Source: Candidatus Pacearchaeota archaeon (GTDB lineage Archaea > Nanobdellota > Nanobdellia > Pacearchaeales > GW2011-AR1). From it: 57,036 nucleotides of DNA. This document shows, one piece after another, positions 1 through 57,036 of the stretch. The notes beneath the pieces were generated by a model. That model saw only the letters and a list, made by a program, of their open reading frames with translations. It had not been told where the DNA came from and searched no databases. How positions within the stretch are numbered: position 1 is the first letter of the stretch; each line of letters opens with the position of its first letter. The stretch spans positions 1 through 57,036 of the forward strand of contig JAGVXG010000004.1 in the NCBI GenBank assembly GCA_018303885.1, in the 5' to 3' direction. The translations under genes and the position numbers were made by a program.

Positions 1-144
1 TGAATTGTTTTCTGCTGAAGCTCTTCCTTAAGGATTATTTGCTTGCGTAACTAAAACATCAAAACAACTGATACTGTTTATTTTGATGTTTTAGTTACGC
101 AAGCAAATAATCCTTTAGGAAGAGCTTCAGCAGAAAACAATTCA
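1..144. repeat. 64-bp inverted repeat (1-64 / 81-144, one mismatch, 16-nt loop) at the window start; probable fold-back artefact
   Basis: Position i is complementary to 145-i throughout except 29/116 (T/T). The right arm lies inside an open, protein-like reading frame. Confidence 0.9.
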
Positions 145-2373
145 AATAGCAGCAGCGGGACTTCTTATGGAAAAGGCGCTGGTTGCACTGCGGATACTAC
201 AAAACAAGCTTTAACAAATGCAACAATCACGATTATAGAAGTAAAAAATGTTGAATCTGGAGAAATACAAAATCTTAATACAACAGCCTCGATATGCGGC
301 GCTTCTGGAAATAGTTCAGGAGGTTATGTTTGTGAAATAAAACCTCTGACAAAATGGAGCGGCGGCTCAAACGTTGTAAAGTTCAAAATCACAGGCCAGG
401 ATGGCACAGAAGACATAGCTTACAGTAGATTTGAAGCAAGAGCATTTTACCTGTATGGTTGGAGTTCAACATGGCAAAATAATCCTTCAAGTAATATTAC
501 ATTGAATCTTAATATTTACGAAGCAGGAAACAGTTGGTGGTATAGCGGTTCTGGCGGCGGAGGAGTCAACGGCACAGTAACTTTGAAAAAAGTGGAATAT
601 CAAGGAAGTGATGGAGAATGGATATGGCCCCCAATTGCTTATGATTACAATGTGTCGAATGTTTCTGCAGTTAGTATTTCATCGACAACCTCGTCTTCTA
701 ATGGTGGGCAGCTAAATCTAAGTGTGTCAAATGCTCTTGGTGGAGTATGGAAATCTGGTTACTACAGAGTAATTCTTTATGCAAATACAACCTCTGGAGA
801 TTCAGATTATGGTTATGCATGGTTCGGCGTAAAATTATGGGATGTTTACGGACAGCCTGTTGATTGCGCAACCACTGTTTGTAATTATAAAAGTTATACT
901 AATACAAGAGAAAACATAACATTATATGCTACAATAAATAAAGCAGGACAAAGCTGGTGGAATTGGAACAGTAATGGGCAAGATTTAGAAGCAAATGTTA
1001 CAGTTTCTGTGAAAAAAATATTAAATTGTAAAACATGGCCATGCAAAGAATTAAACTCAAGCAACTATAACTCAAGTAGCATAACTGTAAATAAATCAAG
1101 CCCTTATTACGGAAATGCAAACCTAAGCACAGCAACTCCTTATTTAATACAAATAAATTCTACTGTAGGAAGATGGGACCCTGGATGGTATCAAATTGTT
1201 TTAAACGTTGCTGGCGATAACAATAAAACAGAAACCGGTAGTGGCTGGTTTAATGCAATTGCCTTTTATGTTGAAACACAGCCAGTAAATGCAAACGGCT
1301 CCTCCTACAGGTATACTGTAAAAACAGGCGACACAGCTTATTTTAATCTTTCAGCAACAAAAAGTTATAAATGGTGGACAGGAAGTTCTCGATATGTTGC
1401 GACAGATTATCTGAATGCAACTGTTGTTAGTGTTTCTTTAAGAACTTGGGATCAAACTACTTATCAATCAAAAGAATTTAATTTAACAAATAATTTAACA
1501 GTTGTACCAAGAAGCTTTAACGGAACTGGAATTTTAAACATCAGCTTTTATAATGGAACAGCAAATACAAGTTGGCCAGCTGGTTATTATTGGGGAGAAT
1601 TAGCCATGAATGATTCTAATGGGGAGAAATCAACTGGCTGGTTATGGTTCGAAGCAAAACCCTTTAGAGTTCATTTCACCAGTTTCAATTATACAATTGC
1701 GTTTGATCAATGCATGAATGCAACATTAGGAATTTACGAACCAGATTGGTCTATTAACACTTTGGTAAATGGAAATTACTCCGTGGTAAGTATTTATGAG
1801 GATATTTGGTCAGGAAATTCAAATAGTAAAACTACTTATACAGATTACAACACAAGCAATTTTAGTAATTCATTGAATATTTCTGTTTGTCCGCAAAATA
1901 ATGACTGGGGCTTGGGAAGCTGGGGTGGATATCATTATCTTAACGTTATTGTTAGTAATAATTCACAAGTAAATAGCACAGGATGGCTTTCATTTAGAGC
2001 TGTTCCGTTCACAGTATCTTGGAGTAGCGGTTCTGCAGGCTCCACAGGCAGTCCAACATATACAAGAGCCACACTTAGTACACCTACAGGAAGCTCTTCT
2101 ATCGGCAATTTAACAAAACTATATCAATGGCGCTGGGATAACAATCAAAATACAAAAGAAGAATATATTTTCTCTGTTGGAAATTCAAGTGTTGGATATT
2201 GTTATTCAAATGTTTCATCTGGCGGTTGTACTATTAATGGAACGCAAAACGTAACAGTATATCCAACTTCTTCAGGATGGAGAAGCGGATACAATTATTT
2301 AAATGCAGAATGGACTAAACACAATTCAGCGACAAAAGTGGATGATTGGAATGGTATTTATTTCAGTATATGA
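55..2373 (+). CDS. 5'-truncated large secreted surface/S-layer-like protein with repeated beta-sandwich modules
   Basis: Frame +1 is open from 55 (after TAA at 52-54), so the TTG at 502 is not the start. Recurring W-x-x-G-[YW]-[YHN] and G-[WY]-x-x-F-x-[AV]-x-x-F motifs about every 110-140 aa; Ser/Thr/Asn/Trp-rich; about 36 N-x-S/T sequons in 623 aa counted by eye; no C-terminal TM. Confidence 0.8.
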   Translation, partial: NIKTTDTVYFDVLVTQANNPLGRASAENNSNSSSGTSYGKGAGCTADTTKQALTNATITIIEVKNVESGEIQNLNTTASICGASGNSSGGYVCEIKPLTKWSGGSNVVKFKITGQDGTEDIAYSRFEARAFYLYGWSSTWQNNPSSNITLNLNIYEAGNSWWYSGSGGGGVNGTVTLKKVEYQGSDGEWIWPPIAYDYNVSNVSAVSISSTTSSSNGGQLNLSVSNALGGVWKSGYYRVILYANTTSGDSDYGYAWFGVKLWDVYGQPVDCATTVCNYKSYTNTRENITLYATINKAGQSWWNWNSNGQDLEANVTVSVKKILNCKTWPCKELNSSNYNSSSITVNKSSPYYGNANLSTATPYLIQINSTVGRWDPGWYQIVLNVAGDNNKTETGSGWFNAIAFYVETQPVNANGSSYRYTVKTGDTAYFNLSATKSYKWWTGSSRYVATDYLNATVVSVSLRTWDQTTYQSKEFNLTNNLTVVPRSFNGTGILNISFYNGTANTSWPAGYYWGELAMNDSNGEKSTGWLWFEAKPFRVHFTSFNYTIAFDQCMNATLGIYEPDWSINTLVNGNYSVVSIYEDIWSGNSNSKTTYTDYNTSNFSNSLNISVCPQNNDWGLGSWGGYHYLNVIVSNNSQVNSTGWLSFRAVPFTVSWSSGSAGSTGSPTYTRATLSTPTGSSSIGNLTKLYQWRWDNNQNTKEEYIFSVGNSSVGYCYSNVSSGGCTINGTQNVTVYPTSSGWRSGYNYLNAEWTKHNSATKVDDWNGIYFSI

Positions 2374-2377
2374 TAAA

Positions 2378-3682
2378 ATGAAAACAAAAATTTTTATATT
2401 GGTATTTTTTGCTTTAGTTTTAGCACTGTTTTCTAGCGTTAATTTTATTAACGCTGCTGCAGATTTTCAAGTTACAGGATTTTCTTGTTCTCCATCAGAA
2501 GTTGGTGTTAACACGCTTTTTTCTTGTACCGCAACAATAAAAAATAATGGAGATGCATCAGGAAGCGTTAGCATCGCAACCTTGTATCCAGATGCAGCAG
2601 ACTGGCTTGAAGATTCAACTTACCCGGAAAGTTCAGGAGAATCTGTTAGCCCAGGAAGTTCTACAGAAGTCACGTTTTCTGGGTTAAGGGCAACAAAGTC
2701 AGGAGATAATGGTTTTTCAAAAATAATGCTTGATTCTGTAACAGATACCTATGTTGCCGACGTAACTGTTAATGTTATTAATGTTGCAGTCACAGTTTCA
2801 AATTCTGAGTCAAGCGCCGCAGTTAATGCGGAAATTACCACAACAGTAGAAGTAACTGCTGGAGGAAATATAGATGTTTCATTGAGTTTTGCAACTGTTT
2901 CAGGAGGATGCAGCATCGGAAGCCAAAGCAATCCAAAAAGCATTACAGGAATGACAGACGGAAGCAGGCAGTCAAGAACATGGACAGTTACACAAACTTC
3001 TTCTGGAAGCTGTAATTTTAGAATAACTGCCTCGGCAACAGGAAGCGGCGGAGTTGCAACAATAGACGACTCAACAACAAGTTCAATTACTTGCACGAAT
3101 TGCCCCTCAAGTTCAAGCAGTTCTAGCTCTGGGGGCGGAGGTGGTGGCGGAGTTGCAGGAGCCGAAACAGGAGATTTCACTTCTCTAGAAAGAGAAATGG
3201 CAATTGGAGATATAACACAATTTAAAATCAATAATAATACTCATTCCCTAACATTATTGAATCTTAGTGCAACAAGCGCGGTAATTGCAATTGAAAGCGA
3301 AAAACAAGAGTTTAATTTATCATTAGGGGATACAGTTAAAGTTGACTTAAATTCTGATGGAATAAATGATTTATTTGTCCAACTAAAAGCAATTAACGTG
3401 CCATTGTTAAAGGCAACTTTTTACCTTGAGAACCTGAACAGTCCTAGTGTTCCAGGAGAAGAATCAGAAAGCGGAAAGGAAAGCGAAAAGGAAAACGGTG
3501 CAGAATCTAAAATAGGAGGCATTATAAAGAAATTACCTCGCAAAACTCTTTATGTAATTATTATAATTGTTCTTATAGCAATTCCTCTAATTATTTGGGG
3601 TTTGAAAAGATTTCTAGCCGACAGAAAATTCAGAAATCTAGCCTCCAGGGTAAAAGTAAAAAAATTTACTCCCATAAAATAA
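2378..3682 (+). CDS. Membrane-anchored cell-surface protein (signal peptide, CARDB/Ig-like domains, Ser/Gly linker, C-terminal TM)
   Basis: ATG 4 nt after the upstream stop gives MKTKIFILVFFALVLALFSS (signal-like); F-S-C-T-A-T-I-K-N-N-G CARDB-like motif; SSSSSSSGGGGGGG linker; TM followed by a basic tail. Confidence 0.8.
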   Translation: MKTKIFILVFFALVLALFSSVNFINAAADFQVTGFSCSPSEVGVNTLFSCTATIKNNGDASGSVSIATLYPDAADWLEDSTYPESSGESVSPGSSTEVTFSGLRATKSGDNGFSKIMLDSVTDTYVADVTVNVINVAVTVSNSESSAAVNAEITTTVEVTAGGNIDVSLSFATVSGGCSIGSQSNPKSITGMTDGSRQSRTWTVTQTSSGSCNFRITASATGSGGVATIDDSTTSSITCTNCPSSSSSSSSGGGGGGGVAGAETGDFTSLEREMAIGDITQFKINNNTHSLTLLNLSATSAVIAIESEKQEFNLSLGDTVKVDLNSDGINDLFVQLKAINVPLLKATFYLENLNSPSVPGEESESGKESEKENGAESKIGGIIKKLPRKTLYVIIIIVLIAIPLIIWGLKRFLADRKFRNLASRVKVKKFTPIK

Positions 3683-3872
3683 GATTTTAGTAGTTTTATA
3701 TCTTAAATTCTTAAAATACTAATTACTAATATGATTGTTAGCCAAAACCCACCTAATTAAATAAGTATTAATGATAAGTAAGAATCTATCAGTTATATAA
3801 AAATTATAAATAAACCTGTAATTAACAACTCATTAACAAAATTTTAATAAAGCCATTTAACAATTTAATTAC

Positions 3873-4172
3873 ATGAAATCTTTTAACGAGCGCTGTTATT
3901 CTGTCCTGAAAAAAGTCCCTAAAGGAAAAGTCACGACGTATAAGGAAATCTCTAAAGCACTAAATTCAAAAGCTTATCGTGCTGTTGGAAACGCGATGAA
4001 TAAAAATCCATATGCTCCGCGTGTTCCATGTCACCGCGTCGTAAAATCTGATGGTTTTGTCGGCGGTTTCGCTTCAGGCCCAAGAAATAAAATAAAAATG
4101 CTGAAAAATGAAGGCGTTGAAGTTAAAAACAATAAAATTGATTTAAGTAAGTATTTATATAAATTTAGATAA
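3873..4172 (+). CDS. ogt: Methylated-DNA-protein-cysteine methyltransferase (MGMT, C-terminal domain only)
   Basis: PCHRVV active site, RAVGNAM helix, G-K-V-T-T-Y motif. Confidence 0.93.
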   Translation: MKSFNERCYSVLKKVPKGKVTTYKEISKALNSKAYRAVGNAMNKNPYAPRVPCHRVVKSDGFVGGFASGPRNKIKMLKNEGVEVKNNKIDLSKYLYKFR

Positions 4173-4180
4173 AAACCAAA

Positions 4181-4327
4181 ATGAAAAATCCAAAAGTTGT
4201 TTTTCTTTCTTTTTTGGCTTTGGTATTTGTCATACTAACTTTTGCCATTGATTGGTTGTTCATAATTCCTGCTGTTGTGTTGATATTTATTAACCAAAGA
4301 GAATTGATGAAAAATCGGCGAAAATAA
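4181..4327 (+). CDS. 48-aa two-helix membrane protein missed by the ORF track
   Basis: MKNPKVVFLSFLALVFVILTFAIDWLFIIPAVVLIFINQRELMKNRRK*; AAAATG start 8 nt after the ogt stop; fills the gap to cstA. Confidence 0.6.
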   Translation: MKNPKVVFLSFLALVFVILTFAIDWLFIIPAVVLIFINQRELMKNRRK

Positions 4328-4334
4328 AACTATT

Positions 4335-5957
4335 TTATTTCCTTTTCCTTAAAATATCAAAACCTTCCTTTGCAACGTACAGTCCAAGAATAAACATTAA
4401 CATTGAAATTCCAGCAAGGAGATATTCTCCTTCACCGATATATCCTCCTGCCCTAAATGTCAGAAAAAGCAATGCAGAAAGTGTAGTCACTAAAACAAAA
4501 ATCGCCGGAATTATGATGAATTTAACTTTTATCTTTTTTGAAATAAAAAATGCAGAGACTCCTATCATTGTTATTGAAGCGATAAGCTGGTTTGAAGTTC
4601 CAAAAAGCCTCCATAATGTTTCATAGCTATTTGTAACAGCGAGAAGCCATGCAGGAACCAATGTAATCAATGTTGTGACAAATCGATTTTTCAGTTTTGG
4701 AGCAAGATGTTCTGAAATTACAAATCTTCCAAGTCTTGCAGAAGTATCAACTGATGTAAGAATAAATTGGTTAACCATAAATGCCCCAAGAAGAGCAGCA
4801 ATACCTATGCTAAGAAAAGGAATAACGCTTCCTACAATGTTTCCGAATCCAGTCGAGAAAAGAACAATCCATCCCTGACCAAGAATTTCCTGAAAGCTTC
4901 CAGAGCCAGAGCCCCATTTTAATCCAGAGATAACAACAACAGTCACAAGAATAGCAAGGGTCCCTTCAAGTATCATGCTTCCATAGCCAACAGACTTTCC
5001 ATGGGATTCTTTTGCAAGCTGCTTGCTTGTTGTTCCAGAAGAAACAAGTCCATGAAACCCAGAGACCGCCCCACACGCTACTGTAATAAAAAGAATGGGC
5101 CATAAAGGAAAAACACCTCCTGAAATGTAAGCAGGAGCATTAATAACAGGGCGCACAATAAAAAATGCAACAATTCCTAAAATCAAAATTAGAATCATTT
5201 GTATAGAACTTAAATAATCTCTTGGTCTTAAAAGGAACCATACAGGAAGAACAGATGCAGCAAAGGCATATAAAAAAATCATAGTTATCCAAACATTTCT
5301 TAATAAAATCGGATTGTCTACCGGAAGGTTTATCGGAAAAATATGTCCAACCCAAACAAAGAAGAAAATGATGGTTATTGCTGCAATACTAGAAATCTTG
5401 TAGTCCCAATTATATTTCTTGATCCCCAAACCAAGAACCATTGCAAGAACAGTAATCGCGAGCAACGGAATAACCAAATCCGGTTTTCCCACGATGCTGT
5501 CGGCGGCAGAAATACTGAATACAGTAATTATGAGAACAAGAGTAAGCCAGATCATAGCACCAAAAACCCATCCTGCCTTTGAACTTAAATATTTCTTAGT
5601 TATAACAGAAACACTTTTTGCCTTGTTTCTTACAGAAGCTATCAAAGACACATAATCATGCATTGCGCCAATTAAAACAGCGCCAAGCAAAACCCACGCA
5701 ACAACAGGAGCCCATCCAAAATAAAAAACAGCAAGAATAGGTCCTATGATTGGCCCTGCTCCGGCAATGGATGCAAAATGATGCCCAATAAGAAACGGTT
5801 TCTTCGACGCAGAGAAATCAACACCTTCTTTTTTCAAAGAAGCCGGTGTTTTATTTTTGTCGTTGATTTTAAGTCTTTTTTCAATGAATTTTCCATAAAT
5901 CCTGTATCCAAAATAAAACCATACCGCAGCCAGAATTAAAATCCAAATCGAATTCAT
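4335..5957 (-). CDS. cstA: Carbon starvation CstA-family peptide/monocarboxylate transporter
   Basis: GHHFASIAGAGPIIGP, GAMHDY, ITVACGAVSGFHGLVSSGTTSKQL and WRLFGTSNQL motifs. Confidence 0.93.
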   Translation of the reverse strand: MNSIWILILAAVWFYFGYRIYGKFIEKRLKINDKNKTPASLKKEGVDFSASKKPFLIGHHFASIAGAGPIIGPILAVFYFGWAPVVAWVLLGAVLIGAMHDYVSLIASVRNKAKSVSVITKKYLSSKAGWVFGAMIWLTLVLIITVFSISAADSIVGKPDLVIPLLAITVLAMVLGLGIKKYNWDYKISSIAAITIIFFFVWVGHIFPINLPVDNPILLRNVWITMIFLYAFAASVLPVWFLLRPRDYLSSIQMILILILGIVAFFIVRPVINAPAYISGGVFPLWPILFITVACGAVSGFHGLVSSGTTSKQLAKESHGKSVGYGSMILEGTLAILVTVVVISGLKWGSGSGSFQEILGQGWIVLFSTGFGNIVGSVIPFLSIGIAALLGAFMVNQFILTSVDTSARLGRFVISEHLAPKLKNRFVTTLITLVPAWLLAVTNSYETLWRLFGTSNQLIASITMIGVSAFFISKKIKVKFIIIPAIFVLVTTLSALLFLTFRAGGYIGEGEYLLAGISMLMFILGLYVAKEGFDILRKRK

Positions 5958-6007
5958 TTTAAAATAAAGCAGTTATGTTTTATAAACTTAAACTTGCTTA
6001 AACATGA

Positions 6008-6427
6008 ATGGAAAATCTTGAAAGTTTAAAAAACGAAAACGAGGAGCTAAAAAAAGAAATTGAAAGATTAAAATCAATAAAAATCAAGCAAAAACAAGGA
6101 ATGATAAAAAAAGCGGGGAAAGGAAGCGTAATGTCAAGGGCGCCATTTGGTTATGTTATTCAACAAGGGAGGTTAATTCCAGCCGAAAACAAAGACGAAA
6201 TAGAAGAAATTTTCCAGGAATTTCTTAACGAAAATATAAGCTTAAGAAAACTGGCAGAAAAACATCATCTTTCTGTAAATGGACTAAAAAAAATCTTAAA
6301 AAATTTTACTTATATAGGAAAAATTAAATTTAATAATCAGATTTATGAAGGCACCCACGAGCCGATAATCTCAACAACATTGTTTAATCATGTTCAGGAT
6401 AAGCTTGAACGGTTGGGGATAAGATGA
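6008..6427 (+). CDS. Stand-alone recombinase DNA-binding domain protein (large serine recombinase-like, no catalytic domain)
   Basis: RAPFGY ... ILKNFTYIGKI ... GTHEPIISTTLFNHVQ matches the Recombinase domain; N-terminal coiled coil; no resolvase domain. Confidence 0.75.
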   Translation: MENLESLKNENEELKKEIERLKSIKIKQKQGMIKKAGKGSVMSRAPFGYVIQQGRLIPAENKDEIEEIFQEFLNENISLRKLAEKHHLSVNGLKKILKNFTYIGKIKFNNQIYEGTHEPIISTTLFNHVQDKLERLGIR

Positions 6428-7026
6428 CCATAAAAACAATAATCTTTGATGCAGGAGGAGTTCTTTTCCTTCACGATTGGTATAAATTAAAATCCCATAT
6501 CATGAAAGAACATAATTTTTCAATTCTGTTATATTCAGACCATCCAAAGAAAATCCAGAATAAATACAAAGGGCTAAATATAGGAAAAACTTCTTTTAAA
6601 AAAGTATTGAGTGGTTTAAGTGGCCAGAAAGATATAGACCTTATCTTAAGAGATTATGAAAAAGGTTATAAAAAATACCAATGGCTTAATTCTAGATTAT
6701 TAATCTTTCTTAAGAAAATAAAAAAGAAATATCAATTATTTGCTCTGACAAATACAAATGATTTACATTTTGAATTAAACACCAAACAAGGACTTTTTAA
6801 GGATTTTAAAAAAGTTTATGCTTCTTCAAAAATAAAAGTCCAAAAACCAGACAAGAGAGCATTTCTCGCCGTCTTAAAAGATAATCACCTAAATCCAGAA
6901 GAAGTTTTATTTGTAGATGACCAGCGCCAAAACTTGGATGTAGCAAGAAAATTGGGCATGAACACACTTATTTTCAAAAACAACAAAAAATTTTTTAAAG
7001 ATTTAAAAAAATTTGGAATAAAGTAA
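6424..7026 (+). CDS. HAD-superfamily phosphatase (YihX-like)
   Basis: IIFDAGGV motif I, LTN motif II, KPD motif III, FVDD motif IV; ATGA overlap with the upstream gene. Confidence 0.88.
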   Translation: MTIKTIIFDAGGVLFLHDWYKLKSHIMKEHNFSILLYSDHPKKIQNKYKGLNIGKTSFKKVLSGLSGQKDIDLILRDYEKGYKKYQWLNSRLLIFLKKIKKKYQLFALTNTNDLHFELNTKQGLFKDFKKVYASSKIKVQKPDKRAFLAVLKDNHLNPEEVLFVDDQRQNLDVARKLGMNTLIFKNNKKFFKDLKKFGIK

Positions 7027-7027
7027 T

Positions 7028-7432
7028 TTATCTGTAACTCGTCTGCCGCTTTCTTCTCGCCTTGCTGTCTCCTGGCTTGTAAGCTTCTTTTCTTCTGACA
7101 TCGGCAACGAGAAGATTTCTGTCATATTCAACAAAAGCTCTTTCAAGTTCTTTGTTTTTTGTGAATGCAACAATTGCCCTCGCAAGTGCAAGTCTTGACG
7201 CCTCTATCTGGCTTTTTTCTCCCCCGCTTCTGACATTTATCGCAACGTCGAAATTAATTTTACCAATCATATTCTGGGCAATTCTAATTGGTTCTTCAAT
7301 TTTAAGTCTATCTAACATCTGAAGTGTTTCATACGGTTTTTTGTTTATTGTTATTTTTCCAGAGCCTTCTGTAGCTACTGCTCTTGCGACAGAAGTTTTT
7401 CGTTTGCCTGAGGTAATTATTTTGGTGTTCAT
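7028..7432 (-). CDS. rps9: 30S ribosomal protein S9 (uS9)
   Basis: SGKRKTSVARA N-terminus; YDRNLLVADVRRKE and RQTSYR C-terminus. Confidence 0.97.
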   Translation of the reverse strand: MNTKIITSGKRKTSVARAVATEGSGKITINKKPYETLQMLDRLKIEEPIRIAQNMIGKINFDVAINVRSGGEKSQIEASRLALARAIVAFTKNKELERAFVEYDRNLLVADVRRKEAYKPGDSKARRKRQTSYR

Positions 7433-7434
7433 TC

Positions 7435-7836
7435 TTATTGTTGTTTTTTAAGCTCCTCAATTGTGATGAATTTACCCTTTACTTCCTTTCCTCCAGAAAT
7501 TTTCTTTAGCCCCTGAAATTCTTTAGGAATACCAATATAGCATTTTATTTTTGCCAAGGCAATTTTTCCCCTACCTTTTCTATGGTCTGGAAGCATACCC
7601 CTAATTACTCTTTTGAGAATTTTTTCAGAACTTCGCGAAACTTTAGGCCCTTTTTGTCCGCTTCCAATTCTCGTTCTAGATGCCTCAAAATCTGCCTTAA
7701 TATTTTCTCTGTTTCCTGTTATTATAACTTTCTCCGAGTTTAATATAACAATTTCCTCTCCTTTCAGAGCTTCTTTTGCAGCATAGCTTGCTAATCGTCC
7801 CATGATTGCGCCTTCTCCGTCTATTATCTTTGTCAT
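7435..7836 (-). CDS. rpl13: 50S ribosomal protein L13 (uL13)
   Basis: IIDGEGAIMGRLAS and KRVIRGMLP motifs. Confidence 0.97.
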   Translation of the reverse strand: MTKIIDGEGAIMGRLASYAAKEALKGEEIVILNSEKVIITGNRENIKADFEASRTRIGSGQKGPKVSRSSEKILKRVIRGMLPDHRKGRGKIALAKIKCYIGIPKEFQGLKKISGGKEVKGKFITIEELKKQQ

Positions 7837-8372
7837 TTTATTTTTGGTATAACAAGACCTCCAATTAAATCCTGTGAGAATACAACATCCTTTAGTCTTT
7901 TACTTCTTATAATCTCTCCACCAGAAAATCTTTTAATATCGCCATTTATCTCTAGCAGATATTCAAAACCCGTGTTTTCATGTCTTAAAGGGCCGCGAAA
8001 AGGAAGTTCAGGAGTTACTAACATTAAAACTTCTTTTAAAAATTTGAATGTATTCTCTGATAAAATATCGTTATGTCTAAATGCAGGAAGCATTCCTCCA
8101 GAATAAGCCATATACCAAATCCTTTGTCCGTCATCTTTTTGCCATCTTACTATTTCATTTCCAGGAGCCTGATAAGAGCCAGCATAATTATCAGTATAAT
8201 GAAAGTTTCCTTCTTGATATGTGAATGTTTTGGAGCCATCAGCTTCTCTTTTTTTACCTTCGCCGCCAGCATAGCCATTCCTCTTAGCCGCAACTAAAAA
8301 ACCTTCTAGTTCTTCTAAGTCAATTTCCAATTCTCCCAGCCTTATTTTCCTAAACAATTTTGTTACTGTCAT
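7833..8372 (-). CDS. DUF5680-like protein inserted between rpl18e and rpl13
   Basis: YAGGEG..DGSKTFTY.EGNF.YTDNYAG...GNEIV....WYMAYSGG pattern; ATGA overlaps at both ends. Confidence 0.7.
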   Translation of the reverse strand: MTVTKLFRKIRLGELEIDLEELEGFLVAAKRNGYAGGEGKKREADGSKTFTYQEGNFHYTDNYAGSYQAPGNEIVRWQKDDGQRIWYMAYSGGMLPAFRHNDILSENTFKFLKEVLMLVTPELPFRGPLRHENTGFEYLLEINGDIKRFSGGEIIRSKRLKDVVFSQDLIGGLVIPKIK

Positions 8373-8758
8373 TTTTGTTTATTTGTCAAAATCCTTACGC
8401 CTTTAGCTCCAGGGTTCTTTTTAATTTCTTCCATTATTGTTATGGCTTGCGATTTTGTTTTTAATAACTTTTCCTTTGTTTTATCAGAAAAGGCAAAAGC
8501 AACTATCGCCACTTTTTTGCTTAACTCGCCTTGGGAAAGAACTTTTCCAGGAACAACTATTGAATCGCCTTCTTTTGTCGATTTTTCAATATCATTTAAA
8601 TTAACAGCAACTTTTTGTCTTCTTGGGCTAGAAAGTATGCTAGCTACTTGCATCCAAAATTCAGAACCTGTTTTTTTAGCAGCCCTAATAGTTTCAACTA
8701 AAACTTCATTATTTTTTCTTTGCGACTGCTTTTCTATTTTTGTATTTGACTTAACCAT
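8369..8758 (-). CDS. rpl18e: 50S ribosomal protein L18e (eL18)
   Basis: VNLNDI, VVPGKVLSQG and AFAFS motifs. Confidence 0.96.
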   Translation of the reverse strand: MVKSNTKIEKQSQRKNNEVLVETIRAAKKTGSEFWMQVASILSSPRRQKVAVNLNDIEKSTKEGDSIVVPGKVLSQGELSKKVAIVAFAFSDKTKEKLLKTKSQAITIMEEIKKNPGAKGVRILTNKQK

Positions 8759-8898
8759 TTTAAATTTGCTAAATTAGTAGAAATATTCAATCCTACTAAC
8801 GCGTTAGCTCGCAGGTTAAAAATTTGAGTTTTATTGCGTTTATAAAACTTCCGCGAATTTGAAAAATTCGCTACTTTCCGTGAACAAGTTCACGTCAG

Positions 8899-8920
8899 AT
8901 GCGGGAAGAAGGATTCGAAC
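8899..8920 (-). repeat. 22-bp exact copy of the tRNA-Leu 3' end (att-like scar)
   Basis: ATGCGGGAAGAAGGATTCGAAC at 8899-8920 equals 8988-9009. Confidence 0.85.
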
Positions 8921-8988
8921 TGAAAACCACCTGCGGGTTTTCGATCCTGCATCCATCGAATCCAATACTATTTTATTCAATAGCATAA

Positions 8989-9123
8989 TGCGGGAAGAAG
9001 GATTCGAACCTTCGCAGGCACTAAGCCAGCGCGTTTCTTTTAGATGAAATCACCATTAGACTGTTGAAAACAGTCTTTCATCTAACCTTAGCGCGCTTCA
9101 TTTGACCACTCTGACATTCCCGC
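8989..9123 (-). tRNA. tRNA-Leu, anticodon AAG, with a 51-nt intron at 37/38
   Basis: Acceptor GCGGGAA/TTCCCGC, A73; D arm TCA-GAGTGGTCAAA-TGA; anticodon stem GCGCG/CGCGC with loop CT-AAG-G|A; long variable arm; T arm GAAGG-TTCGAAT-CCTTC. Aligns register-for-register with tRNA-Leu(CAA) at 18421. Confidence 0.88.
9035..9085 (-). other. tRNA intron with relaxed bulge-helix-bulge motif
   Basis: h' helix TAGATGAAA/TTTCATCTA (9 bp), two 3-nt bulges, central helix CTAA/AAAG with only two pairs, internal hairpin AGACTGTT-TTC-AACAGTCT. Confidence 0.8.
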
Positions 9124-9190
9124 ACAGAAGAACCAAGGTTCTTCCGCACCATCTCCTTAAGAGACAGCAGCATAGAACCTAAGGTTCCGC
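9124..9190. repeat. Two related REP-like palindromes upstream of tRNA-Leu
   Basis: GAAGAACC-AA-GGTTCTTC (9127-9144) and GAACCT-A-AGGTTC (9175-9187), each followed by (C)CGC. Confidence 0.6.
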
Positions 9191-9260
9191 GCCTCCAACC
9201 TTTAACTATAATAAACACAGAGACAAAGATATTTTAAAGCTTATTATTTAATAAAATAAG

Positions 9261-10109
9261 ATGATACATTCCTTTACTAAGCTGGAAGATTTAAAGAAAG
9301 CTCTTTCTTCGGCTAAAATTCAGAGAGACGTTAATTCCCTATTAAAATTAGAACTTCCATTTTTTGACTATCAGGATAAAGTTTCCATTCTTTATTTTCC
9401 TATTTACGGAGAAAACGACGGAAAATGTTTGATTGTAATCTCAAAGAAGGATATTTTTGTGTACACTCCAGCTAGTTTTGGAAATCATTGGAAAAGTTAC
9501 AAACAACTTTTAACAAAATCACATGGTGAGAGTACAATAATGACTTTTCTCATGCTTAAATTTGTCCTTAAAAATTATTCAGAACAATTCCAAAGAATAA
9601 GAGATAGAATGAACGAGTTAGAGTCTTCGCCTATTCTTGACTATGTTGAGGATTCTGGCAGAGCCCTTAGAAGATTGACAGATAAAATGGAAAGTCTTGT
9701 TGAGCTGATAATTATCTTAAAGCAAAGAGAAATAAAACAATTCGACACAAATCTTGTTAGTTTTGATTATGAAATCCTAAGTACAGAGGCAAGATACTGG
9801 CTTGAAAGATGTAGAAGCCACATATACAGGATAGCGTCTTTAAGAACTAAATCTGAAATGCAATCAAACAGAGAGCTAAACGATACTATGACAAGACTTA
9901 CAGTAATCATGACTGTTTTGACAATTGTAAGCATAGTTGTTTCTGTTCCAGGAACTATTGGAGCTGTATTTGGAATCCCTGCGTTATCAGAGGCATATTT
10001 CAGCTCACACACACCTTTTTTGGTTATAATACTCATCGCTGCCACAGCAATGTCAATTATTTTTGGATTCCTTTATTGGAAGTCCCTTGGTTTGAAGTAT
10101 AAGAGATAA
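9261..10109 (+). CDS. CorA/ZntB-superfamily-like divalent cation transporter with non-canonical signature
   Basis: Soluble helical N-domain, S-x-x-N-x-E-L-N-D-T-M-x-x-L-T stalk, two C-terminal TMs; the GMN position reads GIP. Confidence 0.65.
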   Translation: MIHSFTKLEDLKKALSSAKIQRDVNSLLKLELPFFDYQDKVSILYFPIYGENDGKCLIVISKKDIFVYTPASFGNHWKSYKQLLTKSHGESTIMTFLMLKFVLKNYSEQFQRIRDRMNELESSPILDYVEDSGRALRRLTDKMESLVELIIILKQREIKQFDTNLVSFDYEILSTEARYWLERCRSHIYRIASLRTKSEMQSNRELNDTMTRLTVIMTVLTIVSIVVSVPGTIGAVFGIPALSEAYFSSHTPFLVIILIAATAMSIIFGFLYWKSLGLKYKR

Positions 10110-10139
10110 TTTTATAAATGCATTAAATCATAGAATTTT

Positions 10140-10253
10140 GAAGACGGCCATAGTAATTAGGTCACACCTGATCCCTTTCCGAACTCAGAAGTTAAGCCAA
10201 TTACGCCGTTTGTGTTAGTGTCCGTCAAGACGCGAAGCAATGGTGCTGTCTTC
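10140..10253 (+). rRNA. rrf: 5S rRNA, unlinked from 16S/23S
   Basis: Terminal helix GAAGACGGC/GCTGTCTTC; CCTGATCCCTTTCCGAACTCAGAAGTTAAGC loop C/B signature; TATA (TTTATAAA) about 22 nt upstream. Confidence 0.92.
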
Positions 10254-10264
10254 GATTTTCTTTT

Positions 10265-10426
10265 TCATATTAAATTCTCAATGGATTTTTTAAATCGATT
10301 TAAAATTTTATTAGCCACGTATTCCCCCCGTTCTTCATAAGTCATTTCATTAAGAACTCTTTGCTCATAAAGCCCTGGTATGTAATATTCTAAAATTTGC
10401 CTTCCGGAAACAAATTTCTTTCCCAT
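10265..10426 (-). CDS. Possible 53-aa hypothetical protein
   Basis: MGKKFVSGRQILEYYIPGLYEQ...; ATG at 10426 with an upstream TTTATAG box. The longer 10570 start overlaps rnp4 and is unlikely. Confidence 0.4.
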   Translation of the reverse strand: MGKKFVSGRQILEYYIPGLYEQRVLNEMTYEERGEYVANKILNRFKKSIENLI

Positions 10427-10475
10427 ACCAAACCAAGCACCATTAACTATAAAAAATTTATTGTAGTGTATAACT

Positions 10476-10733
10476 ATGAAAAAACCCTCTAGAACAGAAT
10501 CCATAAAAAAAATTGACGATTTTTTTAAAAATCCACAAGGCAAAACCCCTAAAGATGTTAAAAAAATCAAAAGCCTGGCGATGAGTTATAATCTACCGTT
10601 AAAAGAGCGAAGAAAAGCGTTCTGCAAGAAATGCCTAAATCCATATGTGAATCCAAAAATCAGAATAAAAAACCAGCTAAAATCTATTACTTGTGAGAAA
10701 TGTGGTTTTGTGGTTAGATGGAAGATAAAATGA
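10476..10733 (+). CDS. rnp4: RNase P protein subunit Rpp21 (shortened)
   Basis: AMSYNL..K....FCKKC ... RIK ... ITCEKCG...R zinc-ribbon pattern. Confidence 0.8.
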   Translation: MKKPSRTESIKKIDDFFKNPQGKTPKDVKKIKSLAMSYNLPLKERRKAFCKKCLNPYVNPKIRIKNQLKSITCEKCGFVVRWKIK

Positions 10734-10845
10734 TGATTAGTCTGAAAAATATATTGATAATTTAAATAGTTAATATTGGAAATAACAGTTGAGCTAAGTT
10801 CAACCAAGATAAAAGAATTATTACTAATAATTTTAATAAACTATC

Positions 10846-11043
10846 TTAACTCTTCTTGAATTTGCTTACCAATTCTATATAATCTTCTTGTCCTAAGAAC
10901 ATTGCCCTGCAGCAATATCTCTCTAAGCCAAGCTCGTCGAGAATCTTTTTTGGTTTTTCGCCAGCAGAAACGCGTTTCTTGTATTCTTCCCACAAATGTC
11001 CAATTGGCTTTCCACACGAAAAACAACGCACCGGTATTATAAT
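10846..11043 (-). CDS. rpoN: RNA polymerase subunit N (Rpo10), probable ATT start
   Basis: (M)IIPVRCFSCGK ... RYCCR. Codons ATT ATA ATA CCG GTG follow an in-frame TAG with no ATG in between. Confidence 0.95.
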   Translation of the reverse strand: MIIPVRCFSCGKPIGHLWEEYKKRVSAGEKPKKILDELGLERYCCRAMFLGQEDYIELVSKFKKS

Positions 11044-11203
11044 TTTAGATTCCTAAAGATTTTGATTCTTTGCTATTTACTTACACAGTATAATCTTCAT
11101 TCTTGGTTTTTAAAGCTTTTTACAGGATAGATTTAAATACCTTTTACTATTGTGAAAAAAGAGGTGACGAGGAAACTCAGATCCTTGATATTTCTGAGAC
11201 AAA

Positions 11204-11938
11204 ATGACACAAGAAATAATAAAACTAAACGATGTGCATAGAGATTACAAAATGGGGGACGACATAGTCAAAGCCTTAGATGGCATAGACGTCTCCATAG
11301 AAAAGAATGATTTTGTGGCAATCATGGGTCCAAGCGGTTCTGGAAAATCAACGATGATGAATATGGTTGGAGCCTTAGACCTGGCAACAAAAGGGGACAT
11401 TTTGCTTGATGGAGAAAATATAGAACTTTTTGATGAATCACATCTAGCTGAAATCAGAGGCAGAAAAATAGGATTTATTTTCCAGCAATTCAATCTTATT
11501 CCTACCTTGACCGCGAAGGAAAATGTAATGCTCCCCATGCTTTTTCAGGGCTATGATCTAGAAGAACGTGAAACGACAGCTGAAAAACTTTTGGAGATGG
11601 TTGGTCTTTCAGATAGACTAGAACATTATCCCAATCAACTTTCAGGAGGGCAACAGCAAAGAGTTTCAATTGCTAGATCACTTGCAAACAATCCTGAAGT
11701 GATTCTTGCAGACGAGCCAACAGGAAATCTTGACAGCAAAACAGAAAAGAAAATAATGGAATTTCTTACAGATTTGAATAAAAAAGGGAAAACAGTAATA
11801 ATAGTTACCCACGCTCCAGAGATTGCGGAAAAATATGCAAAAAAAATCTATTGGTTACGCGATGGCCGTGTAGAACGCGTCACAAAAAAATTCGGAAGTC
11901 GCTGGAAAACAGTAAATAAAAAGAACAAATTAAAATGA
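11204..11938 (+). CDS. ABC transporter ATP-binding protein (LolD/MacB type)
   Basis: GPSGSGKS, LSGGQQQRV, ILADEPTGNLD, VTH. Confidence 0.95.
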   Translation: MTQEIIKLNDVHRDYKMGDDIVKALDGIDVSIEKNDFVAIMGPSGSGKSTMMNMVGALDLATKGDILLDGENIELFDESHLAEIRGRKIGFIFQQFNLIPTLTAKENVMLPMLFQGYDLEERETTAEKLLEMVGLSDRLEHYPNQLSGGQQQRVSIARSLANNPEVILADEPTGNLDSKTEKKIMEFLTDLNKKGKTVIIVTHAPEIAEKYAKKIYWLRDGRVERVTKKFGSRWKTVNKKNKLK

Positions 11939-12852
11939 AAATAGTGAACAACAATCTTTATAAGGAGAGTACATCAACGAAACTTATGGGCCCAAAAGCA
12001 ATAACACGAGTATCCACATACCTAGCTTTAGCAATTTTTTTAACAAACTTAATTTCTGCAATTATTGTCGATGCAGATTATGTTACATTATATCCTGGAG
12101 AAGAAAAGACAGTTACGTTGAATGTCGAAAATAACGAGAATTTTGACATAGAAGATATTAGCATATCCCTTGATTTAAGCCAGGTTCCATTTACCACTGT
12201 TGGCAGCTCTACAAAAGATATTGACGACCTGGATGAAGGAGATGACGATTCTGTAAAGTTTACTCTCAGGGCTTCAACAGACATTACTCCAGGAGATTAT
12301 GATATACCATACACGGTAAAATATACAAATGCAGGTAATAATTCTCAGAACACCACTGAACAAGGAAGCTTTGGAATAAGAGTCAGCGCAAAAACAGACC
12401 TTGATTTTTCTGCAGAAACCAGAGACGCGGCAATTCTTGGAAGAGCAGGACAGGTTTCTTTAGAGATAGTTAACCGCGGCCTCGGAGAGGTAAAATCAGT
12501 TTCTGTAGAGATATCCCCTGCAGGATTTGAGCTACTTTCTTCAAATAAGATTTTTATTGGGACAATTGACTCAGACGATTCAGACACCGCGGTTTTTGAC
12601 GTTATTTACAAAAATCAAAACCCAACATTATCTGCAAGAGTGACTTACAAAGATTTTGACAACATAGATCAAGTCGAAACAATAGATATACCCTTCAAGG
12701 CATATACAGAAGAACAGGCTTTACAATTAGGTCTGATAAAGAAAAGCAATACTTTATATTACATTCTGGGAATTTTGATTCTTCTTATCATTTGGTATGT
12801 CTGGAAAAAAATTAAGAAGAAAAGAAAGAAAGAAGAAGCAAATAGGGGGTAA
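11935..12852 (+). CDS. COG1361-type S-layer-domain accessory protein with C-terminal TM
   Basis: PGDYDIPYTVKY and L-E-I-V-N-R-G Ig-like repeats; typical position between the archaeal ABC ATPase and permease. Confidence 0.75.
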   Translation: MKIVNNNLYKESTSTKLMGPKAITRVSTYLALAIFLTNLISAIIVDADYVTLYPGEEKTVTLNVENNENFDIEDISISLDLSQVPFTTVGSSTKDIDDLDEGDDDSVKFTLRASTDITPGDYDIPYTVKYTNAGNNSQNTTEQGSFGIRVSAKTDLDFSAETRDAAILGRAGQVSLEIVNRGLGEVKSVSVEISPAGFELLSSNKIFIGTIDSDDSDTAVFDVIYKNQNPTLSARVTYKDFDNIDQVETIDIPFKAYTEEQALQLGLIKKSNTLYYILGILILLIIWYVWKKIKKKRKKEEANRG

Positions 12853-12860
12853 TCACCTCT

Positions 12861-14060
12861 ATGTTAAAAGATTATTTCTTAATGGCGATAGGCAACATTC
12901 GTCATAGAAAATTAAGAACATGGTTAACTGTAATAGGAATAATTATCGGAGTTGCTGCTATAATTTCATTAGTCACGGTTTCAAGAAGTTTAGAAAGCAC
13001 TCTAGAATCACAATTTGAACAATTTGGAGCCAATAGAATAATCATAAGCTCAAAGGGATTTCAGGGCCCAGGAACAAGTTCAGAAGGCTTAACCACTCAA
13101 GATCTTAAAACTATAGAGCAGATTTCTGGCTTTAAGTACATTGTTCCAGGTTTATTTATTTCTACAGAAGTTCGCCATAAGGATGAAGTTGGATTTACTT
13201 TAATTAATGGGGTTCCTGCCGAAAATTTTGAAGAATTCTTTTTAGATTCTGGCGCCGAGCTGCAGGAAGGCAGATTTATCAGAAATGGCGATAGGTTCGA
13301 GGCTGTTGTTGGATCAAAGGTAATAGAAAGCATGTTTGATAATCCATTAAAACTCGGCAGCAAAATTGAAATAGAGGGCAAGGAATTCAAAATTATAGGA
13401 GTCTTAAAAGAAATAGGAAATTCTCAAGATGATAACCAGATTAACATTCCTTTAGACACTGCCCGTGAAATTTTTAATAAGCCAAATGATGTCGACGCCA
13501 TAATCGCCCAGGTTAAATCGCCTGATGATATCCCTTTACTACAAGAAAAAATAGAGCGTGAATTAGAACGTAAAAGAGGCGATACAAACTTCCAAGTTGT
13601 TACTGCAACGCAAATTCTTGAGCAGATTGGTGAGATTCTGGGAATTATACAATTTGTTTTAGTCGGGATTGCAGCTATTTCATTGATAGTTGGGGGAATT
13701 GGAATAATGAACTCAATGTATACAAGCGCTTTGGAGCGGACAAAAGAAATAGGAATCATGAAAGCGATTGGCGCAAAAAATTCAGATATTTTTGAAATAT
13801 TTTTAATAGAATCTGGTCTGATTGGCTTAGTAGGGGGATTATTTGGAACTATATTGGGAAGCGTAATTGCTTTGACGATAGGAGAATTTTCAAAAAATGC
13901 AGGGTTTTTATTGAATATAAAAATTGAGATTTTAGTTTTGGTTTTTGGATTAGCGTTTGCTTTTGTCATAGGAATTTTTTCAGGAATACTCCCTGCTGTT
14001 CAAGCAGCGAAACTAAAACCAGTCGAGTCATACAAATCTTTAAAAAGTTTAAAATTTTAA
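12861..14060 (+). CDS. ABC permease, MacB/FtsX family
   Basis: RKLRTWLTVIGIIIGV, GGIGIMNSMYTSALERTKEIGIMKAIGA, GILPA. Confidence 0.95.
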   Translation: MLKDYFLMAIGNIRHRKLRTWLTVIGIIIGVAAIISLVTVSRSLESTLESQFEQFGANRIIISSKGFQGPGTSSEGLTTQDLKTIEQISGFKYIVPGLFISTEVRHKDEVGFTLINGVPAENFEEFFLDSGAELQEGRFIRNGDRFEAVVGSKVIESMFDNPLKLGSKIEIEGKEFKIIGVLKEIGNSQDDNQINIPLDTAREIFNKPNDVDAIIAQVKSPDDIPLLQEKIERELERKRGDTNFQVVTATQILEQIGEILGIIQFVLVGIAAISLIVGGIGIMNSMYTSALERTKEIGIMKAIGAKNSDIFEIFLIESGLIGLVGGLFGTILGSVIALTIGEFSKNAGFLLNIKIEILVLVFGLAFAFVIGIFSGILPAVQAAKLKPVESYKSLKSLKF

Positions 14061-14085
14061 TTGTGTAATAAAAGAGGAAAAGTCA

Positions 14086-14283
14086 ATGCAAAAGAAGTGT
14101 ATTTATTGTAAGACAGAGATTCCTGGTGAAAGCGTTATTGATTTCTGCGCTCGTTGTGGAAGGGGCGTATGGGGGGAAAAGATGTTCAATACTATACTAA
14201 AGAACATGGAAGAAGCCAGGGAAAAGGGAGATTTGGTTTCCACAAACCTCTCAGCAGATTCAAAAAACCTTCCAAAATATTAA
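14086..14283 (+). CDS. Small zinc-finger protein (CxxC...CxxC)
   Basis: CIYC ... CARC, 65 aa. Confidence 0.65.
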   Translation: MQKKCIYCKTEIPGESVIDFCARCGRGVWGEKMFNTILKNMEEAREKGDLVSTNLSADSKNLPKY

Positions 14284-14332
14284 GATTTCTAGCCTAAAGA
14301 TAGGTTTTTAAATAGAATAAATTGAGGATTAT

Positions 14333-14605
14333 ATGGCTAGAAGGAAAAAAATAAAAACGCAAGGTAAGCTGCAGCTAAGCAGATATTTCCAGGAATTTGC
14401 ACCCGGAGACTCTGTTTCGGTTGTTAAAGAGCAGGCTGTTCAGTCTAGTTTTCCCTTAAGAATTCAAGGACGCACAGGAACTGTGGAATCAAGAAGAGGG
14501 AAGGCATATATGATCAAAATAGAAGACGGAAGCAAAGAGAAAAAGTTTTTAATTGAGCCAGTTCACCTTAAAAAAATAAGAATCATAAAATCAAGCGCAG
14601 TATAA
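14333..14605 (+). CDS. rpl21e: 50S ribosomal protein L21e (eL21)
   Basis: F.PGDSVSV ... R.QGRTG.V ... G.AY ... PVHLK. Confidence 0.95.
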   Translation: MARRKKIKTQGKLQLSRYFQEFAPGDSVSVVKEQAVQSSFPLRIQGRTGTVESRRGKAYMIKIEDGSKEKKFLIEPVHLKKIRIIKSSAV

Positions 14606-14616
14606 AACATAACACA

Positions 14617-14922
14617 ATGATAAAAAATACAATCCCGTTAAGCATGGCAGAAGCCACAGAGTACATAGGAGAAACTAAAGACAGCGAAGTAGAAGTGAAG
14701 AAATTCATAAAAAGATTTGTAAAATTAGATCATAAAGAAGCAAAAGAGATGAAAGCCAAGCTTGAAAGTTTGGGGCTGGCAAAATTAAGACCTGAATATA
14801 TTACGAAGATTATTGATTTTCTGCCGGAAGAAACAGAAAGCTTAAACAAAATATTCACTGATGTTAGCTTGGATGAAGATGAATCAAAAAAAATACTTGA
14901 CGTTGTTAGCCAATTCAAATAA
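14617..14922 (+). CDS. rpoF: RNA polymerase subunit F (Rpo4)
   Basis: PLSMAEA ... KIIDFLP ... KILD; conserved rpl21e-rpoF-DUF655 order. Confidence 0.85.
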   Translation: MIKNTIPLSMAEATEYIGETKDSEVEVKKFIKRFVKLDHKEAKEMKAKLESLGLAKLRPEYITKIIDFLPEETESLNKIFTDVSLDEDESKKILDVVSQFK

Positions 14923-14927
14923 GGAAA

Positions 14928-15464
14928 ATGGAAAAAGAAGAACACGCAATAATCTTAGACTATCTGCCGAATGGCTACCCTCTAGAAAGAAAAATGATGC
15001 CTTTGGCACAAGCAATAGGCGAGGTAAATTTGACTTTGCTTGAGCTTGTCCCTAGAAGAGGGATTTCTTTGGAAATCGGGGAAAAAGTATACATTGGTGA
15101 CGGCAAACGTGATAAGATATATTACATTTTAGGAAGATTGCCCCGCGAAAAATTAACAGAATCAGCCAAGAATACCCTGCAAGAATTCATAAAAAAAGTA
15201 ATAAGCGAACGAGAAAGCAGGTTCGTAGAATTTTTCAATAAATCAGAGGCAATAAACAAAAGGATACATCAAATAGAACTTCTTCCAGGTTTGGGAAAGA
15301 AGCATATGCAAGAGATACTAAAACAAAGAAAAGAAAAGCCTTTTGAAAGTTTTGCGGACATGAAGAAAAGAATCCAGAACTTACCAGACCCGGAAAAAGC
15401 AGTCGAGAAAAGAATAATCAAGGAACTAACCTCTCTTGAGAGACACAATCTTTTTGTGCACTAA
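14928..15464 (+). CDS. DUF655 putative RNA-binding protein
   Basis: AIILDYLPNG, QAIGE..LTLLEL, RIHQIELLPGLGKK, PFESFAD. Confidence 0.92.
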   Translation: MEKEEHAIILDYLPNGYPLERKMMPLAQAIGEVNLTLLELVPRRGISLEIGEKVYIGDGKRDKIYYILGRLPREKLTESAKNTLQEFIKKVISERESRFVEFFNKSEAINKRIHQIELLPGLGKKHMQEILKQRKEKPFESFADMKKRIQNLPDPEKAVEKRIIKELTSLERHNLFVH

Positions 15465-15493
15465 AAATAAACAAAAAAACTAAAAACCATAAA

Positions 15494-16060
15494 ATGGAAA
15501 AACAAAAGTCTGGAATTGTAAAGCAACAAGAAAAAAAATCGACTAGCATAGCAAATGTACCCATGAAGACACAGGAAGAAAAAAGATATGAAGAAAAAAT
15601 GGTTAGGCTTATGTCTGAAGACATAGAAGGAAGCATGAAAGTCTACCCCGCATTAACTAAAATAACCGGAGTTTCATGGGGGATAGCTAACGCAACCTGC
15701 AGCGCACTAAAACTCGATAAAAATAGGAAAGTTGGCTCTTTGACTGCGGAAGAAATAAAACAAATAACAGAATTCATAAAGAAACCAACGGTGCCAGCGT
15801 TTCTTTTTAATAGAAACCGAAATCTAGAAACAGGAGAAAATATTCATTTGTCTGGAACTGGTTTGGAACTACAAACAGAGTTTGATATTAAAAGACTGAA
15901 AAAAATAAAAAGTTACCGTGGAGTTCGCCATGCTGCAGGCCAGCCTGTTCGTGGCCAGCGAACAAAAGCTCATTTCAGAAAAAATAAAACAAAAGGAATG
16001 GGTGTCAAAAAGCGAGGAAAAACAGAAGAAAAAGGTGAAAGGAAGGAATATGTAAAATGA
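15494..16060 (+). CDS. rps13: 30S ribosomal protein S13 (uS13)
   Basis: ALTKITGVSWG, DIKRLKKIKSYRGVRH, PVRGQRTK. Confidence 0.97.
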   Translation: MEKQKSGIVKQQEKKSTSIANVPMKTQEEKRYEEKMVRLMSEDIEGSMKVYPALTKITGVSWGIANATCSALKLDKNRKVGSLTAEEIKQITEFIKKPTVPAFLFNRNRNLETGENIHLSGTGLELQTEFDIKRLKKIKSYRGVRHAAGQPVRGQRTKAHFRKNKTKGMGVKKRGKTEEKGERKEYVK

Positions 16061-16104
16061 AAAGTAAAATAAATTTTCCATTTCGCCTTAAAAAATTAAA
16101 ATGA
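16056..16104 (+). repeat. 44-bp-period variant of the ATGA-flanked mini-ORF unit (MKSKINFPFRLKKLK*)
   Basis: ATG 16057 overlaps the rps13 TGA; TGA 16102-16104 overlaps the rps4 ATG; shares AATGAAA, ATTTTC, TTCGCC and AAATGA with the 24052/43704 copies. Confidence 0.6.
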
Positions 16105-16595
16105 AAAGAAAACATAAACAATATTCAAGACCGAAAAGACCTTTTGATAAAATAAGATTTGAAGAAGAAGCAAAAATAAAAGAAGAATTCGGCTTGAAAA
16201 ATAAAAGAGAAATTTGGAGAGCAGATGCGAGAGTAAAATCTATAAGGGAAAAAGCAAAAAAATTGATTTCTGCGAAGCCAGAAGAACAGCAGGCTTTATT
16301 TAACAGATTAAAAGAAATAGGCCTCGAGGTTAATTCAATTCCAGACGTCCTTTCGCTAGACAAAAGAGACTATCTTCAAAGAAGACTTCAGACGGTCTTG
16401 GTGAAGAAAAGGCTTGCACGAACACCCAAAGCGGCCAGACAGCTTATTGTCCACAGGAAAATTTTAATAGGCAAAAATGCAGTTGACAGCCCCTCATACA
16501 TAGTTCCTATTGAAATGGAAGATAAAATATCCCTCAAAATAAAAAATAAAGTAGAAAATAAGCCGAAAACCGAGCTGGAAATAGAAAAAAATTAA
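16101..16595 (+). CDS. rps4: 30S ribosomal protein S4 (uS4)
   Basis: EFGLKNKREIW, RRLQTVLV, ARQLIVH. Confidence 0.97.
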   Translation: MKRKHKQYSRPKRPFDKIRFEEEAKIKEEFGLKNKREIWRADARVKSIREKAKKLISAKPEEQQALFNRLKEIGLEVNSIPDVLSLDKRDYLQRRLQTVLVKKRLARTPKAARQLIVHRKILIGKNAVDSPSYIVPIEMEDKISLKIKNKVENKPKTELEIEKN

Positions 16596-16596
16596 A

Positions 16597-17193
16597 ATGA
16601 AGCAACAAATCGCCCCAGAAGAAGTCTTACATGACAAAAAAATTTTGGAAAAAACCCCAGAAAAAAAAATAGAAAGGAAAACAAATAGAATTAAAACTTT
16701 GCCAGTGAAAGAAGAAATTTTAGAGGAGATTACCCCTGAAATAAGCATTGATGAAGACGAGGGTATAAAAGAAACTGCTTCGGATGATGGTTTTGATTCT
16801 CAGGATAAAAAAGAGAAGAAAACAGTAGAAGCTGTTGTTAATATTTATACATCTTTTAATAACACAATCGTTCATGTTACCGACATGTCTGGAAAAACTC
16901 TGACTAAAGTTACAGGAGGAATGGTTACTAAACATGGCCGCCTCAAAGCTAATCCAACAATAGCAATGTTCATAGCAAAAAGAGTAGCAGAAAACCTGCA
17001 TGAGACAGGTGTTGGCTCTTTATATTTCAGAATAAGAGCAAAAACAGGAAATCCTGCACCAGGTCCAGGAGCCAACGCAATAATTAAAAGCCTTTCTAGA
17101 GAAGGATTTAAAGTATTGAACATTCTTGATACAACGAGATTTCCAAGAGGCGGCCCAAAGAGAAAAGGAGGCCGAAGGGGAAGAAGACCATAG
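16597..17193 (+). CDS. rps11: 30S ribosomal protein S11 (uS11) with a ~75-aa charged N-terminal extension
   Basis: SFNNTIVHVTDMSG, PGPGA, D.T..P.GGPK.KGGRRGRR. Confidence 0.96.
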   Translation: MKQQIAPEEVLHDKKILEKTPEKKIERKTNRIKTLPVKEEILEEITPEISIDEDEGIKETASDDGFDSQDKKEKKTVEAVVNIYTSFNNTIVHVTDMSGKTLTKVTGGMVTKHGRLKANPTIAMFIAKRVAENLHETGVGSLYFRIRAKTGNPAPGPGANAIIKSLSREGFKVLNILDTTRFPRGGPKRKGGRRGRRP

Positions 17194-17223
17194 GTTTAAA
17201 AAATTTGAATAACAAAAAATAAA

Positions 17224-17496
17224 ATGACAGAAAGAGAAAGTATGAGAAAAATTAGAGAAGGCTTAACATTACTAATAGAAGGATTGATCGATGATACAAA
17301 TGATATGATCGATAAAGAAGGTTCTGTTAAAGAAATAATTGATGTAGCAAATTTTAGAGTGGGTTTAATAGAAGGATACCTAAATGATGCAGAAAGATAT
17401 ATATTACCTAAAGATAAATTAGTAGAACTTAAATCGAAATATGCTGGACTAAAATCAAAATTAAAAGGAAATTCACTTTCCTATGTGGGAGCTTAA
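17224..17496 (+). CDS. Hypothetical 90-aa helical protein inserted between rps11 and rpoD
   Basis: AAAATG start, fills the gap, stop 1 nt before the rpoD ATG; no family recognised. Confidence 0.6.
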   Translation: MTERESMRKIREGLTLLIEGLIDDTNDMIDKEGSVKEIIDVANFRVGLIEGYLNDAERYILPKDKLVELKSKYAGLKSKLKGNSLSYVGA

Positions 17497-17497
17497 A

Positions 17498-18223
17498 ATG
17501 ATGAAGAAAATCGAGGAAACAGAAAATCAGATTGTTTTTATTGCAGATATAAGTGAAACACTCGCCAATTCAATAAGAAGATACACTAACCAGGTTTTGG
17601 TAATGGCTGTGGATGAAGTCGAAATTTCAAGAAATGATTCACCCTTATATGATGAAGCAGTTACTCATAGAATCGGCCTTATCCCGCTAAAAACAGAAAA
17701 GTCAGTTAACGAAAAGTCAACAGGAAAACTAAAACTCGCCGTGAATAAGGAAGGCCTGGTTTATTCAGGAAGCTTGAAGGGGAATTTAGATGTTGTTTAT
17801 GAAAAAATTCCAATAACAACTCTTTCTGAAGACCAAGAACTTCAGTTAGTGGCTTTTGTTAAAGCCGGAAAAGGCTCAGAACACTCAAAGTTTTCCCCCG
17901 GCTTGATGTTTTTCAGAAACGTTTCTGAAATAACTCTTGACAAAGAATTTTCTGAAGAAATAAAGAAAACTTTCCCTGAAAGCGAGATAAAAGAAAAAGG
18001 AAATAAAATCCTCGTTCTAGACAATAAAAAAAGAGAAATACTTGATTTCTGTGAAGGTCTTGCAGTTAAAAAAAATAAAAAAGCCGAAGTCGAAACAAAA
18101 GACGAGCTCGTGATTACAATAGAAAGTTTTGGGCAGATGAGTCCTGAAAACATGTTTAAGAAATCCATTGAAGTTCTCAAAAAAGATCTTGCTTCTGTCC
18201 AGAAAAATATAGAAAAGATTTAA
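17498..18223 (+). CDS. rpoD: RNA polymerase subunit D (Rpo3)
   Basis: LANSIRR, N.SPLYDE...HRIGLIP, G.G.EHSKF, IESFGQ; start set at the ATG right after the upstream stop. Confidence 0.95.
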   Translation: MMKKIEETENQIVFIADISETLANSIRRYTNQVLVMAVDEVEISRNDSPLYDEAVTHRIGLIPLKTEKSVNEKSTGKLKLAVNKEGLVYSGSLKGNLDVVYEKIPITTLSEDQELQLVAFVKAGKGSEHSKFSPGLMFFRNVSEITLDKEFSEEIKKTFPESEIKEKGNKILVLDNKKREILDFCEGLAVKKNKKAEVETKDELVITIESFGQMSPENMFKKSIEVLKKDLASVQKNIEKI

Positions 18224-18370
18224 ATTCAGCAAAAAGAAAAAATTATCTATAATTTATTACTATTTTTGATTTATTTTAGGATAAAATTATTATATAAAGA
18301 GATAAAGGACACTATCTAGTAGCCAATTTTCTTGTTTAACAATTTAGCCTTTACAATTTTTATCCCCCCC

Positions 18371-18390
18371 AGTTTTAGAATTCTAAAACT
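18371..18390. promoter_or_regulatory. Perfect 20-bp palindrome immediately 5' of the tRNA TATA box
   Basis: AGTTTTAGAATTCTAAAACT is self-complementary; TTTTTATA follows; tRNA starts at 18421. Confidence 0.55.
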
Positions 18391-18420
18391 TTTTATAGGT
18401 TTATTTAGTGATATTTTGAT

Positions 18421-18504
18421 GTGGGTGTGCCGGAGTGGTCAAACGGGCGGGTCTCAAGAACCCGTAGCTTAGTGCTTTCCTAGGTTCGAATCCTAGCACC
18501 CACA
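18421..18504 (+). tRNA. tRNA-Leu(CAA)
   Basis: GTGGGTG/CACCCAC acceptor, CGGGT-CTCAAGA-ACCCG anticodon arm, long variable arm, CTAGG-TTCGAAT-CCTAG. Confidence 0.96.
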
Positions 18505-18514
18505 TAATCGGTCA

Positions 18515-18590
18515 GCCCGGGTAGCTCAGCCTGGATTAGAGCGAAAGGTTCCTAACCTTTAGGTCGCAGGTTCAAATCCTGTCTCGGGCA
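18515..18590 (+). tRNA. tRNA-Arg(CCT)
   Basis: GCCCGGG/CTCGGGC acceptor, GCTC/GAGC D stem, AAAGG-TTCCTAA-CCTTT, GCAGG-TTCAAAT-CCTGT. Confidence 0.95.
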
Positions 18591-18596
18591 TGAAAA

Positions 18597-19334
18597 ATGA
18601 ACAAACAAAAACTCAAAAAATTCGCAAAGGAAGTTTCAATACCAATTATCTTATTAGCAATTTATTTTATTTTGTTTCATGTCCAAAAAGTAGTTTCTTT
18701 GCCAGCTCAAGACGCTTTAATCGAACTTACCTTAGATTACATAAACACGAGAAGCATTTTTTTCATTTTTTTAATAGCTCTAGTTGAAGGAGGCCTGATT
18801 CTTGGACAATATGCGCCAGGAGGTATTGTTATTTCTTTAAGCATAATTTCTGCTGGCGGCGACGTAGTCAAAGTAATTCTTTTGTGCCTAGTAATTTCAT
18901 TAGCCTACCTGGTTGCCTACGGTATAGACTACTTTATTGGTTATTATGGGATAAATAGGTTAATTGAAAAATTTGGATTGTACGATCGCGTTTCAAAATA
19001 CAAAAGACTTCTTGAAAAAAATGTGTTTACTACTATATTTTTTAGTTATTGGGAAACAAATATAGCTTCAATTGTTGCTGCAGCAGCGGGTTCTTTGAAA
19101 GTTTCCTTTAAAAAATTCTTTCTATACTCTGTTATTTGTGTTTTATTCTGGGTTATTTTTTGGGCAATAATACTCTTCTTTTTTGGAAACATAGTTTTGA
19201 GAATTTTAGGATACCAATACCTTCTTATACTGGTTGTTATCTGGATATCTTTTATTTTTTATAGGAATTTTTTAAAAAAAGAAGAACCACCCCAAGAAAG
19301 TATTATAGAAAAAATAGAGGAAAAATTAACGTAA
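18597..19334 (+). CDS. DedA-family membrane protein
   Basis: ALVEGG.ILG..APGG re-entrant motif, AY...YFIGY, AAAGSLKVSFKKF. Confidence 0.7.
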   Translation: MNKQKLKKFAKEVSIPIILLAIYFILFHVQKVVSLPAQDALIELTLDYINTRSIFFIFLIALVEGGLILGQYAPGGIVISLSIISAGGDVVKVILLCLVISLAYLVAYGIDYFIGYYGINRLIEKFGLYDRVSKYKRLLEKNVFTTIFFSYWETNIASIVAAAAGSLKVSFKKFFLYSVICVLFWVIFWAIILFFFGNIVLRILGYQYLLILVVIWISFIFYRNFLKKEEPPQESIIEKIEEKLT

Positions 19335-19401
19335 ATCCTTAAGGTAAGTATAGCAGGTAGTATCATCGGTAAATTTATATACTTTGAAGCCATAAAGTTT
19401 C

Positions 19402-20223
19402 ATGGCTCTTTTTGTTCGATTATCTTCGAAACAAAGAAAAAAGTTGTTTACTAAAATTAAAACAAAAATAAATTCTTGGGAAAAATTTTATCCTAATTAT
19501 AACATTAGCCGAGCAATGTTTTTTAATTATTTGTCTGGGAAGTACCATATCCCCCTAGAACTATTTAATTCTTGGAAAAAAATAGCAGAATTTAAAGATA
19601 ATGTCAATGTTATTGAGAAGGAAAGATATCTAAAAAAGGAAATAAAAGAGATTCTTTTAGATGAAAACTTGGCCGAAGTTATTGGAGTTTTAAATGGTGA
19701 TGGGCATATCTCAAAAAATAGGAAAGAAATTTGTGTCGTAGGAAACAAGAATGAAAAAGAATATTCAGAATATTTACAGAATTTATTTCATAAAAAGCTG
19801 CAGATAGATTTTCATTTATTCTTTTATGGAAGTTGCTTTAAACTTAAAGGTTATTCTGTAAAATTAACAGATTTCTTTACAAAAAATTATGGTTTACCGA
19901 AGGGCAATAAAATGGGTAAGTTGCATATCCCGTATCAAATATTAGTCAACAAAGAATTTTTAATAAGATATATAAGGGGGTTATTTGACACAGATGGCAG
20001 CTTTTATATCAGAAGAAAAAAAGACCCTGTTATAGAAATAAGCAGCGCAGATGATAGATTTTTAAAAGAGATAACAAAGGCGTTATTTTCTCTAGGATTT
20101 AATGTATCAAAAGGAGTTAATAGACTGTTTATCTATAGAAAAAATGATATAATAAAATTTTATAATGTAATAAAACCTTCTAACTCTAAACATTTAAAAA
20201 AGTACCAAAACACCTTTAAATAA
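19402..20223 (+). CDS. Free-standing double-motif LAGLIDADG homing endonuclease with N-terminal HTH-like domain
   Basis: LAEVIGVLNGDGHI and YIRGLFDTDGSF, both acidic catalytic positions intact; no intein splice motifs or host gene around it. Confidence 0.88.
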   Translation: MALFVRLSSKQRKKLFTKIKTKINSWEKFYPNYNISRAMFFNYLSGKYHIPLELFNSWKKIAEFKDNVNVIEKERYLKKEIKEILLDENLAEVIGVLNGDGHISKNRKEICVVGNKNEKEYSEYLQNLFHKKLQIDFHLFFYGSCFKLKGYSVKLTDFFTKNYGLPKGNKMGKLHIPYQILVNKEFLIRYIRGLFDTDGSFYIRRKKDPVIEISSADDRFLKEITKALFSLGFNVSKGVNRLFIYRKNDIIKFYNVIKPSNSKHLKKYQNTFK

Positions 20224-20224
20224 A

Positions 20225-20296
20225 GCGCTGGTGGGTTAATGGCTAGACTTCCTGCCTTCCAAGCAGGAGATCCGGGTTCGACTCCCGGCCGGCGCA
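20225..20296 (+). tRNA. tRNA-Gly(TCC)
   Basis: GCGCTGG/CCGGCGC acceptor, CCTGC-CTTCCAA-GCAGG, CCGGG-TTCGACT-CCCGG. Confidence 0.96.
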
Positions 20297-20310
20297 CTTT
20301 AAAATAGAAA

Positions 20311-21252
20311 ATGGAAGAAAACAAAGAAAACATTAAAGAAACTAAAGAAAAAACCATAGAGCAAAAAAAGAAGTTTAGTTTTAACTATGATAAACACTAC
20401 AAAAAATTGCTTTTAATACCTGTAATTATCATGCTTTTTTCCCTCGCCTATTTATTTTATTTTCATTCGCAAACAGGCGAGTTTATAATAAAAGACATAA
20501 GCCTCTCTGGTGGAACAACAATAACTCTTACAGGAGATTTTCTTGACCAAGACCTACAAAAACTAGAACAAGACCTAAAAGCAGAATATGGTGATGTTTC
20601 ATTTAGAAGGCTCACAGAGTCTACTTCAGGCAAAACATTGACTTTTGTAATTGAAAGCCATGCCAATGCAGATGAGCTAAAAGCATCAATAGAGGAAAGC
20701 ATTGGACAGGAACTTACACATGAAAACTCAAGCACAGAATTTTCAGACTCTGCTTTAAGCGGAAATTTTTACCGCCAGTTGATTATCGCATTGATAATAT
20801 CTTTTATTTTGATGTCTGTTTTTATATTCTTCTTATTTAGGTCATTTGTGCCAAGCTTAGCTGTAATTTTTGCTGCTTTTTCTGATATTGTTATGCCTTT
20901 GGCTCTTATTGATTATCTTGGTATAAAAATTTCAGCAGCAGGAATCGCTGCTTTTTTAATGTTAATCGGTTATTCAGTAGACACAGACATTTTGCTTACT
21001 ACAAGAGCCCTTAAAAAACAAGAAGGAACAGTGAATCAAAGAATTTACGGTGCTTTTAAAACCGGTATTTTCATGACGATAACAGCGTTAGCTGCTGTTC
21101 TACCAGCCTTCTTTATAATTACCGGGTTGCCGGATTCATTCAGACAGATATTTTTTATCTTGGCTTTAGGTTTAGGTGCTGATATTATTAATACATGGCT
21201 TACAAATGCCAGCATAATTAAATGGTATTGTGAAAAGAAAGGAATTAGATAA
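20311..21252 (+). CDS. secF: Protein translocase subunit SecF
   Basis: DISLSGGT, LMLIGYSVDTDILLT, six TMs. Confidence 0.93.
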   Translation: MEENKENIKETKEKTIEQKKKFSFNYDKHYKKLLLIPVIIMLFSLAYLFYFHSQTGEFIIKDISLSGGTTITLTGDFLDQDLQKLEQDLKAEYGDVSFRRLTESTSGKTLTFVIESHANADELKASIEESIGQELTHENSSTEFSDSALSGNFYRQLIIALIISFILMSVFIFFLFRSFVPSLAVIFAAFSDIVMPLALIDYLGIKISAAGIAAFLMLIGYSVDTDILLTTRALKKQEGTVNQRIYGAFKTGIFMTITALAAVLPAFFIITGLPDSFRQIFFILALGLGADIINTWLTNASIIKWYCEKKGIR

Positions 21253-21253
21253 A

Positions 21254-22903
21254 ATGAAAATATCATGGAGAATTTGGGTTTTGATGTTTGCACTTGCTTT
21301 TTCCGCAGTGGCAATTCTTAATATTTCTTCATCTTATAGTTTCCTTGTAGGAGTATTGATACTTTCTATACCATTCACGCTAACTTTTTCAAAATCAAAA
21401 ACAACAAAAATAATTCTTTTATCGCTTACAGTTGTGGTGCTTGTACCTATAGTATTTTTTTCTTTCCAAAAAGGAGTCGTGATAACATCGGTAAACTCTG
21501 ATTCAGTATATTTTGCCGAAGGATTGCGAAAAGGAATAGTAATAACTGCAATAAACGGGAATAATATAGATAATGTTGAAGATTACATAAACCATTTACC
21601 TCAGACATCAGAAAGTCAGAAAAAAATAGAACTTCAAACCAGTCAAGGTAATTTTATTTTCTTAACTAATAAAACGCCAGATATAGTTGTTTCTAACATA
21701 CCTAAAACTAATTTGAAAACAGGATTGGATTTAAGCGGCGGCGCAAGGGCAATTTTGAAACCGGTTAATGCAACTCTCTCGCAAAATGATATCGATGACC
21801 TAGTTTCAGTAACTTCAAACAGATTGAATACTTTCGGAATAAGCGATGTAGATATTAGAAGTGTTTCTGATTTGGAAGGAAATAAATTCTTAAGGGTTGA
21901 GGTTGCAGGAATAACTCAAGAAGATCTTAAGGAGCTCGTAGGACAGCAGGGAAAATTTGAAGCAAAAATAGGAAACGACACTGTTTTCGTGAGTGGGGAA
22001 AAAGATGTAACATTTGTCTGCAGAAATGACGCAACTTGTGCAGGAATTGAAACATGCCAGCAAGACAGTTCTTCAGGAGGGTATTTTTGTAAATTTAGAT
22101 TCTCAATATCTTTAAGTCCAGAAGCAGCAGAGCGCCATGCGCGAATAACACAAAATCTTACTTTAGACCAGACAAATTCACAATACTTATCAAAAAAACT
22201 GGATTTGTATCTTGACGATACCCTTGTCGATTCTTTATTTATAGGAGCTGATCTTCGTGGCGCTGTAACAACTCAAATACAAATTTCCGGTTCTGGAGCA
22301 GGAGCGACAGAAAATGAAGCATATGACGACTCCTTGGATTCCATGAAAAAACTTCAAACAATCCTCATTACAGGAAGCTTGCCATATAAGCTAGAAATTG
22401 TGAAGTTAGATTCCTCTTCTCCAATACTTGGGAAAGAATTTACAAAAAACATAATTACTCTTGGAATAATTGTATTCTTGATAGTTTCCATTTTGATATT
22501 TATAAGATATAAGCGCATTAAGATTACTCTTGGAGTTATTTTGACTATGTTTTCTGAAGCAGTAATAATCCTCGGAATTGCATCTATAATTTCATGGAAC
22601 CTAGATGCACCAGGTATTGCAGGAATCATCGCCGGAATAGGTGTGGGAGTCAATGATCAAATCGTGATTATAGAAGAATCAGTTTCCCGAGAAGCAACGA
22701 CGTTAAAACAGAGAATTAAAAGAGCCTTATTCATAATTATTGGAGCCTTTTTCACTATTTTTGTCGCAATGCTTCCTTTATTTTGGGCTGGCGCAGGATT
22801 ACTCGAAGGCTTTGCATTTACTACGATAATAGGAATCACTGCAGGAATATTAATCACGCGTCCCGCTTTTACAGAGATTATGAGAAAAATTCAGGGTGAG
22901 TAA
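21254..22903 (+). CDS. secD: Protein translocase subunit SecD with PDZ-like insertion
   Basis: GLDLSGGARAIL, RLNTFGISD, L.TGSLP, GFAFTTIIG...GILITRPAF; start at the ATG after the secF stop. Confidence 0.92.
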   Translation: MKISWRIWVLMFALAFSAVAILNISSSYSFLVGVLILSIPFTLTFSKSKTTKIILLSLTVVVLVPIVFFSFQKGVVITSVNSDSVYFAEGLRKGIVITAINGNNIDNVEDYINHLPQTSESQKKIELQTSQGNFIFLTNKTPDIVVSNIPKTNLKTGLDLSGGARAILKPVNATLSQNDIDDLVSVTSNRLNTFGISDVDIRSVSDLEGNKFLRVEVAGITQEDLKELVGQQGKFEAKIGNDTVFVSGEKDVTFVCRNDATCAGIETCQQDSSSGGYFCKFRFSISLSPEAAERHARITQNLTLDQTNSQYLSKKLDLYLDDTLVDSLFIGADLRGAVTTQIQISGSGAGATENEAYDDSLDSMKKLQTILITGSLPYKLEIVKLDSSSPILGKEFTKNIITLGIIVFLIVSILIFIRYKRIKITLGVILTMFSEAVIILGIASIISWNLDAPGIAGIIAGIGVGVNDQIVIIEESVSREATTLKQRIKRALFIIIGAFFTIFVAMLPLFWAGAGLLEGFAFTTIIGITAGILITRPAFTEIMRKIQGE

Positions 22904-22998
22904 TTCTGTTATTCTATAGTAGTTGAAAAATAAGAGAAGTAAGTTTTAGAGTGAAACACCATAAAGATTTTAAATGATTTCCAATAAAAATCATTAAG

Positions 22999-24066
22999 AT
23001 GAAAATTATGGTGACTGGTGGCTGTGGTTTTATTGGAAGCAATTTCATAAAATATCTTCTCACTGATCCAGAGGTTACTGAAGAAATTAAAATTCTTAAT
23101 GTGGATAGTATAACTTATGCAGGACAGGGCAGAAACATAGAACATATGTATAAAGAAAGCAAGAACCAAAAATTTTTAACTAATTATAAGTTTATTCGCG
23201 TCGATATTTGTGATTTTCATTCTATTGATATCATTATAAAAAAATTTAGTCCTGATTGTATTGTTAATTTCGCCGCAGAATCTCATAATAGCTATGCTAT
23301 TTTAAATCCTACAGTTTTCTTTAAGACAAATTTATTAGGGACTCAGAATTTGCTAGAAGCGGCAAGAAAGAATAATGTCGGGAGATTTCATCATATATCA
23401 ACATGCGAGGTTTATGGAGATTTGGATCTGAAAAGCAAAAAGAAATTTACTGAAACTACTTCATATAAACCAAACACCCCATATAATGCATCTAAGGCTG
23501 CCGCAGATTTAGCTGTAAGAGCTTATTTTAAAACATTTAATCTCCCAATAACTATCTCAAACTGTTCGAACAATTATGGGTCATACCAATTTCCTGAAAA
23601 ATTAATCCCCCTTTTTGTAACTAACTTACTAGAAAATAAAAAAATTCCACTATATAAAAATAGCCAAAATAAAAGAGAATGGATTCATGTCTTAGACCAT
23701 TGCAAAGCCATATACAAAATCTTGAAAAATGGCAAGGTAGGAGAAACATACAATGTTGGAACAGGCGTTGAAAAAAGCATAGAAGAAATTACCACAATAA
23801 TCCTTAAATATCTTAATATGCCCGAGACTATGAAAGAGTATGTGCCAGATAGACCAAGTCACGATAGAAGGTATTTACTTGATTCAAAAAAAATAATGAA
23901 AGAGCTGAAATGGAAACCCGCGATTAACTTTGAAACAGGAATGAAAGAAACAATTGAATGGTATAAAAATAACAAAATTTGGTGGTTGTCTTTGAAAGAA
24001 AAAACCTTAATCCAAGAAAATAAATGGGGTGTCAAACGAGACAAAAATCAGAATGAAAGTAAATAG
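22999..24066 (+). CDS. rfbB: dTDP-glucose 4,6-dehydratase-like (RmlB family)
   Basis: TGGCGFIGS, NFAAESH, PYNASKAA, SNNYG.YQFPEKLIP, DRPSHDRRY; the TDE motif reads TCE. Confidence 0.88.
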   Translation: MKIMVTGGCGFIGSNFIKYLLTDPEVTEEIKILNVDSITYAGQGRNIEHMYKESKNQKFLTNYKFIRVDICDFHSIDIIIKKFSPDCIVNFAAESHNSYAILNPTVFFKTNLLGTQNLLEAARKNNVGRFHHISTCEVYGDLDLKSKKKFTETTSYKPNTPYNASKAAADLAVRAYFKTFNLPITISNCSNNYGSYQFPEKLIPLFVTNLLENKKIPLYKNSQNKREWIHVLDHCKAIYKILKNGKVGETYNVGTGVEKSIEEITTIILKYLNMPETMKEYVPDRPSHDRRYLLDSKKIMKELKWKPAINFETGMKETIEWYKNNKIWWLSLKEKTLIQENKWGVKRDKNQNESK

Positions 24067-24156
24067 AAAATTTTCAATCATTCGCCGTAGGAGGTATGTC
24101 AAATGAGACAAAAATCAGAGATTTTAGCTCATTCGTCTCCAGGAGGAGCCAAATGA
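24052..24156 (+). repeat. Two tandem 50-bp ATGA-flanked units, each a 17-codon mini-ORF (MKVNRKFSIIRRRRYVK*, MRQKSEILAHSSPGGAK*)
   Basis: ATGs at 24053, 24103 and 24153; each TGA overlaps the next ATG; both units carry TCATTCG, AGGAGG and CAAATGA. Confidence 0.85.
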
Positions 24157-25052
24157 AAGGGATAATTTTAGCAGGGGGAACAGGAAGTAGGCTATATCCA
24201 TGCACAAAAGTTACAAACAAACATCTTCTTCCAGTTTACAATAAGCCAATGATTTATTACCCTTTAAAGACTCTTGTTGATGCAGGAATAAAAGAAATTC
24301 TAATCGTTTCTGGGAGCGGACATGCAGGACACTTTGTCAACCTTCTTGGCTCTGGTAAAGAATTCGGCGTTAGATTAAGTTATGAAGTACAGGAAGAAGC
24401 AGGAGGAATTGCGCACGCTCTTGCCCTTGCCGAAAGTTTCATTGATAACGATGATATGGTATTAATTCTTGGAGATAATATATTCGAGGACAACATAAAA
24501 AACTATGTTGATGAATTTAAGGCACAAGGGGGTGGAGCCAGAATCTTTTTGAAAGAAGTTGGAATGAAAGCTGCGAAAAGATTCGGCATTGCTGTTGTGG
24601 AAGGCAACAAAGTCAAATATGTTGAGGAAAAACCAGAAAATCCAAAATCAAATCTTGCAATGACCGGCCTTTATATGTTCGATTCAAAAGTCTTTGATAT
24701 AATAAAAACGCTAAGCCCATCTACAAGAGGAGAACTTGAAATAACAGATGCTATAGAAAGATATGTTCGCTTTGGAAATTGTTATAATAGTTTAATAAAA
24801 GGTTATTGGTCTGATGCCGGGGCATTTGAATCATTAAACAGGGCAAGCAATCTTGTAAGAAAAAATGAAGCAACTGAAGAAGATCACTGGTCTGATACCG
24901 ATGATTTTACCGAAACATTTAAATTTCCATCTAAAGACGATGATACTAAAACAATTATTGAAAAACTGTCTCTGCTAGCAAAAAAACAGACAGAAGTTTT
25001 AGATTATCTTTCAAAAAAGCAGAATAAAAGTTTTTCTACTGGGTATTTTTAG
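24153..25052 (+). CDS. rfbA: Glucose-1-phosphate thymidylyltransferase (RmlA/SpsI-like) with C-terminal extension
   Basis: GIILAGGTGSRL, KHLLPVYNKPMI, LGDN, EEKP, RGELEITD, WSDAG; start set at ATG 24153 with an AGGAGG SD. Confidence 0.92.
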   Translation: MKGIILAGGTGSRLYPCTKVTNKHLLPVYNKPMIYYPLKTLVDAGIKEILIVSGSGHAGHFVNLLGSGKEFGVRLSYEVQEEAGGIAHALALAESFIDNDDMVLILGDNIFEDNIKNYVDEFKAQGGGARIFLKEVGMKAAKRFGIAVVEGNKVKYVEEKPENPKSNLAMTGLYMFDSKVFDIIKTLSPSTRGELEITDAIERYVRFGNCYNSLIKGYWSDAGAFESLNRASNLVRKNEATEEDHWSDTDDFTETFKFPSKDDDTKTIIEKLSLLAKKQTEVLDYLSKKQNKSFSTGYF

Positions 25053-27054
25053 ATTTCCACTCAATAGTTCTTCTCAAACCTTCTTCTAAACTTGTTTCTG
25101 GTTTCCATCCAAGTTCAGCAATCTTTGAGATGTCTGCGGCAAAATGTCCAGGCTCAACAGCTTTTCTTTCTGGAGGATATGGTATGACTTTTATTTCACC
25201 CTTTCCAGCAATTTTTACAACCATTTCAGCAAGCCTCTTGATTGAAAGAAAATTACCTCCTATTCCGCCTTTTTGCATATCTGTTTTTCCTACACAGCAG
25301 CCAAGATTGTAGAACTCTCCTGCTGAATCAGACGAGGCTATTATCAAGAAAGCATCGACTACATCATCAATATAATTAAGATCCCTTGAAACTTCTCCGC
25401 CCCCCCATAATTCTATTGTTTCACCCTTTACTGCTTTTTCAATAAAAACAGGGATAACAGAGCCTGCTTTTGAGGATTGTCCTGGACCATATGTATTTGT
25501 TAATCTTAAAGAATTAATTTTGACATCAATATTTTGTTCCTTTAAAGCATCATTTAAGATTAGGTGATGAGACTCAATCGCGTTCTTGCTGACTGATTGG
25601 TAGTCTGTCATTTTTTTAGGCAAAAAGTCTTCTTTGATAGGCAAATCGTTTTCTGAAACTTTCCCATATTGGTCTCTTGTGCCAGCGAAAACCATGCTTA
25701 ATTTTTTTCCAGAATTTTCAGTCATAATCTGTCTGCATGCTTCTAAAAAAAGCATTTGAGGAATAAAATTAACATCAGTGTCAAATTCAAGCTCTTTTTT
25801 ATTAAAAGGAGTGTGCTTTACAGAACCTGCAAGGTTGAAAACAAAATCTGAGCCTTTAATTAAGGGTTTCATTTTTTCTATGTTTTTTATGTCTTCTACA
25901 ATTATTTCAACATTTTCTTTTTCCTTCATTTTATCAACGTTTTTCAAGTCTCCGCCCAAGCCTTCCACAAGCGAATCAACAATAATGATTTTTTTCGGAC
26001 TTAGTTCTGAAAGCCTGATAGCAAGATTACTCCCTATAAACCCAAGCCCGCCAGTGATCAGAACCGTTTTTTCTCTAAATTTTTTTTCATAATCTTTTAA
26101 ATTACTCAAATTTGAGTTATCAATTGAGGAGAACAATCTAATAGTTTCTCTAACTTCATTCTCCAGACTATCCCTAAATTCAAAGCCTAAAGAAATTACC
26201 TTTTCATTTGAAGCGTGATAAGGCTTCTGATTAATTATCGGAGACTTTGTGATTTCTATTTTTACATCTGGTACTACTTTTCTTATCGTTTCAATTACAT
26301 CTTTCATAGAATAATTTTCTGTCACAACATTGTAAACTTCCCCAGATTTCCCATACTTTTCAATAAACTCAAATGCTCTTATGCTGTCGTTTAAACCAAG
26401 ATATGGGCGTTTACTTTCCAAGGCAGAATCCCATACAGTTAAAGGTTTCCCCAATGCAGCCAGATAGCAGAATTTGTTGATTGCGGTATGAAATCTCATT
26501 CCAATGCTTGTTCCAAAAATTGTTCCCATTCTTAGAACAATCGCATTAATTTTTCCGCCTTTGCCAACTTCCTGTAAAAGTCTTTCTGAAGCAAGTTTTG
26601 TTTCTGCATACGGTGTCGACGGTTTAAAATCTTGGAAAGTTTCATCAACTATTCCTTGAGCTTCACCATAAACACTTGTAGAAGAAGGAAAAAGAAATTT
26701 TTTGACTCCGGAATTAATTGCAACATCCAGAGTTTTCCTTGTTCCTTCTAAATTAATTCTTTCGGTTTCCTGAGGCTTTGATATTGTTGAAGGCGCATCT
26801 GTTATTGAAGCCAGATGGATTACCACATCAATGTCTTTCATCGCTTTTTCCAAATCTTCTTCGTTACTTATATCCCCCTCGATGAATTCATATTTTACAT
26901 GTGTCTTGGGCAGGTTAAATAAAGAACAATATCTTTGCACAAGAAAATTATCTAAAACTCTGATTAATTCTATGTCTTCCCGCTTTGCATATTCTCTTAT
27001 TAATTTTGAACCAATATGTCCTAAACCGCCTGTAACAAGGAATTTCAACCCCAT
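25036..27054 (-). CDS. Fusion of two extended-SDR NDP-sugar epimerase/dehydratase domains
   Basis: TGGLGHIG...YAETK in domain 1; TGGLGFIG...YQSVSK, NTYGPGQ in domain 2; continuous ORF with a short linker. Confidence 0.88.
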   Translation of the reverse strand: MGLKFLVTGGLGHIGSKLIREYAKREDIELIRVLDNFLVQRYCSLFNLPKTHVKYEFIEGDISNEEDLEKAMKDIDVVIHLASITDAPSTISKPQETERINLEGTRKTLDVAINSGVKKFLFPSSTSVYGEAQGIVDETFQDFKPSTPYAETKLASERLLQEVGKGGKINAIVLRMGTIFGTSIGMRFHTAINKFCYLAALGKPLTVWDSALESKRPYLGLNDSIRAFEFIEKYGKSGEVYNVVTENYSMKDVIETIRKVVPDVKIEITKSPIINQKPYHASNEKVISLGFEFRDSLENEVRETIRLFSSIDNSNLSNLKDYEKKFREKTVLITGGLGFIGSNLAIRLSELSPKKIIIVDSLVEGLGGDLKNVDKMKEKENVEIIVEDIKNIEKMKPLIKGSDFVFNLAGSVKHTPFNKKELEFDTDVNFIPQMLFLEACRQIMTENSGKKLSMVFAGTRDQYGKVSENDLPIKEDFLPKKMTDYQSVSKNAIESHHLILNDALKEQNIDVKINSLRLTNTYGPGQSSKAGSVIPVFIEKAVKGETIELWGGGEVSRDLNYIDDVVDAFLIIASSDSAGEFYNLGCCVGKTDMQKGGIGGNFLSIKRLAEMVVKIAGKGEIKVIPYPPERKAVEPGHFAADISKIAELGWKPETSLEEGLRRTIEWKSKNTQ

Positions 27055-27182
27055 TAAAAAATCAAAAGAAAACTATATTTAAGGATTATGAAAGTGAAAA
27101 ACTATAATCCCTAAAATGTTCTCAAAAAAGATATAGTTTCAATCACCATCAAGTTTATAAATTCTTTTTCAGCAGATTTAAA

Positions 27183-28415
27183 ATGCAACAATATACTTCT
27201 GAAACCGAAGGAAAAAATTGGCAAGACATCCAAGAAATTAGAGGTTCTTTCACACCAAAATTGTTAGAAGACATTAGAGCAACTTCTAAAGAAGATGCTA
27301 TTGAAAGGGCAACAGATGTGATTCAAAGGACTTTAACTTCTTTTAGAGATAATGGCTATAGTTTTGCAAATGTTGAACCAGGACATGGAATCGGACATTT
27401 AGTAAGGGATTATATGAATTCTTATATTCTTTTTTCTGGCTTAGAAGCAGATCCAAAACATTTATTTTTAGGGTTTGTTGGAGGCTCGTTGCATGACCTT
27501 GGCTGTGCAGTAGTTCCAAGATATGACGAATCTAAAAGAGCTGTAAGACATGCAGAAGCTGGTTCCTTACTCGTAAAAAGTTTACTTGAAAATGAAACAG
27601 AGTTAAACGACGCCGAAAAAACTTCAATTGCATATGTAATAGCCGCACATACTCATTATAGGGGGGAAGATCCTGTTAAATGCCAAGATGGAGAAACAAG
27701 AATAGTAAAACCATACCAAGAATTAGATGAAACAGGGCATCCAATTTGGCCTGTTTGGTTTACGAGATGGGTTGATAGACTTGATTGCAATGGTCCTGCG
27801 TTTGTTGGAAGACATTACTTAACGCTTGGAGAAAAACATGAAGATTATGATGGCGTTGTTCATTTTGATGTTGATTTTTCACATCACATGAAACCATTAT
27901 TGCGGCCGTTTAAAGAGCAAGTCGATGAAAGCGGCAAAAGAAATCAAACAATGTCAGAACATATGAAAATGTTTGCAGATTCGCAAAACAATGAATCTCC
28001 TTATGGGAAACATGATTATGGTTTCATGGTTAAATTAAGAGACCGCTCAAGAGAAAGGCTTTATAGAATTGTTAACTCGACACAATTACCTCCTCAATTT
28101 AGCGTGGAAAGAGAAAGCGAAATTAGAAGAGCTTGGGCATCATTTTTATCTGAAAATGTTGAGCCTTCTAGACTTGGAAGACAAACTGCATTAACTCTTG
28201 ATGGTATGTTTTCAGGATTAGAAGAAGGAACAAGACACGCATGGTGTAATGGATTTTTATCAATAATGCAAGAATATATACCTTATTCTTTAGATAGATT
28301 GAAATTGTTAGAAAAAGAAACCTTAAATGACGCTTACTTCCACCTTCCAGGAATTGCCGGAGATATTAGAGGGGTCATTTCTGCTAAAGGAAAAGCTTGG
28401 GTGGCTGCTGTTTGA
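27183..28415 (+). CDS. HD-superfamily metal-dependent phosphohydrolase of unknown substrate
   Basis: GHGIGH ... LHDLG ... HAEAG ... AAHTH ... VDRLD. Confidence 0.7.
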   Translation: MQQYTSETEGKNWQDIQEIRGSFTPKLLEDIRATSKEDAIERATDVIQRTLTSFRDNGYSFANVEPGHGIGHLVRDYMNSYILFSGLEADPKHLFLGFVGGSLHDLGCAVVPRYDESKRAVRHAEAGSLLVKSLLENETELNDAEKTSIAYVIAAHTHYRGEDPVKCQDGETRIVKPYQELDETGHPIWPVWFTRWVDRLDCNGPAFVGRHYLTLGEKHEDYDGVVHFDVDFSHHMKPLLRPFKEQVDESGKRNQTMSEHMKMFADSQNNESPYGKHDYGFMVKLRDRSRERLYRIVNSTQLPPQFSVERESEIRRAWASFLSENVEPSRLGRQTALTLDGMFSGLEEGTRHAWCNGFLSIMQEYIPYSLDRLKLLEKETLNDAYFHLPGIAGDIRGVISAKGKAWVAAV

Positions 28416-28417
28416 TT

Positions 28418-29404
28418 TTATTTATCTTGTAAATAAAAATCAATAGTTCTTCTCAAGCCTTCATCGAATGAGACTTTTGGAAACCAGCCAGTTGCTTCTT
28501 TGAATTTTGAAAAATCAGCGACAAAATTTCTTTTGTTTATTTCGTTTTCTTCCTCTGGAAAGGGTATGTGGGTTATCGCAACATCTTTGCCTGTTTTTTC
28601 TTCAACAATGCCCTTTATTTTTTCCACTACTTCATTAAATGTCTTTCCCTGCCCAGAGCCTAGAACATAAACCTGCCCATTTGTTTTTTCAGAAATCGCA
28701 GCTAAAATAAAAGCGTCAATATAATTTTGCACATAGCAATAATCTCTTATGAAACTCCCAGTACCATAGACTGTTAACTCTTCGCCCCGGAGTGCTCGTC
28801 CAATCATGAAATTTAAAACGCCACGATTTGGATTATCTATTCTTTGTAATTCACCAAAAACATTGGAAAGCCTTAAAACACAGGCTTTGATTCCATGAAT
28901 TTTGTAGTATACCTGAAGATATTTTTCTGCTACTAGCTTATTTGCTTCATAAATTGACAATGGGTGCTCTTGTTCGTTTTCATCTGAAGGAATCTTCTTT
29001 GGCAGTCCTATAACAGTTACCGCACTTGCGAAAACTATTTTGATATTTGGATTTTCTTTTCTGCAAGTTTCCAGTATATTCAGAATTCCAGCCAAATCAT
29101 TTTTCACGTCTTCTATTGGTTGTGCCATTGATTTTTTAAGATCTGTCTGCCACGCCAAATGAAAAAGATAATCTTTAGACTTTATCGCTTTAGAAACATC
29201 AGACTCGTTTGTTAAATTACCATCAATAAAGCCTAATTTATCTTCAAAGCCCTTCAAATTTTCTCTGCTCTTTTCAGCACGCGTAAAAACAGTTACATTT
29301 GCGCCAAGCTCAAGAATCCTTTTTGCCAGGTTAGCACCAAGAAAGCCAGCACCCCCTGTAATGAGAACATTTTTTCCCTTTATACTGCTAAAATCAAAAT
29401 CCAT
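28418..29404 (-). CDS. NAD-dependent epimerase/dehydratase (extended SDR)
   Basis: TGGAGFLG, YEANK, RLSNVFG; start at ATG 29404 supported by BRE-TATA 21 nt upstream. Confidence 0.9.
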   Translation of the reverse strand: MDFDFSSIKGKNVLITGGAGFLGANLAKRILELGANVTVFTRAEKSRENLKGFEDKLGFIDGNLTNESDVSKAIKSKDYLFHLAWQTDLKKSMAQPIEDVKNDLAGILNILETCRKENPNIKIVFASAVTVIGLPKKIPSDENEQEHPLSIYEANKLVAEKYLQVYYKIHGIKACVLRLSNVFGELQRIDNPNRGVLNFMIGRALRGEELTVYGTGSFIRDYCYVQNYIDAFILAAISEKTNGQVYVLGSGQGKTFNEVVEKIKGIVEEKTGKDVAITHIPFPEEENEINKRNFVADFSKFKEATGWFPKVSFDEGLRRTIDFYLQDK

Positions 29405-29424
29405 AAAATGCAAAAATTTAGGTA

Positions 29425-29474
29425 TTATATAAATATTATGAATTGTATTATTTACCTTCATAATCTATTTAAAT
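29425..29474. promoter_or_regulatory. Back-to-back BRE-TATA promoters (CATAATA-TTTATATA on minus; CATAATC-TATTTAAA on plus)
   Basis: Each TATA ends about 21 nt before its ATG (29404, 29495). The same motif occurs before at least ten other genes. Confidence 0.7.
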
Positions 29475-29494
29475 GATTTGAATGATTCCTTTTT

Positions 29495-31249
29495 ATGAAT
29501 GGCGCTTTGGGTATTTGCAGAATTTGCAACATAAATAATCTTAGAACCTTTATTTCTTTTGGCGAGATGCCTGTAGCAAATGCATTTCTAAAAAAAGAGG
29601 AAATCCAAAACTTTTTTTTCAAGGAATTCAAGTATGAAATGAAAGTCGGTTTCTGTGAAAATTGCAAGATGGTTCAATTAGTAAACATAGTGCCTTATGA
29701 AAAGTACATTGTTCCAGATGAAACAGGAAAAACAAATTACGCATTTTTTTCATCAACTTCTAAGGTTATGGAGCAGCATTTTGCAGAAATTGCCAAGGAA
29801 ATTCAGGAAAAATTTCTTATTTCTTCTTCAAAAGTTCTTGAAATTGGAAGCAATGACGGAATTTTCTTAAAAGCCTTCAAAAACCACAGTGTTCTAGGTA
29901 TAGAGCCCTCAGATAACGTTGCAGACGTGGCAAAAGCCCAAGGAATTGAAACAATAACAGAATTTTTTTCAGAGAAATTAGCCAGAGAAATTGTTTTCCA
30001 TAGAGGAAAGTTTAAGGCGATTTTTTCTGCAAATGTGGTTCTTAATATAATTGACTTACATGACTTATTAAAAGGAGTAAATCACCTGCTTGAAGACGAC
30101 GGTGTTTTTATATTTGAAGACCCATATATTGTCGATATACTTGAAAAAACCTCATACGATCAAATATATGATGAACATATATGGTATTTTTCCTTGACCT
30201 CTCTGAAAAATCTTTTGAGCACGCATGATTTGGAAATTTTTGATGCAGAAAGACAGGAAGTTCACGGGGGCTCGATGCGGGTTTATGTTTCCAAAAAAGG
30301 AAAAAAAGAAAAGACAGAACGACTCTTCAAGTACCTTGAAGAAGAAAGATTGAAAGGAATAGACACTATTGCACCTTATAACGAGTTTGCAAAAAGAGTC
30401 CAAGAATCAAAAACAGAGCTTGTAAAGTTATTGAAAGAGCTTAAGTCCCAGGGAAAAAAAATTGTTGGCTATGCAGCAGCCTCAAAAGGCACCATAGTTT
30501 TAAATTACTGCGACATTGGAAGTGATATTTTAGACTATATCTCAGATTCAACCCCATTCAAACAAGGTTTGTATAGCCCAGGAAAACACATTCCCGTAGT
30601 TTCTCCAGAATACTTTCATAACGATAAAGACGTAAGATATGCATTATTAGGCGCATGGAATCACGCAAAGGAAATAATGTCTAAAGAGCAGGATTTCTTA
30701 AAAAGAGGTGGCAAGTTTATAGTTCATTATCCTAAAGCGAGAGTTTTAGAGTCTTACCCCGCGACTGCTGAAAGTCATGCAGATACTACACAAAGTTCGG
30801 AGTTAATTTCTGGTGTTGAAATAAAAAAACTAAAGGTTTTTGCCAATGACCAAGGTTATTTATTTGAGACACTGAGAAACGATGATACTTTCTTTGAAGG
30901 AGCATTTGGACAGGTATTAATTTCAGAAGTTTATCCAGGAGTAATTAAAGGATATCACCTACATAAAAAACATGACGAATATATCACTTGTTTAAAAGGG
31001 AATATAAAATATATAATCGTGAAAGAAAACCCAGATGGGACAAAAAAAATTAATAAGTTCGTTATTGGAGAAAGAAATCCGATTTTAATTAAAGTTCCTA
31101 GAGGACTATGGCGCGGATATATGCCATTAGGAAATCAACCTGCAATGTTAATGGATATTATGAGCAGACCTTATGACCCAAAAGATCCTGATACAGAAGA
31201 AAAAGACCTATTTGAATTTGGTGATCCTTGGACTGTTCAGAAAGGCTAA
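29495..31249 (+). CDS. NDP-hexose C-methyltransferase fused to a C-terminal RmlC-like cupin epimerase
   Basis: CRIC/CENC zinc site, LEIGSNDG, YDQIYDEH, HGGSMR, GYAAASKG, PGKHIP; then NDQGYLFE ... GVIKGYHLH ... VPRGLWRG cupin. Confidence 0.88.
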   Translation: MNGALGICRICNINNLRTFISFGEMPVANAFLKKEEIQNFFFKEFKYEMKVGFCENCKMVQLVNIVPYEKYIVPDETGKTNYAFFSSTSKVMEQHFAEIAKEIQEKFLISSSKVLEIGSNDGIFLKAFKNHSVLGIEPSDNVADVAKAQGIETITEFFSEKLAREIVFHRGKFKAIFSANVVLNIIDLHDLLKGVNHLLEDDGVFIFEDPYIVDILEKTSYDQIYDEHIWYFSLTSLKNLLSTHDLEIFDAERQEVHGGSMRVYVSKKGKKEKTERLFKYLEEERLKGIDTIAPYNEFAKRVQESKTELVKLLKELKSQGKKIVGYAAASKGTIVLNYCDIGSDILDYISDSTPFKQGLYSPGKHIPVVSPEYFHNDKDVRYALLGAWNHAKEIMSKEQDFLKRGGKFIVHYPKARVLESYPATAESHADTTQSSELISGVEIKKLKVFANDQGYLFETLRNDDTFFEGAFGQVLISEVYPGVIKGYHLHKKHDEYITCLKGNIKYIIVKENPDGTKKINKFVIGERNPILIKVPRGLWRGYMPLGNQPAMLMDIMSRPYDPKDPDTEEKDLFEFGDPWTVQKG

Positions 31250-31257
31250 TTCTTATT

Positions 31258-32514
31258 TTATCTTTCGTTGACAATCTTTTTTATTTTTTCAGCAATCATC
31301 CTAGCATCTTCATCTTTTAATAAGGGATACATCGGTAAGGAAATTATCTCCTTAACTATTTTTTCGGTGGTTTTAAGTTTCGATGGTTTTAGATTTTTCA
31401 TATTTTTAATTACAATTTGTTGATGTACGGGGGTTGGGTAGTGGATTCCTAAAAATACATTGTTTTCTTTCATTTTTTCTATTATTTTATCTCTTATCTC
31501 TTTTTTAACTCTTATAACATAAAGATGGTAACTGTGCTTTGAGTTTTTTGTTTCTTTAGGGAGAGTTATTTTTTTGTTGTCATCAAAAGCTTCGTTATAA
31601 ATTCCTGCTATTTCTCTTCTTCTATCGACAAAAGATTCAAGCATTTCCAACTGTTTTATTCCTATAGCAGAAGGTATTTCTCCAAGCCTATAATTACCTC
31701 CCAAAATCACATGGTTGTATCTTCCATCTTCACCGTGGCTCGCCATCATTCTAGATTTTTTTGCAATTTTGTCATCATTTGTTATTATCATTCCACCCTC
31801 GCCACATACAGTTAAATTCTTCGTTGGATAAAAACTAAAACAGCCTGCTATACCGAAAGTTCCAACATGCTTTCCGTTGTACCTTGAACCCTGAGCTTGT
31901 GCGCAGTCTTCTATAAGGTAAATCTTCTTTTTTTCACAAATTTCAGCTAATTCATCCAAATCTGCCGGATTTCCATAAAGATGAACTGCAATTACTGCTT
32001 TAGTTTTTTTACCTATTTTTTTAATGACTTCTTTTGGATTGATATTGTAGGTATCTTCTAAGCAATCTGCAAATATCGGCTTTGCCCCAACATGCAAAAC
32101 AGGTTCAACTGTGGGCATTGTTGTATGAGAAGGCACAATAACTTCATCACCCTTCCCAATTTCTAAGCTTTTTAGAACTAATTCAATAGCAATAGTCCCA
32201 TTAGAAACAGCTACGGCGTGTTTTATACCGCAATATTCACTGAATTTTTTCTCGAATTCTCTGACCTTTTCACCCGAGGTAAAAATTCCAGAATCAAAAA
32301 CCTCGTTTACAGACTCTCTCATTCCTTCTGTAACCGATACTTTAGATGTAAAAATCTTTTCGGAGCCAACTTCTTTAGAAGGAGTTACCAATTTTGAACT
32401 TTTTAAATAATTTAAAGCTCTTAATTCATTTAATATTTCAGTTACATTTGATTTAACTTCACCAACATCTTTCTTTATATTCTGAAAGCTATTTTTTATC
32501 TTATCTTCATTCAT
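31258..32514 (-). CDS. DegT/DnrJ/EryC1/StrS sugar aminotransferase with N-terminal coiled-coil extension
   Basis: VSNGT, VHLYG, EDCAQAQG, FSFYPTKNL (PLP lysine), GEGG. Confidence 0.93.
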   Translation of the reverse strand: MNEDKIKNSFQNIKKDVGEVKSNVTEILNELRALNYLKSSKLVTPSKEVGSEKIFTSKVSVTEGMRESVNEVFDSGIFTSGEKVREFEKKFSEYCGIKHAVAVSNGTIAIELVLKSLEIGKGDEVIVPSHTTMPTVEPVLHVGAKPIFADCLEDTYNINPKEVIKKIGKKTKAVIAVHLYGNPADLDELAEICEKKKIYLIEDCAQAQGSRYNGKHVGTFGIAGCFSFYPTKNLTVCGEGGMIITNDDKIAKKSRMMASHGEDGRYNHVILGGNYRLGEIPSAIGIKQLEMLESFVDRRREIAGIYNEAFDDNKKITLPKETKNSKHSYHLYVIRVKKEIRDKIIEKMKENNVFLGIHYPTPVHQQIVIKNMKNLKPSKLKTTEKIVKEIISLPMYPLLKDEDARMIAEKIKKIVNER

Positions 32515-32576
32515 AAAAAAATATTAAAAACCACATATAAAAAGATTATGATGATAAGATATGTATCTCAAGAATG

Positions 32577-33515
32577 TTATTTTTTATAAGGGTACAATTT
32601 CAGTGGCGTCTTTTTTATTAGCGCATGCCCTATAGCTGTCAGATATGTCTTCATTAACCCTGGTTGCCTTTCTTTAATAAACCTTGTAGACCGAATAACA
32701 AAGAATACTGTTGATTGCAAGAAAAGTATCCACATAAAATAAAATACATTTTCATTATATTTGTTGCATAACAGCCAGTTTCTTACGTCATAATATGTAA
32801 TTATTTCTTTTTTGTTAGGAGTCATATTCAAGCTCGTAGAAACCTTATGCCAGACTTTTGCTCTTGGAACATAAAGAATTTTATAGCCCCTTTTAGAAAC
32901 TCTTAGACACCAGCCAGTCATTTCATGCATGGTAAAAAATTCACCATTTAAGACACCTTCTTTGCGCAGAACATCTGCTCTCATTAACATAACACAATCT
33001 ACGGCAGGAAGATATTCTTGTCTGTCTGCCTGTCCTAAATCAATTTCTTTTTGATACCTAGAACGGAAGCCACGGAAATGATAGTCACAGCCAGCACTCC
33101 AAATAATATTATCCGGGTCAGCATAATAAATTTTTGGGCCAACAACAGCAACTTCTGGATATTTTTCTATCTCATCAACAAGAATGCTAAGAAATTTTTT
33201 GTCAACATACATATCATTATCCATGATAAGAACATAGTCGCTTCCCCGTTTAAGAGCCTCTCTGATTCCAACATTAAGTCCTTCGTCTTCGCCAAGATTT
33301 CTTTTATTTTCAATTAATGTGGCTATTTTTCCATATTTTTTACCAAATTCCTTTTCAATCCCATCTGTAGAGCCATTATCAGAAACAATTATGTCAAAAT
33401 TTTTGTAATCCATTTTTTTAAGCGATTCTATAAGGGTAAAAGTGTGTTTTTTTGCGTTCCAATTTAGAAAAACAATAGAGACTTTTGGTTCTTTATTCTT
33501 TATTGATGGTTTCAT
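32577..33515 (-). CDS. GT2-family glycosyltransferase
   Basis: SDNGSTDG, MDND, R...GY....VP.AKVWHK. Confidence 0.88.
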   Translation of the reverse strand: MKPSIKNKEPKVSIVFLNWNAKKHTFTLIESLKKMDYKNFDIIVSDNGSTDGIEKEFGKKYGKIATLIENKRNLGEDEGLNVGIREALKRGSDYVLIMDNDMYVDKKFLSILVDEIEKYPEVAVVGPKIYYADPDNIIWSAGCDYHFRGFRSRYQKEIDLGQADRQEYLPAVDCVMLMRADVLRKEGVLNGEFFTMHEMTGWCLRVSKRGYKILYVPRAKVWHKVSTSLNMTPNKKEIITYYDVRNWLLCNKYNENVFYFMWILFLQSTVFFVIRSTRFIKERQPGLMKTYLTAIGHALIKKTPLKLYPYKK

Positions 33516-33602
33516 TATAAGTTTTTTAATTTTCCTTCTATTTTTCTAATAGAAAGTTACCCTTTTTAACATTTTATATAAAATTTTTCAATATACCTTC
33601 AA

Positions 33603-34781
33603 CTAACCCCTAGGCACCAACCTATCATTTACAATATATTCTGCAAAAGCTAAGCTGCATGTCAGTCCAGGGGAAACAGCATTTAATATATGAAGAGAAT
33701 TTTCTGTTTCATCTATTAAGACATCTTTTAACATTTTTCCATTTTTATGAACCATTTGAGCTCTAATCCCGCAAAAAGCAGGCTCCAGGTCTTCTTTCTT
33801 TAAATTGAGGCTGGTTAAACTTTGAATTTCCTCCAGAAAAGCTTTTTTGGAAATAGAAAATTTGGCATTTTTAACAACATTCTCCCAAAACTCTTTGTAC
33901 AAAGCCATTCTTATAAAATTCATAGAGCCAAAATAATCTGCAAGTTCTTTCCATTCAATTTTTCCATCATAGTTTTCCCTGCCAAAAGAAAGTGTGGCTG
34001 TTGGCCCAGCCACCACACTCCCATCAATTTTTTTTGTTAAATGCACGCCTAAAAAAGGAAATCTTAAATCAGGAGGTTGATATAGCATAGAGTTAATTGG
34101 AACAGGCACCTTGACGTAGTTTCCTTTAAAAGGAATAATAAGATAATCCAAACCAACACCCATCATATGAGCTATTTTATCAGCATGCAACCCAGCACAG
34201 TTAACTATAAAATCAGCATTTATAGTTTCTTCTCCTGTTTTTATTGCTCCATTATCTGAGATTTCCCTTACTTCTGCACCAAATTGATATTTTACTCCAA
34301 GACTTTCAGCTTCTTTTGCAATAGTTTTTAATAATGCCTTGCTGTCGACAATAGCTCCTGTAGGTGATAATAGGGCAACTAACCCATTTGAAAATGGCTC
34401 ACGTTCCCTTAATTCTGTTTTATCAATAATTTTTAAACCAGGAACTTCTAATTCTTTTCCCATGTACATAAGTTTGTCTAATATCCTTATTTCTTCATCA
34501 TCTCTTCCTATTACAAGAGTCCCGCATTCTGACATTGGAATACCATTTTCTCGACAGTAATCTCTTAACATCCTATTCCCCTTTACGCATATTTTTGCCT
34601 TTAAAAGACCAGGAGTTTGATTTATTCCAGAATGAATAACTCCACTGTTCCTGCCACTTGCATGATACCCTAAATCAGGTTCTTTTTCAAGAACTACAAC
34701 ATCCCCCAAATCTCTTTTCCTGATTTCTCTTGCTATAGAACTGCCAATAATCCCCCCGCCAATTATAATGTATTTTTTCAT
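33603..34781 (-). CDS. LhgO-like FAD-dependent oxidoreductase
   Basis: IIGGGIIG, HASGRNSGVIHSG, NCAGLHAD, PFLGVH, GIRAQ, SPGLT. Confidence 0.85.
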   Translation of the reverse strand: MKKYIIIGGGIIGSSIAREIRKRDLGDVVVLEKEPDLGYHASGRNSGVIHSGINQTPGLLKAKICVKGNRMLRDYCRENGIPMSECGTLVIGRDDEEIRILDKLMYMGKELEVPGLKIIDKTELREREPFSNGLVALLSPTGAIVDSKALLKTIAKEAESLGVKYQFGAEVREISDNGAIKTGEETINADFIVNCAGLHADKIAHMMGVGLDYLIIPFKGNYVKVPVPINSMLYQPPDLRFPFLGVHLTKKIDGSVVAGPTATLSFGRENYDGKIEWKELADYFGSMNFIRMALYKEFWENVVKNAKFSISKKAFLEEIQSLTSLNLKKEDLEPAFCGIRAQMVHKNGKMLKDVLIDETENSLHILNAVSPGLTCSLAFAEYIVNDRLVPRG

Positions 34782-34996
34782 CTTAAATTCTAAAAATGAG
34801 AATTTAAATATACTATAAAACCTTTATGAATTCTCATTATATATTATGTTATTCATATAAATATTAAAATAAAGAATGAATTTGATGCAAAAACGTAAAA
34901 AACATCAAAATTTATAGATGATTGAACCTAAATATTTATATATCTTTTTCGTGGTGTAAAAACAACCTTTTTTGCTTAAGTTTTAAATGATTTAAA

Positions 34997-35692
34997 ATGA
35001 AAACCTTTGGAAAAGACATCTGGGACAAAAAAATGCGGGAACAAGGCGAGCTCGGCGTCATAGCAGGAATCAGAGCCAAGAAGAAACAAATCAGCAGAGA
35101 CGCCAACGAAATACTGGGTTTTTTTGATAAAGAAGTACGCCCGCATCTTAAAGGCAACAAAGCCGTAGATATTGGCGTAGGTCCTGCTTCCAGATTTTTA
35201 ATTGGGTTGTCAAAAAGAGGGCTTATTGTAGATGGAGTAGATATTAGCTCTCTTATTTTAGATGAAGCCGAAAAAAAGGCCAAATTGGCTGGAATTACTT
35301 CCTCAAGGTTTTTCAGTATTGATATAACAAAAGAAACACCAAGAGGGAAGTATGATTTTGTGTTTTGTTTCGGAACTTTTGGGCATTTCCCAGGATATAC
35401 TGCCTTAGATGTCATGAGAAACTTCAATAAAATATTGAATAAAAAAGGAGTTTGTATGATTCACTTTTGGAAGCCAAGAGCTTTAGGACTGAAAGAAATA
35501 ATCTCAACTGCTGTTTATGATTTTATGAGATTTGTTAAACTTAAATTTTTTAAGAAAACATACCTAGTTAGCTGTTCTTTTTACACTAAAGAAGACATAG
35601 AAGAACTCTGTGACAGATCAGGGTTTAGCTTAATCAAATTAGAAGACCGCCCAGGTTATTTTCTAGCAGTTTTATCAAAAAAAAGTCAGTAA
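34997..35692 (+). CDS. Class I SAM-dependent methyltransferase
   Basis: VDIGVGP motif I, GVDIS, YDFVFC. Confidence 0.8.
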   Translation: MKTFGKDIWDKKMREQGELGVIAGIRAKKKQISRDANEILGFFDKEVRPHLKGNKAVDIGVGPASRFLIGLSKRGLIVDGVDISSLILDEAEKKAKLAGITSSRFFSIDITKETPRGKYDFVFCFGTFGHFPGYTALDVMRNFNKILNKKGVCMIHFWKPRALGLKEIISTAVYDFMRFVKLKFFKKTYLVSCSFYTKEDIEELCDRSGFSLIKLEDRPGYFLAVLSKKSQ

Positions 35693-35745
35693 AACACCGA
35701 GATGGCTTCCACAACTAATAAATATACTAAAAACTAGTTCTTGAA

Positions 35746-37119
35746 ATGGATATAAGAGAAGAGGAATCTGATATAAGAGCTTTTTTTAGCAGATTAAAAA
35801 ATAGAGACTTTTCAGGAAATGTTGGAATTGCACTAAAAAACAGCATCTATCAATTTTCCACGACTCTTATAGGAAAAATAGGTGCTTTAATTCTTACAAT
35901 AGTTCTTGCTAGATTACTCATGCCAGAGATTTTTGGACTTTACAGTTTAGCATTATCTACGATTATTATTTTTGTCGCATTTTCTGACTTAGGTATAGGA
36001 GATACTTTAGTTAGGTTTGTTTCAAAAGAGCTAGGAAAAAGAAACATAGCAAAAGCAAAGGCTTACTCAGAATATCTAATAAAAATAAAGGTTTTTATAA
36101 TGCTGGCTGTTTCTTTAATTTTAATACTTTCTGCTAAATTTATCTCTGAAAATTATTATCATAAGCCCCTAACCTTTGCTTTAATGGCAGGAAGTCTTTA
36201 CATTCTTTTTGGAGGCGGAGTTGTTATCCTCCAAGCCCTTTTGCAAGCGCATAATTTTTTTAAACCAATTCTTTACAGAGAAGCTATTTTCCAGATACTT
36301 AGAATAATAATTATCCCTATTTTTGTTCTTCTTTCAATAAAAAATCTTAGCCCGGAATTTTTGGTGTCAGCAATAATTCTAATTCTTTCATTATCTTTTG
36401 CTATTTCAGTTCTGTTACTCTATGTTTTTTCTAAAAAGACCATATTTGTAGGTACGTTGAGAACTCCGAAAAAAACACTTTCAAAAAAAGATAAAACCAA
36501 TGTAAAAAAATTTGTTTTATTAAATTCTACAATAATTCTTTCTGGAATATTTTTTGGTTATATAGACATTGTAATGCTAGGATATTTTGTTTCTTCAGAG
36601 TATATTGGGTATTACCAAGGCGCATTTAGCTTTATTAATGCAGCAATTTCTCTCATAACTTTTTCTGGAGCCCTTCTTCCGATTTTTAGCAGGCTTAACA
36701 AAGGAAAAATGAACACTTTTTTAGAAAAAACAACAAAAGTAGTTTCTTTAGTGTCAATAATTTTATTTTTATTTATTTTCTTTGCTGCAGAACCTTTAAT
36801 TCTTACCATTTTTGGACAGGAATACGCTTCTTCAATAAACATTCTCAGAATACTTTCTTTGCTTCTTCTTTCTATACCAATAACAACCATTTATTCAACT
36901 TACTTTCTTTCTTCCGGCAAACCAGGAGTTGTATCTAAATTTTTGGTAATTTCCACAATAATAAATATAATTTTAAATTACCTTTTAATTTCATATTTTA
37001 TCTCGCATAGTTCTTTATATGCTACTTACGGCGCGGCAGCCGCCACGATAATTAGCCGATATTCTTTTATGATTTTTCTTATGGTTTATAGAAGAAGAAA
37101 TATAAAGAAGAAAAATTAA
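35746..37119 (+). CDS. Wzx/MOP-type oligosaccharide flippase
   Basis: LARLLMPEIFGLY, DLGIG, IDIVMLG, GYYQ.A, GAAAAT; about 12 TMs. Confidence 0.88.
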   Translation: MDIREEESDIRAFFSRLKNRDFSGNVGIALKNSIYQFSTTLIGKIGALILTIVLARLLMPEIFGLYSLALSTIIIFVAFSDLGIGDTLVRFVSKELGKRNIAKAKAYSEYLIKIKVFIMLAVSLILILSAKFISENYYHKPLTFALMAGSLYILFGGGVVILQALLQAHNFFKPILYREAIFQILRIIIIPIFVLLSIKNLSPEFLVSAIILILSLSFAISVLLLYVFSKKTIFVGTLRTPKKTLSKKDKTNVKKFVLLNSTIILSGIFFGYIDIVMLGYFVSSEYIGYYQGAFSFINAAISLITFSGALLPIFSRLNKGKMNTFLEKTTKVVSLVSIILFLFIFFAAEPLILTIFGQEYASSINILRILSLLLLSIPITTIYSTYFLSSGKPGVVSKFLVISTIINIILNYLLISYFISHSSLYATYGAAAATIISRYSFMIFLMVYRRRNIKKKN

Positions 37120-37625
37120 AGCCCAATAAAATCAATAATTTTTTTAACTGCCTCTTCTGGCTTTTGTTTTACTGAATCAATTTCTATTTCCGAATTTGTT
37201 GGAGGTTCATAAGGAACATGTAGCCCAATAAAATTTTCAAGTTCACCTGCTTCAGCTCTTGTATAAAGTCCCTTGACATCTCTTTTTTTACATTCATTAT
37301 AAGAACAGTTTATATAAATTTCAACAAATTCTTTCCCAAAATTTTTTCTAGCTTCTTCACGTGATTCTCTAAATGGAGAAATTATTGGAACCATAATATA
37401 GTCTACTTTATCAATAACTTTCTTGCATAATTCAATAATAAGCCTATTATTCTCTTTTATATCTCCAGGAGTAAATCCAAGATGCCTATGCAACTCTCGC
37501 CTGACATCATCACCATCAAAAACCTGATAACTTTTCCCTAATTTATCAAACTCTTTTTTTAATAATTCAGTAATAGTTGTTTTTCCACTTCCAGATAAAC
37601 CCGTAAACCATAAAACTCTACCCAT
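37116..37625 (-). CDS. cysC: Adenylyl-sulfate (APS) kinase
   Basis: WFTGLSGSGKTT, DGD.VR, LGF, ISPFR, KRDVKGLY, YEPP. Confidence 0.92.
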   Translation of the reverse strand: MGRVLWFTGLSGSGKTTITELLKKEFDKLGKSYQVFDGDDVRRELHRHLGFTPGDIKENNRLIIELCKKVIDKVDYIMVPIISPFRESREEARKNFGKEFVEIYINCSYNECKKRDVKGLYTRAEAGELENFIGLHVPYEPPTNSEIEIDSVKQKPEEAVKKIIDFIGL

Positions 37626-37626
37626 A

Positions 37627-39840
37627 TTATTCTACAAAAACCCTTTCGCCATTTTTAATTTTATCTAGAATAAATCTTGAAATTTCTGGTCTCATAAACC
37701 ATTCTGGAGGCTCTTTTCCTTTTTGAAACAACTCTCTTGCTTGTGTTCCCGACAAGTGCAGTTTATTTTCATCTGGATGATCAATGAAATCAAGATCATG
37801 GATATACCTTTCTTCTAATTCTGAATAAAAAACCTCTCCAAATTTAATTGGTTCTATCCCTAATTCTTCTTTTGTAAATTTATCGAATATTTCATGAGAA
37901 GCATTTTTTGAATAGAAATCTCCAACACCAGTATGATCTCTACCAATTATAAAATGACTGCAGCCAAAATTCTTCCTTACAATTGCAGTAAATAAAGCTT
38001 CTCTAGGCCCAGCATACCTGGAGTAATTTGCAAATGTTCCCATCAATACCTTAGATTTTGGATAAAATTCTTCCATCATTTTTTCATAAGATTCAATTAT
38101 TATTTCAGACTCAAAATCTCCAGACTTTTTCTTTCCTATTATAGGATGAACAAATAGCCCATCACACAGCCCTCTTTTTAACCCCTCAAGCTGTATAAAT
38201 TCATGACTTTTATGTATCACGTTTCTAGTATGAAATCCGACAACTTTGCTCCATCCTCTTTCGGAAAATATTCTTCTTGTTTGTTTTGGAGTTAGTTCAT
38301 GAATTTTGTATTTTGATGGCTTTCTTTTTAATAAAGTTATTTTACCACCTAAAAAATAATCTCCTAAGCCCATAAATCTCTTAACACCAGGATGTTCTAT
38401 GCTTAATGTTCCAAAAATCTTTTGTACTTCTTCATTTTTATCAACCTTATAAAATTCACTAAGATGTAAAATGCCATAACCTTCTCCACCATAAGTTAAC
38501 AAAACATTTTCCCCCTCTGAAAGTTCTTTTCTTTTATCCTCCCCAATAGTTAAAACAATTGGGAGCGGCCAAATTACTTCACTAGTTAATCTACACTTAT
38601 CAGCTACAGACCTAAAGTCTTCTTTTCCCAAAAATCCTTCTAGTGGACTAAAAGCTCCTACCCCAATTTGTTCTATGTCCATAAGAGTCTCTTCATCAAT
38701 TTCTACACTTTTTTTTGGCAAGTCCTCAGTGTAGTTAGAAACATATCGGTCTATCAGTTTACCTCCATGGGGTTTGACCAACAACTCTGGCGTTTCATGA
38801 GAGTAAATATAATTTGTATTTTCTAAGCTTTCTAAAAAACTGCCACTCTTTCCTTTTTGAATAAACTCGATTTGAGAAATTAAATTTGACAACATGTTTA
38901 CGGTTTCAACAGGATATTTCCCAACAGCAGTTTCTTTAGTCAAAGCAATACCTGTGGCACCATCCAAAATTGTATTTATAATATCATTGACTTCTGCTTT
39001 GTTGGGTTTTAAAGAAAAAGCCATCTGTTCAAGCGTATTTGTAGCAACAAAAGCATCTTTTCCCAGATCTCTCATTTTTTTTAATATAAATTTCTGGATA
39101 AAAGGGATTTTTTCAAGTTGAACCTGGCTTCCTAAATCCCCCCTATCAATTAATATTCCATTAGAAACCTTTGCTATTTCCATAAAATTCTCTAATCCTT
39201 TCTTTGACTCTATTTTTGAATAGATTACCGCTTCAGGATAAAGTTGTTTAAATTTCAATATACTCTCTGGAGACTCCATAAAAGATAGTGTAAAATGTTT
39301 TATGCCATATTTCTTAGCTAAATTAACTGCTAAATGATCTTTTTTACTAAAAGGGGGAAGATTAAATGTAGGGCTTTCAATTTGAACGGCCTTTTTACCA
39401 CCAATTCTTCCACCAATCACAACTTTACATTCTATAAACCCGTTGTTTAATTTACTGTCATCAAAAACCCTTAATAAAACAGAATTAAATTCTAAGGAAA
39501 TTAAATCGCCATCTTTTAACTTAGATATTATCCCTAATGGCTTAAAAAACAGATTAAATGAGTCACAGACTACCTTTTTTGCATGTATTTTTACAACACC
39601 CCCTTCAAAGAAATCAATTTCGGAAGTATTACCTGTTCTTACCTGAGACCCCTCAGTATCTAAAATTATTGGCACATCGTATCCCAATAAACCCCTTATT
39701 TTTTCTTCTATTTCCTCATCTTCAGTATGAGAAAGGTTTATTCTAAAAAAATCAGCTCCCCTATCTTTAAGTTTCAATAAGATATCCTCTTTAAATGAGC
39801 TTGGTCCAATAGTACAGATAATTTTGATTTTATTTATCAT
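37627..39840 (-). CDS. Pyruvate kinase-like domain fused to sulfate adenylyltransferase (Sat)
   Basis: N-half (about 38880-39840): KIICTIGP, RINLSH, SKIES, RGDLG, AT, ETAVGKYP. C-half (37627-38780): PHGGKL, FSPLEGF, FHTRNVIHKSH, YAGPREA, GRDHTGVG. Confidence 0.9.
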   Translation of the reverse strand: MINKIKIICTIGPSSFKEDILLKLKDRGADFFRINLSHTEDEEIEEKIRGLLGYDVPIILDTEGSQVRTGNTSEIDFFEGGVVKIHAKKVVCDSFNLFFKPLGIISKLKDGDLISLEFNSVLLRVFDDSKLNNGFIECKVVIGGRIGGKKAVQIESPTFNLPPFSKKDHLAVNLAKKYGIKHFTLSFMESPESILKFKQLYPEAVIYSKIESKKGLENFMEIAKVSNGILIDRGDLGSQVQLEKIPFIQKFILKKMRDLGKDAFVATNTLEQMAFSLKPNKAEVNDIINTILDGATGIALTKETAVGKYPVETVNMLSNLISQIEFIQKGKSGSFLESLENTNYIYSHETPELLVKPHGGKLIDRYVSNYTEDLPKKSVEIDEETLMDIEQIGVGAFSPLEGFLGKEDFRSVADKCRLTSEVIWPLPIVLTIGEDKRKELSEGENVLLTYGGEGYGILHLSEFYKVDKNEEVQKIFGTLSIEHPGVKRFMGLGDYFLGGKITLLKRKPSKYKIHELTPKQTRRIFSERGWSKVVGFHTRNVIHKSHEFIQLEGLKRGLCDGLFVHPIIGKKKSGDFESEIIIESYEKMMEEFYPKSKVLMGTFANYSRYAGPREALFTAIVRKNFGCSHFIIGRDHTGVGDFYSKNASHEIFDKFTKEELGIEPIKFGEVFYSELEERYIHDLDFIDHPDENKLHLSGTQARELFQKGKEPPEWFMRPEISRFILDKIKNGERVFVE

Positions 39841-39938
39841 ATCCTTTAATCACCATAATAACTTTTAAAGATTATGTAATTCTAATCTGAATCCTTTAGC
39901 CTCGATAAATTTAAAAGTACAATGATTTGGTTTATCTA

Positions 39939-40712
39939 ATGGATAAAGTACTATGGATATTCTTACATCCTCCTAGAACAGGCGGGAATACTATAATTGA
40001 AACCTTATTAAAAAAATTTCCAAGAGAAGAGATATTTATGGCATCTCTTGCAAGGTATAAGTTAGATACGGAAGAATTTAAGCCTAAAAAAGTAAGATTT
40101 ATGCTTGGACATGCAACTTATTATGGCATTCATAAACTTGTTCCGGATAAGGAGCCGAGGTACTTTATAGTATTAAGAGATCCTGCTGAAAGATTGATTT
40201 CCCATTATAATGCAAAAATGGAAAAAGAGATGAAAAAAATATCTTTTGATGCGTGGTATAAGAATCAGATAAAAAACGAAATGGTTCATGTTCTTGATTT
40301 GAAGCTTAAAGGAAGCCCATCAACAAGGATACATACTCCAAGTATTTTCTTGCCTATTATTAGAAAACTGAACTATAAGGCTTTTTATTTCATTCAAGCC
40401 TTTATCTTTAATCTTTTAAGACTTAATAAGAAGAATGATTACAGAAAACTAGAAAATGCAAAAAAACTTCTAGATTTATGCTGGTTTGTCGCTATTTTAG
40501 AAAAAAGTGACAAAGATTTCAAATTTTTGCTTAAAGCCATGGGCATAAAAAATCCTAAATGGGTTGACGATGGTGTTAGCAAGAAGATAGTGAAAATCGA
40601 TGAAAAGCTTAGGCAAAAAATATACAAAGAAAACCCGCTTGATGTTCAGCTCTATAAGTATGCTTTAAAAGTCAGAGAAGAAAAGCTTAAGTTAATAAAG
40701 AAATCTAAGTAG
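39939..40712 (+). CDS. PAPS-dependent sulfotransferase (Sulfotransfer_2-like)
   Basis: FLHPPRTGG 5'-PSB loop and LRDPAERLISHY 3'-PB motif; start at ATG 39939 with TATA about 21 nt upstream. Confidence 0.8.
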   Translation: MDKVLWIFLHPPRTGGNTIIETLLKKFPREEIFMASLARYKLDTEEFKPKKVRFMLGHATYYGIHKLVPDKEPRYFIVLRDPAERLISHYNAKMEKEMKKISFDAWYKNQIKNEMVHVLDLKLKGSPSTRIHTPSIFLPIIRKLNYKAFYFIQAFIFNLLRLNKKNDYRKLENAKKLLDLCWFVAILEKSDKDFKFLLKAMGIKNPKWVDDGVSKKIVKIDEKLRQKIYKENPLDVQLYKYALKVREEKLKLIKKSK

Positions 40713-40718
40713 ATTGCC

Positions 40719-41162
40719 TTATTTTTTTAAATCTAGTACTTCTAAGCCATTTTTTGAGGGTATTGCCTTTGGAAACTTTTCTTTCAGTTCTTTAGTTTTT
40801 ACCAGTAGTTTATTTCCAAGCATGTTTCCGACAATTTTCTGAAAAATTTTAGATTTAGAAGAGGGCTCAATGTCATGAAATAAACAATAGTGTTTTTCAA
40901 ACAAGACCTTTGAAGGAATTAATAAGGGCATAGCTATACTCCAGTCTTGAGTGTAAATGATATCGTAGTTTTCTTTTTCATTTATCTTTAAAATAAAGCC
41001 CTTTAATCCTTCCATAGAACTAGAAAGAGTTTCAAAATTTAGGTCCTCATTTCTTGAAACTAAGTCAACTTCATGCCCCTGTTTTTTAAGGCTTTCAGCT
41101 ATGTTTTTAACAAACTTTCCTACAAAATCCTTCTCTGTCCTGTAAACTACTAATATTTTCAT
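40719..41162 (-). CDS. Short protein resembling a GT4 N-terminal domain only
   Basis: MKILVV ... L...GHEVDLVS ... YDIIYTQDW; 147 aa, no C-terminal nucleotide-binding domain. Confidence 0.55.
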   Translation of the reverse strand: MKILVVYRTEKDFVGKFVKNIAESLKKQGHEVDLVSRNEDLNFETLSSSMEGLKGFILKINEKENYDIIYTQDWSIAMPLLIPSKVLFEKHYCLFHDIEPSSKSKIFQKIVGNMLGNKLLVKTKELKEKFPKAIPSKNGLEVLDLKK

Positions 41163-41163
41163 T

Positions 41164-41880
41164 TTATGCTGTATTACTGAAGCCTTCAAGTTTTTTTAAT
41201 ATATCTTCAGCATGATTTAGCTCTTTTTTGTCATTAACTGTTAGCCAGATTCCATCGTGATGAAAACTATGTAACATTTTTTCACCAATTATCTTTCGAA
41301 AGGCATTTTCTTCTATATTCCCTCCGACAAGAAAATCCTTTATTTTTTTATTAAAAACATAAAAGCCGGCATTCATTCTTTTATCATGAACTTCCCCTTT
41401 CTCTTTGAATTCAACTACCTTCCCAAAATCATCTGTATGGACAATCCCAAAATTAGTTCTAAGATTTACAGTCGCTATAGTGGCTATTGCATTTCCAGCA
41501 ATATGCGCCTTTTCAAAATCATCAAGTGATAGGTCTGTTACTTGGTCTCCATTCATCGCATAGAAATTTTCATCTTCAATGTTTGCCTGCTCTAATAACG
41601 CCTTAAATGCATCTTCAGTTCCGCCGGCTTCATCGTGCTCTGTATAAGTTATTTCAACCCCAAAATCTTCACCATCTGAAAAATAATTTTTTATCATCTC
41701 TTTTTTGTAAGCAGTGCCTATAATAACTCTTTTAACCCCGCTTTTGACCAGCCATTCGATTATTCTCTCGAGAATTGGTTTGTCATTTATAGGAATTAAT
41801 GGTTTAGGCAGATCCTCTGTACGTTCTTCAAATCTTTTACCCCGGCCTCCTGCAATAATTATTGCTGTTTTTAGAACCAT
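41164..41880 (-). CDS. Sugar-phosphate nucleotidyltransferase
   Basis: IIAGGRGKR, PKPLIPI, MNGD, F.EK, NAGFYVF. Confidence 0.9.
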   Translation of the reverse strand: MVLKTAIIIAGGRGKRFEERTEDLPKPLIPINDKPILERIIEWLVKSGVKRVIIGTAYKKEMIKNYFSDGEDFGVEITYTEHDEAGGTEDAFKALLEQANIEDENFYAMNGDQVTDLSLDDFEKAHIAGNAIATIATVNLRTNFGIVHTDDFGKVVEFKEKGEVHDKRMNAGFYVFNKKIKDFLVGGNIEENAFRKIIGEKMLHSFHHDGIWLTVNDKKELNHAEDILKKLEGFSNTA

Positions 41881-41956
41881 AAATTAATAGGGTAGACGAT
41901 TATTTAAAAAGACTATGGAATAACAGTCCATAATTAATTGAGAATTCTTAAAATTA

Positions 41957-42547
41957 TCAAAGCAGGGGAATTGCCCTATCCATCCCAAACCGAACATAGG
42001 GATGTAATTCTTCACCAAGTCCATTTCCATACATTTCATGTGTTACAACTAATGGTTTTTCGTGTAACCTATCTAAATTTAGTTCACCATCAGCCTCACA
42101 ATAATATAACAATCCCGTGTCGTCTATTCCCAAGGGAAGACCTTTCTCTTGAGGATTAGAGTGGGGAGTTGTATTCCAGATAGCCCTTATAAATCCAAGA
42201 TAAACTAAACTATTTTCATTTACATCTAAGCCGCTTTCGGCCTTAATTCTTGATACAAGAGATTTTGATGTTGGGACTCCTCGGTCTATATATCCTCCAA
42301 GAGGCCATAAATAACCTTTTGCTGGTTCAGCTTTTCTTCTAACCAAAATAATGCCTTTTTTGCCTTCTTCATTATGATATGCAACTAATGCATCATGACA
42401 ACTTCTAACTAATACTTGTCTTCCATCTGAATAAACAGCTTCTCCCCTCCCCCTATACCTCAATGTTTCTAAATCAGTTCCACCCTCTACAGAATCTATA
42501 ATGAAAGGGTTTGTTACAGTTTTATATTCTCTAACTGAATCTGCCAT
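41957..42547 (-). CDS. Nudix-like hydrolase, GDP-sugar hydrolase-like, degenerate Nudix box
   Basis: RRKAEPAKGYLWPLGG ... RIKAESGL. Confidence 0.6.
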   Translation of the reverse strand: MADSVREYKTVTNPFIIDSVEGGTDLETLRYRGRGEAVYSDGRQVLVRSCHDALVAYHNEEGKKGIILVRRKAEPAKGYLWPLGGYIDRGVPTSKSLVSRIKAESGLDVNENSLVYLGFIRAIWNTTPHSNPQEKGLPLGIDDTGLLYYCEADGELNLDRLHEKPLVVTHEMYGNGLGEELHPYVRFGMDRAIPLL

Positions 42548-42644
42548 GTTTTTTCTATCTTTTACTCATTTAAAAAGATTATGAAACTCTATTATGCATT
42601 TTTATTACAACAATCTTATTAAAGACGTTTTTTTCATTAGTCAG

Positions 42645-43694
42645 ATGGAATTGAACAGAAAAAGGGTTCTTATTACTGGCATAACAGGTTTTATCGGAGC
42701 AGAGTTAGCTCATAAACTATTGGAACAAGGTTATGAGGTTTTCGGTTTTATTCAGCCAGTTATCGGAAGAGACTTAAGCTGTTTAGAAGATATTAGAGAT
42801 AAAATAAAGCTTTTGATATGTGATATTAAAGATTACTTTTCTGTTAGAAACTCAATAAAAAAAATAGAACCAGATGTGGTTTTTCATTTGGCTGCTCTTT
42901 CTCCAGTTAGATTAAGTTTTGAGCATCCTTTTGAATATCAGGATTCTAATTTTGTTGGCACAGTTAATATAGCAGAATCTCTAAGAGAACTCTATGGACC
43001 AGATAAAGTAAGACTTATTGCGGCATCAACAGCAGAAGTTTATGGAATCCAAGAAAAAAACGAGCCTTTCGTTGAAGCTTTAAGATTGGAGCCTTCAAGT
43101 CCCTATGCAGTTTCAAAAGCTTCTTTGGATATGTATCTTAGAATGATTCATACTGTCTACAATTTTAACGTCGTGATATTAAGGAATTCCAATACCTTTG
43201 GAAGAAAATATGATCCAAGCTTTTTTACAGAGTATCTCATAACAGAGATGCTTAATGGAAAAGATATCTATATTGGAGCACCGGATTCAATCAGGGATTA
43301 CATGTATGTCGATGACCATGTAAGTTCTTATTTGCTTGCAATGAAAACTCCTGAAGCAAGAGGGCAGGTATTCAACATTGCTGGAGGCAAAGGTTATACA
43401 AATAAAGAGTGGACATTAAAAATTGCAGAAATTTTAGGTTTTCCTTTGGGAAAAATCCATTTTGGGCAATATCCTCCTAATTATCCAAATAGGCCACTTC
43501 CTTCAGACCAACCATATCTTGTTCTTGATTCTACAAGAGCTAGGACAGTGCTTGGATGGTCGCAAAAAATCCCTCCAGAGGAAGGATTGAGAAAAACTGC
43601 AGAATATTGGAGAAATAAGTATCTTAAAGAACAGAAAATAGGCATCTCTGAGCAAAAATTAGATAAAATCAAAGAAATTATTGATTCTGAATAA
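42645..43694 (+). CDS. NDP-sugar 4,6-dehydratase/reductase (GMD/RMD-like extended SDR)
   Basis: TGITGFIG, FHLAALS, ASTAEVYG, PSSPYAVSK, RDYMYV; start at ATG 42645. Confidence 0.88.
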   Translation: MELNRKRVLITGITGFIGAELAHKLLEQGYEVFGFIQPVIGRDLSCLEDIRDKIKLLICDIKDYFSVRNSIKKIEPDVVFHLAALSPVRLSFEHPFEYQDSNFVGTVNIAESLRELYGPDKVRLIAASTAEVYGIQEKNEPFVEALRLEPSSPYAVSKASLDMYLRMIHTVYNFNVVILRNSNTFGRKYDPSFFTEYLITEMLNGKDIYIGAPDSIRDYMYVDDHVSSYLLAMKTPEARGQVFNIAGGKGYTNKEWTLKIAEILGFPLGKIHFGQYPPNYPNRPLPSDQPYLVLDSTRARTVLGWSQKIPPEEGLRKTAEYWRNKYLKEQKIGISEQKLDKIKEIIDSE

Positions 43695-43703
43695 AATAAT
43701 AAA

Positions 43704-43758
43704 AATGAAAGCAAATAGGAAATTTTCATTCATTCGCCATAAGAGGTATGTCAAATGA
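43704..43758 (+). repeat. Dispersed copy of the 50-bp unit (mini-ORF MKANRKFSFIRHKRYVK*)
   Basis: 50/55 identical to 24052-24106; its TGA overlaps the ATG at 43755. Confidence 0.88.
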
Positions 43759-44858
43759 AAGTAGCAATGGTTTTTCCAACAAGAGAATCCGAGAAAGCTA
43801 TTTCAGGATACGCAACGACTCTTGTTGAAAACATAAAAAAAACAAAAGTTGATATAGAAAATTTCACTTATGTTTCCGGACATCCAAAAACTCTTTTTAA
43901 TCGACTAAAAGCGTTAAAAAAATATGAAGTTATTCATATACAACATGAATATAATCTTTTAGGAAATTATGGGTTGCCATTCTTTCTTTTATATTTTTTG
44001 CTTTTCTTTTCCGAAGCTAAGATAATAACAACGATGCACACCATTCTTTCTCAAAAAGAAAGGTTTCCTGGCAGTAGCCGCCTAAAAACTTCCCTTAGAA
44101 AAATACTTTATTTGATACAAAACCGCTGGATAAATTGGTTTTCAGATATAATCGTTGTGCATACTAGTTTCTTAAAGGAAACGCTATCCAAAGAGTACCA
44201 TGTTAAAAAAAATAAAATAGTCGTTTTTCCTCAAGGGATTATTGAAAATGCACCACAATACAACAAAAAAAAGATAAAAAAAGAACTAAAGCTCTTCGGC
44301 AATGTCTATCTTTTTATGGGAAGCATGGTCCCAGACCATGGACATGATATAATTATAAGACAAGCAGATAAAATAGGCAAGACAATTCTTGTTGTAGCAA
44401 ATTCCGGTTCAGTTAATGATAGGAACAGTGATAGAACAAGAACGTATTTAGAAGAAAACAGGAAAATTGTCCAACAGAAAGGTTTTGAGAAATTTGTAAG
44501 ATTTGATATAAGCGAAAGCATAACAGATAAAAATCCCCTTTGGTGGAAATATTTTTCTGCAGCAGACTTAATTCTTTTGTCATATAGGGTAGGACATGGA
44601 AGCGGGATATTTGCGCATGCTATGGCTGCAAAAAGACCGGTAATTGGAAGTAATGTGCCCTTCTTTAATGAAATCTCAAAAAACTATGGATGTGTTTTTA
44701 TTGCAAAAAACGATCAAGATTACCCAAAAGTAATTAAGGAAGCAATGAAACCTAAAAACCATAATAAAATGACTAAAGAATGCGAACGATATCTTAAAGA
44801 ATACGGACTTTCAAGCCTTGCACTTAAATATAAAAAACTTTATTATTCTTTAAAATGA
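43755..44858 (+). CDS. GT4-family glycosyltransferase
   Basis: IHIQHEY, TTMH, ADLILLSY...GSG...AMA..RPVI.S. Confidence 0.85.
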   Translation: MKVAMVFPTRESEKAISGYATTLVENIKKTKVDIENFTYVSGHPKTLFNRLKALKKYEVIHIQHEYNLLGNYGLPFFLLYFLLFFSEAKIITTMHTILSQKERFPGSSRLKTSLRKILYLIQNRWINWFSDIIVVHTSFLKETLSKEYHVKKNKIVVFPQGIIENAPQYNKKKIKKELKLFGNVYLFMGSMVPDHGHDIIIRQADKIGKTILVVANSGSVNDRNSDRTRTYLEENRKIVQQKGFEKFVRFDISESITDKNPLWWKYFSAADLILLSYRVGHGSGIFAHAMAAKRPVIGSNVPFFNEISKNYGCVFIAKNDQDYPKVIKEAMKPKNHNKMTKECERYLKEYGLSSLALKYKKLYYSLK

Positions 44859-45706
44859 AAATCGTTATAATTGGTTCAAAAGGATTTTTGGGGACTAAAG
44901 CAAAAGAGATTTTATCAAAAAATCATGAAATAATAGAAGCAGGAAGGAGCAATGACGGAGAATTTCAATTAGACGCAACAAAAAAAGAAGAAGTAAGGAA
45001 ATTTTTATTAAAACACCAGCCAGATGTTGTTTTAGATACAGTGGCACTGACAAGTTCCACTCAATGTGAGAATAACCCAAAATTAGCAGAAGATCTTAAT
45101 TATCTTACAGCAAAAAATATTTCAGAAGTTTGCCATGAAATCGGCGCAACAATGGTTTTTATGTCCTCCGCATATCTTTTTGATGGTGAAAAGGGTAATT
45201 ACAATGAAAACGATAGAACTTCGCCGATAAATGAATATGCCAGAACAAAAATAATGGCAGAAAAAGAAGTCTTAAAGAACCCAAAATCAATTACTCTTAG
45301 AGTTGATGTTATGTATGGATACAATGGAAAAGGCAAAAAAAATGGAGTTTTTGATATGATTCTTTCTGGAAATCCTATTCAATTAAGGCAACCAGACCAA
45401 TTAAGACAGCCAATTTTCGTTAACGATGTTCCAATAATAATGATTGAACTAATAAAAAAAAATCAGACTGGAATTTTCCACCTTGCCGGACCAGATAGGA
45501 CAATGATGATAGATTTTCTAAAAAATCTGGAATCTTTAGTAAGAAATAACTCAATAATAAGCGTCGGAAGCACAAATAGCAGCGTTGAAATAAAAATCCC
45601 AAAAAATGCGACATTTGATACATCAAAAGTAGAAAATTTAGGAATAAAATTCACTTCTTTTAAAGACGGGCTGGAAAATATGAAAAGAAAATTAGCTGAA
45701 AACTAA
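44855..45706 (+). CDS. dTDP-4-dehydrorhamnose reductase-like (RmlD family)
   Basis: IGSKGFLG, SAYLFDGEKG.Y.E, YARTK, DQLRQP. Confidence 0.87.
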   Translation: MKIVIIGSKGFLGTKAKEILSKNHEIIEAGRSNDGEFQLDATKKEEVRKFLLKHQPDVVLDTVALTSSTQCENNPKLAEDLNYLTAKNISEVCHEIGATMVFMSSAYLFDGEKGNYNENDRTSPINEYARTKIMAEKEVLKNPKSITLRVDVMYGYNGKGKKNGVFDMILSGNPIQLRQPDQLRQPIFVNDVPIIMIELIKKNQTGIFHLAGPDRTMMIDFLKNLESLVRNNSIISVGSTNSSVEIKIPKNATFDTSKVENLGIKFTSFKDGLENMKRKLAEN

Positions 45707-46962
45707 TTCTTGCTTATAACTTTAAATTCAGGCAAAGCTACAATAAACTTTCCGCCACTGTCAAAATAATCCTTTTCCTGTTTTATTATTTCGTCTAAAA
45801 AATGCCATGTATTAACCAAAAGATAATCTGGTTGAGCTTCTCTCATTTTTTCCGGCGAGTTTATTGGAATTAAACTTCCTATGGTTTTCTTTCCCCACTT
45901 ATCAGAATTCATATCTGCAATACAGTCTATTAGATTTGGACTAAGTTCAAAATATTGAAGAACTACATTACCTCTTGTTGAAGCTCCATATATCCAAATT
46001 CTTTTCCCCTTATTTTTTTCCCCCTTCAAAAAACTCATAAGTTTTTCCTTTATTCCATTAATTCTCGACGCAAAATCTAAATAAGGTTTTTCGCTTTCAA
46101 GTCCGGCATTTTTTTCCTCTTCTATTAGACTATTAATTCTTTTTGCAGCCCCTTCAAAACCATTTATTTTTTCAGATTGTTTGAATTTTATATATGTTCT
46201 AACGCTTCCACCATTTATACTATTTTGCTCAACATCAAATATTTCAAGCCCGTGTCTATCCAAAAGATTCTTTAGCGAAATTAATGAATAATATTCTCTG
46301 TGTTCATGCAATATATTGTCAAATGCATTCTGCTTAAGCATAGTCAATAGATAATTCTGCTGAATTATAAACAAACCATTTTCATCCAAAACAGAAGTTA
46401 TATCTTCTAAAAACCTATTTGGATCTTCTAAGTCATAAAACATAGAAATTGCCGTTATAATTTTAGCTTTTTTATCTCCAAAATGACTTCTAAAGTCTTC
46501 AGCATTGAAAAAATTATTTATGACATGATAGCCTTTCATTGAAGCCTCTTTTGCTACATTTCCAGAAGGCTCAAAGCCAACTAAAATAAAATCTTTTTTA
46601 GGATAAAAATCAAGCAGAGTCCCATCATTGCAGCCAATATCAATCACTATATCTTTTTCACTAAGTTCATGTAATTTTTGAGCTTTTTCTACTATATCTT
46701 TTAAATCAGCTTTAATCGTCGAGCTAATTCCAGATCTATACCAGTATTGTTCTCCCCACATTGCTTCAGGAGGAGCGTCATGTTTTAATTGCAGAAGCTT
46801 ACAGTCATTACATAAAACGAGATCAAGTGGAACTCTTATGCCTTTCTCATTTTCTTCTTCAGCAGAAACAAAATTGCTTACATACTGGTTTCCAAAAGAA
46901 ATGATTGAAATCAACTCTTCTGATTGACATAATCTACATCTAAAAATTTCTTTAGTAACCAT
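45703..46962 (-). CDS. Second NDP-hexose C-methyltransferase
   Basis: CRLC/CNDC, YWYRSG, IDIGCNDG, AISMFYDL, HEHREYY, NGGSVR, YGASTRGN. Confidence 0.9.
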   Translation of the reverse strand: MVTKEIFRCRLCQSEELISIISFGNQYVSNFVSAEEENEKGIRVPLDLVLCNDCKLLQLKHDAPPEAMWGEQYWYRSGISSTIKADLKDIVEKAQKLHELSEKDIVIDIGCNDGTLLDFYPKKDFILVGFEPSGNVAKEASMKGYHVINNFFNAEDFRSHFGDKKAKIITAISMFYDLEDPNRFLEDITSVLDENGLFIIQQNYLLTMLKQNAFDNILHEHREYYSLISLKNLLDRHGLEIFDVEQNSINGGSVRTYIKFKQSEKINGFEGAAKRINSLIEEEKNAGLESEKPYLDFASRINGIKEKLMSFLKGEKNKGKRIWIYGASTRGNVVLQYFELSPNLIDCIADMNSDKWGKKTIGSLIPINSPEKMREAQPDYLLVNTWHFLDEIIKQEKDYFDSGGKFIVALPEFKVISKN

Positions 46963-47062
46963 TTTATTAATTTAAATAAATAGCTTATAAATATTTATGT
47001 AACATCTTTTTTATAGTTGAGTAACTCACAATCTTTTTAAATCAAATTTAGTTTATTAGCTT

Positions 47063-48166
47063 ATGAAAAACCTAAAAGTTTATATCAATCCCGGCGTGCA
47101 TCCACAATTTAAGGAAATAACTAGTTTCCCCCCAAAAGGCATAAAATACATCTATGAAGAGCCAAAAGGAGACCACAATTCTAACAGAAAAAGGAGATTT
47201 AGGGAAATTGCAAGTAATTTGCATAGAACAGGCTTCCCGAGGATGGCGTATGTAAAAAATGCCGAAAAATATGATTTAATACATTCAACGCGAGGTATTT
47301 TGCCCCTTAACAAAAAACCATGGATTGTTGATTTAGAGTCTGCAGCAGCTTTTTCTGGCTTAGACTGGAATCATTTACAAAAACCATTGATGCAGAGAAT
47401 AATTAGAAGATTTTTATCTTCTCCACATTGTAAAAAAATACTTCCTCAAAGCGAATCAGCCAAGAAAAGTCTGCTTGAAAATGTTGATTGTTCTGGATTT
47501 GAACATAAGATTGAAACATTATATTTGGCTTATCATACGACTAAACTCAAAAGAAAACATTCAGACACAGTAAGAATTTCTTTCATAGGAAAAGGTTTCT
47601 ATGAAAAAGGCGGCAATGACTTACACGAGGCTTTTAAAATATTAAACAAAAAATACAAGATAAGCTTAAAGTATAAAGGAGATGTTCCAGAAAACAAAAA
47701 ACTGAAACTGCCAAATGTTCATTATTTAGAAAATATTCCAGACCCTAAAAAATTTTATGAAGCAATTTTTGGAGATTGTGATATTTATGTTCAGCCAACA
47801 ATATTCGATAGTTTTGGAGTTTCTATTCTTGAAGCAATGTCTACAGGACTTCCAATCGTTTGTACAGATGACTTTACCCTGCCAGAGCTTGTTGAAGACG
47901 GATATAATGGTTTTTTGGTAAAAAGCCATGCTCACTGGTACGATCACAGGCTTACTCTACACAAATTCTGGACAGAATTAGTTCCAGAGCAACACCCAGA
48001 AACAGTTAAAAAGCTTGTTGAAAAGATATCTATTCTTATAGAAAACAAAAAGCTTCGGGAGCAAATGGGCCGTAATAGTTTTAAATTGGTTTCAACTGGA
48101 AAGTTTTCAATAAAAGAGCGCAACAAAAAATTATTGAAGATTTACAAAGAAGCGTTAGAAGATTGA
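47063..48166 (+). CDS. GT4-family glycosyltransferase
   Basis: DIYVQPT..DSFGVSILEAMSTGLPIV, ELVEDGYNG. Confidence 0.9.
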   Translation: MKNLKVYINPGVHPQFKEITSFPPKGIKYIYEEPKGDHNSNRKRRFREIASNLHRTGFPRMAYVKNAEKYDLIHSTRGILPLNKKPWIVDLESAAAFSGLDWNHLQKPLMQRIIRRFLSSPHCKKILPQSESAKKSLLENVDCSGFEHKIETLYLAYHTTKLKRKHSDTVRISFIGKGFYEKGGNDLHEAFKILNKKYKISLKYKGDVPENKKLKLPNVHYLENIPDPKKFYEAIFGDCDIYVQPTIFDSFGVSILEAMSTGLPIVCTDDFTLPELVEDGYNGFLVKSHAHWYDHRLTLHKFWTELVPEQHPETVKKLVEKISILIENKKLREQMGRNSFKLVSTGKFSIKERNKKLLKIYKEALED

Positions 48167-49101
48167 TCCTGTCTTAGGTAATCCAAGAATTTCCTTATCC
48201 CATCTTCTGTTGGTTGAGGCATTACCTTAAGAATTTTTCTCATCTTGAAAGTATCTGCCTCTAGTTCTTCTACATAATTTAGGTCTTTTGCAATATATTC
48301 TGGTTCTATATCAGTTCCTAAATGATCCTTTATTGTTTTCCATATTTCATTAAATGAAATTCCTTTTCCTGTTCCAACATTGATAATTCCGGTTTCCTCT
48401 ATTTCAGTCGCTTTCATCAGAGCTATTACGACATCATCTACATAAACAAAATCTCTTATTTGATTCCCATCCCCCCATATTACAGGCCTTCTGCCTTCAA
48501 GCGCGTCTTTTGCAAACAAGCAAATAACGCTTGCAAAATCTTTTTTTCTTTCTTCTCCAGGCCCAAAGCCTGCAAAAACTCTCAAGCCAAGGCTTTTTAC
48601 ATGATTAGAATATGAGTGTGCTAAGGCCTCTATAGCGATTTTCGCTGCCGCGTACAAATTATAGCCTATTGGATAAAGCTCCTCACGATGAGGCATCCTA
48701 TTTCCCGCATAAAGGCTTCCCGTAGAAGTGTATATTACCTTTTTTATACCATTTTTTTTAGCAAATTCTAAAACATTGTATAATCCAAATATGGTTTCAT
48801 AATAACATCTCTCTGGATTTCTGTTGAATAAAGTAACTGAGGAGGGCCCTGCCAAGTGAAATATGTACTCTATGTCTTTTGGTGCTTTATCCCATGCCTC
48901 TTTCATTGCAACATCCCCACTAATAATTCTTACTTCATTAATTATAGGAACTTTTTTCTTAGTAATCTCGTAGTCAATATAAGAAAAATTATCTATAGAA
49001 TAAATTTCTGCGCCCTGATTTAATAGCTCTCTTCCAAGATTAGAGCCAAGAAATCCGCTTATTCCTGTTATCAAAACTTTTTTTCCTTTCCAATCCATCA
49101 C
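48142..49101 (-). CDS. NAD-dependent epimerase/dehydratase (extended SDR)
   Basis: TGISGFLG, YAAAK, GDGNQIRDFVYVDD, NVGTG. Confidence 0.9.
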   Translation of the reverse strand: MMDWKGKKVLITGISGFLGSNLGRELLNQGAEIYSIDNFSYIDYEITKKKVPIINEVRIISGDVAMKEAWDKAPKDIEYIFHLAGPSSVTLFNRNPERCYYETIFGLYNVLEFAKKNGIKKVIYTSTGSLYAGNRMPHREELYPIGYNLYAAAKIAIEALAHSYSNHVKSLGLRVFAGFGPGEERKKDFASVICLFAKDALEGRRPVIWGDGNQIRDFVYVDDVVIALMKATEIEETGIINVGTGKGISFNEIWKTIKDHLGTDIEPEYIAKDLNYVEELEADTFKMRKILKVMPQPTEDGIRKFLDYLRQDQSSNASL

Positions 49102-49218
49102 TAAAAGTGCTAAAAATTCTTTTTAAGCTTTATGAAGCTTTTCTATATAATACTCATACTCGCTTATCTAAAAATTAAGCATCATAATCTTTATAAAAGA
49201 AGATTTTATTATTTTTTT

Positions 49219-50103
49219 ATGATAACACAAGGAGTTTTAATTGAAGGATTTGGTCCTTACAGTTTTATTGTAGAAAAAGGATTAGCCAAAGCCATTCTTC
49301 CAGAAGAGGGAAATAAAGATTACTACAAATGGGCAAGAACTAAGCGTAGGGGATTTGATACGGCCTTAGAGGAAAGAATAAAACTTCCTTTTGAAAGTGG
49401 ACTTTTAGTTGTTAGAAACCCTGATGGTTCTATTAAATTTGATGATAGAAAACTTAGATTTAGTGGTTACTCTAAAAGAGGAGATCAATATGTTTTGCAA
49501 GTTGCTCCAACACATTTTGGGGAAATTAAAGCAACAGATATAAGAGCAGCAATGAGTCCAGAATTTGAAAAATATCTTTTAGAAAAAAGCCTAACAGACT
49601 TTGGCGAAGAAATGGCCTATTTTGCTTGTTCTATAGCAGTTAATGCTGTTCCAATAACAAAAGAAGGTTATGTACATGTCTTTAGAAGAAGTGATACTCA
49701 AGAATTATATCCTGGAAGATGGGATGTAATAGGTGGTTTCGTTGAAGTTGGCGATAGAATTTTTGATTTTTACGAAGGAGATATGTCTAAAAAATTTGCA
49801 GAGCTGGTAAATTATAATGCTAAAAAAGAATTTGTTGAAGAAACTGGAATTGATTATAATTTATTTAACTTAACAGGTTTAGTAAGGGGCGCTAATTTTG
49901 TTTTTACACATGAAGCTTTTCTTGATATGAGTACAGAAGAATTTCTTGCAAGATTTTCAAAAACTGGAGACTCTTCAGAGATCGGAAGAGTTTTAGTCCT
50001 TAAATCCTCAAAAGAACTTTCCGGGTTTTTAGAATCAGAAAAAGCTAATACTTCTCCAACAGCCTACCATGCCCTGAGACTTCATTTAAAAAACAGACTA
50101 TAG
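49219..50103 (+). CDS. Nudix-fold protein
   Basis: RRSDTQELYPGRWDVIGG ... KEFVEETGI; start at ATG 49219 supported by CATAATC-TTTATAAA 21 nt upstream. Confidence 0.65.
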   Translation: MITQGVLIEGFGPYSFIVEKGLAKAILPEEGNKDYYKWARTKRRGFDTALEERIKLPFESGLLVVRNPDGSIKFDDRKLRFSGYSKRGDQYVLQVAPTHFGEIKATDIRAAMSPEFEKYLLEKSLTDFGEEMAYFACSIAVNAVPITKEGYVHVFRRSDTQELYPGRWDVIGGFVEVGDRIFDFYEGDMSKKFAELVNYNAKKEFVEETGIDYNLFNLTGLVRGANFVFTHEAFLDMSTEEFLARFSKTGDSSEIGRVLVLKSSKELSGFLESEKANTSPTAYHALRLHLKNRL

Positions 50104-50814
50104 ACTTATAATCCCAGCTCTTACATCTTCTATGAACTTTTCATATCTTTCCGGCGTTCCGATATCTAAGTAATACCCTTCTCCATTAAAAGAAAAAACT
50201 TCCATTTTTTTTATGTATTCTGGAATAAGGTCGTTTTCTAGAGATATAGCAGTCCCTTTTTGTAGTTCTTCTAAAACTTTTTTATTAACAACAAAAGTTC
50301 CAGTTATTGCGAAATTTTTTTTAGAATTGTTCTCTTTTCCATAATATTCCCTAACCACGTTATTTTCAGAGAAGATATGGGCAGACATTCCTTCAGTAAT
50401 TTTGCTTGGAGTTGTGGTTGCTATCGTAATAGAGGAACCACTATTTTTATGAAAAGAAAATAGTGCGGAAAAATCTATATCATGATAGTTATCTCCATTT
50501 ATTACTAAAAAATCATCTTCAAGTAATTCTTCTGCTTGTTTTAATGCTCCAGCAGAGTATAGAGGATATTCTTCATGTGAATACCTGATCCCTATACCAA
50601 AATTTTTGCCGTCACCAAAATACTCTTTTATTTTATCTTCTTGATGGCCAGTACAAAAAATAAAATTTCTCACCCCTTTTTTCTTTAACATCGATAACAA
50701 ATATTCTAAAAAAGGTTTTCCTAATACTGGCACCATTGGCTTAGGTAAATTCATTTTTTCTAAAACAAAACTTAGTCTTGTTCCTTTTCCGCCAACTAAT
50801 ATTACCGCCTGCAT
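50098..50814 (-). CDS. Sugar-phosphate nucleotidyltransferase (HddC-like)
   Basis: LVGGKGTRL, PKPMVPVLGKPFL, INGD, ISLE, YLDIGTPE. Confidence 0.88.
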   Translation of the reverse strand: MQAVILVGGKGTRLSFVLEKMNLPKPMVPVLGKPFLEYLLSMLKKKGVRNFIFCTGHQEDKIKEYFGDGKNFGIGIRYSHEEYPLYSAGALKQAEELLEDDFLVINGDNYHDIDFSALFSFHKNSGSSITIATTTPSKITEGMSAHIFSENNVVREYYGKENNSKKNFAITGTFVVNKKVLEELQKGTAISLENDLIPEYIKKMEVFSFNGEGYYLDIGTPERYEKFIEDVRAGIISL

Positions 50815-50834
50815 TTTATTATTATAAATAACCC

Positions 50835-51968
50835 CTACTTTAACAATTCCACAATCTTCCTGCTAACTCCTTTTTCTCCATATGGGTTTTTAAAATTTTT
50901 AGCCCTTACCTTGTTTTCTTCTATGTCTTCTATGACTTTTCTTGCGTAGCCTAAATTAAGCTTTGTCAGGAAATTTATTCCCGTGGAAAGCCCTTCCTGC
51001 CTTTCTGTTTTTTTTCTAAGAATAACACAGGGCTTTTTGAAAACAAGGCTTTCCTCTTGTATGCTGCCGCCGTCTGTTACAAGATAAAAGCAGTTTGCAA
51101 TCAGAAAAATAAAATGAGAATAGTTCATTAACGGAACAATCTCTATGTTTTCCATTTTTTCAATCTCTTTAAGCAATCCGTACTTTTTCAAGTAATGAGC
51201 CGTGTTGTCATGCAACGGCCAAATCGCCTTTGTTTTTATGTTTCCTAAAATATCAATAATTTTTTTCATTCTTTTTTTATTTTTTAGGTTTTCATGCCTG
51301 TGAATATTTATCAACGCATATTTTCCAAGAGGTTTTTTTAGCCTTTGTTTTTTCGCTTTTTGATAAGATATATATGAAGCATCAACAATAGTATTACCAA
51401 CTTTAACAATGCCTTTCTTTTTTTCTTTTTTCAAGTTTTTTTCACTTAAATCTGATACTGCTAAGAGTATGTCTGAGAACTTATCACTAATTTGCCTCGA
51501 GATTTCTTCTGGAAAAGGCTCAAATAAGCTTCCTGAACGCAATCCAGCTTCCAAATGAACATTTTTCCATCTTTTCCTAGGGTTTAGTATTTTACTTGAA
51601 GCTATTGCAGCAGCTGCAGTGCTCATAGTATCTCCATGATAAATTATGTATTTTGGTTGTAGTTTATTGACTAATCTCTTTATGCGCGATATTATTTTTA
51701 AAAACCATATCAACGCCGCCTTGCTAACCTTAGACCAAAATTTAGTGCTAATCTTTGGCTCTTTGCTAAGAATAAAATCTGGTTTTTTTATACCAAACTC
51801 TTCACAAGCTTTTCCAAGCGGATGCTGTCCGGTGTGAATAAACCAATAATCTTTTTTTTGCGCTTGAAGCCGTAACATTAAAGGCATGCACTTGATAAGC
51901 TCTGCTTTGGTTCCAATAACAATGGCTATTCCTGAATGGCTGTTGACTATCTCATGGCTTTTAAGCAT
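50835..51968 (-). CDS. wecB: UDP-N-acetylglucosamine 2-epimerase (WecB-like)
   Basis: GTKAELIK, HTGQH, GDT, HLEAGLRS, PFPEE, HRHEN, TDGGSIQEE, NPYG. Confidence 0.88.
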   Translation of the reverse strand: MLKSHEIVNSHSGIAIVIGTKAELIKCMPLMLRLQAQKKDYWFIHTGQHPLGKACEEFGIKKPDFILSKEPKISTKFWSKVSKAALIWFLKIISRIKRLVNKLQPKYIIYHGDTMSTAAAAIASSKILNPRKRWKNVHLEAGLRSGSLFEPFPEEISRQISDKFSDILLAVSDLSEKNLKKEKKKGIVKVGNTIVDASYISYQKAKKQRLKKPLGKYALINIHRHENLKNKKRMKKIIDILGNIKTKAIWPLHDNTAHYLKKYGLLKEIEKMENIEIVPLMNYSHFIFLIANCFYLVTDGGSIQEESLVFKKPCVILRKKTERQEGLSTGINFLTKLNLGYARKVIEDIEENKVRAKNFKNPYGEKGVSRKIVELLK

Positions 51969-52059
51969 AAACCTACCTGTAAAGAGCCAGTTTTAAGCTT
52001 TTTGTAAGTAGAAAATCATTCATCTAAATCTTTAAAAATAGATTGGTTTTGAGTTTTTT

Positions 52060-52236
52060 ATGAAATGCAAATGTGGAAATAATATTGATATAAAAATGGG
52101 CTCAAAGTTAATTTCTGAAGGCTGTAGAGTTTTAACAGCAATAACTATTATAGTTACAGCACAATGTGAAAATTGCGGCTCTGTTTTTCAAGTCCCTATT
52201 AAAAGTAATGGTGCAATAATTAAAAAACAAATTTAA
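52060..52236 (+). CDS. 58-aa zinc-ribbon-like protein missed by the ORF track
   Basis: MKCKCG...QCENCGSVF...*; TTTAAAAA box about 21 nt upstream; fills the wecB-aglB gap. Confidence 0.65.
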   Translation: MKCKCGNNIDIKMGSKLISEGCRVLTAITIIVTAQCENCGSVFQVPIKSNGAIIKKQI

Positions 52237-52243
52237 TTAAACT

Positions 52244-54958
52244 TTATTTTGTAAAATCGAAATTATCCATATCAGCATATTCACCAGAAGTCCTTAAAAA
52301 TTCTTCTTTATATAAAATATTTTCCGGATAATCAGTTTTCCATATTTTTATTGGCCCCCTAAAGCCATTAAAGTACGCAAACTCCCCTATACTTGCTCCC
52401 TGGCTGTTTAAATCAGCCAAAACAATGTCTGGCTGCGAATGCGCGAGTTTTACTGTTTCATATTTTTTTGAAGGGTCGTTCAATAAATATAATTGTGCAA
52501 ACAAGCTTTTAGAAACTTTTGGAGATAAGTAAATAGCTGTTCCAATTCTGTCAACCTGAATGCTCCCTTGAGCGTTTTGAGATACTGAAGGAATTATTTT
52601 TATAACTGAATCCAAGCCACTGCTGAAATCTAAAATCTGATTTTCATTTTGAAGATATCTTATAGGAATGGTTATTTGTTTATTATTGTATATGAAAACC
52701 CCAATAGGTTGTTTGAAAGATATGGAGTTATTGCTCTTTAAAACCTCAATAAACAATCCCGCAACTCCTGCGCTACCTGAAGGTAAAAATATTTGGCTGT
52801 CGTTATTTGTTTGGTATACTATATCTTCGTCAACAAAAGTTGACCCTTGATAAACTCTTATTTCACTAGAGTTTGTTTCTCGTGTTTGTGCAGGATTGTA
52901 TAACATGACTGGAATTTGTGCAAACCTATCTTTTCCATTTTCGTCGCTGCCAATTATGCTGTATGCGGAATATTTTCCCAAATCTGTTGAGTCTATCAAT
53001 AAATAAGAGACATTGTAAGACTTCATTAAACTCAATGCAGTTTCTGGTTGCGTTGTTGTTAAAAGATACCTGCCAGTTAAATGGTCCCAGTAACCAAATG
53101 CATGGCCGCCATCAGTCACTGTCGGCCGCTGTCCAATTGTCTGCACCCAATAACCATAATCCCACCAATGCACAAAAATACTGTTTTCTGCAGTATTATC
53201 TCTTACCCATGACATAGCGTACTGCCATTGAATCGAATACTGATTAGGAACAGTATATTTTACTCCATTAGCAGTGGCAGTTTCATAATTTTTGAAAGTC
53301 AAACCAATATAGAAAAGGCTAATCAACAGTAAAATCAATAGGAAAAGTTTCAAAATATCATCTTTTGCTCTTATCCTATGACCTAACAATGCTATAGGCA
53401 AGAAAGCCATTGATATGACAAAAACAGGAGATGAAATCACAAGCAATCTTATTGCCCCTCTTGAAGCCACAATCATTAAAATCGTCAAAGACAGTAAAAA
53501 CAAGTGCGAAAATTCTATATTTTTTAATTTTTCAAGTTTGCCTTCTGCCTTAAGATTTTTTATATAAATGTAAATTAAGGAAACAACAAAAATAAGCAAT
53601 GATCCAAAATATACTAACTGGCTTATGAAGCTTTCTCCGTTAAAGACAGTGCTGTTTGGGGAATACCTTGAAAAAATAAATCCTGTTAAAAATATTATAA
53701 AAGAAGTTATCAATATTCTTTTTTCTATTTTCTCCAAGTTTTTTACTGCCTCAGAAAACAGCAATATCAGGCCAAAAAAGAACATCCAGAAAAAACTTTT
53801 TCCAAAACTGGAAAAAATATCTGTAAGATAAAGCTGCTGATTTTCAGCAACAGTTAACCCTATTCTTGCTCTCCCAAAAGGATAAAGAAGACGTTCTATT
53901 AATTCTTTAAAGATTCCGATAAGAAAATCTGGCTTTATAACTAAAAGCACCAACAATCCAACAAAAACAACCAAAACAAAAGAAACCATTTCTTTTGTTA
54001 TCCATTCTTTTTTAACGATGTTCTTAACTTTTCTCTCAATCTTTTCTCCAATAAAAATATTAACTAATAAAACCAGAAAGACAAATAAAGGAATCGTTGC
54101 GTAAGTAACATCCAAAGCAGCAACTTTAAATCCAGATTTTATTCCTAAAAATAAGAAAGCGGGAATAAACCACAAAAAAAAGACTGTTGTTTCTTTTTTG
54201 CCTACTTTTCCTATAAAAAATGCTATTAACGTCGCCAGCGATAAAGAATAAAGTATGAATCTGAAGCCTCCCCAAGTGAAAATCATTAATATGGTTGAAA
54301 TTCCGGCAGTTAAAGCGAGCAGATAACTTTTATTTATTTTAAAAATCTTTTTTTCATTGTGCCATGCTTTCAAGAAAAAGAAAAAGGAAAGCCAAAAAAA
54401 GAAAAGACCAGCGCTTTCCAGTTCAGGAATGCCTGCAGTTGTTCTGTGCTGCATCAGCGGTACAACAGCATAAACAGCTGTTGCTAGTATTCCTATAAGG
54501 CTCTTTTGGAATTCTTCTTTCTTGTAAAATATCTCCCTGACAAAAAAGAAAAAAACAACTATGCTAAGTCCAAAAAATATCACTGGAAAAATTATTGCGG
54601 CATACTCCAAAGAGACATCACTTGAAAAAAGCTTCAGAAATTTGTAAAGATAAACTATCCCCCACTGAAGAAAATTTTGGTATGGTTCTGCCATGCCAAG
54701 ATATCTCATAGAATCTACGCTTGGCTGCGATCCAGTATCAATAATTTCGTGGGCAAGTCTTAAATAAAGAAAGGGGTCCAAGTCAGGTCCAAGAGTGTAA
54801 TTCCCAGTCGTTGCGTCCTTTAAACCGCTGATATTGGCGGTTCTTATGTATGTTCCTAAAATCAACACCACTAACAGCAAGACTAAAGATGCATAAAGCC
54901 ATTTCTTGCTGTCTTGCCAATTCTCTTTGAATTTAAAGCTAATCTCGCCTTCGACCAT
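52244..54958 (-). CDS. aglB: Archaeal oligosaccharyltransferase AglB (STT3 family)
   Basis: DLDPFLYLR, TVAE (TIxE-like), WWDYG, DSTDLGK (DK-type motif); multiple TMs. Confidence 0.96.
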   Translation of the reverse strand: MVEGEISFKFKENWQDSKKWLYASLVLLLVVLILGTYIRTANISGLKDATTGNYTLGPDLDPFLYLRLAHEIIDTGSQPSVDSMRYLGMAEPYQNFLQWGIVYLYKFLKLFSSDVSLEYAAIIFPVIFFGLSIVVFFFFVREIFYKKEEFQKSLIGILATAVYAVVPLMQHRTTAGIPELESAGLFFFWLSFFFFLKAWHNEKKIFKINKSYLLALTAGISTILMIFTWGGFRFILYSLSLATLIAFFIGKVGKKETTVFFLWFIPAFLFLGIKSGFKVAALDVTYATIPLFVFLVLLVNIFIGEKIERKVKNIVKKEWITKEMVSFVLVVFVGLLVLLVIKPDFLIGIFKELIERLLYPFGRARIGLTVAENQQLYLTDIFSSFGKSFFWMFFFGLILLFSEAVKNLEKIEKRILITSFIIFLTGFIFSRYSPNSTVFNGESFISQLVYFGSLLIFVVSLIYIYIKNLKAEGKLEKLKNIEFSHLFLLSLTILMIVASRGAIRLLVISSPVFVISMAFLPIALLGHRIRAKDDILKLFLLILLLISLFYIGLTFKNYETATANGVKYTVPNQYSIQWQYAMSWVRDNTAENSIFVHWWDYGYWVQTIGQRPTVTDGGHAFGYWDHLTGRYLLTTTQPETALSLMKSYNVSYLLIDSTDLGKYSAYSIIGSDENGKDRFAQIPVMLYNPAQTRETNSSEIRVYQGSTFVDEDIVYQTNNDSQIFLPSGSAGVAGLFIEVLKSNNSISFKQPIGVFIYNNKQITIPIRYLQNENQILDFSSGLDSVIKIIPSVSQNAQGSIQVDRIGTAIYLSPKVSKSLFAQLYLLNDPSKKYETVKLAHSQPDIVLADLNSQGASIGEFAYFNGFRGPIKIWKTDYPENILYKEEFLRTSGEYADMDNFDFTK

Positions 54959-55058
54959 TTTATAAAACGAGAAGGAAAAATCCCTTTAAAACCTTTCCTT
55001 ATAATTCATAGAACCATATTCTATAAGGTTTAAAAATAAAAAATCCCTTGAAATTACC

Positions 55059-56069
55059 ATGGTGGAAATTTTAGTTTTAATATCTTTTTTTATAAGCTTT
55101 TTTTTGGTCTTTTTTACAATCCCGTTCTGGATCAGAAAAGCCAAAGCGACAGGATTAATATGGGAGGATATGAATAAGCCAGGAAAGCCAAAAAATGTTG
55201 CGGGGTCTGGCGGTATTGTCGTCGTGGTCGCCTTTGTCGTTGGAGTTTTATATTATATTGCGATAAGAACTTTTTTCATAAAAGCTCAAAATGGTATAAG
55301 CCTTGAAATTTTTGCTTTATTAAGTGTAGTTCTTATTTTAGCAATAGTTGGAATTATTGATGATCTTCTTGGATGGAAACATAAGGGGCTTTCAAAAAGA
55401 ACAAGAATTTTTTTGGCGTTTGTTGCTTCCATACCCCTTGTTGTTATCAATGCTGGAAGTTCTGCTATGAGTTTTCCATTTTTAGGGGAAGTAAACTTAG
55501 GAATTTTATACCCTATTTTTCTTATTCCTTTAGGAATTGCTGGTGCAACAACAACTTATAATTTTCTCGCAGGATTCAATGGGCTTGAAGCAGGACAGGG
55601 AATTCTAATTTTGAGCTTTTTGTCTCTTGTTGCTTATAAAACCGGTTCGTCATGGTTAGCTGTTGTAGGACTAATAATGGTCTTTGCTTTGCTGGGTTTT
55701 TGGTTTTATAACAGATACCCCGCTAAAGTTTTTCCAGGCGATTCTCTTACGTGGACAATTGGCGCCTTAATCGCAGGAATGGCAATTCTTGGAAATTTTG
55801 AAAAAATAGCGGCCTTTGTATTTATACCATATATACTTGAGACAGTATTAAAATTAAGAGGAAATCTTGACAAATACTCTTTTGGCAAACCAAATAAAGA
55901 CGGAAGCTTGGAAATGCCTTATAACAAAATTTATGGACTTGAACATTTGTCAATTTACATCTTGAAAAAGTTGAAGCCAAGTAAAAAAGTTTATGAGAAT
56001 GATGTAACTTATTTGATTCATGGATTCCAAATTTTATTAATAGTTATAGCCTTTTTTATATTCCTCTAA
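55059..56069 (+). CDS. UDP-GlcNAc:dolichol-phosphate GlcNAc-1-phosphate transferase (AglH/GPT, MraY-like family)
   Basis: GIIDD, NFLAGFNGLE, NRYPAKVFPGD; about 10 TMs. Confidence 0.9.
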   Translation: MVEILVLISFFISFFLVFFTIPFWIRKAKATGLIWEDMNKPGKPKNVAGSGGIVVVVAFVVGVLYYIAIRTFFIKAQNGISLEIFALLSVVLILAIVGIIDDLLGWKHKGLSKRTRIFLAFVASIPLVVINAGSSAMSFPFLGEVNLGILYPIFLIPLGIAGATTTYNFLAGFNGLEAGQGILILSFLSLVAYKTGSSWLAVVGLIMVFALLGFWFYNRYPAKVFPGDSLTWTIGALIAGMAILGNFEKIAAFVFIPYILETVLKLRGNLDKYSFGKPNKDGSLEMPYNKIYGLEHLSIYILKKLKPSKKVYENDVTYLIHGFQILLIVIAFFIFL

Positions 56070-56083
56070 TAACTATTTAAAAA

Positions 56084-56935
56084 TCAATTGAAAATCAACG
56101 GCGTTAAATAGACTTCCACCACCGCCGCAATAACAAGAATTGCCAGTGCTATAAAAAGAAGCACAGCAGTATTTTCAAGCACGTGCAAAAATCTTTTGTC
56201 TTTTATCCCGTTTCGCAAAACCCCCACGCCAAAAATTCCTCCCGCCAAAGCAGCTATGAAGTATGCCGCAATTTCAGGGAAGCCATGAATCATGTATCTT
56301 AAAATTCCAGAAGGTATGTCGCTGATTTTGTTCTGCGCAAAAATGCTTATAGCAGTAGCAATGACGCTTGCATTCCACGCCAAAACAAAAATAGCCCCAG
56401 CCCCAAATATTAATGACAGTATAAGCGTAAATATCATAACATAAACATTGTTTTCTATTATTGAAAGAAGCCTGATTTCTTTTACAGCTGCTCCTGTTCC
56501 TTTAGTAAAATCATATCCTTTGACACAAGATTCTATATTTCCAGGACTATTTATCCTGCAGAATGTTTCTATCTGAGCATTGAAAAGGTTTGAATCTTGA
56601 AGAATAATATACCAAAAAGAAAAAGCAATGATAAATCCAAGAAAAAGCCATAAAAATGAATAAATTGCATCTTTGTGAATTTTCCAAACACCAAGAGAGC
56701 CAAATACTTCTTCATCTTCTGCCTCTTCCTCCCGGATTATGAAATACATGAATGGAAGGATCAGCATGACACAAAAAGTAATGACAATTATTCCAGAATA
56801 CCCAGAAAGCACAACATCTTTCCCAAAAAACCATTTTACCAGAATTAGAGAAAGGGACGCATAAAGAATTCCAATGAAAAGCATTTTCCACGGCCCCTTT
56901 TCAAGTCTTCTTGGATTGAACATACTCTCTAACAT
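56084..56935 (-). CDS. SpoIIM-family membrane protein
   Basis: IIENN..V, WNASVIA, HGFPEIAAY..A..AGG. Confidence 0.78.
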   Translation of the reverse strand: MLESMFNPRRLEKGPWKMLFIGILYASLSLILVKWFFGKDVVLSGYSGIIVITFCVMLILPFMYFIIREEEAEDEEVFGSLGVWKIHKDAIYSFLWLFLGFIIAFSFWYIILQDSNLFNAQIETFCRINSPGNIESCVKGYDFTKGTGAAVKEIRLLSIIENNVYVMIFTLILSLIFGAGAIFVLAWNASVIATAISIFAQNKISDIPSGILRYMIHGFPEIAAYFIAALAGGIFGVGVLRNGIKDKRFLHVLENTAVLLFIALAILVIAAVVEVYLTPLIFN

Positions 56936-57036
56936 TATATGAATAAAAAAAGAGAATTTTTAAACTTTCTTGAAAGCTTAAACCAATTTGATTCAAACAG
57001 CAAAAGATATAAAACCCCTAATTAGTCAAATTTTTA

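Follow-up and report, generated by a model that had tools for sequence, protein, structure and literature searches.

The window, by which we mean the whole 57,036-nt stretch of DNA that was analysed, belongs to an assembly of 720 kb in 17 contigs, with 35% G+C and 85% completeness, whose closest named relatives carry the labels Candidatus Woesearchaeota or Nanoarchaeia. The locus described here contains an intron-bearing tRNA-Leu gene with the anticodon AAG, followed downstream by a short repeat of its own 3' end and by a cluster of ribosomal protein genes, as follows.

9123..8989, minus strand: tRNA-Leu(AAG), class II, intron-containing; cloverleaf read from the window sequence
9086..9123, minus strand: 5' exon, positions 1–37 (acceptor 5' strand, D arm, anticodon stem 5' strand, C32 U33 A34 A35 G36 G37); the same 5' half occurs in 33 of 41 relatives
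9087..9089, minus strand: anticodon (A34 = 9089, A35 = 9088, G36 = 9087), read as in intronless orthologs with the loop CUAAGGA
9035..9085, minus strand: intron, 51 nt, at the canonical 37/38 site
8989..9034, minus strand: 3' exon (A38, anticodon stem 3' strand, long variable arm, T arm, acceptor 3' strand, discriminator A at 8989)
8900..8920, minus strand: exact 21-nt copy of the tRNA 3' end (TTCGAATCCTTCTTCCCGCAT), 68 nt downstream of the tRNA gene
8369..8758, minus strand: rpl18e, which opens the ribosomal cluster next to the tRNA on its downstream side (weak Pfam match: 26.4 bits, cut-off 28)
7836..7435, minus strand: rpl13, conserved cluster
7432..7028, minus strand: rps9, conserved cluster

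On the minus strand the 5' half of the tRNA gene reads GCGGGAA UG UCAG AGUGGUCAA AUGA A GCGCG, then C32 U33 A34 A35 G36 G37. The intron is followed by A38 and CGCGC, the long variable arm (UGGCUUAGUGCCUGC), the T arm GAAGG UUCGAAU CCUUC, and UUCCCGC with the discriminator A; CCA is not encoded at the 3' end of the gene. The spliced tRNA is 84 nt long, with a 7-bp acceptor stem (GCGGGAA / UUCCCGC), an anticodon stem of GCGCG / CGCGC and a D arm of UCAG-AGUGGUCAA-AUGA, and all stem pairs are canonical apart from the G13.A22 mismatch in the D arm, which is found throughout the family. It has the features of a class II tRNA-Leu, namely the 7-bp acceptor stem, a long variable arm with its own stem, A73, G37 and the T loop UUCGAAU; the variable arm, GGC-UUAGU-GCC, is common to this gene and the three other tRNA-Leu genes of the genome.

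Removal of 9085..9035 leaves the loop CUAAGGA, which is identical to the loop of intronless orthologs from the same genus, and because these orthologs carry CUAAGGA the anticodon must be AAG. A previous sequence-only reading of the window had proposed a tRNA-Leu with A34 in the register C32 U33 A34 A35 G36 G37. Its register and coordinates are exact when compared with the window sequence and the intronless orthologs, and the leucine identity is borne out by the class II cloverleaf and by the orthologs that read AAG; the paralog that it placed at 18421 is also real, and is tRNA-Leu(CAA). We conclude that 9123..8989 (minus strand) is a genuine class II tRNA-Leu with an A34 anticodon.

The intron is located between positions 37 and 38, where splicing yields CUAAGGA, and consists of a 10-bp helix (9085–9076 with 9040–9049) and an inner 7-bp hairpin. 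The textbook 3-4-3 bulge-helix-bulge, with two 3-nt bulges and a 4-bp helix, is not found in the precursor: within the central helix, pairing is limited to C32:G9037 and U33:A9038, A34 and A35 face A9039 and A9040, and the minimum-energy fold of the precursor has a 6x6 internal loop at this position. The splice motif is therefore a relaxed form, and the motifs of the genome's intron-bearing tRNA-Leu(UAG) and of the intron-bearing AAG genes of relatives are likewise irregular. Broad-specificity splicing endonucleases are known in DPANN archaea. The sequence-only reading had correctly seen that the precursor base opposite A34 is an A (9039), and had taken it as a hint of an ancestral U34. This hint does not hold: the helix is imperfect at position 35 too and the intronless orthologs have A34, so that the A.A mismatch carries little weight. 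The possibility that the intron holds a box C/D guide RNA, of the type found in euryarchaeal pre-tRNA-Trp, was considered and rejected; all four boxes need a mismatch, the would-be D box CUAA lacks the kink-turn G, and the ends of the intron merely make the 10-bp helix.

Default ARAGORN does not report the gene, and the Rfam tRNA model (RF00005) gives a misaligned match of 17 bits against a gathering cut-off of 29. Both programs miss it because of the intron; the Rfam model is unable to span a 51-nt intron together with a long variable arm. The Rfam failure is no argument against the gene, because the intron-bearing tRNA-Leu(UAG) of the same genome is also absent from the Rfam tRNA matches. 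With introns allowed, ARAGORN finds the gene and labels it Phe(aaa), the intron being misplaced within the anticodon loop so that four loop bases come from the 5' exon, compared with six in the correct splice. The labels Phe(aaa) for this gene and Ser(aga) for intron-bearing orthologs were rejected on the basis of the class II Leu body, the 37/38 intron and the intronless orthologs, which are AAG. In practice, standard tRNA finders overlook tRNA-Leu(AAG) or mislabel it, for example as Phe(aaa) or Ser(aga). We note that the -30 region of the gene has no strong CTTTAAAA-type box of the kind common before the genome's tRNAs.

Leucine tRNAs and codon usage

The 85%-complete genome contains exactly four tRNA-Leu genes: UAA, CAA, UAG and AAG. 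Apart from the AAG gene, these are as follows.

contig C1: tRNA-Leu(UAA)
18421..18504 of the window, plus strand: tRNA-Leu(CAA)
contig C5:820-960: tRNA-Leu(UAG), intron-bearing, partner of the AAG tRNA

ARAGORN labels the gene at C5:820-960 as tRNA-Leu(taa), which we rejected since an intron at 37/38 gives tRNA-Leu(UAG). Neither tRNA-Leu(GAG) nor tRNA-Leu(CAG) was found in this genome (85% complete), and the CUN box is served by two tRNAs, AAG and UAG. The sequence-only reading had asked whether GAG or UAG would be missing from the leucine set: GAG is missing and UAG is present. The AAG tRNA is the sole dedicated CUU/CUC reader of the genome, with no spare copy, and because there is no other such reader it is not redundant, contrary to the suggestion in the same reading that it might be a redundant copy.

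The tRNA-Leu(CAA) gene is the first member of a cluster tRNA-Leu(CAA) - tRNA-Arg(CCU) - tRNA-Gly(UCC) at 18420-20297. In many other genomes of the group this cluster begins with tRNA-Leu(AAG), and the difference indicates that Leu genes have been relocated or swapped among loci.

Codon counts within the CUN box are CUU 4921, CUC 1045, CUA 1490 and CUG 1060 in this genome, and CUU 5005, CUC 576, CUA 769 and CUG 873 in a second genome of the same genus, G022. CUU thus accounts for 58% of the box here and 69% in G022, and is the most U-biased choice among the four-codon boxes. Expressed as CUC/(CUC+CUU), the value is 0.103 in G022, which is the lowest of 16 U/C codon pairs, and 0.175 here, the second lowest; the other four-codon boxes here range over 0.16-0.30, except for Arg CGN at 0.395 and Gly at 0.516. 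The CTN codon usage that the sequence-only reading had put forward as a check is therefore dominated by CUU with CUC retained, the latter still being in use at 1045 codons, or 5.6 per 1000. When CUC was compared with control boxes in 13 AAG and 8 GAG genomes, the median ratio was 0.85 versus 0.99 (p = 0.14), which is a trend only. As there is no significant depletion, CUC must be decoded reasonably well by some route. The codon bias agrees with an A34 whose best partner is U, CUC being read weakly through A.C pairing or by tRNA-Leu(UAG); decoding of this kind has been reported from experiments with unmodified A34 in E. coli (PMC11066159), and the bias would also be compatible with inosine.

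Conservation and ancestry of the A34 tRNA

The gene was compared by BLAST with 40 relatives, followed by ARAGORN. Intronless tRNA-Leu(aag) genes are present in many relatives, and most copies are intron-free with the loop CUAAGGA. Counts of AAG and GAG were made in 41 genomes with a pattern that runs from the D loop through G37. The AAG 5' half was found in 33 of the 41 relatives and in 23 of the 25 genomes of the genus, and the same pattern with GAG matched none of the 41. With a pyrimidine at position 34, the pattern found tRNA-Leu(UAG) in 31/41 and tRNA-Leu(CAG) in 0/41.

A wider scan, with one genome per prokaryotic species, gave at least 120 named DPANN records that match the pattern; the labels among the matches listed are Woese-, Pace-, Nano-, Aenigmat- and Parvarchaeota. 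About 100 of these listed matches are called intact tRNA-Leu(aag) by ARAGORN. Among 105 distinct AAG sequences, in which the anticodon is fixed by the search pattern and its invariance is therefore uninformative, the stems are 97-100% canonical at each pair position (the conserved G13.A22 aside), and many stem positions are occupied by three to six types of pair. This covariation reads as the signature of a tRNA under selection. The sequence-only reading had warned that A34 might be a base-call error or a recent private change, and had suggested a survey of related MAGs. The survey, with AAG in 33/41 relatives and 23/25 within the genus, together with the more than 100 named DPANN genomes and the compensatory changes in the stems, largely rules out both.

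We then extended the comparison to a phylum sample of 401 high-quality genomes (GTDB Nanoarchaeota, with the NCBI labels Woese-, Pace- and Nanoarchaeota), using a strict pattern. This identified 54 genomes with AAG, 93 with GAG and none with both, the other 254 lying outside the strict pattern. The AAG genomes are smaller (median 0.7 Mb, compared with 1.1 Mb for GAG; p = 5e-16) and lower in G+C (median 0.32 compared with 0.42; p = 0.006, measured on 40 kb of each genome). In all, 17 families contain AAG, and both states are found within six families and one genus, so that the switch must have happened many times. Position 32 is U in all 93 tRNA-Leu(GAG) of this sample, and in the tRNA-Leu(AAG) it is C in 18 and U in 36; the C32 may have followed the switch, as a secondary adjustment in the anticodon loop.

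The position of the gene indicates where it came from. Downstream of the tRNA, the minus strand of the window carries rpl18e, a DUF5680 gene, rpl13 and rps9 in that order, and the identity of rpl18e is supported by homologs that adjoin the tRNA in other genomes. The neighbours rpl18e-rpl13-rps9 accompany tRNA-Leu(AAG) in this genome, G071 and G357, and accompany tRNA-Leu(GAG) in G281, from the same family, and in G253 and G300, from other families. A second neighbourhood is common to G022 (AAG) and G290 (GAG), and the ribosomal cluster is also present at 45 to 55 of 120 named AAG loci among the matches listed. Because it occupies the position that GAG holds in other families, the AAG gene must be the former GAG gene, in other words the positional ortholog of archaeal tRNA-Leu(GAG), produced by an in-place G34-to-A34 transition. 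The sequence-only reading had instead considered descent from tRNA-Leu(UAG), which is contradicted by the existence of a separate UAG gene (C5:820-960) and by the rpl18e-rpl13-rps9 position shared with GAG. An attempt to judge a UAG origin by similarity was abandoned, since the 84-nt bodies of the Leu isoacceptors compared are about 77-89% alike and neither tree nor identity can separate them.

The DUF5680 gene between rpl18e and rpl13 (7833-8372, minus strand) was found elsewhere only in the close relative L083 among the compared loci; in G281 and others rpl18e directly adjoins rpl13.

Deaminase genes and decoding by A34

Deaminases were sought with Pfam PF00383, with the NCBIfam TadA model (cut-off 150) and by CDA-type motifs. 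The cytidine/deoxycytidylate deaminase domain (PF00383) is present in only 26 of 41 relatives, several AAG carriers that are 86-92% complete have no PF00383 match, and the PF00383 proteins inspected in five relatives from the genus are of dCMP-deaminase type. In the 401-genome sample, the NCBIfam TadA model identified small TadA-like ORFs in 7 of the 54 genomes with AAG and in 19 of the 93 with GAG (odds ratio 0.58, p = 0.37), and TadA-like genes are therefore not associated with AAG across these 147 genomes. The G022 genome, which is 531 kb in three contigs and has 39 tRNAs including Leu AAG/UAG/CAA/UAA, contains no A34 tRNA besides tRNA-Leu(AAG). Its six reading frames contain no H/C-A-E...PCxxC protein, and its one deaminase-domain protein is of dCMP-deaminase type. 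PF02137 (ADAT1/ADAR-type) gave no match, control genomes being equally silent.

The genome studied here has two TadA/guanine-deaminase-like proteins.

contig C14:7939-8238, minus strand: TadA/guanine-deaminase-like protein, adjoining tRNA-Cys and tRNA-Arg(UCU)
contig C8:14850-15158, plus strand: TadA/guanine-deaminase-like protein

The two paralogs share ~44% identity, and the zinc and catalytic motifs (HAE, PCxxC) of both are intact. Their core is ~45% identical to S. aureus TadA, with only the N-terminal core aligning, and the region past the VYGA motif is nearer to guanine deaminase than to TadA. They score 85 and 61 bits on the TadA model, below its cut-off of 150; their closest full-length homologs are in the GAG genomes G295 and G290, and they were not found in the genus relatives inspected. 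The TadA/ADAT search proposed in the sequence-only reading thus gives a divided answer, in that two TadA-like genes are present here below the cut-off, but such genes are not associated with AAG and are absent from G022. An A34 tRNA has replaced the G34 isoacceptor, as is seen in I34-type decoding, but an ortholog of TadA or ADAT2 co-occurring with it was not found by these searches (85 and 61 bits here, no association across the sample, and none in G022). The genus and most of the clade combine a reduced, AT-rich genome lacking an A34 deaminase with an A34 tRNA that serves a four-codon box; the present genome differs in its two TadA-like paralogs.

The gene is a conserved, non-redundant tRNA-Leu(AAG), the positional ortholog of tRNA-Leu(GAG), and we consider it reasonably probable that its A34 is unmodified. 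On this explanation, G34 was switched to A34 in place, repeatedly, in the small AT-rich genomes of this DPANN phylum. The 51-nt intron would be spliced out and the tRNA charged by LeuRS; archaeal LeuRS does not read the anticodon. A34 would then form a Watson-Crick pair with the dominant CUU codon, and CUC would be read weakly through an A.C wobble or left to tRNA-Leu(UAG). Position 34 probably stays adenosine, its chemistry and the expression of the tRNA being predicted from the genes.

The sequence-only reading had set unmodified A34 against an unknown deaminase; the choice between an unmodified A34 and an unknown or acquired deaminase is the right question. One of the two TadA/guanine-deaminase-like proteins could convert A34 to inosine in this genome, giving a tRNA-Leu(IAG) that reads CUU, CUC and CUA, like its counterparts in Lactobacillales and eukaryotes. 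Their intact HAE and PCxxC motifs and the ~45% identity of their core to S. aureus TadA are compatible with this, as is the observation that CUC is little depleted here (0.175), less than in G022 (0.103), which has no such protein. We nevertheless regard it as unlikely, in view of the scores of 85 and 61 bits against 150, the alignment of the N-terminal core alone with a guanine-deaminase-like region after VYGA, the full-length homologs in GAG genomes, the lack of association between TadA and AAG, and the use of the same tRNA by genomes of the genus that have no such gene. A34 might instead be turned into inosine, or carry some other modification, throughout the clade through an enzyme that does not belong to TadA/ADAT, such as the archaeal deaminase that makes m1I57; this would accommodate both the retention of the tRNA by many genomes that have no TadA-like gene and the continued use of CUC. 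Archaea deaminate m1A57 in tRNA, by an enzyme that to our knowledge has yet to be identified. Such clade-wide modification is somewhat less probable still: it has no positive evidence, the genomes are very reduced, and the strong CUU bias fits a plain A:U reader. Wobble inosine arising in Archaea from a deaminase unlike TadA/ADAT, whether of a new family or the m1I57 enzyme, is improbable to a similar degree; if true, I34 decoding would have originated here independently of bacteria and eukaryotes.

It is very improbable that the A results from faulty sequencing or assembly, or that the gene is a decaying, unexpressed descendant of tRNA-Leu(UAG). Such a reading could draw on the A.A mismatch that A34 makes in the precursor, on the weak promoter box at -30, on the fragment of the tRNA's own 3' end just downstream and on the inability of the 84-nt bodies to separate isoacceptors. 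Against it, A34 recurs in 23 of the 25 genomes of the genus and in more than 100 other genomes, all stems are intact, the UAG gene is separate, no other CUY reader exists and the neighbourhood is that of GAG.

Papers up to 2026 describe A34 tRNAs and TadA/ADAT as absent from archaea, in agreement with the background assumed in the sequence-only reading; one survey counted three ANN tRNAs among 10,517 archaeal tRNAs in GtRNAdb, and the near-universal lack of unmodified A34 is read in the literature as strong, ancient purifying selection. Searches combining DPANN lineages with inosine, anticodon or TadA, in literature other than subscription journals, found no published report of the AAG pattern. 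The closest parallel in bacteria is the Lactobacillales (Oenococcus, Leuconostoc, Streptococcus, Lactococcus, Lactobacillus), in which tRNA-Leu(AAG) becomes IAG and AAG replaces GAG across the clade, there read as an ancestral G34A change (bioRxiv 10.64898/2026.05.15.725136; PMC8007984; PMC13249217). However, TadA is present in the Lactobacillales, and the tRNA-Leu of Oenococcus and Streptococcus has been demonstrated to contain I34, whereas here the host is archaeal, most carriers have no TadA-like gene and the switch occurred many times. Ferroplasma acidarmanus fer1 has an archaeal tRNA-Leu(AAG) that has been attributed to a G-to-A change from GAG, with GAG absent there; that was reported as a gain in one species among 167 genomes (PMC6000648), whereas here AAG is the norm of a genus and occurs in many families. 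Mycoplasma capricolum tRNA-Thr(AGU) resembles the present case in being a four-codon-box A34 tRNA with a U34 partner and no dedicated deaminase in a small AT-rich genome (cited in bioRxiv 10.64898/2026.05.15.725136 and PMC11066159). It differs in the amino acid, in its bacterial host as opposed to archaea, and in that the unmodified A was shown directly there, whereas here it is inferred. With the canonical archaeal tRNA-Leu(GAG), finally, the AAG tRNA shares the class II body, the rpl18e-rpl13-rps9 position and the role of CUY reader; the differences are A34 in place of G34, and C or U at position 32 compared with the invariable U of the 93 sampled GAG tRNAs.

A large archaeal radiation has thus repeatedly swapped G34 for A34 in one four-codon box, mostly without a recognisable deaminase, and has kept AAG under purifying selection after the swap. 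Either unmodified A34 is workable, and perhaps favoured, in AT-rich reduced genomes, or there is an unrecognised archaeal route to wobble inosine; both answers bear on the avoidance of ANN anticodons.

Other features around the gene

The exact 21-nt copy of the tRNA 3' end at 8900..8920 has no 5' part and is not a tRNA; the lack of a 5' partner and the short distance of 68 nt to the gene also speak against a split-tRNA half or an integration scar. A hairpin motif, GGATCGAAAACCCGCAGGTGGTTTTCAG, precedes the copy at 8947..8920 (minus strand). Close copies of this motif (GGAAAATCGAAAAAAACCGCAGGTTGTTTTCA) are found immediately before ATG starts on contig C16 (20023, 20643, 27560); others precede a non-ATG sequence at 35191 on contig C3 and a tRNA-like 5' fragment at 4661 on contig C7.

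Upstream of the tRNA gene, a weak CTTAAGGA box is present at about -38 to -31; most tRNA genes of the genome have CTTTAAAA or CTTTATAA. The leader at 9124-9220 (minus strand) contains two similar palindromes, GGAACCTTAGGTTC and AGAACCTTGGTTCT. A strong box at 9200-9216 is oriented the opposite way, toward the ORF at 9261; this ORF (9261-10109, plus strand) is divergent from the tRNA, is 282 aa long and has no Pfam match. It is followed by a stand-alone 5S rRNA gene at 10140-10254 (plus strand; 72.6 bits).

Follow-up and report, generated by a model that had tools for sequence, protein, structure and literature searches.

A genus-restricted repeat placed on gene start codons in Pacearchaeota, apparently an archaeal counterpart of the mycobacterial MIRUs

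Among bacterial intergenic repeats and MITEs that are co-transcribed with genes, the REP/BIME, ERIC and Correia/NEMIS sequences and the Rickettsia palindromic elements, the latter with in-frame insertion, are small, non-autonomous, hairpin-forming and tolerated in transcription units, and the archaeal units described here resemble them in these respects. Those elements are not known to lie on start codons or to contain an in-phase relay ORF, unlike the archaeal units. According to the review PMC12548453, the MIRUs of mycobacteria (Supply et al. 1997) are short (~40-100 bp) dispersed repeats, sometimes in tandem and apparently mobile, which insert at the start codons of genes and in the orientation of the gene, and whose small ORF is coupled by the -4 (ATGA) spacing to the downstream gene and often to the upstream one too; the coupling is thought to minimise the effect on expression. 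The same source presents termination-reinitiation as working in archaea and cites Huber et al. (2019, 2023) for coupling at NTGA overlaps in archaea and bacteria. It also describes the engineered bicistronic design, BCD (Sun et al. 2021), in which a leader mini-ORF contains the SD for the gene of interest and its stop codon overlaps the gene start; the ribosome that translates the leader is intended to open nearby structure and so to reach the start itself.

The window, that is, the whole stretch of 57,036 nucleotides that was analysed, contains three units of this kind. Two of them lie in tandem, on the + strand, between an rfbB-like dTDP-glucose 4,6-dehydratase gene (22999-24066, + strand; ORF list, Pfam GDP_Man_Dehyd/Epimerase) and an rfbA-like glucose-1-phosphate thymidylyltransferase gene (24153-25052, + strand; Pfam NTP_transferase). 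ATGs at 24053-55, 24103-05 and 24153-55 are exactly 50 nt apart, and the first two open mini-ORFs of 17 codons apiece (MKVNRKFSIIRRRRYVK and MRQKSEILAHSSPGGAK) whose TGA overlaps the following ATG, an arrangement that the sequence-only reading had noticed and that can be read directly from the sequence. Unit 1 (24053-24106, type 1; CM R1, 71 bits) and unit 2 (24103-24156, type 2, its TGA overlapping the rfbA ATG) do have nucleotide motifs in common, as had been claimed, and these differ in reading frame between the two, giving F-S-I-I-R in unit 1 and I-L-A-H-S in unit 2, the conserved core of type 2 standing in another reading frame than that of type 1. Other type-2 copies are located at C11:39205, at C6:59551 and at apgM in the congener G002. 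Unit 3 (43705-43758, + strand, type 1) has a 17-codon mini-ORF (MKANRKFSFIRHKRYVK), an SD-like AAGAGG at 43741-43746 and a hairpin at 43730-43758. It is placed between an SDR-type sugar 4,6-dehydratase gene (42594-43694, + strand; Pfam) and a GT4-family glycosyltransferase gene (43755-44858, + strand; Pfam). Its likeness to unit 1 was confirmed by blastn against the whole genome, in which 43704-43758 and 24052-24106 are identical at 50/55 positions (E = 3e-14). The same geometry had been proposed for both places, with ATGA junctions throughout. Downstream this is so, the TGA of unit 3 overlapping the GT4 ATG and the unit ends of the tandem overlapping the next ATG. Upstream it is not, since the dehydratase gene stops (TAA) 10 nt before the ATG of unit 3, and 24053 is no stop/start overlap, the stop of the rfbB-like gene being TAG 24064-66, 11 nt inside unit 1.

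The three window units are members of a genus-restricted family of dispersed repeats in a tiny archaeon of groundwater and in congeners. Searches by blastn and CM located 14 full units on 9 contigs of the 720-kb genome, all of them (14/14) open, with an ATG-to-ATG spacing of 2 mod 3 (47, 50, 56 or 77 nt), a regularity well outside what chance would give, and all co-oriented with and abutting the ATG of either a gene or the unit that follows. Three tandem doublets are present, at the window, C11:39205/39255 and C17:7157/7107, and the copies at C7:22372 and C17:7157, on different contigs and at unrelated loci, are identical at 53 of 54 positions. The genes behind units in this genome include r-protein genes, PolD, apgM, rfbA and GT4, and across genomes S14, L14, L18, S4, S7, S8e, L35Ae, rpoB, PolD and apgM are found downstream, the set of unit-bearing genes varying from one genome to another. 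CM matches were obtained in 21 of the 36 sampled congeners and in none of 24 genomes from other families. A local duplication or an assembly chimera is ruled out, because copies occur on 9 contigs and in 21 other genomes. The unit pattern also occurs in metagenomes, on at least 118 contigs, of which many come from groundwater assemblies according to the record names; among viral contigs the sole pattern match (L223) is without the 5' half of the unit and looks like chance. An Rfam 15 scan of positions 23000-25000 of the window (E <= 10) returned nothing relevant. This genome, the congeners and one related locus together gave 63 distinct open ATG...ATGA units. The repeats of the family are 45-114 nt long, mostly 50 nt, with 34% G+C and mini-ORFs of 14-37 codons, and throughout the family the copies have the orientation of the gene.

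Comparison of empty and filled sites at rfbB-rfbA, S17-L14 and apgM showed that the insertion falls exactly on the start codon. No rfbA orthologue was found in 40 sampled congeners, which gave one distant match of 39% identity, and therefore the nearest homologous rfbB-rfbA loci of other MAGs were used: the empty ones have a direct ATGA or GTGA overlap (L073, L077, L083), and a filled one (L076) carries a single 50-nt unit bounded on either side by ATGA. At S17-L14 the S17 stop is 0-5 nt from the L14 ATG, several times as TAA-A-ATG, in about 20 of 30 genus loci read, and at least five of the loci read carry a unit, with differing subtypes. At apgM the empty genomes have a TATA box (AAATTTTTATAAA), 21 nt and the ATG, and the filled ones have the same box, 21 nt, the unit and the ATG; G023 and G002, with near-identical flanks, differ there by exactly 50 nt. 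The unit ATG at apgM, as it takes the position at TATA plus 21 nt, is read as a leaderless start. In G029 and G008 apgM is preceded by truncated relics, with spacings of 32 and 41 nt, which have nevertheless kept an open frame and the final ATGA. The tiny repeat suggested at the outset, dispersed and evidently copied, is supported by the 14 copies of this genome, the nearly identical copies on different contigs and the varying presence at orthologous sites of congeners. Its supposed target, an ATGA stop/start overlap, has to be replaced by the start codon of the gene (ATG followed by A), as the upstream stop overlaps the unit ATG in just 13 of the 37 copies with an upstream gene, being at most 13 nt away in most of the others. 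Another 24 copies are without any upstream gene, and many copies lie at promoter-proximal starts of this kind, which are likewise read as leaderless. Only AAATGA is regularly repeated at the insertions and there are no terminal inverted repeats; longer matches between unit start and gene start exist in some lineages and not in all (ATGACAGCAA before S14, ATGGAAGAA before MEE... genes). Before genes starting ATGG the unit brings its own stop 5 nt upstream.

The unit supplies an SD, as anticipated, and the predicted TCATTCG...CAAATGA hairpin holding it in the loop is supported by compensatory changes. In unit 1 (24078-24106, + strand; TCATTCG...GTCAAATGA; anchor-based pair counts) the SD, AGGAGG at 24089-24094, lies in or at the loop and the AUG of the following ORF is within the basal stem. 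At 37 C the minimum-energy fold of this copy does not coincide with it (z -0.5), and the hairpin proposed for it rests on family covariation. Folding and covariation both give the hairpin of unit 2 (24129-24156, + strand; TCATTCG-TCTCC-AGGA-GGAGC-CAAATGA; SD 24141-24148), the + strand folding at -9.0 kcal/mol and the - strand at -13.8 (z -3.8); the corresponding z values of unit 3 are -1.6 and -4.2. The inner stem covaries (CG/AU/UA) and is paired in 76-87% of cases against 0-62% with the partner slid. Hairpin pairing amounts to 94.5%, a value that none of 500 shuffles reached (76.9% paired), and the metagenome sample replicates it with 84-96%. TCATTCG is invariant, and mismatches (C.A, Y.Y) are kept at fixed positions of the stem. 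As mRNA the hairpin is weak (mean -5.8 kcal/mol). The antisense one (mean -9.5) is the stronger of the two in 53 of 55 copies, an effect of the invariant C.A mismatch of the mRNA, which turns into a U.G or T.G pair on that strand. The pairing of TCATT with the downstream AATGA around the SD, which the sequence-only reading had drawn, is retained. The alternate pairing with the upstream AATGA was rejected, showing no compensatory change and a helix broken in at least 11 copies, and with it, there being no codon-wise conservation of the peptide, the proposed leader-peptide switch was abandoned. The 3' end of the 16S rRNA, sought by pattern for comparison with the anti-SD, was not found in this incomplete MAG.

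The frame of the mini-ORF is maintained and its peptide is not conserved. Of column-resampled pseudo-units 65% are open, whereas the 30 distinct 54-nt copies are so without exception. In a frame-blind scan of metagenomes 45 of 50 copies were in phase and open (binomial p about 1e-16, although such values overstate independence, because the copies share ancestry), as were in phase 19 of 23 length classes, and six length classes have out-of-phase indels that compensate each other. Codon-position entropy of the units disclosed no excess variation at third positions. What is kept is an open frame of 2 mod 3 length ending in ATGA on the start of the gene, together with the DNA/RNA motifs, much as first supposed.

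A MIRU-like mobile cassette, copied onto start codons and tolerated through relaying translation, is the likely explanation of these features, translation and reinitiation being inferred. The insertion duplicates the gene start (AAATGA) and the unit ATG takes the position of the old start, so that it inherits whatever began translation there, which may be a 5'-terminal leaderless AUG 21 nt past a TATA box or reinitiation after an upstream stop. Ribosomes would translate the mini-ORF of 14-37 codons, melting the hairpin whose basal stem contains the gene AUG and whose loop contains the SD, would terminate at the UGA overlapping the gene AUG (-4 spacing) and would reinitiate there aided by the SD of the unit. 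With ribosomes relayed in this way to the gene, the insertion should be nearly neutral for expression, so that the repeat could be retained, and multiply in tandem, even within operons of ribosomal proteins.

The family is apparently an undescribed archaeal counterpart of the MIRU repeats. It differs from them in belonging to DPANN archaea, in being AT-rich and restricted to one genus-level clade, in lying also on probably leaderless, promoter-proximal starts, and in carrying a covarying hairpin with the SD in the loop and the gene AUG in the stem. Mycobacteria are high in G+C, and homology of the 34% G+C archaeal units to MIRUs is not expected; the likeness is claimed in the working principle only. 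The -4 overlap of NTGA termination-reinitiation recurs at the 3' end of every typical unit and at the 5' end of 13 of the 37 copies with an upstream gene, but the upstream 'gene' is here a repeat-borne mini-ORF without a conserved product. The cassette differs from the BCD in being natural, repeated and evidently copied around the genome, and would be its evolution-tested analogue. Survival on start codons by a relay would extend the MIRU principle from mycobacteria to archaea with extremely reduced genomes, where the repeat has invaded even the genes of ribosomal proteins, RNA polymerase and DNA polymerase. It would also offer a single-step route from an apparently leaderless gene to an SD-led, coupled one, and its many natural length and stem variants make a ready mutant series for studying termination-reinitiation and start-site hairpins in archaea.

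That units recur in front of the same housekeeping genes (apgM, S14, L14, rpoB) may be due to selection for a function and not to mere tolerance. On one alternative reading the units would be a beneficial, selected translation-initiation cassette, a natural 'bicistronic design' of adaptive and not selfish spread, kept for the robust initiation that it gives: ribosomes on the leader would open up the 5' structure of the gene, and highly expressed genes would gain from the SD. The architecture is indeed that of the engineered BCD as that source outlines it (short leader ORF, internal second SD, stop overlapping start; PMC12548453), the downstream genes are mainly highly expressed housekeeping genes, and the unit is retained before apgM in about 10 congeners, giving an SD to a gene otherwise SD-less and apparently leaderless. 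This reading is nevertheless unlikely, given that most congeners are without the unit at the same genes (no more than about 7 of 39 have one at L14, and 15 of 36 genomes lack it altogether), that empty S17-L14 junctions often have an SD already in the coding end of S17, that tandem doublets bring no obvious gain, and that accessory sugar genes and small unknown ORFs are preceded by copies as well.

The greater stability of the antisense hairpin admits another reading, at the level of DNA. The conserved hairpin, which may serve DNA-level copying rather than translation, would be built for the bottom strand and the unit would be a miniature single-strand-DNA mobile element targeting TCAT on that strand, which corresponds to ATGA (start codon plus A) on the coding strand. 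This is a rather doubtful proposition; if true, there would be a start-codon-specific transposition or template-switch system, driven by a putative enzyme, and the relay ORF would be the means of survival of the unit in a 0.7-Mb genome with almost no spare DNA. A Y1 (IS200-type) mobiliser was considered and rejected: PF01797 had no match in this 85%-complete genome (G000), its occurrence in 15 of 41 congeners is not correlated with that of the unit (Fisher p = 0.31), and the IS200-like copies of relatives end in GC-rich hairpins unrelated to the units.

Recognition by a factor was also weighed. The units would be dispersed cis-operators whose invariant core (ATTTTCATTCATTCG) and hairpin are bound by one trans-acting protein or small RNA, which would co-regulate translation or transcription of all carriers, the mini-ORF being a mere tolerance feature. 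Invariance of TCATTCG and mismatches at fixed positions (C.A, Y.Y) suggest specific recognition over generic stability, the structure is strand-asymmetric, and genes of the translation and replication apparatus are over-represented among the carriers. No known factor is a candidate, however, the gene sets carrying units differ between genomes, and the unit is missing from 15 of 36 congeners and all sampled sister families, so any regulon would be very young and dispensable; a common operator is thus very unlikely. Still harder to credit is a portable archaeal promoter, its A/T-rich core serving as TATA box for a leaderless or short-leader transcript starting at the downstream ATG. The core (ATTTTCAT) ends about 25 nt before the gene ATG in the 50-nt form, near the 21-nt TATA spacing of apgM, but it is unlike the TATA box found there, and the open frame, the ATGA ends and the phase rule are left unexplained; the promoter was rejected on the ground that core and ATG stand at widely differing distances in units of different length (45-114 nt), frame and hairpin being preserved throughout. 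The least credible reading, in which the mini-ORFs would encode a small basic peptide with a function, or else a leader or arrest peptide with a regulatory role, was rejected on codon-position entropy and on the change of frame between types, for although the ORFs are open without exception, an N-terminal motif MKANxRFSFIR recurs and the two long copies differ mainly by changes that are synonymous or conservative, third codon positions show no surplus of variation, type 2 gives an unrelated peptide from the same conserved nucleotides, the C-terminal half is free to vary and covaries as a stem, and lengths spread over 14-37 codons.

The MIRU-like relay cassette has consequences for gene models, since units may be absorbed as N-terminal extensions (from ATG 24096, rfbA) or C-terminal tails (rfbB), or be called as 17-aa genes. 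The true rfbA start is 24153, homologues from other genomes aligning from residue 1 and beginning MKG(I/V)ILAGG; the in-frame ATG at 24096 is probably not the working one. Homologues of rfbB have C-terminal ends near ...WW.PLKK or ...ENKWNGKK, and the last 10 rfbB codons (24037-24066) come from repeat DNA. The core of unit 1 is flanked by a direct repeat of 23 nt, 22/23 identical in the blastn self-match, with its left copy (TGTCAAACGAGACAAAAATCAGA) at 24030-24052 and its right copy, which runs from the last part of unit 1 into the first part of unit 2, at 24097-24119, both on the + strand. CGA 24037-39 in the left copy matches the TGA of the right one and is, by the reading frame of rfbB, probably the ancestral rfbB stop; a stop of rfbB overlapping the unit ATG is found in a related genome. 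In the history proposed, rfbB would probably have ended formerly in a TGA overlapping the ATG of unit 2, unit 1 would have arrived in an event duplicating 23 nt, and a change of TGA to CGA would have extended rfbB to the TAG within unit 1. The 23-nt direct repeat around unit 1 had gone unmentioned in the sequence-only reading.

The ATGs at 24053, 24103 and 24153 of the window lie exactly 50 nt apart, and the first two open plus-strand frames of 17 codons, MKVNRKFSIIRRRRYVK in unit 1 (24053-24106) and MRQKSEILAHSSPGGAK in unit 2 (24103-24156), the TGA of each overlapping the next ATG. The last ATG is the start of an NTP_transferase (RfbA-like) gene, with homologue alignments beginning at its residue 1. 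The segment 24052-24106 is identical at 50 of 55 positions to 43704-43758, which comprises unit 3 (43705-43758) and whose final ATGA contains the start codon of a GT4 gene. In these respects the window agrees with the sequence-only reading, which had placed the repeat at ATGA stop/start overlaps; the reading frame of the rfbB-like dehydratase (22999-24066) instead enters unit 1 by 11 nt and continues to TAG 24064-66. Repeat DNA supplies its last 10 codons (24037-24066; RDKNQNESK plus stop), first from the beginning of a type-2 unit and then from unit 1 in another frame, and this tail has no equivalent in homologues. A further ATG at 24096, 1 nt after the ribosome-binding motif of the unit (SD), is in the same frame as rfbA and open through unit 2 (24096-24152). 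The rfbA ORF as listed has 318 aa (24096-25052), the true start being 24153, and gene callers could give rfbA a spurious 19-aa N-terminal extension.

Contig C15, which constitutes the window, belongs to a 720-kb assembly (G000; 34% G+C, 17 contigs) that encodes archaeal ribosomal proteins. Further copies were found by blastn-short, nhmmer and a covariance model of the unit (R1), which recovered 14 full units on nine contigs, the three of the window among them, and so rule out local duplication. With gene names read from N-terminal translations, single units lie before L14 (C11:37104), S8e (C14:10023, 47-nt spacing), L35Ae (C6:59551), S7 (C1:39364, 77-nt spacing), the PolD large subunit (C5:81194, 77-nt spacing, the upstream gene's TGA overlapping the unit ATG), apgM (C5:21735) and a secreted-protein gene (C7:22372), and tandem units lie between L5 and S14 (C11:39205 and 39255) and before a 60-aa ORF (C17:7157 and 7107). 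All 14 are gene-oriented, open and closed as ATGA on the next start, and the predicted period held throughout, the ATG-to-ATG spacings of 47, 50, 56 and 77 nt all being 2 mod 3. The identity of C7:22372 and C17:7157 at 53 of 54 positions, though the loci are unrelated, argues for recent copying of units. The long units (C5:81114-81194 and C1:39284-39364) have 81 nt, with an additional internal hairpin, CGCGAA-CAGGAAA-TTCGCG, as an in-phase insert (+27/30 nt); a 114-nt form occurs in the congener G023 (L054), and the nested additions preserve frame. Partial unit remnants, TCATTCG...CCAAATGA, minus the 5' half, occupy the very start of each of two small genes (C6:20643-20669; C6:1197-1228, minus strand), one of them encoding a protein with the tail ...GMVGGC. 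A weak match to the covariance model (E = 0.007) at C3:16885-16930 (minus strand), in the 3'-terminal part of a 363-aa ORF whose C-terminal coding segment (...EQFLNM.GIGAILRFEI) is in tandem duplicate, is probably not a unit. Very short ATGA-chained ORFs precede some units: ATGCCTAAATGA (M-P-K-stop) before the C17 doublet (C17:7158-7169, minus strand), ATGAGGAATGAAAAATGA before the apgM unit of G010 (L199), and a 9-codon ORF ending in ATGA before that of G006.

Junctions in relatives were encountered in both the filled and the empty state, that is, with and without a unit, at rfbB-rfbA, S17-L14 and apgM. The rfbB-rfbA comparison was made with the nearest homologous loci of other MAGs; among 40 sampled congeners no rfbA orthologue was found, the single match being distant (39% identity). 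In three such loci (L073, L077, L083) the rfbB TGA directly overlaps the rfbA ATG or GTG, and in a Pacearchaeota MAG (L076) one 50-nt unit of the same family, with ATGA at both ends, lies between the genes. At S17-L14 the S17 stop is 0-5 nt before the L14 ATG in about 20 of 30 genus loci, several reading TAA-A-ATGAAAGC, and at least five of the 30 carry units of differing subtypes, the S17 TGA overlapping the unit ATG in three. The gene apgM is present in 41 of 41 genus genomes, and its empty sites show a conserved TATA box, AAATTTTTATAAA, then 21 nt and ATGAAAGG, without SD. In archaea the TATA box usually precedes the transcript start by about 26-27 nt, so that the 21-nt distance from TATA to ATG suggests a leaderless apgM mRNA at empty sites. 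In most genus genomes (L183-L212) the promoter (A)ACATAAATTTTTATAAA is strongly conserved, lying upstream of the apgM ATG by exactly 21 nt and with no SD, and it offers a useful promoter-spacing yardstick for the clade. At filled sites, in about 10 genomes, the TATA box and 21 nt lead to the unit ATG, and the apgM ATG follows one unit beyond. Between G023 (empty) and G002 (type-2 unit) the flanks are near-identical and the difference is exactly 50 nt, with only AAATGA repeated; hence the unit brings a second copy of the start and puts its own ATG where the old one was.

It had been proposed that the repeat targets ATGA stop/start overlaps. A co-oriented upstream ORF accompanies 37 copies. Its stop overlaps the unit ATG in 13 of them, precedes it by 1-10 nt in 13 more, falls inside the unit in two (rfbB among them) and is at least 16 nt upstream in nine, three of which are the second tandem unit; no gene lies upstream of 24 other copies. 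Because overlap is confined to 13 of 37 copies and 24 have no upstream gene at all, that proposal is not supported in this form, and the target is 'ATG followed by A' rather than the overlap as such. By a crude count, about 46% of long ORFs in G000 start with ATGA. At genes starting ATGG (MEE... genes) the unit's own stop is 5 nt before the gene ATG, and the 5' end of most such units copies the gene's ATGGAAGAA; the unit before S14 begins ATGACAGCAA, as S14 itself does. These are hints of start duplication or homology-guided copying, though not all copies show them.

The rfbB-rfbA junction of the window may record the order of arrival. A 23-nt direct repeat (24030-24052 and 24097-24119, 22 of 23 identical) flanks the 44-nt core of unit 1; its right copy, TGTCAAATGAGAC..., runs from the last part of unit 1 into the first part of unit 2, and its left copy, TGTCAAACGAGAC..., reads GGT GTC AAA CGA in the rfbB frame. 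With T for C in CGA, rfbB would end ...ENKWGVK, its TGA overlapping the ATG of unit 2, which is the arrangement of L076 and a length close to that of the L075 homologue (...ENKWNGKK). On this ground unit 1 is probably a later arrival than unit 2, brought in by an event with a 23-nt duplication. Exactly this duplication would result if a template switch came back at the 9-nt microhomology GTCAAATGA; a subsequent TGA-to-CGA change would have lengthened rfbB by 9 codons, up to the TAG supplied by unit 1 in that frame.

All 30 distinct 54-nt copies are open, compared with 65% of column-resampled pseudo-units, and no 54-nt match was dropped for an internal stop. The metagenome pattern TTTTCATTCATTCG-N(8-30)-CAAATGA leaves phase unconstrained; of its 50 matches with a recognisable upstream ATG motif, 45 are open with offset plus gap = 0 mod 3 (binomial p = 1e-16), and phase is kept in 19 of the 23 distinct length classes (p = 1.7e-6), both values ignoring shared ancestry and hence being upper bounds on significance. 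In six in-phase classes, out-of-phase indels in the two halves compensate each other. Given the many length classes, the conclusion of frame maintenance is robust nonetheless. At apgM, relics in G029 and G008 that have lost the core are open from the ATG at TATA + 21 to the ATGA, with 32- and 41-nt spacing. A conserved peptide is rejected, in line with the earlier claim that frame and not peptide is kept: positional entropy over codons 2-11 is 0.61 at the third position, versus 0.70 and 0.77 at the first and second, and in type 2 units (24103, C11:39205, C6:59551, apgM in G002) a +1/-1 indel pair shifts the reading of the invariant core ATTTT..TCATTCG into a different frame.

In the predicted hairpin the outer stem pairs TCATT with AATGA, the gene start plus flanks; inward follow a conserved C.A mismatch, a G:C pair, a Y.Y mismatch and three to four variable pairs, and the loop carries AGGAG. 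Anchor-based, alignment-free counts gave the three inner pairs as CG/AT/TA, AT/TA/GC and TA/CG/AT, paired in 76-87% with two fixed anchors versus 0-62% after sliding the partner by 1-3 nt. The covariance-model alignment, itself fitted to the structure, was 94.5% paired versus 76.9% in shuffles, with 100 versus 27 double-sided changes and 0 of 500 shuffles as high, and a metagenome sample reproduced the pairing (84-96%). Compensatory changes back this hairpin, with the SD in its loop. The leader switch once envisaged is not supported: for the alternative helix (upstream AATGA with TTTTCATT) no compensatory change was found, variation being one-sided and helix-breaking only. The plus and minus strands fold at -9.0 (z -1.35) and -13.8 kcal/mol (z -3.8) in unit 2, and at -5.1 (z -1.6) and -8.9 (z -4.2) in unit 3; the antisense fold is stabler in 53 of 55 units (mean -9.45 versus -5.81 kcal/mol, Wilcoxon p = 2e-10), mainly because the conserved C.A mismatch turns into U.G. 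At variable pairs, A.C and G.U number 14 versus 5. Either the mRNA helix is deliberately kept weak, or the functional structure is that of the bottom strand, for instance in single-stranded DNA while the unit is copied.

A translational relay, the most likely mode of action, would proceed as follows. The unit ATG would inherit the original initiation signal, be it an AUG at the 5' terminus or the upstream gene's stop; the ribosome would then translate the mini-ORF, passing through the hairpin, terminate at the UGA overlapping the gene AUG and restart there, aided by the SD of the unit. Maintenance of frame over many length classes and decayed relics is as this relay predicts; the unit taken as a promoter or an operator would not predict it, nor would a peptide gene. 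In archaea, ribosomes are documented to terminate and reinitiate at -4 overlaps; the same coupling logic has been proposed for MIRUs, and synthetic bicistronic designs make use of it (PMC12548453). Among known systems the closest is the mycobacterial MIRU family, start-codon repeats with the same working principle, and a full-text literature search of incomplete coverage brought up no account of such elements from archaea or DPANN. New with respect to MIRUs are the archaeal domain, the takeover of probably leaderless starts and the covarying, strand-asymmetric hairpin with SD in its loop. We are highly confident of a start-codon-associated, frame-maintained repeat family; the full statement, translational relay included, we consider probable.

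R1 matched 21 of 36 sampled congeneric genomes (1-8 copies each) and none of 24 genomes from eight other families of the order. The exact core pattern occurs in at least 118 contigs of public metagenomes, many being groundwater assemblies, as judged by record names. Its sole match in viral collections, L223:284-325 (an IMG/VR giant-virus MAG contig), without the ATGAAAGCAAAT 5' half or gene-start context, is likely chance or a relic. A Y1/IS200-type transposase was rejected as mobiliser: none was found in the 85%-complete G000, its presence in 15 of 41 congeners did not correlate with that of units (Fisher p = 0.31), and the GC-rich hairpins of the relatives' 0.65-kb copies are unrelated to the unit's. 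These IS200-like elements, of about 0.65 kb with the Y1 transposase only, occur in several copies in the relatives G028 and G017 (L213:693-1359, L214, L215, L220); every copy has TTCATTAC, often TTTTCATTAC, before or at the beginning of its left boundary, and TTTTCATTAC has the 8-mer TTTTCATT in common with the unit core.

Follow-up and report, generated by a model that had tools for sequence, protein, structure and literature searches.

A PK–ATP-sulfurylase fusion, an APS kinase and a Sulfotransfer_2-type enzyme in an AglB-bordered glycan island of a Candidatus Pacearchaeota archaeon: a probable cassette for surface glycan sulfation

A stretch of 57,036 nucleotides (referred to as the window) from a Candidatus Pacearchaeota archaeon carries an ATP sulfurylase (Sat) fused to a pyruvate kinase (PK) domain, an APS kinase (CysC) and a sulfotransferase within a glycan island. 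These genes probably form a self-contained accessory cassette that sulfates a surface glycan, by a proposed PK-coupled pathway leading to AglB, and do not serve sulfur assimilation. A route from sulfate to cysteine is not visible, a kit for making PAPS is present, and the sulfotransferase is of the sugar type, so surface glycans are most likely what is sulfated.

Cassette and surrounding glycan island

The host assembly amounts to 720 kb and is about 85% complete. The features of the window are collated below.

21230-22903: SecD, upstream border of the island (Pfam scan)
22999-52000, no single strand: surrounding glycan island genes (Pfam scans)
35746-37119, + strand: flippase, Polysacc_synt/MOP, 457 aa
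37116-37625, − strand: cysC, APS kinase, 169 aa (PF01583 and TIGR00455)
37627-39840, − strand: PK barrel::PUA_2::ATP-sulfurylase fusion (PK-Sat), 737 aa (profile domain matches)
39841-39938, no strand: divergent intergenic region, 98 bp, with two TTTAAAAG boxes
39939-40712, + strand: Sulfotransfer_2-type carbohydrate sulfotransferase, 257 aa (PF03567, structural model, motifs)
52244-54958, − strand: AglB oligosaccharyltransferase, 904 aa (STT3, WWDYG)
55059-56069, + strand: AglH-type polyprenol/dolichol-phosphate HexNAc-1-phosphate transferase, 336 aa (PF00953)

All four genes between 35746 and 40712 were identified by profile searches at these positions, and the divergence of PK-Sat and cysC from the sulfotransferase, described in an initial annotation of this DNA, was confirmed. 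The same annotation had placed PK-Sat and cysC beside the flippase; the adjacency stands, with the added detail of orientation that the flippase and cysC are convergent and overlap tail to tail by 4 nt. Only 1 nt separates the stop codon of PK-Sat from the cysC ATG, which points to an operon. Each TTTAAAAG box ends 20–21 nt before an ATG, that of PK-Sat on the − strand and that of the sulfotransferase on the + strand, and the two may be archaeal TATA boxes serving both divergent genes. A scan for sigma-70 promoters and terminators is uninformative in an archaeon and, as expected, revealed no enrichment. The Sat, PK and family-A1 sulfotransferase genes of the cassette are the only ones detected in the genome; because of this, and because the arrangement recurs in distant relatives, the clustering is not attributed to chance.

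The island spans ~32 kb and is bordered by SecDF on one side and by AglB/AglH on the other, in agreement with the annotated end of the locus in aglB and an AglH-type gene. AglB (STT3, 34.3 bits; STT3-PglB_core, 24.1 bits; TIGR04154, 74.9 bits, well under the cut-off of 450) carries its WWDYG motif at residue 598 and has 13 hydrophobic spans. The AglH-type enzyme (PF00953 Glycos_transf_4, 115.5 bits; eight hydrophobic spans) gave weak MraY/WecA-type matches in NCBIfam, and the flippase (Polysacc_synt, 94.3 bits; Polysacc_synt_3, 72.4 bits; about 13 hydrophobic spans) weak MOP-flippase matches, all below cut-off. The island further codes for NDP-sugar dehydratases, epimerases, reductases, RmlA-like nucleotidyltransferases, a UDP-GlcNAc 2-epimerase, two C-methyltransferases, a DegT aminotransferase, and GT2, GT4 and GT1 glycosyltransferases. 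An AglB-dependent N-glycosylation cluster was recognised in the combination of a WWDYG-bearing AglB, a PF00953 primer, GT2/GT4/GT1 enzymes and a MOP flippase.

Sulfate activation and the fate of PAPS

CysC was matched by PF01583 (161.6 bits) and by TIGR00455 (179.7 bits, cut-off 138.7), with the P-loop GLSGSGKT at residues 9–16. That PAPS is not made for assimilation had been proposed from the window, in which no reductase or cysteine-synthesis gene was seen; the proposal is upheld, and the absence extends across the assembled genome. In the 720-kb assembly, no PAPS/APS reductase (PAPS_reduct) scored above the cut-off, and neither a sulfite reductase (NIR_SIR) nor any PALP-fold enzyme (PLP-type cysteine synthase), and hence no CysK or CysM, was found; assimilatory sulfate reduction by CysH/Sir/CysK was not recovered from this assembly. 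The sole weak PAPS_reduct match (16 bits) is MnmA and not a reductase. Control genomes all gave matches in the reductase and cysteine-synthase profile searches. These absences are not proof, since the genome is only ~85% complete.

It is very improbable that Sat and CysC instead serve assimilation or dissimilatory sulfur metabolism, with the reductive genes located in the unassembled 15% or supplied by the host. Such a role would agree with the incompleteness of the genome, with DPANN surveys that count sat as a marker of the sulfur cycle or of assimilation (PMC8091004; PMC12153355), and with the origin of the closest solved Sat (8a8d) in an assimilatory methanogen pathway, but PAPS_reduct, NIR_SIR and PALP are three independent families and all are absent. 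Sat is moreover found in only three of 61 relatives, is operonic, and lies inside a glycan island behind a putative promoter region facing the sulfotransferase; among the eight PK-Sat database loci with full precomputed gene lists, none has a reductase gene within 10 kb (0/8).

The initial annotation had called the module complete, which holds for Sat, CysC and the sulfotransferase; its other parts, a transporter, a family-I pyrophosphatase and CysQ, were not found in the genome. A SulP-family sulfate transporter and an Inositol_P/CysQ-type PAP phosphatase were likewise not found there. Phmmer searches of the genome, with neighbours from other PK-Sat loci as queries, gave no match for TauE, CysQ or ST1/ST3-type sulfotransferases, and when 8 of the genome's 24 polytopic membrane ORFs were scanned with Pfam (MFS, TctA, EamA, NCS2, AI-2E, VTT/DedA-type and CstA), no sulfate carrier was recognised, so the suggested check for sulfate transporters was negative within these searches. 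Because neither a family-I pyrophosphatase nor CysQ turned up, the pathway as drawn below has unfilled steps. Two DHH proteins of the genome, which resemble only RecJ, could act as PAP phosphatase or family-II pyrophosphatase. As a source of PEP, enolase is present; a simple pattern search for a phosphohistidine motif of the PPDK/PEP-synthase type gave no match.

PK-Sat consists of a PK barrel (residues 3–314; PF00224, 188 bits, Pfam), a PUA_2 domain (residues 355–506) and an ATP-sulfurylase domain (residues 516–725, 253.6 bits). The Sat profiles were exceeded (TIGR00339, 352.3 bits, cut-off 322.95; NF003166, 429.5 bits, cut-off 387), and the HxxH motif (H543, H546) and G633-R-D-H-T-G638 are invariant across homologues. 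The top PDB match of the Sat domain is 8a8d from Methanothermococcus thermolithotrophicus (335 bits), and the domain aligns end to end both with it and with 2gks from Aquifex aeolicus (223 bits); the Q of the Q-T-R-N motif in 8a8d is an invariant H537 throughout the PK-Sat family. Like the Sat–APS kinase PAPS synthases (2gks and metazoan PAPSS), some PK-Sat members are fused to CysC (~15% of PK-Sat homologues among the matches listed); unlike these enzymes and 8a8d, the present Sat bears an N-terminal PK A+B barrel and its CysC is a separate gene.

The PK part aligns with 3t05, 2e28 and PykF. When conservation of catalytic residues was scored over 58–118 homologues, R33, N35, S37, D61, T62, R68, K150, K209, E211, D235 and E303 were invariant and T267 reached at least 90% conservation; the equivalents of PykF R32, N34, D66, T67, R73, K220, E222, D246 and T278 are kept. 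The features of a canonical full-length PK are missing: the C-terminal allosteric domain is absent from the A+B barrel, the TIGR01064 score (235 bits) is below the cut-off of 306 with a match that stops at profile position 337 of 476, and the loop reads D-T-E-G-x-Q-x-R (invariant) versus the canonical DTKGPEIR. By its residues, the fused domain would work like a PK core and not like a canonical glycolytic PK. The structural model of PK-Sat (pLDDT 92.5) has a pTM of 0.88, which suggests that PK and Sat are held in a fixed arrangement.

A different view of the PK domain, as the cell's glycolytic PK incidentally fused to Sat or as a structural or oligomerisation scaffold, in either case lacking nucleotide coupling, is distinctly unlikely. 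It is the only PK in the genome and, with enolase present and the phosphohistidine motif absent, the sole recognisable PEP-to-pyruvate step, as this view would have it. PK is, however, found in only 8 of the 61 lineage genomes; the other 53 manage without it, so the lineage does not depend on PK as a housekeeping enzyme, and such a role of the fused PK was ruled out on these grounds. Sat is accompanied by PK in every Sat-bearing genome of the 61, the fusion is also present on a bacterial contig of 8.8 Mb and, extended by CysC, as a triple fusion, and what is invariant are the catalytic residues, beyond the fold alone.

We prefer to read the PK domain as one that would recycle ADP with PEP, in a nucleotide loop between PK and CysC. 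Tentatively, and with some doubt, PK::Sat(::CysC) may be described as a PEP-driven PAPS synthase in which PK is rigidly docked and the ADP/ATP loop is closed with the APS kinase. If so, sulfate activation paid for by PEP would be a further solution to energy coupling beside the CysN GTPase and the pull by pyrophosphatase, and would explain how surface sulfation is affordable to cells, the present DPANN archaeon among them, in which a pyrophosphatase is not recognised and the adenylate economy is poor; the sat "sulfur-cycle markers" in DPANN/CPR metagenomes would then largely be glycan-sulfation genes, and PK-Sat could be useful for biotechnological regeneration of PAPS. The PK-fused sulfurylase, which is the least usual part of the cassette and was not developed in the initial annotation, is a widespread architecture for which no description was found: a literature search did not return a natural PK-Sat fusion, and the literature on related terms, in its accessible parts, treats the enzymology of PAPS synthases, sulfurylases and APS kinases and not a natural fusion.

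Sulfotransferase and sulfate acceptor

The true start of the sulfotransferase is ATG 39939 (257 aa) and not TTG 39927, since homologues begin with MDKVLW. A sulfotransferase profile search, on which the initial annotation had made the assignment depend, was passed in Pfam: PF03567 (Sulfotransfer_2) scored 34.9 bits versus a cut-off of 22, with only 40 residues (78–117) aligned; in NCBIfam, no model matched. The family comprises 82 proteins, most of them with precomputed PF03567. Both motifs sought, the 5'-PSB P-[KR]-[TS]-G-G-x-[TS] and the 3'-PB R-D-P-x-x-R-x-x-S, were found, the former as the loop H10-x-x-R13-T14-G15-G16 and the latter as R80-D-P-A-x-R85-x-x-S88. Across 39 homologues, conservation of H10, G15, G16, R80, P82, R85 and S88 is complete or reaches at least 90%; at position 13 the present enzyme has R where distant family members have K, and the invariant H58 is a candidate catalytic base.

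The AF2 model of the sulfotransferase (pLDDT 91.9, pTM 0.89) was compared by Foldseek. Its nine best matches are all sulfotransferases, the best being heparan-sulfate 2-O- and 6-O-sulfotransferases (probability 1.0; 4ndz, TM 0.58–0.60). Identity as a carbohydrate sulfotransferase is supported by resemblance to the Sulfotransfer_2-type heparan-sulfate enzymes (4ndz, 3f5f, 5t03) in structure and in both PAPS-binding motifs, but identity to them is only 15–17%, a Golgi-type N-terminal anchor is missing, and the Lys of the PSB loop is replaced by Arg in the present clade. The protein is soluble and has neither a signal peptide nor a TM segment. An aromatic/basic amphipathic insert of high hydrophobic moment (~residues 131–160, ~30 residues) is missing from some distant family members. 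One review (PMC11625862) mentions that Pacearchaeota have PF03567 proteins which are uncharacterised.

The following pathway is proposed. Sulfate would be adenylylated to APS by the Sat domain, and APS would be phosphorylated to PAPS by CysC from the same operon with release of ADP. The N-terminal PK domain would convert PEP and ADP into ATP on the spot and would thereby hold ATP high and ADP low near the two ATP-using sites. The sulfotransferase, cytoplasmic and probably seated on the membrane through its amphipathic insert, would transfer sulfate from PAPS onto a sugar hydroxyl of a lipid-linked oligosaccharide, for which the AglH-type enzyme would prime the carrier and the island glycosyltransferases would build the chain. 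The adjacent Wzx-type flippase would carry the sulfated glycan outward, and AglB would join it to Asn of surface proteins. Gene linkage, the one line of evidence used for this assignment, suggests the AglB N-glycan as the sulfate acceptor, at the lipid-linked stage.

PAPS may also be made for sulfation of an acceptor other than the AglB N-glycan, such as a Wzx-dependent lipid-linked polysaccharide or capsule-like polymer, a glycolipid, an O-linked glycan or a nucleotide sugar; we consider this unlikely. The 32-kb island codes for three or more glycosyltransferases and for several NDP-sugar pathways and so has room for more than one glycan, the membrane-hugging insert would suit a glycolipid equally well, bacterial PK-Sat goes with polysaccharide genes that lack an N-glycosylation context, and at three database loci (L025, L016, L021) the cassettes lie in glycan loci with AglB absent from the 10-kb flanks. 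On the other side, AglB, an AglH-type primer and a flippase share the island with the cassette both here and in locus L003, neither a Wzy-like polymerase nor a regulator of chain length was recognised (the unassigned ORF 27183-28415 has no TM segment), and the sulfated N-glycans of Halobacterium, cited also in the initial annotation, are a precedent for sulfation of glycans linked to dolichol phosphate (PMC11980604, PMC11407970).

The sulfated N-glycan favoured here has its nearest parallel in Halobacterium salinarum, in which, as far as the available text of Zaretsky et al. 2025 goes (PMC11980604), N-glycans are sulfated by Agl30/VNG1056C and Agl31/VNG1057C from an aglB-anchored cluster. In both archaea, an aglB-linked cluster holds enzymes for sulfating sugars of an N-glycan assembled on dolichol phosphate (the role being a proposed one in the present case); in Halobacterium, one of these enzymes is membrane-associated and one soluble, and the cluster includes a flippase and glycosyltransferases. 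In contrast, Agl30/31 are sulfatase-like members of the alkaline-phosphatase superfamily and not P-loop PAPS-type enzymes, and the accessible text (PMC11980604) names no genes for PAPS synthesis in the cluster and nowhere mentions PAPS. The Pacearchaeota enzyme is Sulfotransfer_2-type with its own Sat/CysC, and an Agl30/Agl31-type fold was not found in it: its matches were to Sulfotransfer_2 and heparan-sulfate sulfotransferase folds, with none to sulfatases.

Rhizobial nodPQ-nodH is a Nod-factor cluster with its own PAPS genes, the sulfurylases being CysD/CysN-type and GTPase-coupled. The clusters for sulfated capsules of Vibrio sp. KMM 8419 and Cobetia marina carry their own PAPS genes as well, according to the accessible parts of the reports (PMC11641403, PMC11766843), as does the cyanobacterial synechan cluster for a sulfated polysaccharide (PMC13125312). 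Such bacterial clusters resemble the present one in that sulfate-activation genes and a PAPS-dependent sulfotransferase stand in a glycan locus, apart from assimilation; they differ in that the present host is an archaeon with AglB.

Distribution and biological meaning

The module is accessory within the lineage: of the 61 genomes, 3 have Sat, each time with PK. This patchiness, together with the place of the cassette inside a glycan island that varies, is the one observation bearing on host recognition or virus evasion. Co-occurrence across the relatives, whose assemblies are fragmented, is imperfect, with the sulfotransferase present without Sat in two genomes (G003, G016) and Sat without the same sulfotransferase family in two others (G020, G030). 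In G020, from the same genus, PK, Sat and CysC are fused into one protein, encoded next to Wzx and to a sulfotransferase that belongs to another family.

Among database loci, L003 and L025 repeat the order of a sulfotransferase divergent from PK-Sat-CysC and have a flippase close by. A check of co-occurrence with aglB, suggested in the initial annotation, was positive for L003 (54% identity, same synteny, with AglB and Epimerase_2) and negative for the three loci with AglB-free flanks named above. PK-Sat is paired with a sulfotransferase and glycan genes in L007, L008, L020 and L021 (bacterial or other), and a sulfotransferase lies within 10 kb in 8 of the 11 PK-Sat loci examined. For seven further sulfotransferase/PK-Sat pairs, the longest contig is equally long in both match lists, which suggests that the two genes share a contig. 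In L003, L016, L017 and L025, no more than ~4 kb separates a flippase from the PAPS genes, and in L027 a flippase adjoins the sulfotransferase; SecDF adjoins the cassette or lies no more than ~2 kb from it in L005, L015, L016, L017, L021, L025 and L027.

The literature search gave no description of a DPANN sulfation module, and the sulfatase-like Agl30/31 of Halobacterium are the only characterised archaeal N-glycan sulfotransferases found in it. With the cassette, glycan sulfation in archaea would have a second enzymology, one that depends on PAPS. The cassette also calls for caution in taking sat in DPANN MAGs for evidence of sulfate assimilation or dissimilation, as was done in two surveys (PMC8091004, PMC12153355). 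A concrete and testable prediction is that ultra-small DPANN archaea bear sulfated surface glycans. The DPANN surface is the interface with hosts and viruses, and the cassette may have an ecological role there, for example in host recognition or virus evasion; being portable, it would allow the sulfation trait to be switched on or off among close relatives.

Cassette genes and the surrounding glycan island

The genome under study (720,315 bp in 17 contigs, estimated to be ~85% complete) carries the cassette on the window, contig C15, the G+C content of which is low throughout (0.30–0.36). Cassette genes were identified by ORF listing and by Pfam and NCBIfam scans, and all four genes named in the initial annotation were recovered in this way.

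Features of the cassette and of its surroundings (position, strand, description)
35746–37119, + strand: Wzx-like MOP flippase (Pfam/NCBIfam scans)
37116–37625, − strand: APS kinase, cysC (TIGR00455, 179.7 bits, cut-off 138.7)
37627–39840, − strand: PK-Sat, 737 aa (pyruvate kinase (PK) barrel 3–314, PUA_2 355–506, ATP sulfurylase 516–725)
39939–40712, + strand, divergent from PK-Sat: Sulfotransfer_2 protein, 257 aa (Pfam)
Upstream edge of the island: SecD (Pfam)
Beyond the island end: AglB (WWDYG at residue 598, 13 hydrophobic spans)
Beyond the island end, with AglB: AglH-type PF00953 transferase (Pfam)

PK-Sat also matched TIGR00339 (352 bits, cut-off 323), and the cysC ATG lies 1 nt from its stop codon. 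The start of the sulfotransferase was placed at the ATG at 39939, giving 257 aa, because its homologues begin with MDKVLW. The divergent spacer (98 bp) contains two TTTAAAAG boxes, each ending 20–21 nt 5′ of its ATG, which, judged from sequence, may be paired archaeal TATA boxes.

The Pfam scans place in the island (~22999–52000) dehydratases, epimerases and reductases of NDP-sugars, as well as three nucleotidyltransferases, a pair of C-methyltransferases, one DegT aminotransferase, glycosyltransferases of the GT2, GT4 and GT1 families, and a UDP-GlcNAc 2-epimerase. Other ORFs were recorded as well. A 410-aa soluble protein (27183–28415) belongs to no Pfam family and carries HD-phosphohydrolase-like motifs (HGIGH ... 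SLHDLG) with a weak Cas3-HD match. Two Nudix-like ORFs (41957–42547 and 49132–50103, the latter with a weak PF00293 match) have degenerate Nudix boxes. Beside the sulfotransferase, a 156-aa ORF (40719–41189), probably a gene remnant, has a sub-threshold match confined to the N-terminal half of GT4 glycosyltransferases.

Assimilation genes and supporting steps

The initial annotation had proposed that PAPS is made here for glycan sulfation and not for assimilation, and had named an assimilatory pathway elsewhere in the genome, combined with a non-glycan substrate of the sulfotransferase, as a finding that would speak against this. Whole-genome family searches (~85% complete genome) returned no PAPS/APS reductase above cut-off, no sulfite reductase, and no PALP-fold enzyme and therefore no CysK/CysM; the control genomes matched as expected in each search. 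These results, together with the linkage of the sulfotransferase to glycan genes, support the proposal within the limit set by ~85% completeness. The single 16-bit reductase match was MnmA, the tRNA 2-thiouridine synthase, which (contig C12, L001:1027–2688) carries an N-terminal extension of ~150 residues with a weak ankyrin-like match.

The sulfate transporter for which the initial annotation had advised looking was not found: SulP and TauE were absent from the ~85% complete genome, and no other sulfate carrier was recognised among the scanned polytopic membrane proteins. CysQ/Inositol_P and family-I pyrophosphatase were also absent from the same ~85% complete genome, and its two DHH proteins resemble RecJ only, so no gene is assigned to the uptake of sulfate, the removal of PPi or the recycling of PAP.

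Pyruvate-kinase domain and sulfotransferase

The PK domain of PK-Sat can be aligned with the pyruvate kinases PykF, 2e28 and 3t05 across its A and B domains, and it has no C domain. Residues R33, N35, S37, H38, D61, T62, R68, K150, K209, E211, D235 and E303 are invariant in 58–118 homologues, and T267 is kept in at least 90% of them. The loop D-T-E-G-x-Q-x-R is likewise invariant in this set, whereas PykF and the other aligned enzymes have DTKGPEIR. In the ATP-sulfurylase domain, residue 537 is His in the whole family, in contrast to the Gln of Q-T-R-N in 8a8d, the closest solved ATP sulfurylase. The full-length model (pLDDT 92.5, pTM 0.88) suggests a defined inter-domain arrangement.

Of the 61 genomes compared, which belong to the same genus and order, 8 have a pyruvate kinase of any kind and the other 53 have none. 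This scarcity, the release of ADP by CysC and the use of ATP by both Sat and CysC together point to coupling; PEP-driven recycling of ADP is therefore the simplest role for the PK domain, which would regenerate ATP from the ADP of CysC. An enolase (388 aa) is also present and can supply PEP. A simple motif search of the genome gave no PPDK/PEP-synthase signature, and the fused PK may thus also be the only PEP-to-pyruvate step of the cell.

The Pfam match of the sulfotransferase is short. Its family (A1, 82 proteins, mostly metagenomic, the few named members being from Nanoarchaeia/Pacearchaeota) conserves the 5′-phosphosulfate loop H-x-x-[RK]-[TS]-G-G and the 3′-phosphate motif R-D-P-A-x-R-x-x-S, and a G-H pair is invariant. 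The AlphaFold model (39 homologues) is confident (pLDDT 91.9, pTM 0.89); its best PDB matches were heparan-sulfate 2-O- and 6-O-sulfotransferases (probability 1.0), with a TM-score of 0.58–0.60 against 4ndz. No transmembrane segment was found in the protein. An aromatic/basic, amphipathic insert (~residues 131–160) probably anchors the enzyme to the membrane surface, and this would fit action on a lipid-linked glycan before flipping.

Recurrence, distribution and comparison with known systems

More than 1,000 database relatives of PK-Sat were found. Among the 120 matches listed, each sharing 48% identity or more, most of those with a named source are from Pacearchaeota/Nanoarchaeota and a few bear a bacterial label; ~15% carry a fused APS kinase as an extension. 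A sulfotransferase lies within 10 kb of PK-Sat in 8 of 11 loci, and in the eight loci for which complete precomputed gene lists were available, no reductase gene is listed in the flanks of PK-Sat. Locus L003 (54% identity) reads AglB – Epimerase_2 – ... – sulfotransferase <-> PK-Sat – CysC – methyltransferase – flippase – GT2, and L025 reads SecDF – flippase – ... – CysC – PK-Sat <-> sulfotransferase – ... – AglH – SpoIIM. In G020 (same genus) a PK-Sat-CysC triple fusion adjoins the flippase, and the sulfotransferase there belongs to a different family (ST1/ST3). PK-Sat is also paired with a sulfotransferase and glycan genes in L007 (a bacterial contig of 8.8 Mb), L008, L020 and L021, with CysQ in addition in L008.

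Between PK-Sat and APS kinase, L008 carries a 90-aa PQ-loop/SemiSWEET-like gene (L008:12267–12539), which has a homologue on contig C6 of the genome under study (102 bits). Near an A1-family sulfotransferase, L026 encodes a 430-aa protein in which a CysQ-type PAP phosphatase (Inositol_P) is fused to APS kinase (L026:13816–15108); two ORFs without annotation (355 and 576 aa) lie between this gene and the sulfotransferase.

Among the 61 genomes, Sat occurs in three, with PK fused or adjacent in all three, and strong matches to the A1 family occur in four; the module is therefore accessory. It lies within a variable island adjoining SecDF in L005, L015, L016, L017, L021, L025 and L027. Co-occurrence of its parts is imperfect in the fragmented MAGs, which counts as evidence against the proposed reading.

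Single loci differ in detail. In L015:8520–12727 (genome G003, in which Sat was not found) an A1-family sulfotransferase directly follows SecD, and beyond it lie a Laminin_G_3 protein, a protein of 475 aa from the sulfatase family that includes Agl30/31 of Halobacterium, and a divergent ORF resembling APS kinase. In L017:1–1906 (G030, same genus) PK and PUA-Sat occupy two ORFs and PUA_2 is truncated, which suggests that the gene is frameshifted or a pseudogene, or that the assembly is in error. A mini pyruvate kinase without B domain (225–232 aa; PF00224, 187–194 bits, profile positions 3–55 and 177–328) is flanked by an RsmB/F methyltransferase-core ORF on one side and by a distinct RsmF-PUA ORF on the other in L018:7924–8601 (G015), L014:7873–8571 (G016), G008 and G024 (same genus); it is absent from the genome under study.

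Halobacterium is known to make sulfated N-glycans that are assembled on dolichol phosphate, and its sulfotransferases Agl30/31 are sulfatase-like members of the alkaline-phosphatase superfamily (PMC11980604). A 2024 review mentions PF03567 proteins of Pacearchaeota and Woesearchaeota as uncharacterised and gives no locus context (PMC11625862), and sat is counted among the genes of sulfur metabolism in surveys of DPANN (PMC8091004, PMC12153355). Bacterial sulfated-capsule clusters are described as carrying their own PAPS genes (PMC11641403, PMC11766843). No description of the PK-Sat fusion was found in the literature searched. The evidence supports an archaeal, AglB-linked, PK-fused cassette for PAPS-dependent glycan sulfation, for which we infer an N-glycan as the acceptor, coupling through the PK domain, and an ecological role.

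What the first reader, a model, noticed from the sequence alone, without database searches (positions are those of the whole stretch)
37627..39840. Pyruvate kinase fused to ATP sulfurylase in one 737-aa ORF
Seen: one uninterrupted ORF joining a PK barrel plus B domain to a complete Sat. The PK part keeps the R of RINLSH, K/E of SKIES, RGD and the T of AT, and lacks the allosteric C domain; Sat keeps HxxH and GRDH. cysC starts 1 nt after its stop. Established: ATP sulfurylase is thermodynamically unfavourable, and APS kinase releases ADP. Inference: the PK domain recycles that ADP to ATP at the site of use, giving a self-recharging PAPS factory in an energy-poor symbiont. The usual DTKGPE reads DTEGSQ and ATQML reads ATNTL, so altered cation dependence or different chemistry is possible. 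I know of no described PK-Sat fusion, but could not search.
Basis: partly seen in the sequence, partly recalled or inferred. Interest (0 to 1): 0.85.

Follow-up and report, generated by a model that had tools for sequence, protein, structure and literature searches.

The report
Pyruvate-kinase module fused to ATP sulfurylase
A tiny archaeon encodes one protein that joins a trimmed pyruvate kinase to the enzyme that activates sulfate; the design is real, widespread in uncultured microbes and one cultured rhizobium, apparently unstudied, and most likely uses phosphoenolpyruvate to keep ATP high and ADP low while the sulfate donor PAPS is made for sulfating surface sugars.

Summary
Window 37627-39840(-) is one 737-aa ORF: PK barrel plus B domain (no C domain), PUA_2 and ATP sulfurylase. 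cysC follows after TAA plus 1 nt. A sulfotransferase lies divergently upstream, inside a glycan locus.

It is not unique. About 200 clusters at 90% identity share the architecture, in DPANN archaea, CPR bacteria, Acidobacteriota, Planctomycetota, Proteobacteria and cultured Mesorhizobium amorphae. Some are triple fusions with CysC.

Both halves are distinct, co-occurring subfamilies. The PK-like clade reads DTEGxQ, DRGDLS and ATNxLE, with all catalytic residues invariant. The Sat type reads HTRN and GRDHTG instead of QTRNP and GRDHAG.

When unfused, the same PK-like gene sits beside H-type Sat, CysC, sulfotransferases and an NPP-type pyrophosphatase. All 11 stand-alone members examined were in sulfation loci.

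Best reading (about 0.6): PEP-driven ATP regeneration and ADP removal for APS kinase. This mirrors the laboratory PAPS recipe.

Unexplained: three relatives keep the PK-like gene next to a sulfotransferase but have neither Sat nor CysC.

I found no paper on the fusion.

The parts
37627..39840 (-). 737-aa fusion ORF: PK-like barrel plus B domain, linker, PUA_2, ATP sulfurylase
   Evidence: AF2 pLDDT 91.1 and pTM 0.86; Foldseek matches each half to its own family
38899..39834 (-). PK-like domain (aa 3-314), without a C domain; belongs to the DTEGxQ subfamily. Catalytic residues present: R33, N35, S37, H38, D61, T62, R68, K150, K209, E211, D235, T267, E303
   Evidence: Pfam PF00224, 188 bits; genome hit; conservation tables; clade with SH-aLRT 99
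38779..38898 (-). Inter-domain linker, aa 315-354 (helices 310-328 and 335-341, pLDDT about 75)
   Evidence: the same junction is present in the 120 listed homologues
38323..38778 (-). PUA_2 domain of ATP sulfurylase (aa 355-506)
   Evidence: PF14306, 151 bits
37666..38295 (-). ATP-sulfurylase catalytic domain (aa 516-725), H-type: FHTRNVIHKSH (536-546) and GRDHTG (633-638)
   Evidence: PF01747, 254 bits; motif statistics; closest structure 8a8d/8a8g, TM 0.93
37116..37625 (-). cysC (APS kinase, 169 aa), starting 1 nt after the fusion's TAA stop
   Evidence: PF01583, 162 bits; junction sequence; fused in frame in a same-genus genome
39927..40712 (+). Divergently transcribed sulfotransferase (261 aa, HPPRTGGNT loop)
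   Evidence: Sulfotransfer_2, 34.9 bits against a cut-off of 22
35746..37119 (+). Wzx-type polysaccharide flippase, convergent with cysC
   Evidence: Polysacc_synt, 94 bits
34997..35692 (+). SAM-dependent methyltransferase of the glycan locus
   Evidence: Methyltransf_23/25/11
41164..41880 (-). Sugar-1-phosphate nucleotidyltransferase of the glycan locus
   Evidence: NTP_transferase, 115 bits
42594..44858 (+). NDP-sugar dehydratase/epimerase (42594-43694) and GT4 glycosyltransferase (43755-44858)
   Evidence: GDP_Man_Dehyd 204 bits; Glyco_transf_4 and Glycos_transf_1

Best explanation
The ORF is a two-enzyme polypeptide belonging to a PAPS-making module that supplies a glycan sulfotransferase.

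Shown: domain identities, conserved catalytic residues, gene order, recurrence of the fusion, and clade structure.

Inferred:
- The Sat half makes APS from ATP and sulfate.
- The translationally adjacent CysC converts APS plus ATP into PAPS plus ADP.
- The N-terminal PK-like domain transfers phosphate from PEP to that ADP. PEP would come from the genome's intact enolase.
- This regenerates ATP at the site of use. It also keeps ADP low, so that APS kinase is not trapped in its dead-end E-ADP-APS complex.

The C domain of glycolytic PKs (allostery and tetramerisation) is replaced by the Sat body. The PK-like domain belongs to a dedicated, sulfation-associated PK subfamily that co-occurs with an H-type Sat. 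In this reduced genome it is also the only PK, so it may serve glycolysis as well.
For: 1. All PK phosphotransfer, metal, PEP and nucleotide-phosphate residues are about 100% conserved across 178 fused, 18 triple-fused and 33 stand-alone members.
2. The same clade (SH-aLRT 99, separate from canonical PKs) is fused to Sat, to Sat plus CysC, to CysC alone, and to the NPP-type PPase. Fused and free forms interleave, with at least 17 forced changes of state.
3. All 4 unfused H-type Sat genes examined have a PK-like gene close by. It lies directly upstream in 3 and just downstream, fused to Phosphodiest, in the fourth. CysC follows Sat in 2 of the 4.
4. All 11 stand-alone PK-like genes examined lie among sulfation genes.
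5. In the window's order, Sat occurs only fused to this PK. That holds for 6 of 6 Sat-bearing genomes among the 20 PK-bearing genomes searched. cysC is fused or adjacent in 4 of those 6.
6. Five of 6 bacteria with the fusion also keep a canonical PK, so there the fused one is a dedicated paralogue.
7. In vitro, human PAPSS1 made almost no PAPS without a PK/PEP system. The stated reason is the dead-end E-ADP-APS complex (PMC9885120).
8. The genome has an intact enolase, so PEP is available.
Against: - No activity has been measured for any member.
- Family-wide changes next to the active site could mean altered cation use or a different acceptor: K to E and E to Q in DTKGPE, Q to N in ATQML, SG to T/A-K/A in SGETA.
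- Three relatives (G055, G143, G027) keep the PK-like gene next to a sulfotransferase with intact PAPS-binding motifs, yet have no Sat and no CysC. A PK-CysC fusion sits by a sulfotransferase with no Sat within 5 kb. Plain recycling of CysC's ADP does not explain these cases.
- PK does not remove PPi, which is the real thermodynamic brake on Sat. This genome shows no family I PPase, no NPP-type PPase and no CysQ (the genome is only 85% complete).
- The commonest fusion partner is Sat, not the ADP producer CysC.
Confidence: 0.6

Rival explanations
1. The PK-like domain is mainly the cell's ordinary glycolytic pyruvate kinase. It became attached to Sat by chance or for co-expression, and the fusion has no kinetic meaning.
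For: It is the only PK domain in this 720-kb genome, which also has enolase. The same holds in a CPR genome. DPANN relatives that lost Sat and CysC keep the stand-alone form as their sole PK.
Against: Five of 6 bacteria with the fusion also have a canonical PK. The clade is tied to sulfation genes in every context examined, 11 of 11 stand-alone cases. Fusion to Sat, CysC or PPase recurs many times across the tree. The genome has a PPDK that could carry the PEP-to-pyruvate step.
Confidence: 0.15
2. The PK-like subfamily has changed chemistry. It would use PEP to phosphorylate something other than ADP, such as a sulfonucleotide or its breakdown product (PAP, APS, AMP). Alternatively it may work with the remodelled His/Thr sulfate pocket of the H-type Sat in a reaction that is not the textbook one.
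For: Subfamily-specific substitutions flank the nucleotide and K+ site. There are co-occurring changes at two motif positions of Sat. From memory, these bind sulfate. They read HTRN in 159 of 160 and GRDHTG in 149 of 163 fused members, against QTRN in 63 of 63 and GRDHAG in 62 of 64 unfused Sats. The PK-like gene persists beside PAPS-type sulfotransferases in genomes without Sat or CysC.
Against: Every residue that contacts PEP, Mg2+, K+ and the nucleotide phosphates in canonical PK is retained. CysC co-occurs in most loci, so no replacement for it is needed. The T300/K301 variation is not uniform: K in 51% and A in 44% of fused members.
Confidence: 0.12
3. The PK-like domain is a non-catalytic scaffold or a PEP or energy-charge sensor that regulates Sat, as the APS-kinase-like domain does in fungal ATP sulfurylase.
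For: The allosteric C domain is missing. Some relatives instead carry CBS domains (P0146). A high pTM suggests a fixed inter-domain arrangement.
Against: The full catalytic set is invariant across hundreds of diverged sequences down to about 35% identity. That is not expected for a purely regulatory module.
Confidence: 0.05
4. The fusion is an assembly misjoin or a sequencing error that removed a stop between two genes.
Against: The same architecture, with a co-linear linker, occurs in all 120 listed homologues from independent projects, including contigs longer than 800 kb and an isolate genome.
Confidence: 0.01

Closest known systems
Bifunctional PAPS synthases (Sat-CysC on one chain: Aquifex aeolicus 2gks, human PAPSS1/2)
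   Same: Sulfate-activation enzymes joined on one polypeptide to couple consecutive steps. The Sat half matches 2gks at 225 bits. Relatives of this ORF, including one in the same genus, do carry CysC in frame.
   Different: Here the extra module is a pyruvate-kinase barrel at the N terminus. No characterised PAPS synthase has one. In this window CysC is a separate, abutting gene.
Canonical pyruvate kinase (E. coli PykF, G. stearothermophilus and S. aureus PK, PKM2)
   Same: A-domain barrel plus B-domain lid. All catalytic, metal and PEP ligands are present. Scores are 145-160 bits to solved PKs, and Foldseek aligns about 357 columns at 3.2-3.5 A.
   Different: No C domain, so none of the known allosteric site or tetramer interface. 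Motifs are DTEGxQ, DRGDLS, ATNxLE and T/A-K/A-ETA. It forms a separate clade. Its genomic context is sulfation, not glycolysis.
Archaeal sulfate-activation cluster of Thermococcus onnurineus / Pyrococcus yayanosii (Sat, APS kinase, NPP-type pyrophosphatase, DHH pAp phosphatase)
   Same: A set of helper enzymes is encoded with Sat and CysC to pull the pathway and recycle by-products (PMC8268124). The same PF01663 enzyme sits directly upstream of, or fused to, the PK-like gene in relatives.
   Different: That cluster has no PK. This window's genome has neither the NPP-type PPase nor a CysQ.
Laboratory multi-enzyme PAPS synthesis with PK/PEP ATP regeneration
   Same: The same components and logic: Sat, APS kinase, PPase and pyruvate kinase. 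PK removes inhibitory ADP and restores ATP (PMC9885120).
   Different: That is an engineered mixture of unrelated enzymes using a canonical muscle PK. Here it is a natural, genetically fused and specialised PK lineage.
ATP sulfurylase of Methanothermococcus thermolithotrophicus (8a8d/8a8g)
   Same: The closest solved structure to the Sat half: 337 bits, 42-43% identity, TM 0.93, 2.1 A.
   Different: It is stand-alone, and it has QTRNV and GRDHAG where this family has HTRNV and GRDHTG.

Membership tests
Pyruvate kinase (EC 2.7.1.40; Pfam PK + PK_C) | Barrel (A) domain with inserted B domain matching PF00224 above the gathering score | tested here: met
   188 bits against a cut-off of 30, profile positions 2-328 of 328; beta-rich segment 67-154 in the model
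Pyruvate kinase (EC 2.7.1.40; Pfam PK + PK_C) | C-terminal alpha/beta domain (PK_C) carrying the allosteric site and tetramer interface | tested here: not met
   No PK_C hit. PUA_2 begins 40 residues after the barrel.
Pyruvate kinase (EC 2.7.1.40; Pfam PK + PK_C) | Catalytic, metal and substrate ligands (R, N, S of RxNxSH; D-T; R of xRT; lid K; K-x-E; RGD Asp; AT Thr; ET Glu) | tested here: met
   R33, N35, S37, H38, D61, T62, R68, K150, K209, E211, D235, T267 and E303 are present and 84-100% (mostly 94-100%) conserved in the family. Equivalence to the canonical motifs comes from the alignments.
Pyruvate kinase (EC 2.7.1.40; Pfam PK + PK_C) | Canonical signature motifs DTKGPE, ATQML and SGETA | tested here: not met
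   They read DTEGSQ, ATNTL and TKETA, and these variants are family-wide.
Pyruvate kinase (EC 2.7.1.40; Pfam PK + PK_C) | PEP + ADP to pyruvate + ATP activity | not testable with these tools
   Needs an enzyme assay
ATP sulfurylase, Sat type (PUA_2 + PF01747) | PUA_2 and ATP-sulfurylase domains above cut-off, with the Sat fold | tested here: met
   151 and 254 bits; TM 0.93 to 8a8g
ATP sulfurylase, Sat type (PUA_2 + PF01747) | HxxH and GRDH nucleotidyl-transfer motifs | tested here: met
   H543-K-S-H546 and G633-R-D-H636
ATP sulfurylase, Sat type (PUA_2 + PF01747) | QxRN Gln and GRDHAG Ala (from memory, these line the sulfate pocket) | tested here: not met
   They read H537-TRN and GRDH-T637-G. 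This H/T type is found in 159 of 160 and 149 of 163 fused members. Unfused Sats read QTRN in 63 of 63 and GRDHAG in 62 of 64.
Bifunctional PAPS synthase (Sat and APS kinase on one chain) | APS kinase domain in the same polypeptide as Sat | tested here: not met
   A TAA stop plus 1 nt separates them here. The feature is met in the same-genus genome G086 (908-aa ORF in locus L091) and in 18 of the 120 listed homologues.
Sulfation-associated C-domain-less PK-like subfamily (defined here) | Signature D-[TS]-E-G-[SA]-Q, DRGDLS, A-T-N-x-L-E; placement in the SH-aLRT 99 clade; sulfation gene neighbourhood | tested here: met
   Neighbours are cysC and a sulfotransferase.

The most novel reading that the evidence does not exclude
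The PK-like clade and the H-type (His/Thr pocket) Sat are a co-evolved, PEP-driven sulfate-activation machine whose chemistry goes beyond ADP recycling. For example, the PK-like site might act on a 3'-phosphorylated adenylate or another sulfonucleotide intermediate. That would explain why the PK-like gene stays glued to PAPS-type sulfotransferases even in genomes that have lost Sat and CysC.
Probability: 0.12. Interest if true: 0.85.

Novelty: new variant of a known kind. Interest (0 to 1): 0.6.

Why it matters
PAPS synthesis is costly and self-inhibiting. Sat is strongly unfavourable, and APS kinase is trapped by ADP plus APS. A natural enzyme family that hard-wires a PEP-driven ATP regenerator onto the pathway would have several consequences:
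- It would be a new solution to that problem.
- It would give a defined physiological role to a large, mis-annotated group of 'pyruvate kinases' and 'sulfate adenylyltransferases'. These currently distort metabolic reconstructions of DPANN and CPR genomes, where the only 'PK' may not be a glycolytic enzyme.
- It would offer a ready-made biocatalyst for PAPS supply in enzymatic sulfation.
- It would point to sulfated surface glycans as a widespread trait of ultrasmall archaea and bacteria.

The orthologue in cultured Mesorhizobium amorphae NBRC 102496 makes this directly testable.

Tried and rejected
- **Inter-domain geometry.** AF2 coordinates are not exposed, so the distance between the two active sites could not be measured. 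Only pLDDT, pTM and fold matches were used.
- **Binning by length.** My first 'canonical' bin was wrong. P0146, P0150 and P0192 (478-503 aa) belong to the DTEGxQ subfamily with CBS or unknown C-terminal extensions.
- **G015.** Its 336-aa stand-alone PK (L087) is a long-branch sequence outside the subfamily, so I dropped it from the context count.
- **Fourth component in this genome.** I looked for the NPP-type PPase, a CysQ and a family I PPase in the window's genome and found none. The assembly is 85% complete, so absence is not proven.
- **Enolase.** I suspected a pseudogene because of the '1 TAA' flag. The stop is the natural end of an intact ORF of about 385 aa.
- **L096.** I tried to search the 885-kb contig behind L096 for Sat. 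The record is not held.
- **Literature.** Six full-text searches found no description of the fusion. Subscription-only papers are not covered.
Full report
**Observation**

Window 37627..39840(-) is one uninterrupted 737-aa ORF. Pfam places a pyruvate-kinase barrel, covering the whole profile and therefore the B-domain lid, at aa 3-314 (188 bits). PUA_2 lies at 355-506 and ATP-sulfurylase at 516-725. No PK_C domain is found. The downstream junction reads GTA GAA TAA T ATG, so cysC (37116..37625, APS_kinase 162 bits) starts after a 1-nt spacer.

Divergently upstream lies a Sulfotransfer_2 protein (39927..40712). The surroundings are a glycan locus: a Wzx flippase, a methyltransferase, a sugar nucleotidyltransferase, an NDP-sugar dehydratase and GT4 enzymes.

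AlphaFold2, run with a 28-sequence alignment, gives a confident single model (pLDDT 91.1, pTM 0.86). Foldseek matches the C-terminal half to the M. thermolithotrophicus ATP sulfurylase 8a8g (TM 0.93, 2.1 A). It matches the N-terminal half to PKM2 and PykF barrels. No solved entry spans both halves.

**Is it an artefact, and is it rare?**

Neither. A full-length search returned 120 listed clusters (90% identity) that all carry PF00224, PF14306 and PF01747. Eighteen also carry APS_kinase, at about 905-950 aa. They come from many independent assemblies. Sources label them Pacearchaeota, Nanoarchaeota, Omnitrophota, Gammaproteobacteria and Negativicutes, and name them either 'sulfate adenylyltransferase' or 'pyruvate kinase'.

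In species-representative genomes, full-length matches occur in Woesearchaeota, Acidobacteriota, Rhodospirillales, Methylococcaceae, Staskawiczbacteria (CPR), Pirellulales, Planctomycetaceae, Verrucomicrobiota and Longimicrobiales. They also occur in the cultured Mesorhizobium amorphae NBRC 102496. There the 726-aa fusion is again followed directly by cysC and lies 2 kb downstream of a Wzy-type gene.

The recurrence of the junction in independent data makes a misjoin very unlikely.

**The organism**

The window's genome is 720 kb in 17 contigs and about 85% complete. The nearest named homologues are from Pacearchaeota and Nanoarchaeota MAGs. The fused PK is its only PK domain. It has an intact enolase and a 912-aa PPDK. 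I found no NPP-type PPase, no CysQ-type phosphatase and no family I PPase.

**The PK half is a distinct subfamily**

I searched the PK part alone against 1.84 billion representatives. The top 150 clusters (50% identity) broke down as follows:

| Architecture | Clusters |
|---|---|
| PK+PUA_2+Sat | 69 |
| PK only, mostly stand-alone forms of about 300-376 aa | 60 |
| PK+PUA_2 | 12 |
| PK+PUA_2+Sat+CysC | 3 |
| PK+Sat | 2 |
| PK+CysC | 2 |
| PK+PUA_2+PUA_2 | 1 |
| PK+PK | 1 |

Canonical 470-aa PKs appear only at about 180 bits and 35% identity.

Across 178 fused, 18 triple-fused, 2 PK-CysC and 33 stand-alone members, the catalytic set is essentially invariant: R33, N35, S37, H38, D61, T62, R68, K150, K209, E211, D235, T267 and E303. 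The whole group shares D-[TS]-E-G-[SA]-Q, DRGDLS, A-T-N-x-L-E and [TA]-[KA]-E-T-A. Canonical PKs have DTKGPE, ARGDLG, ATQML and SGETA at those positions.

In a maximum-likelihood tree the group forms a clade (SH-aLRT 99) apart from canonical PKs. Fused and free forms interleave, and well-supported branches alone force at least 17 changes of state.

Other fusion partners of the clade are a CBS domain and a type I phosphodiesterase/nucleotide pyrophosphatase domain. The latter occurs as Phosphodiest+PK (786 aa) and as Phosphodiest+PK+PUA_2+Sat (1151 aa).

**The Sat half is also a variant, and the two co-occur**

Fused proteins read HTRN[VAI] (159 of 160) and GRDHTG (149 of 163). Unfused Sats from 64 named genomes read QTRN (63 of 63) and GRDHAG (62 of 64). 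From my memory of yeast Sat structures, these two positions line the sulfate pocket. I did not test that here.

Unfused H-type Sats exist, in about 30 clusters. All four that I looked up have a PK-like gene close by. In three, the order is Phosphodiest, PK (344-347 aa), then Sat, and CysC follows in two of those. In the fourth, a Phosphodiest-PK fusion lies just downstream of Sat.

PMC8268124 describes the same PF01663 enzyme in the Pyrococcus and Thermococcus sulfate-activation cluster. It assigns the enzyme to PPi removal, citing Lee et al. 2009.

**Context of stand-alone PK-like genes**

I sampled four more by a fixed rule: PK-only Pfam assignment, 320-360 aa, longest contigs. All lie among sulfation genes:
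- L096: three sulfotransferases plus an Inositol_P gene.
- L097: sulfotransferase, then PK, then Sat.
- L098: CysC, then PK.
- L099: sulfotransferases, a TauE permease and CysC.

Adding the DPANN cases and the three unfused H-type Sat loci whose PK-like gene stands alone, 11 of 11 stand-alone members examined are in sulfation loci.

In the window's order only 22 of 151 genomes have any PK domain. Among the 20 PK-bearing genomes that I searched for Sat, it occurs only fused to this PK (6 of 6 Sat-bearing genomes). cysC is fused or adjacent in 4 of those 6.

Five of six bacteria with the fusion also keep a canonical PK of 488-538 aa, so there the fused domain is an extra, dedicated paralogue. 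Only a 0.7-Mb CPR genome resembles the window in having no other PK.

**Mechanism**

The best reading is PEP-driven ATP regeneration and ADP clearance for PAPS synthesis. Sat makes APS. CysC uses ATP and releases ADP. The PK-like domain converts that ADP back to ATP with PEP.

The biochemical need is documented. With human PAPSS1 in vitro, PAPS was 'practically missing' without a PK/PEP system and rose markedly with it. The reason given is that APS kinase forms a dead-end E-ADP-APS complex (PMC9885120). The recurrent gene set PPase + PK + Sat + CysC is the natural counterpart of that laboratory recipe. Fusions of the PK-like domain to CysC alone pair the ADP producer directly with the proposed ADP consumer.

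All of this is inference from sequence and context. No member has been assayed.

In this genome, PPDK could consume the PPi from Sat and AMP together with PEP. That is speculation, prompted by the apparent lack of a PPase.

**What does not fit**

Three relatives (G055, G143, G027; 88-95% complete) keep a stand-alone PK-like gene divergently next to a sulfotransferase. Those sulfotransferases have intact PAPS-binding loops. Yet the genomes have no Sat and no CysC anywhere. In the tree these PK-like genes are the window's nearest relatives after the same-genus triple fusion. A PK-CysC fusion also sits by a sulfotransferase with no Sat within 5 kb.

Three explanations are possible:
- These symbionts obtain APS or PAPS from a host.
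- The PK-like enzyme is retained as the sole glycolytic PK.
- It does something more than recycle ADP.

This puzzle, together with the family-wide changes around the nucleotide and K+ site and the co-varying Sat pocket, keeps a changed-chemistry reading alive at roughly 0.1.

**Fusion and fission within the genus**

A same-genus genome reads ...NGERVFVE-VKNKI-LWFTGLSGSGKT... as one 908-aa chain. The window reads ...NGERVFVE-TAA-T-ATG-GRV-LWFTG.... The split and triple-fused states differ by a few substitutions and one base, with essentially no linker in either.

**Novelty**

Six full-text searches found no paper on a PK-Sat fusion or on this PK-like lineage. The proteins are in public databases under generic names. 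Earlier notes of this scan report the same family in other genomes, with the same leading hypothesis. I treated those as leads and re-derived the points independently.

I class it as a new variant of a known kind: a PAPS-synthesising multi-enzyme with a built-in PEP-driven ATP regenerator. It is real and widespread, but biochemically untested.

Noticed in passing
L084 4231-6978; L085 5200-7059; L086 2339-4872 (genomes G055, G143, G027): A stand-alone PK-like gene of the same subfamily lies divergently next to a Sulfotransfer_1/3 gene with intact PAPS-binding motifs, in genomes that have no ATP sulfurylase and no APS kinase. The source of PAPS is unknown.
   Followed up: partly
L090 5959-9252 (G049); also G039, G103, G081, G091, G119, G076: PK barrels of about 221-236 aa that lack the B-domain lid (Pfam PK positions 2-54 plus 177-328) occur in 7 genomes of the order. 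In G049 one lies directly next to an 865-aa ORF whose N-terminus looks like a pyruvate phosphate dikinase (not Pfam-checked).
   Followed up: no
L084 5627-5914: A 95-aa PQ-loop/SemiSWEET-type membrane protein sits between the sulfotransferase and the stand-alone PK-like gene.
   Followed up: no
window 37620-37632 versus L091 (G086): Within one genus, cysC is either a separate gene (TAA + T + ATG) or fused in frame (…VFVEVKNKILWFTG…). This looks like a recent fusion or fission event.
   Followed up: yes
G000 whole genome (C7 13827-14819 for PPDK): The genome has a 912-aa PPDK and an enolase, but no detectable family I pyrophosphatase, NPP-type PPase or CysQ. PPDK might be the sink for PPi and AMP from sulfate activation (speculative; the genome is 85% complete).
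   Followed up: partly
L095 11829-14549: A 906-aa B12-binding radical SAM protein with Pfam hits to Intein_splicing and (faintly) a LAGLIDADG endonuclease domain, in a glycan locus next to a Phosphodiest-PK-Sat operon.
   Followed up: no
L097 6348-7169: A 273-aa ATP-sulfurylase gene with no PUA_2 hit on record lies downstream of a stand-alone PK-like gene and a sulfotransferase.
   Followed up: no
L098 1731-4080: Two genes with no Pfam hit on record (345 and 416 aa) follow CysC and PK-like in a marine (TARA) contig. They may be unrecognised pathway members.
   Followed up: no
window 41957-42547 (-): A 196-aa ORF inside the glycan locus with no Pfam match at E <= 0.001.
   Followed up: no
G063 (C24 2054-4222): A genome with the PK-Sat fusion (759-aa open frame) in which no convincing APS kinase was found. 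The only hit was a 22-bit P-loop match (genome 93% complete).
   Followed up: no
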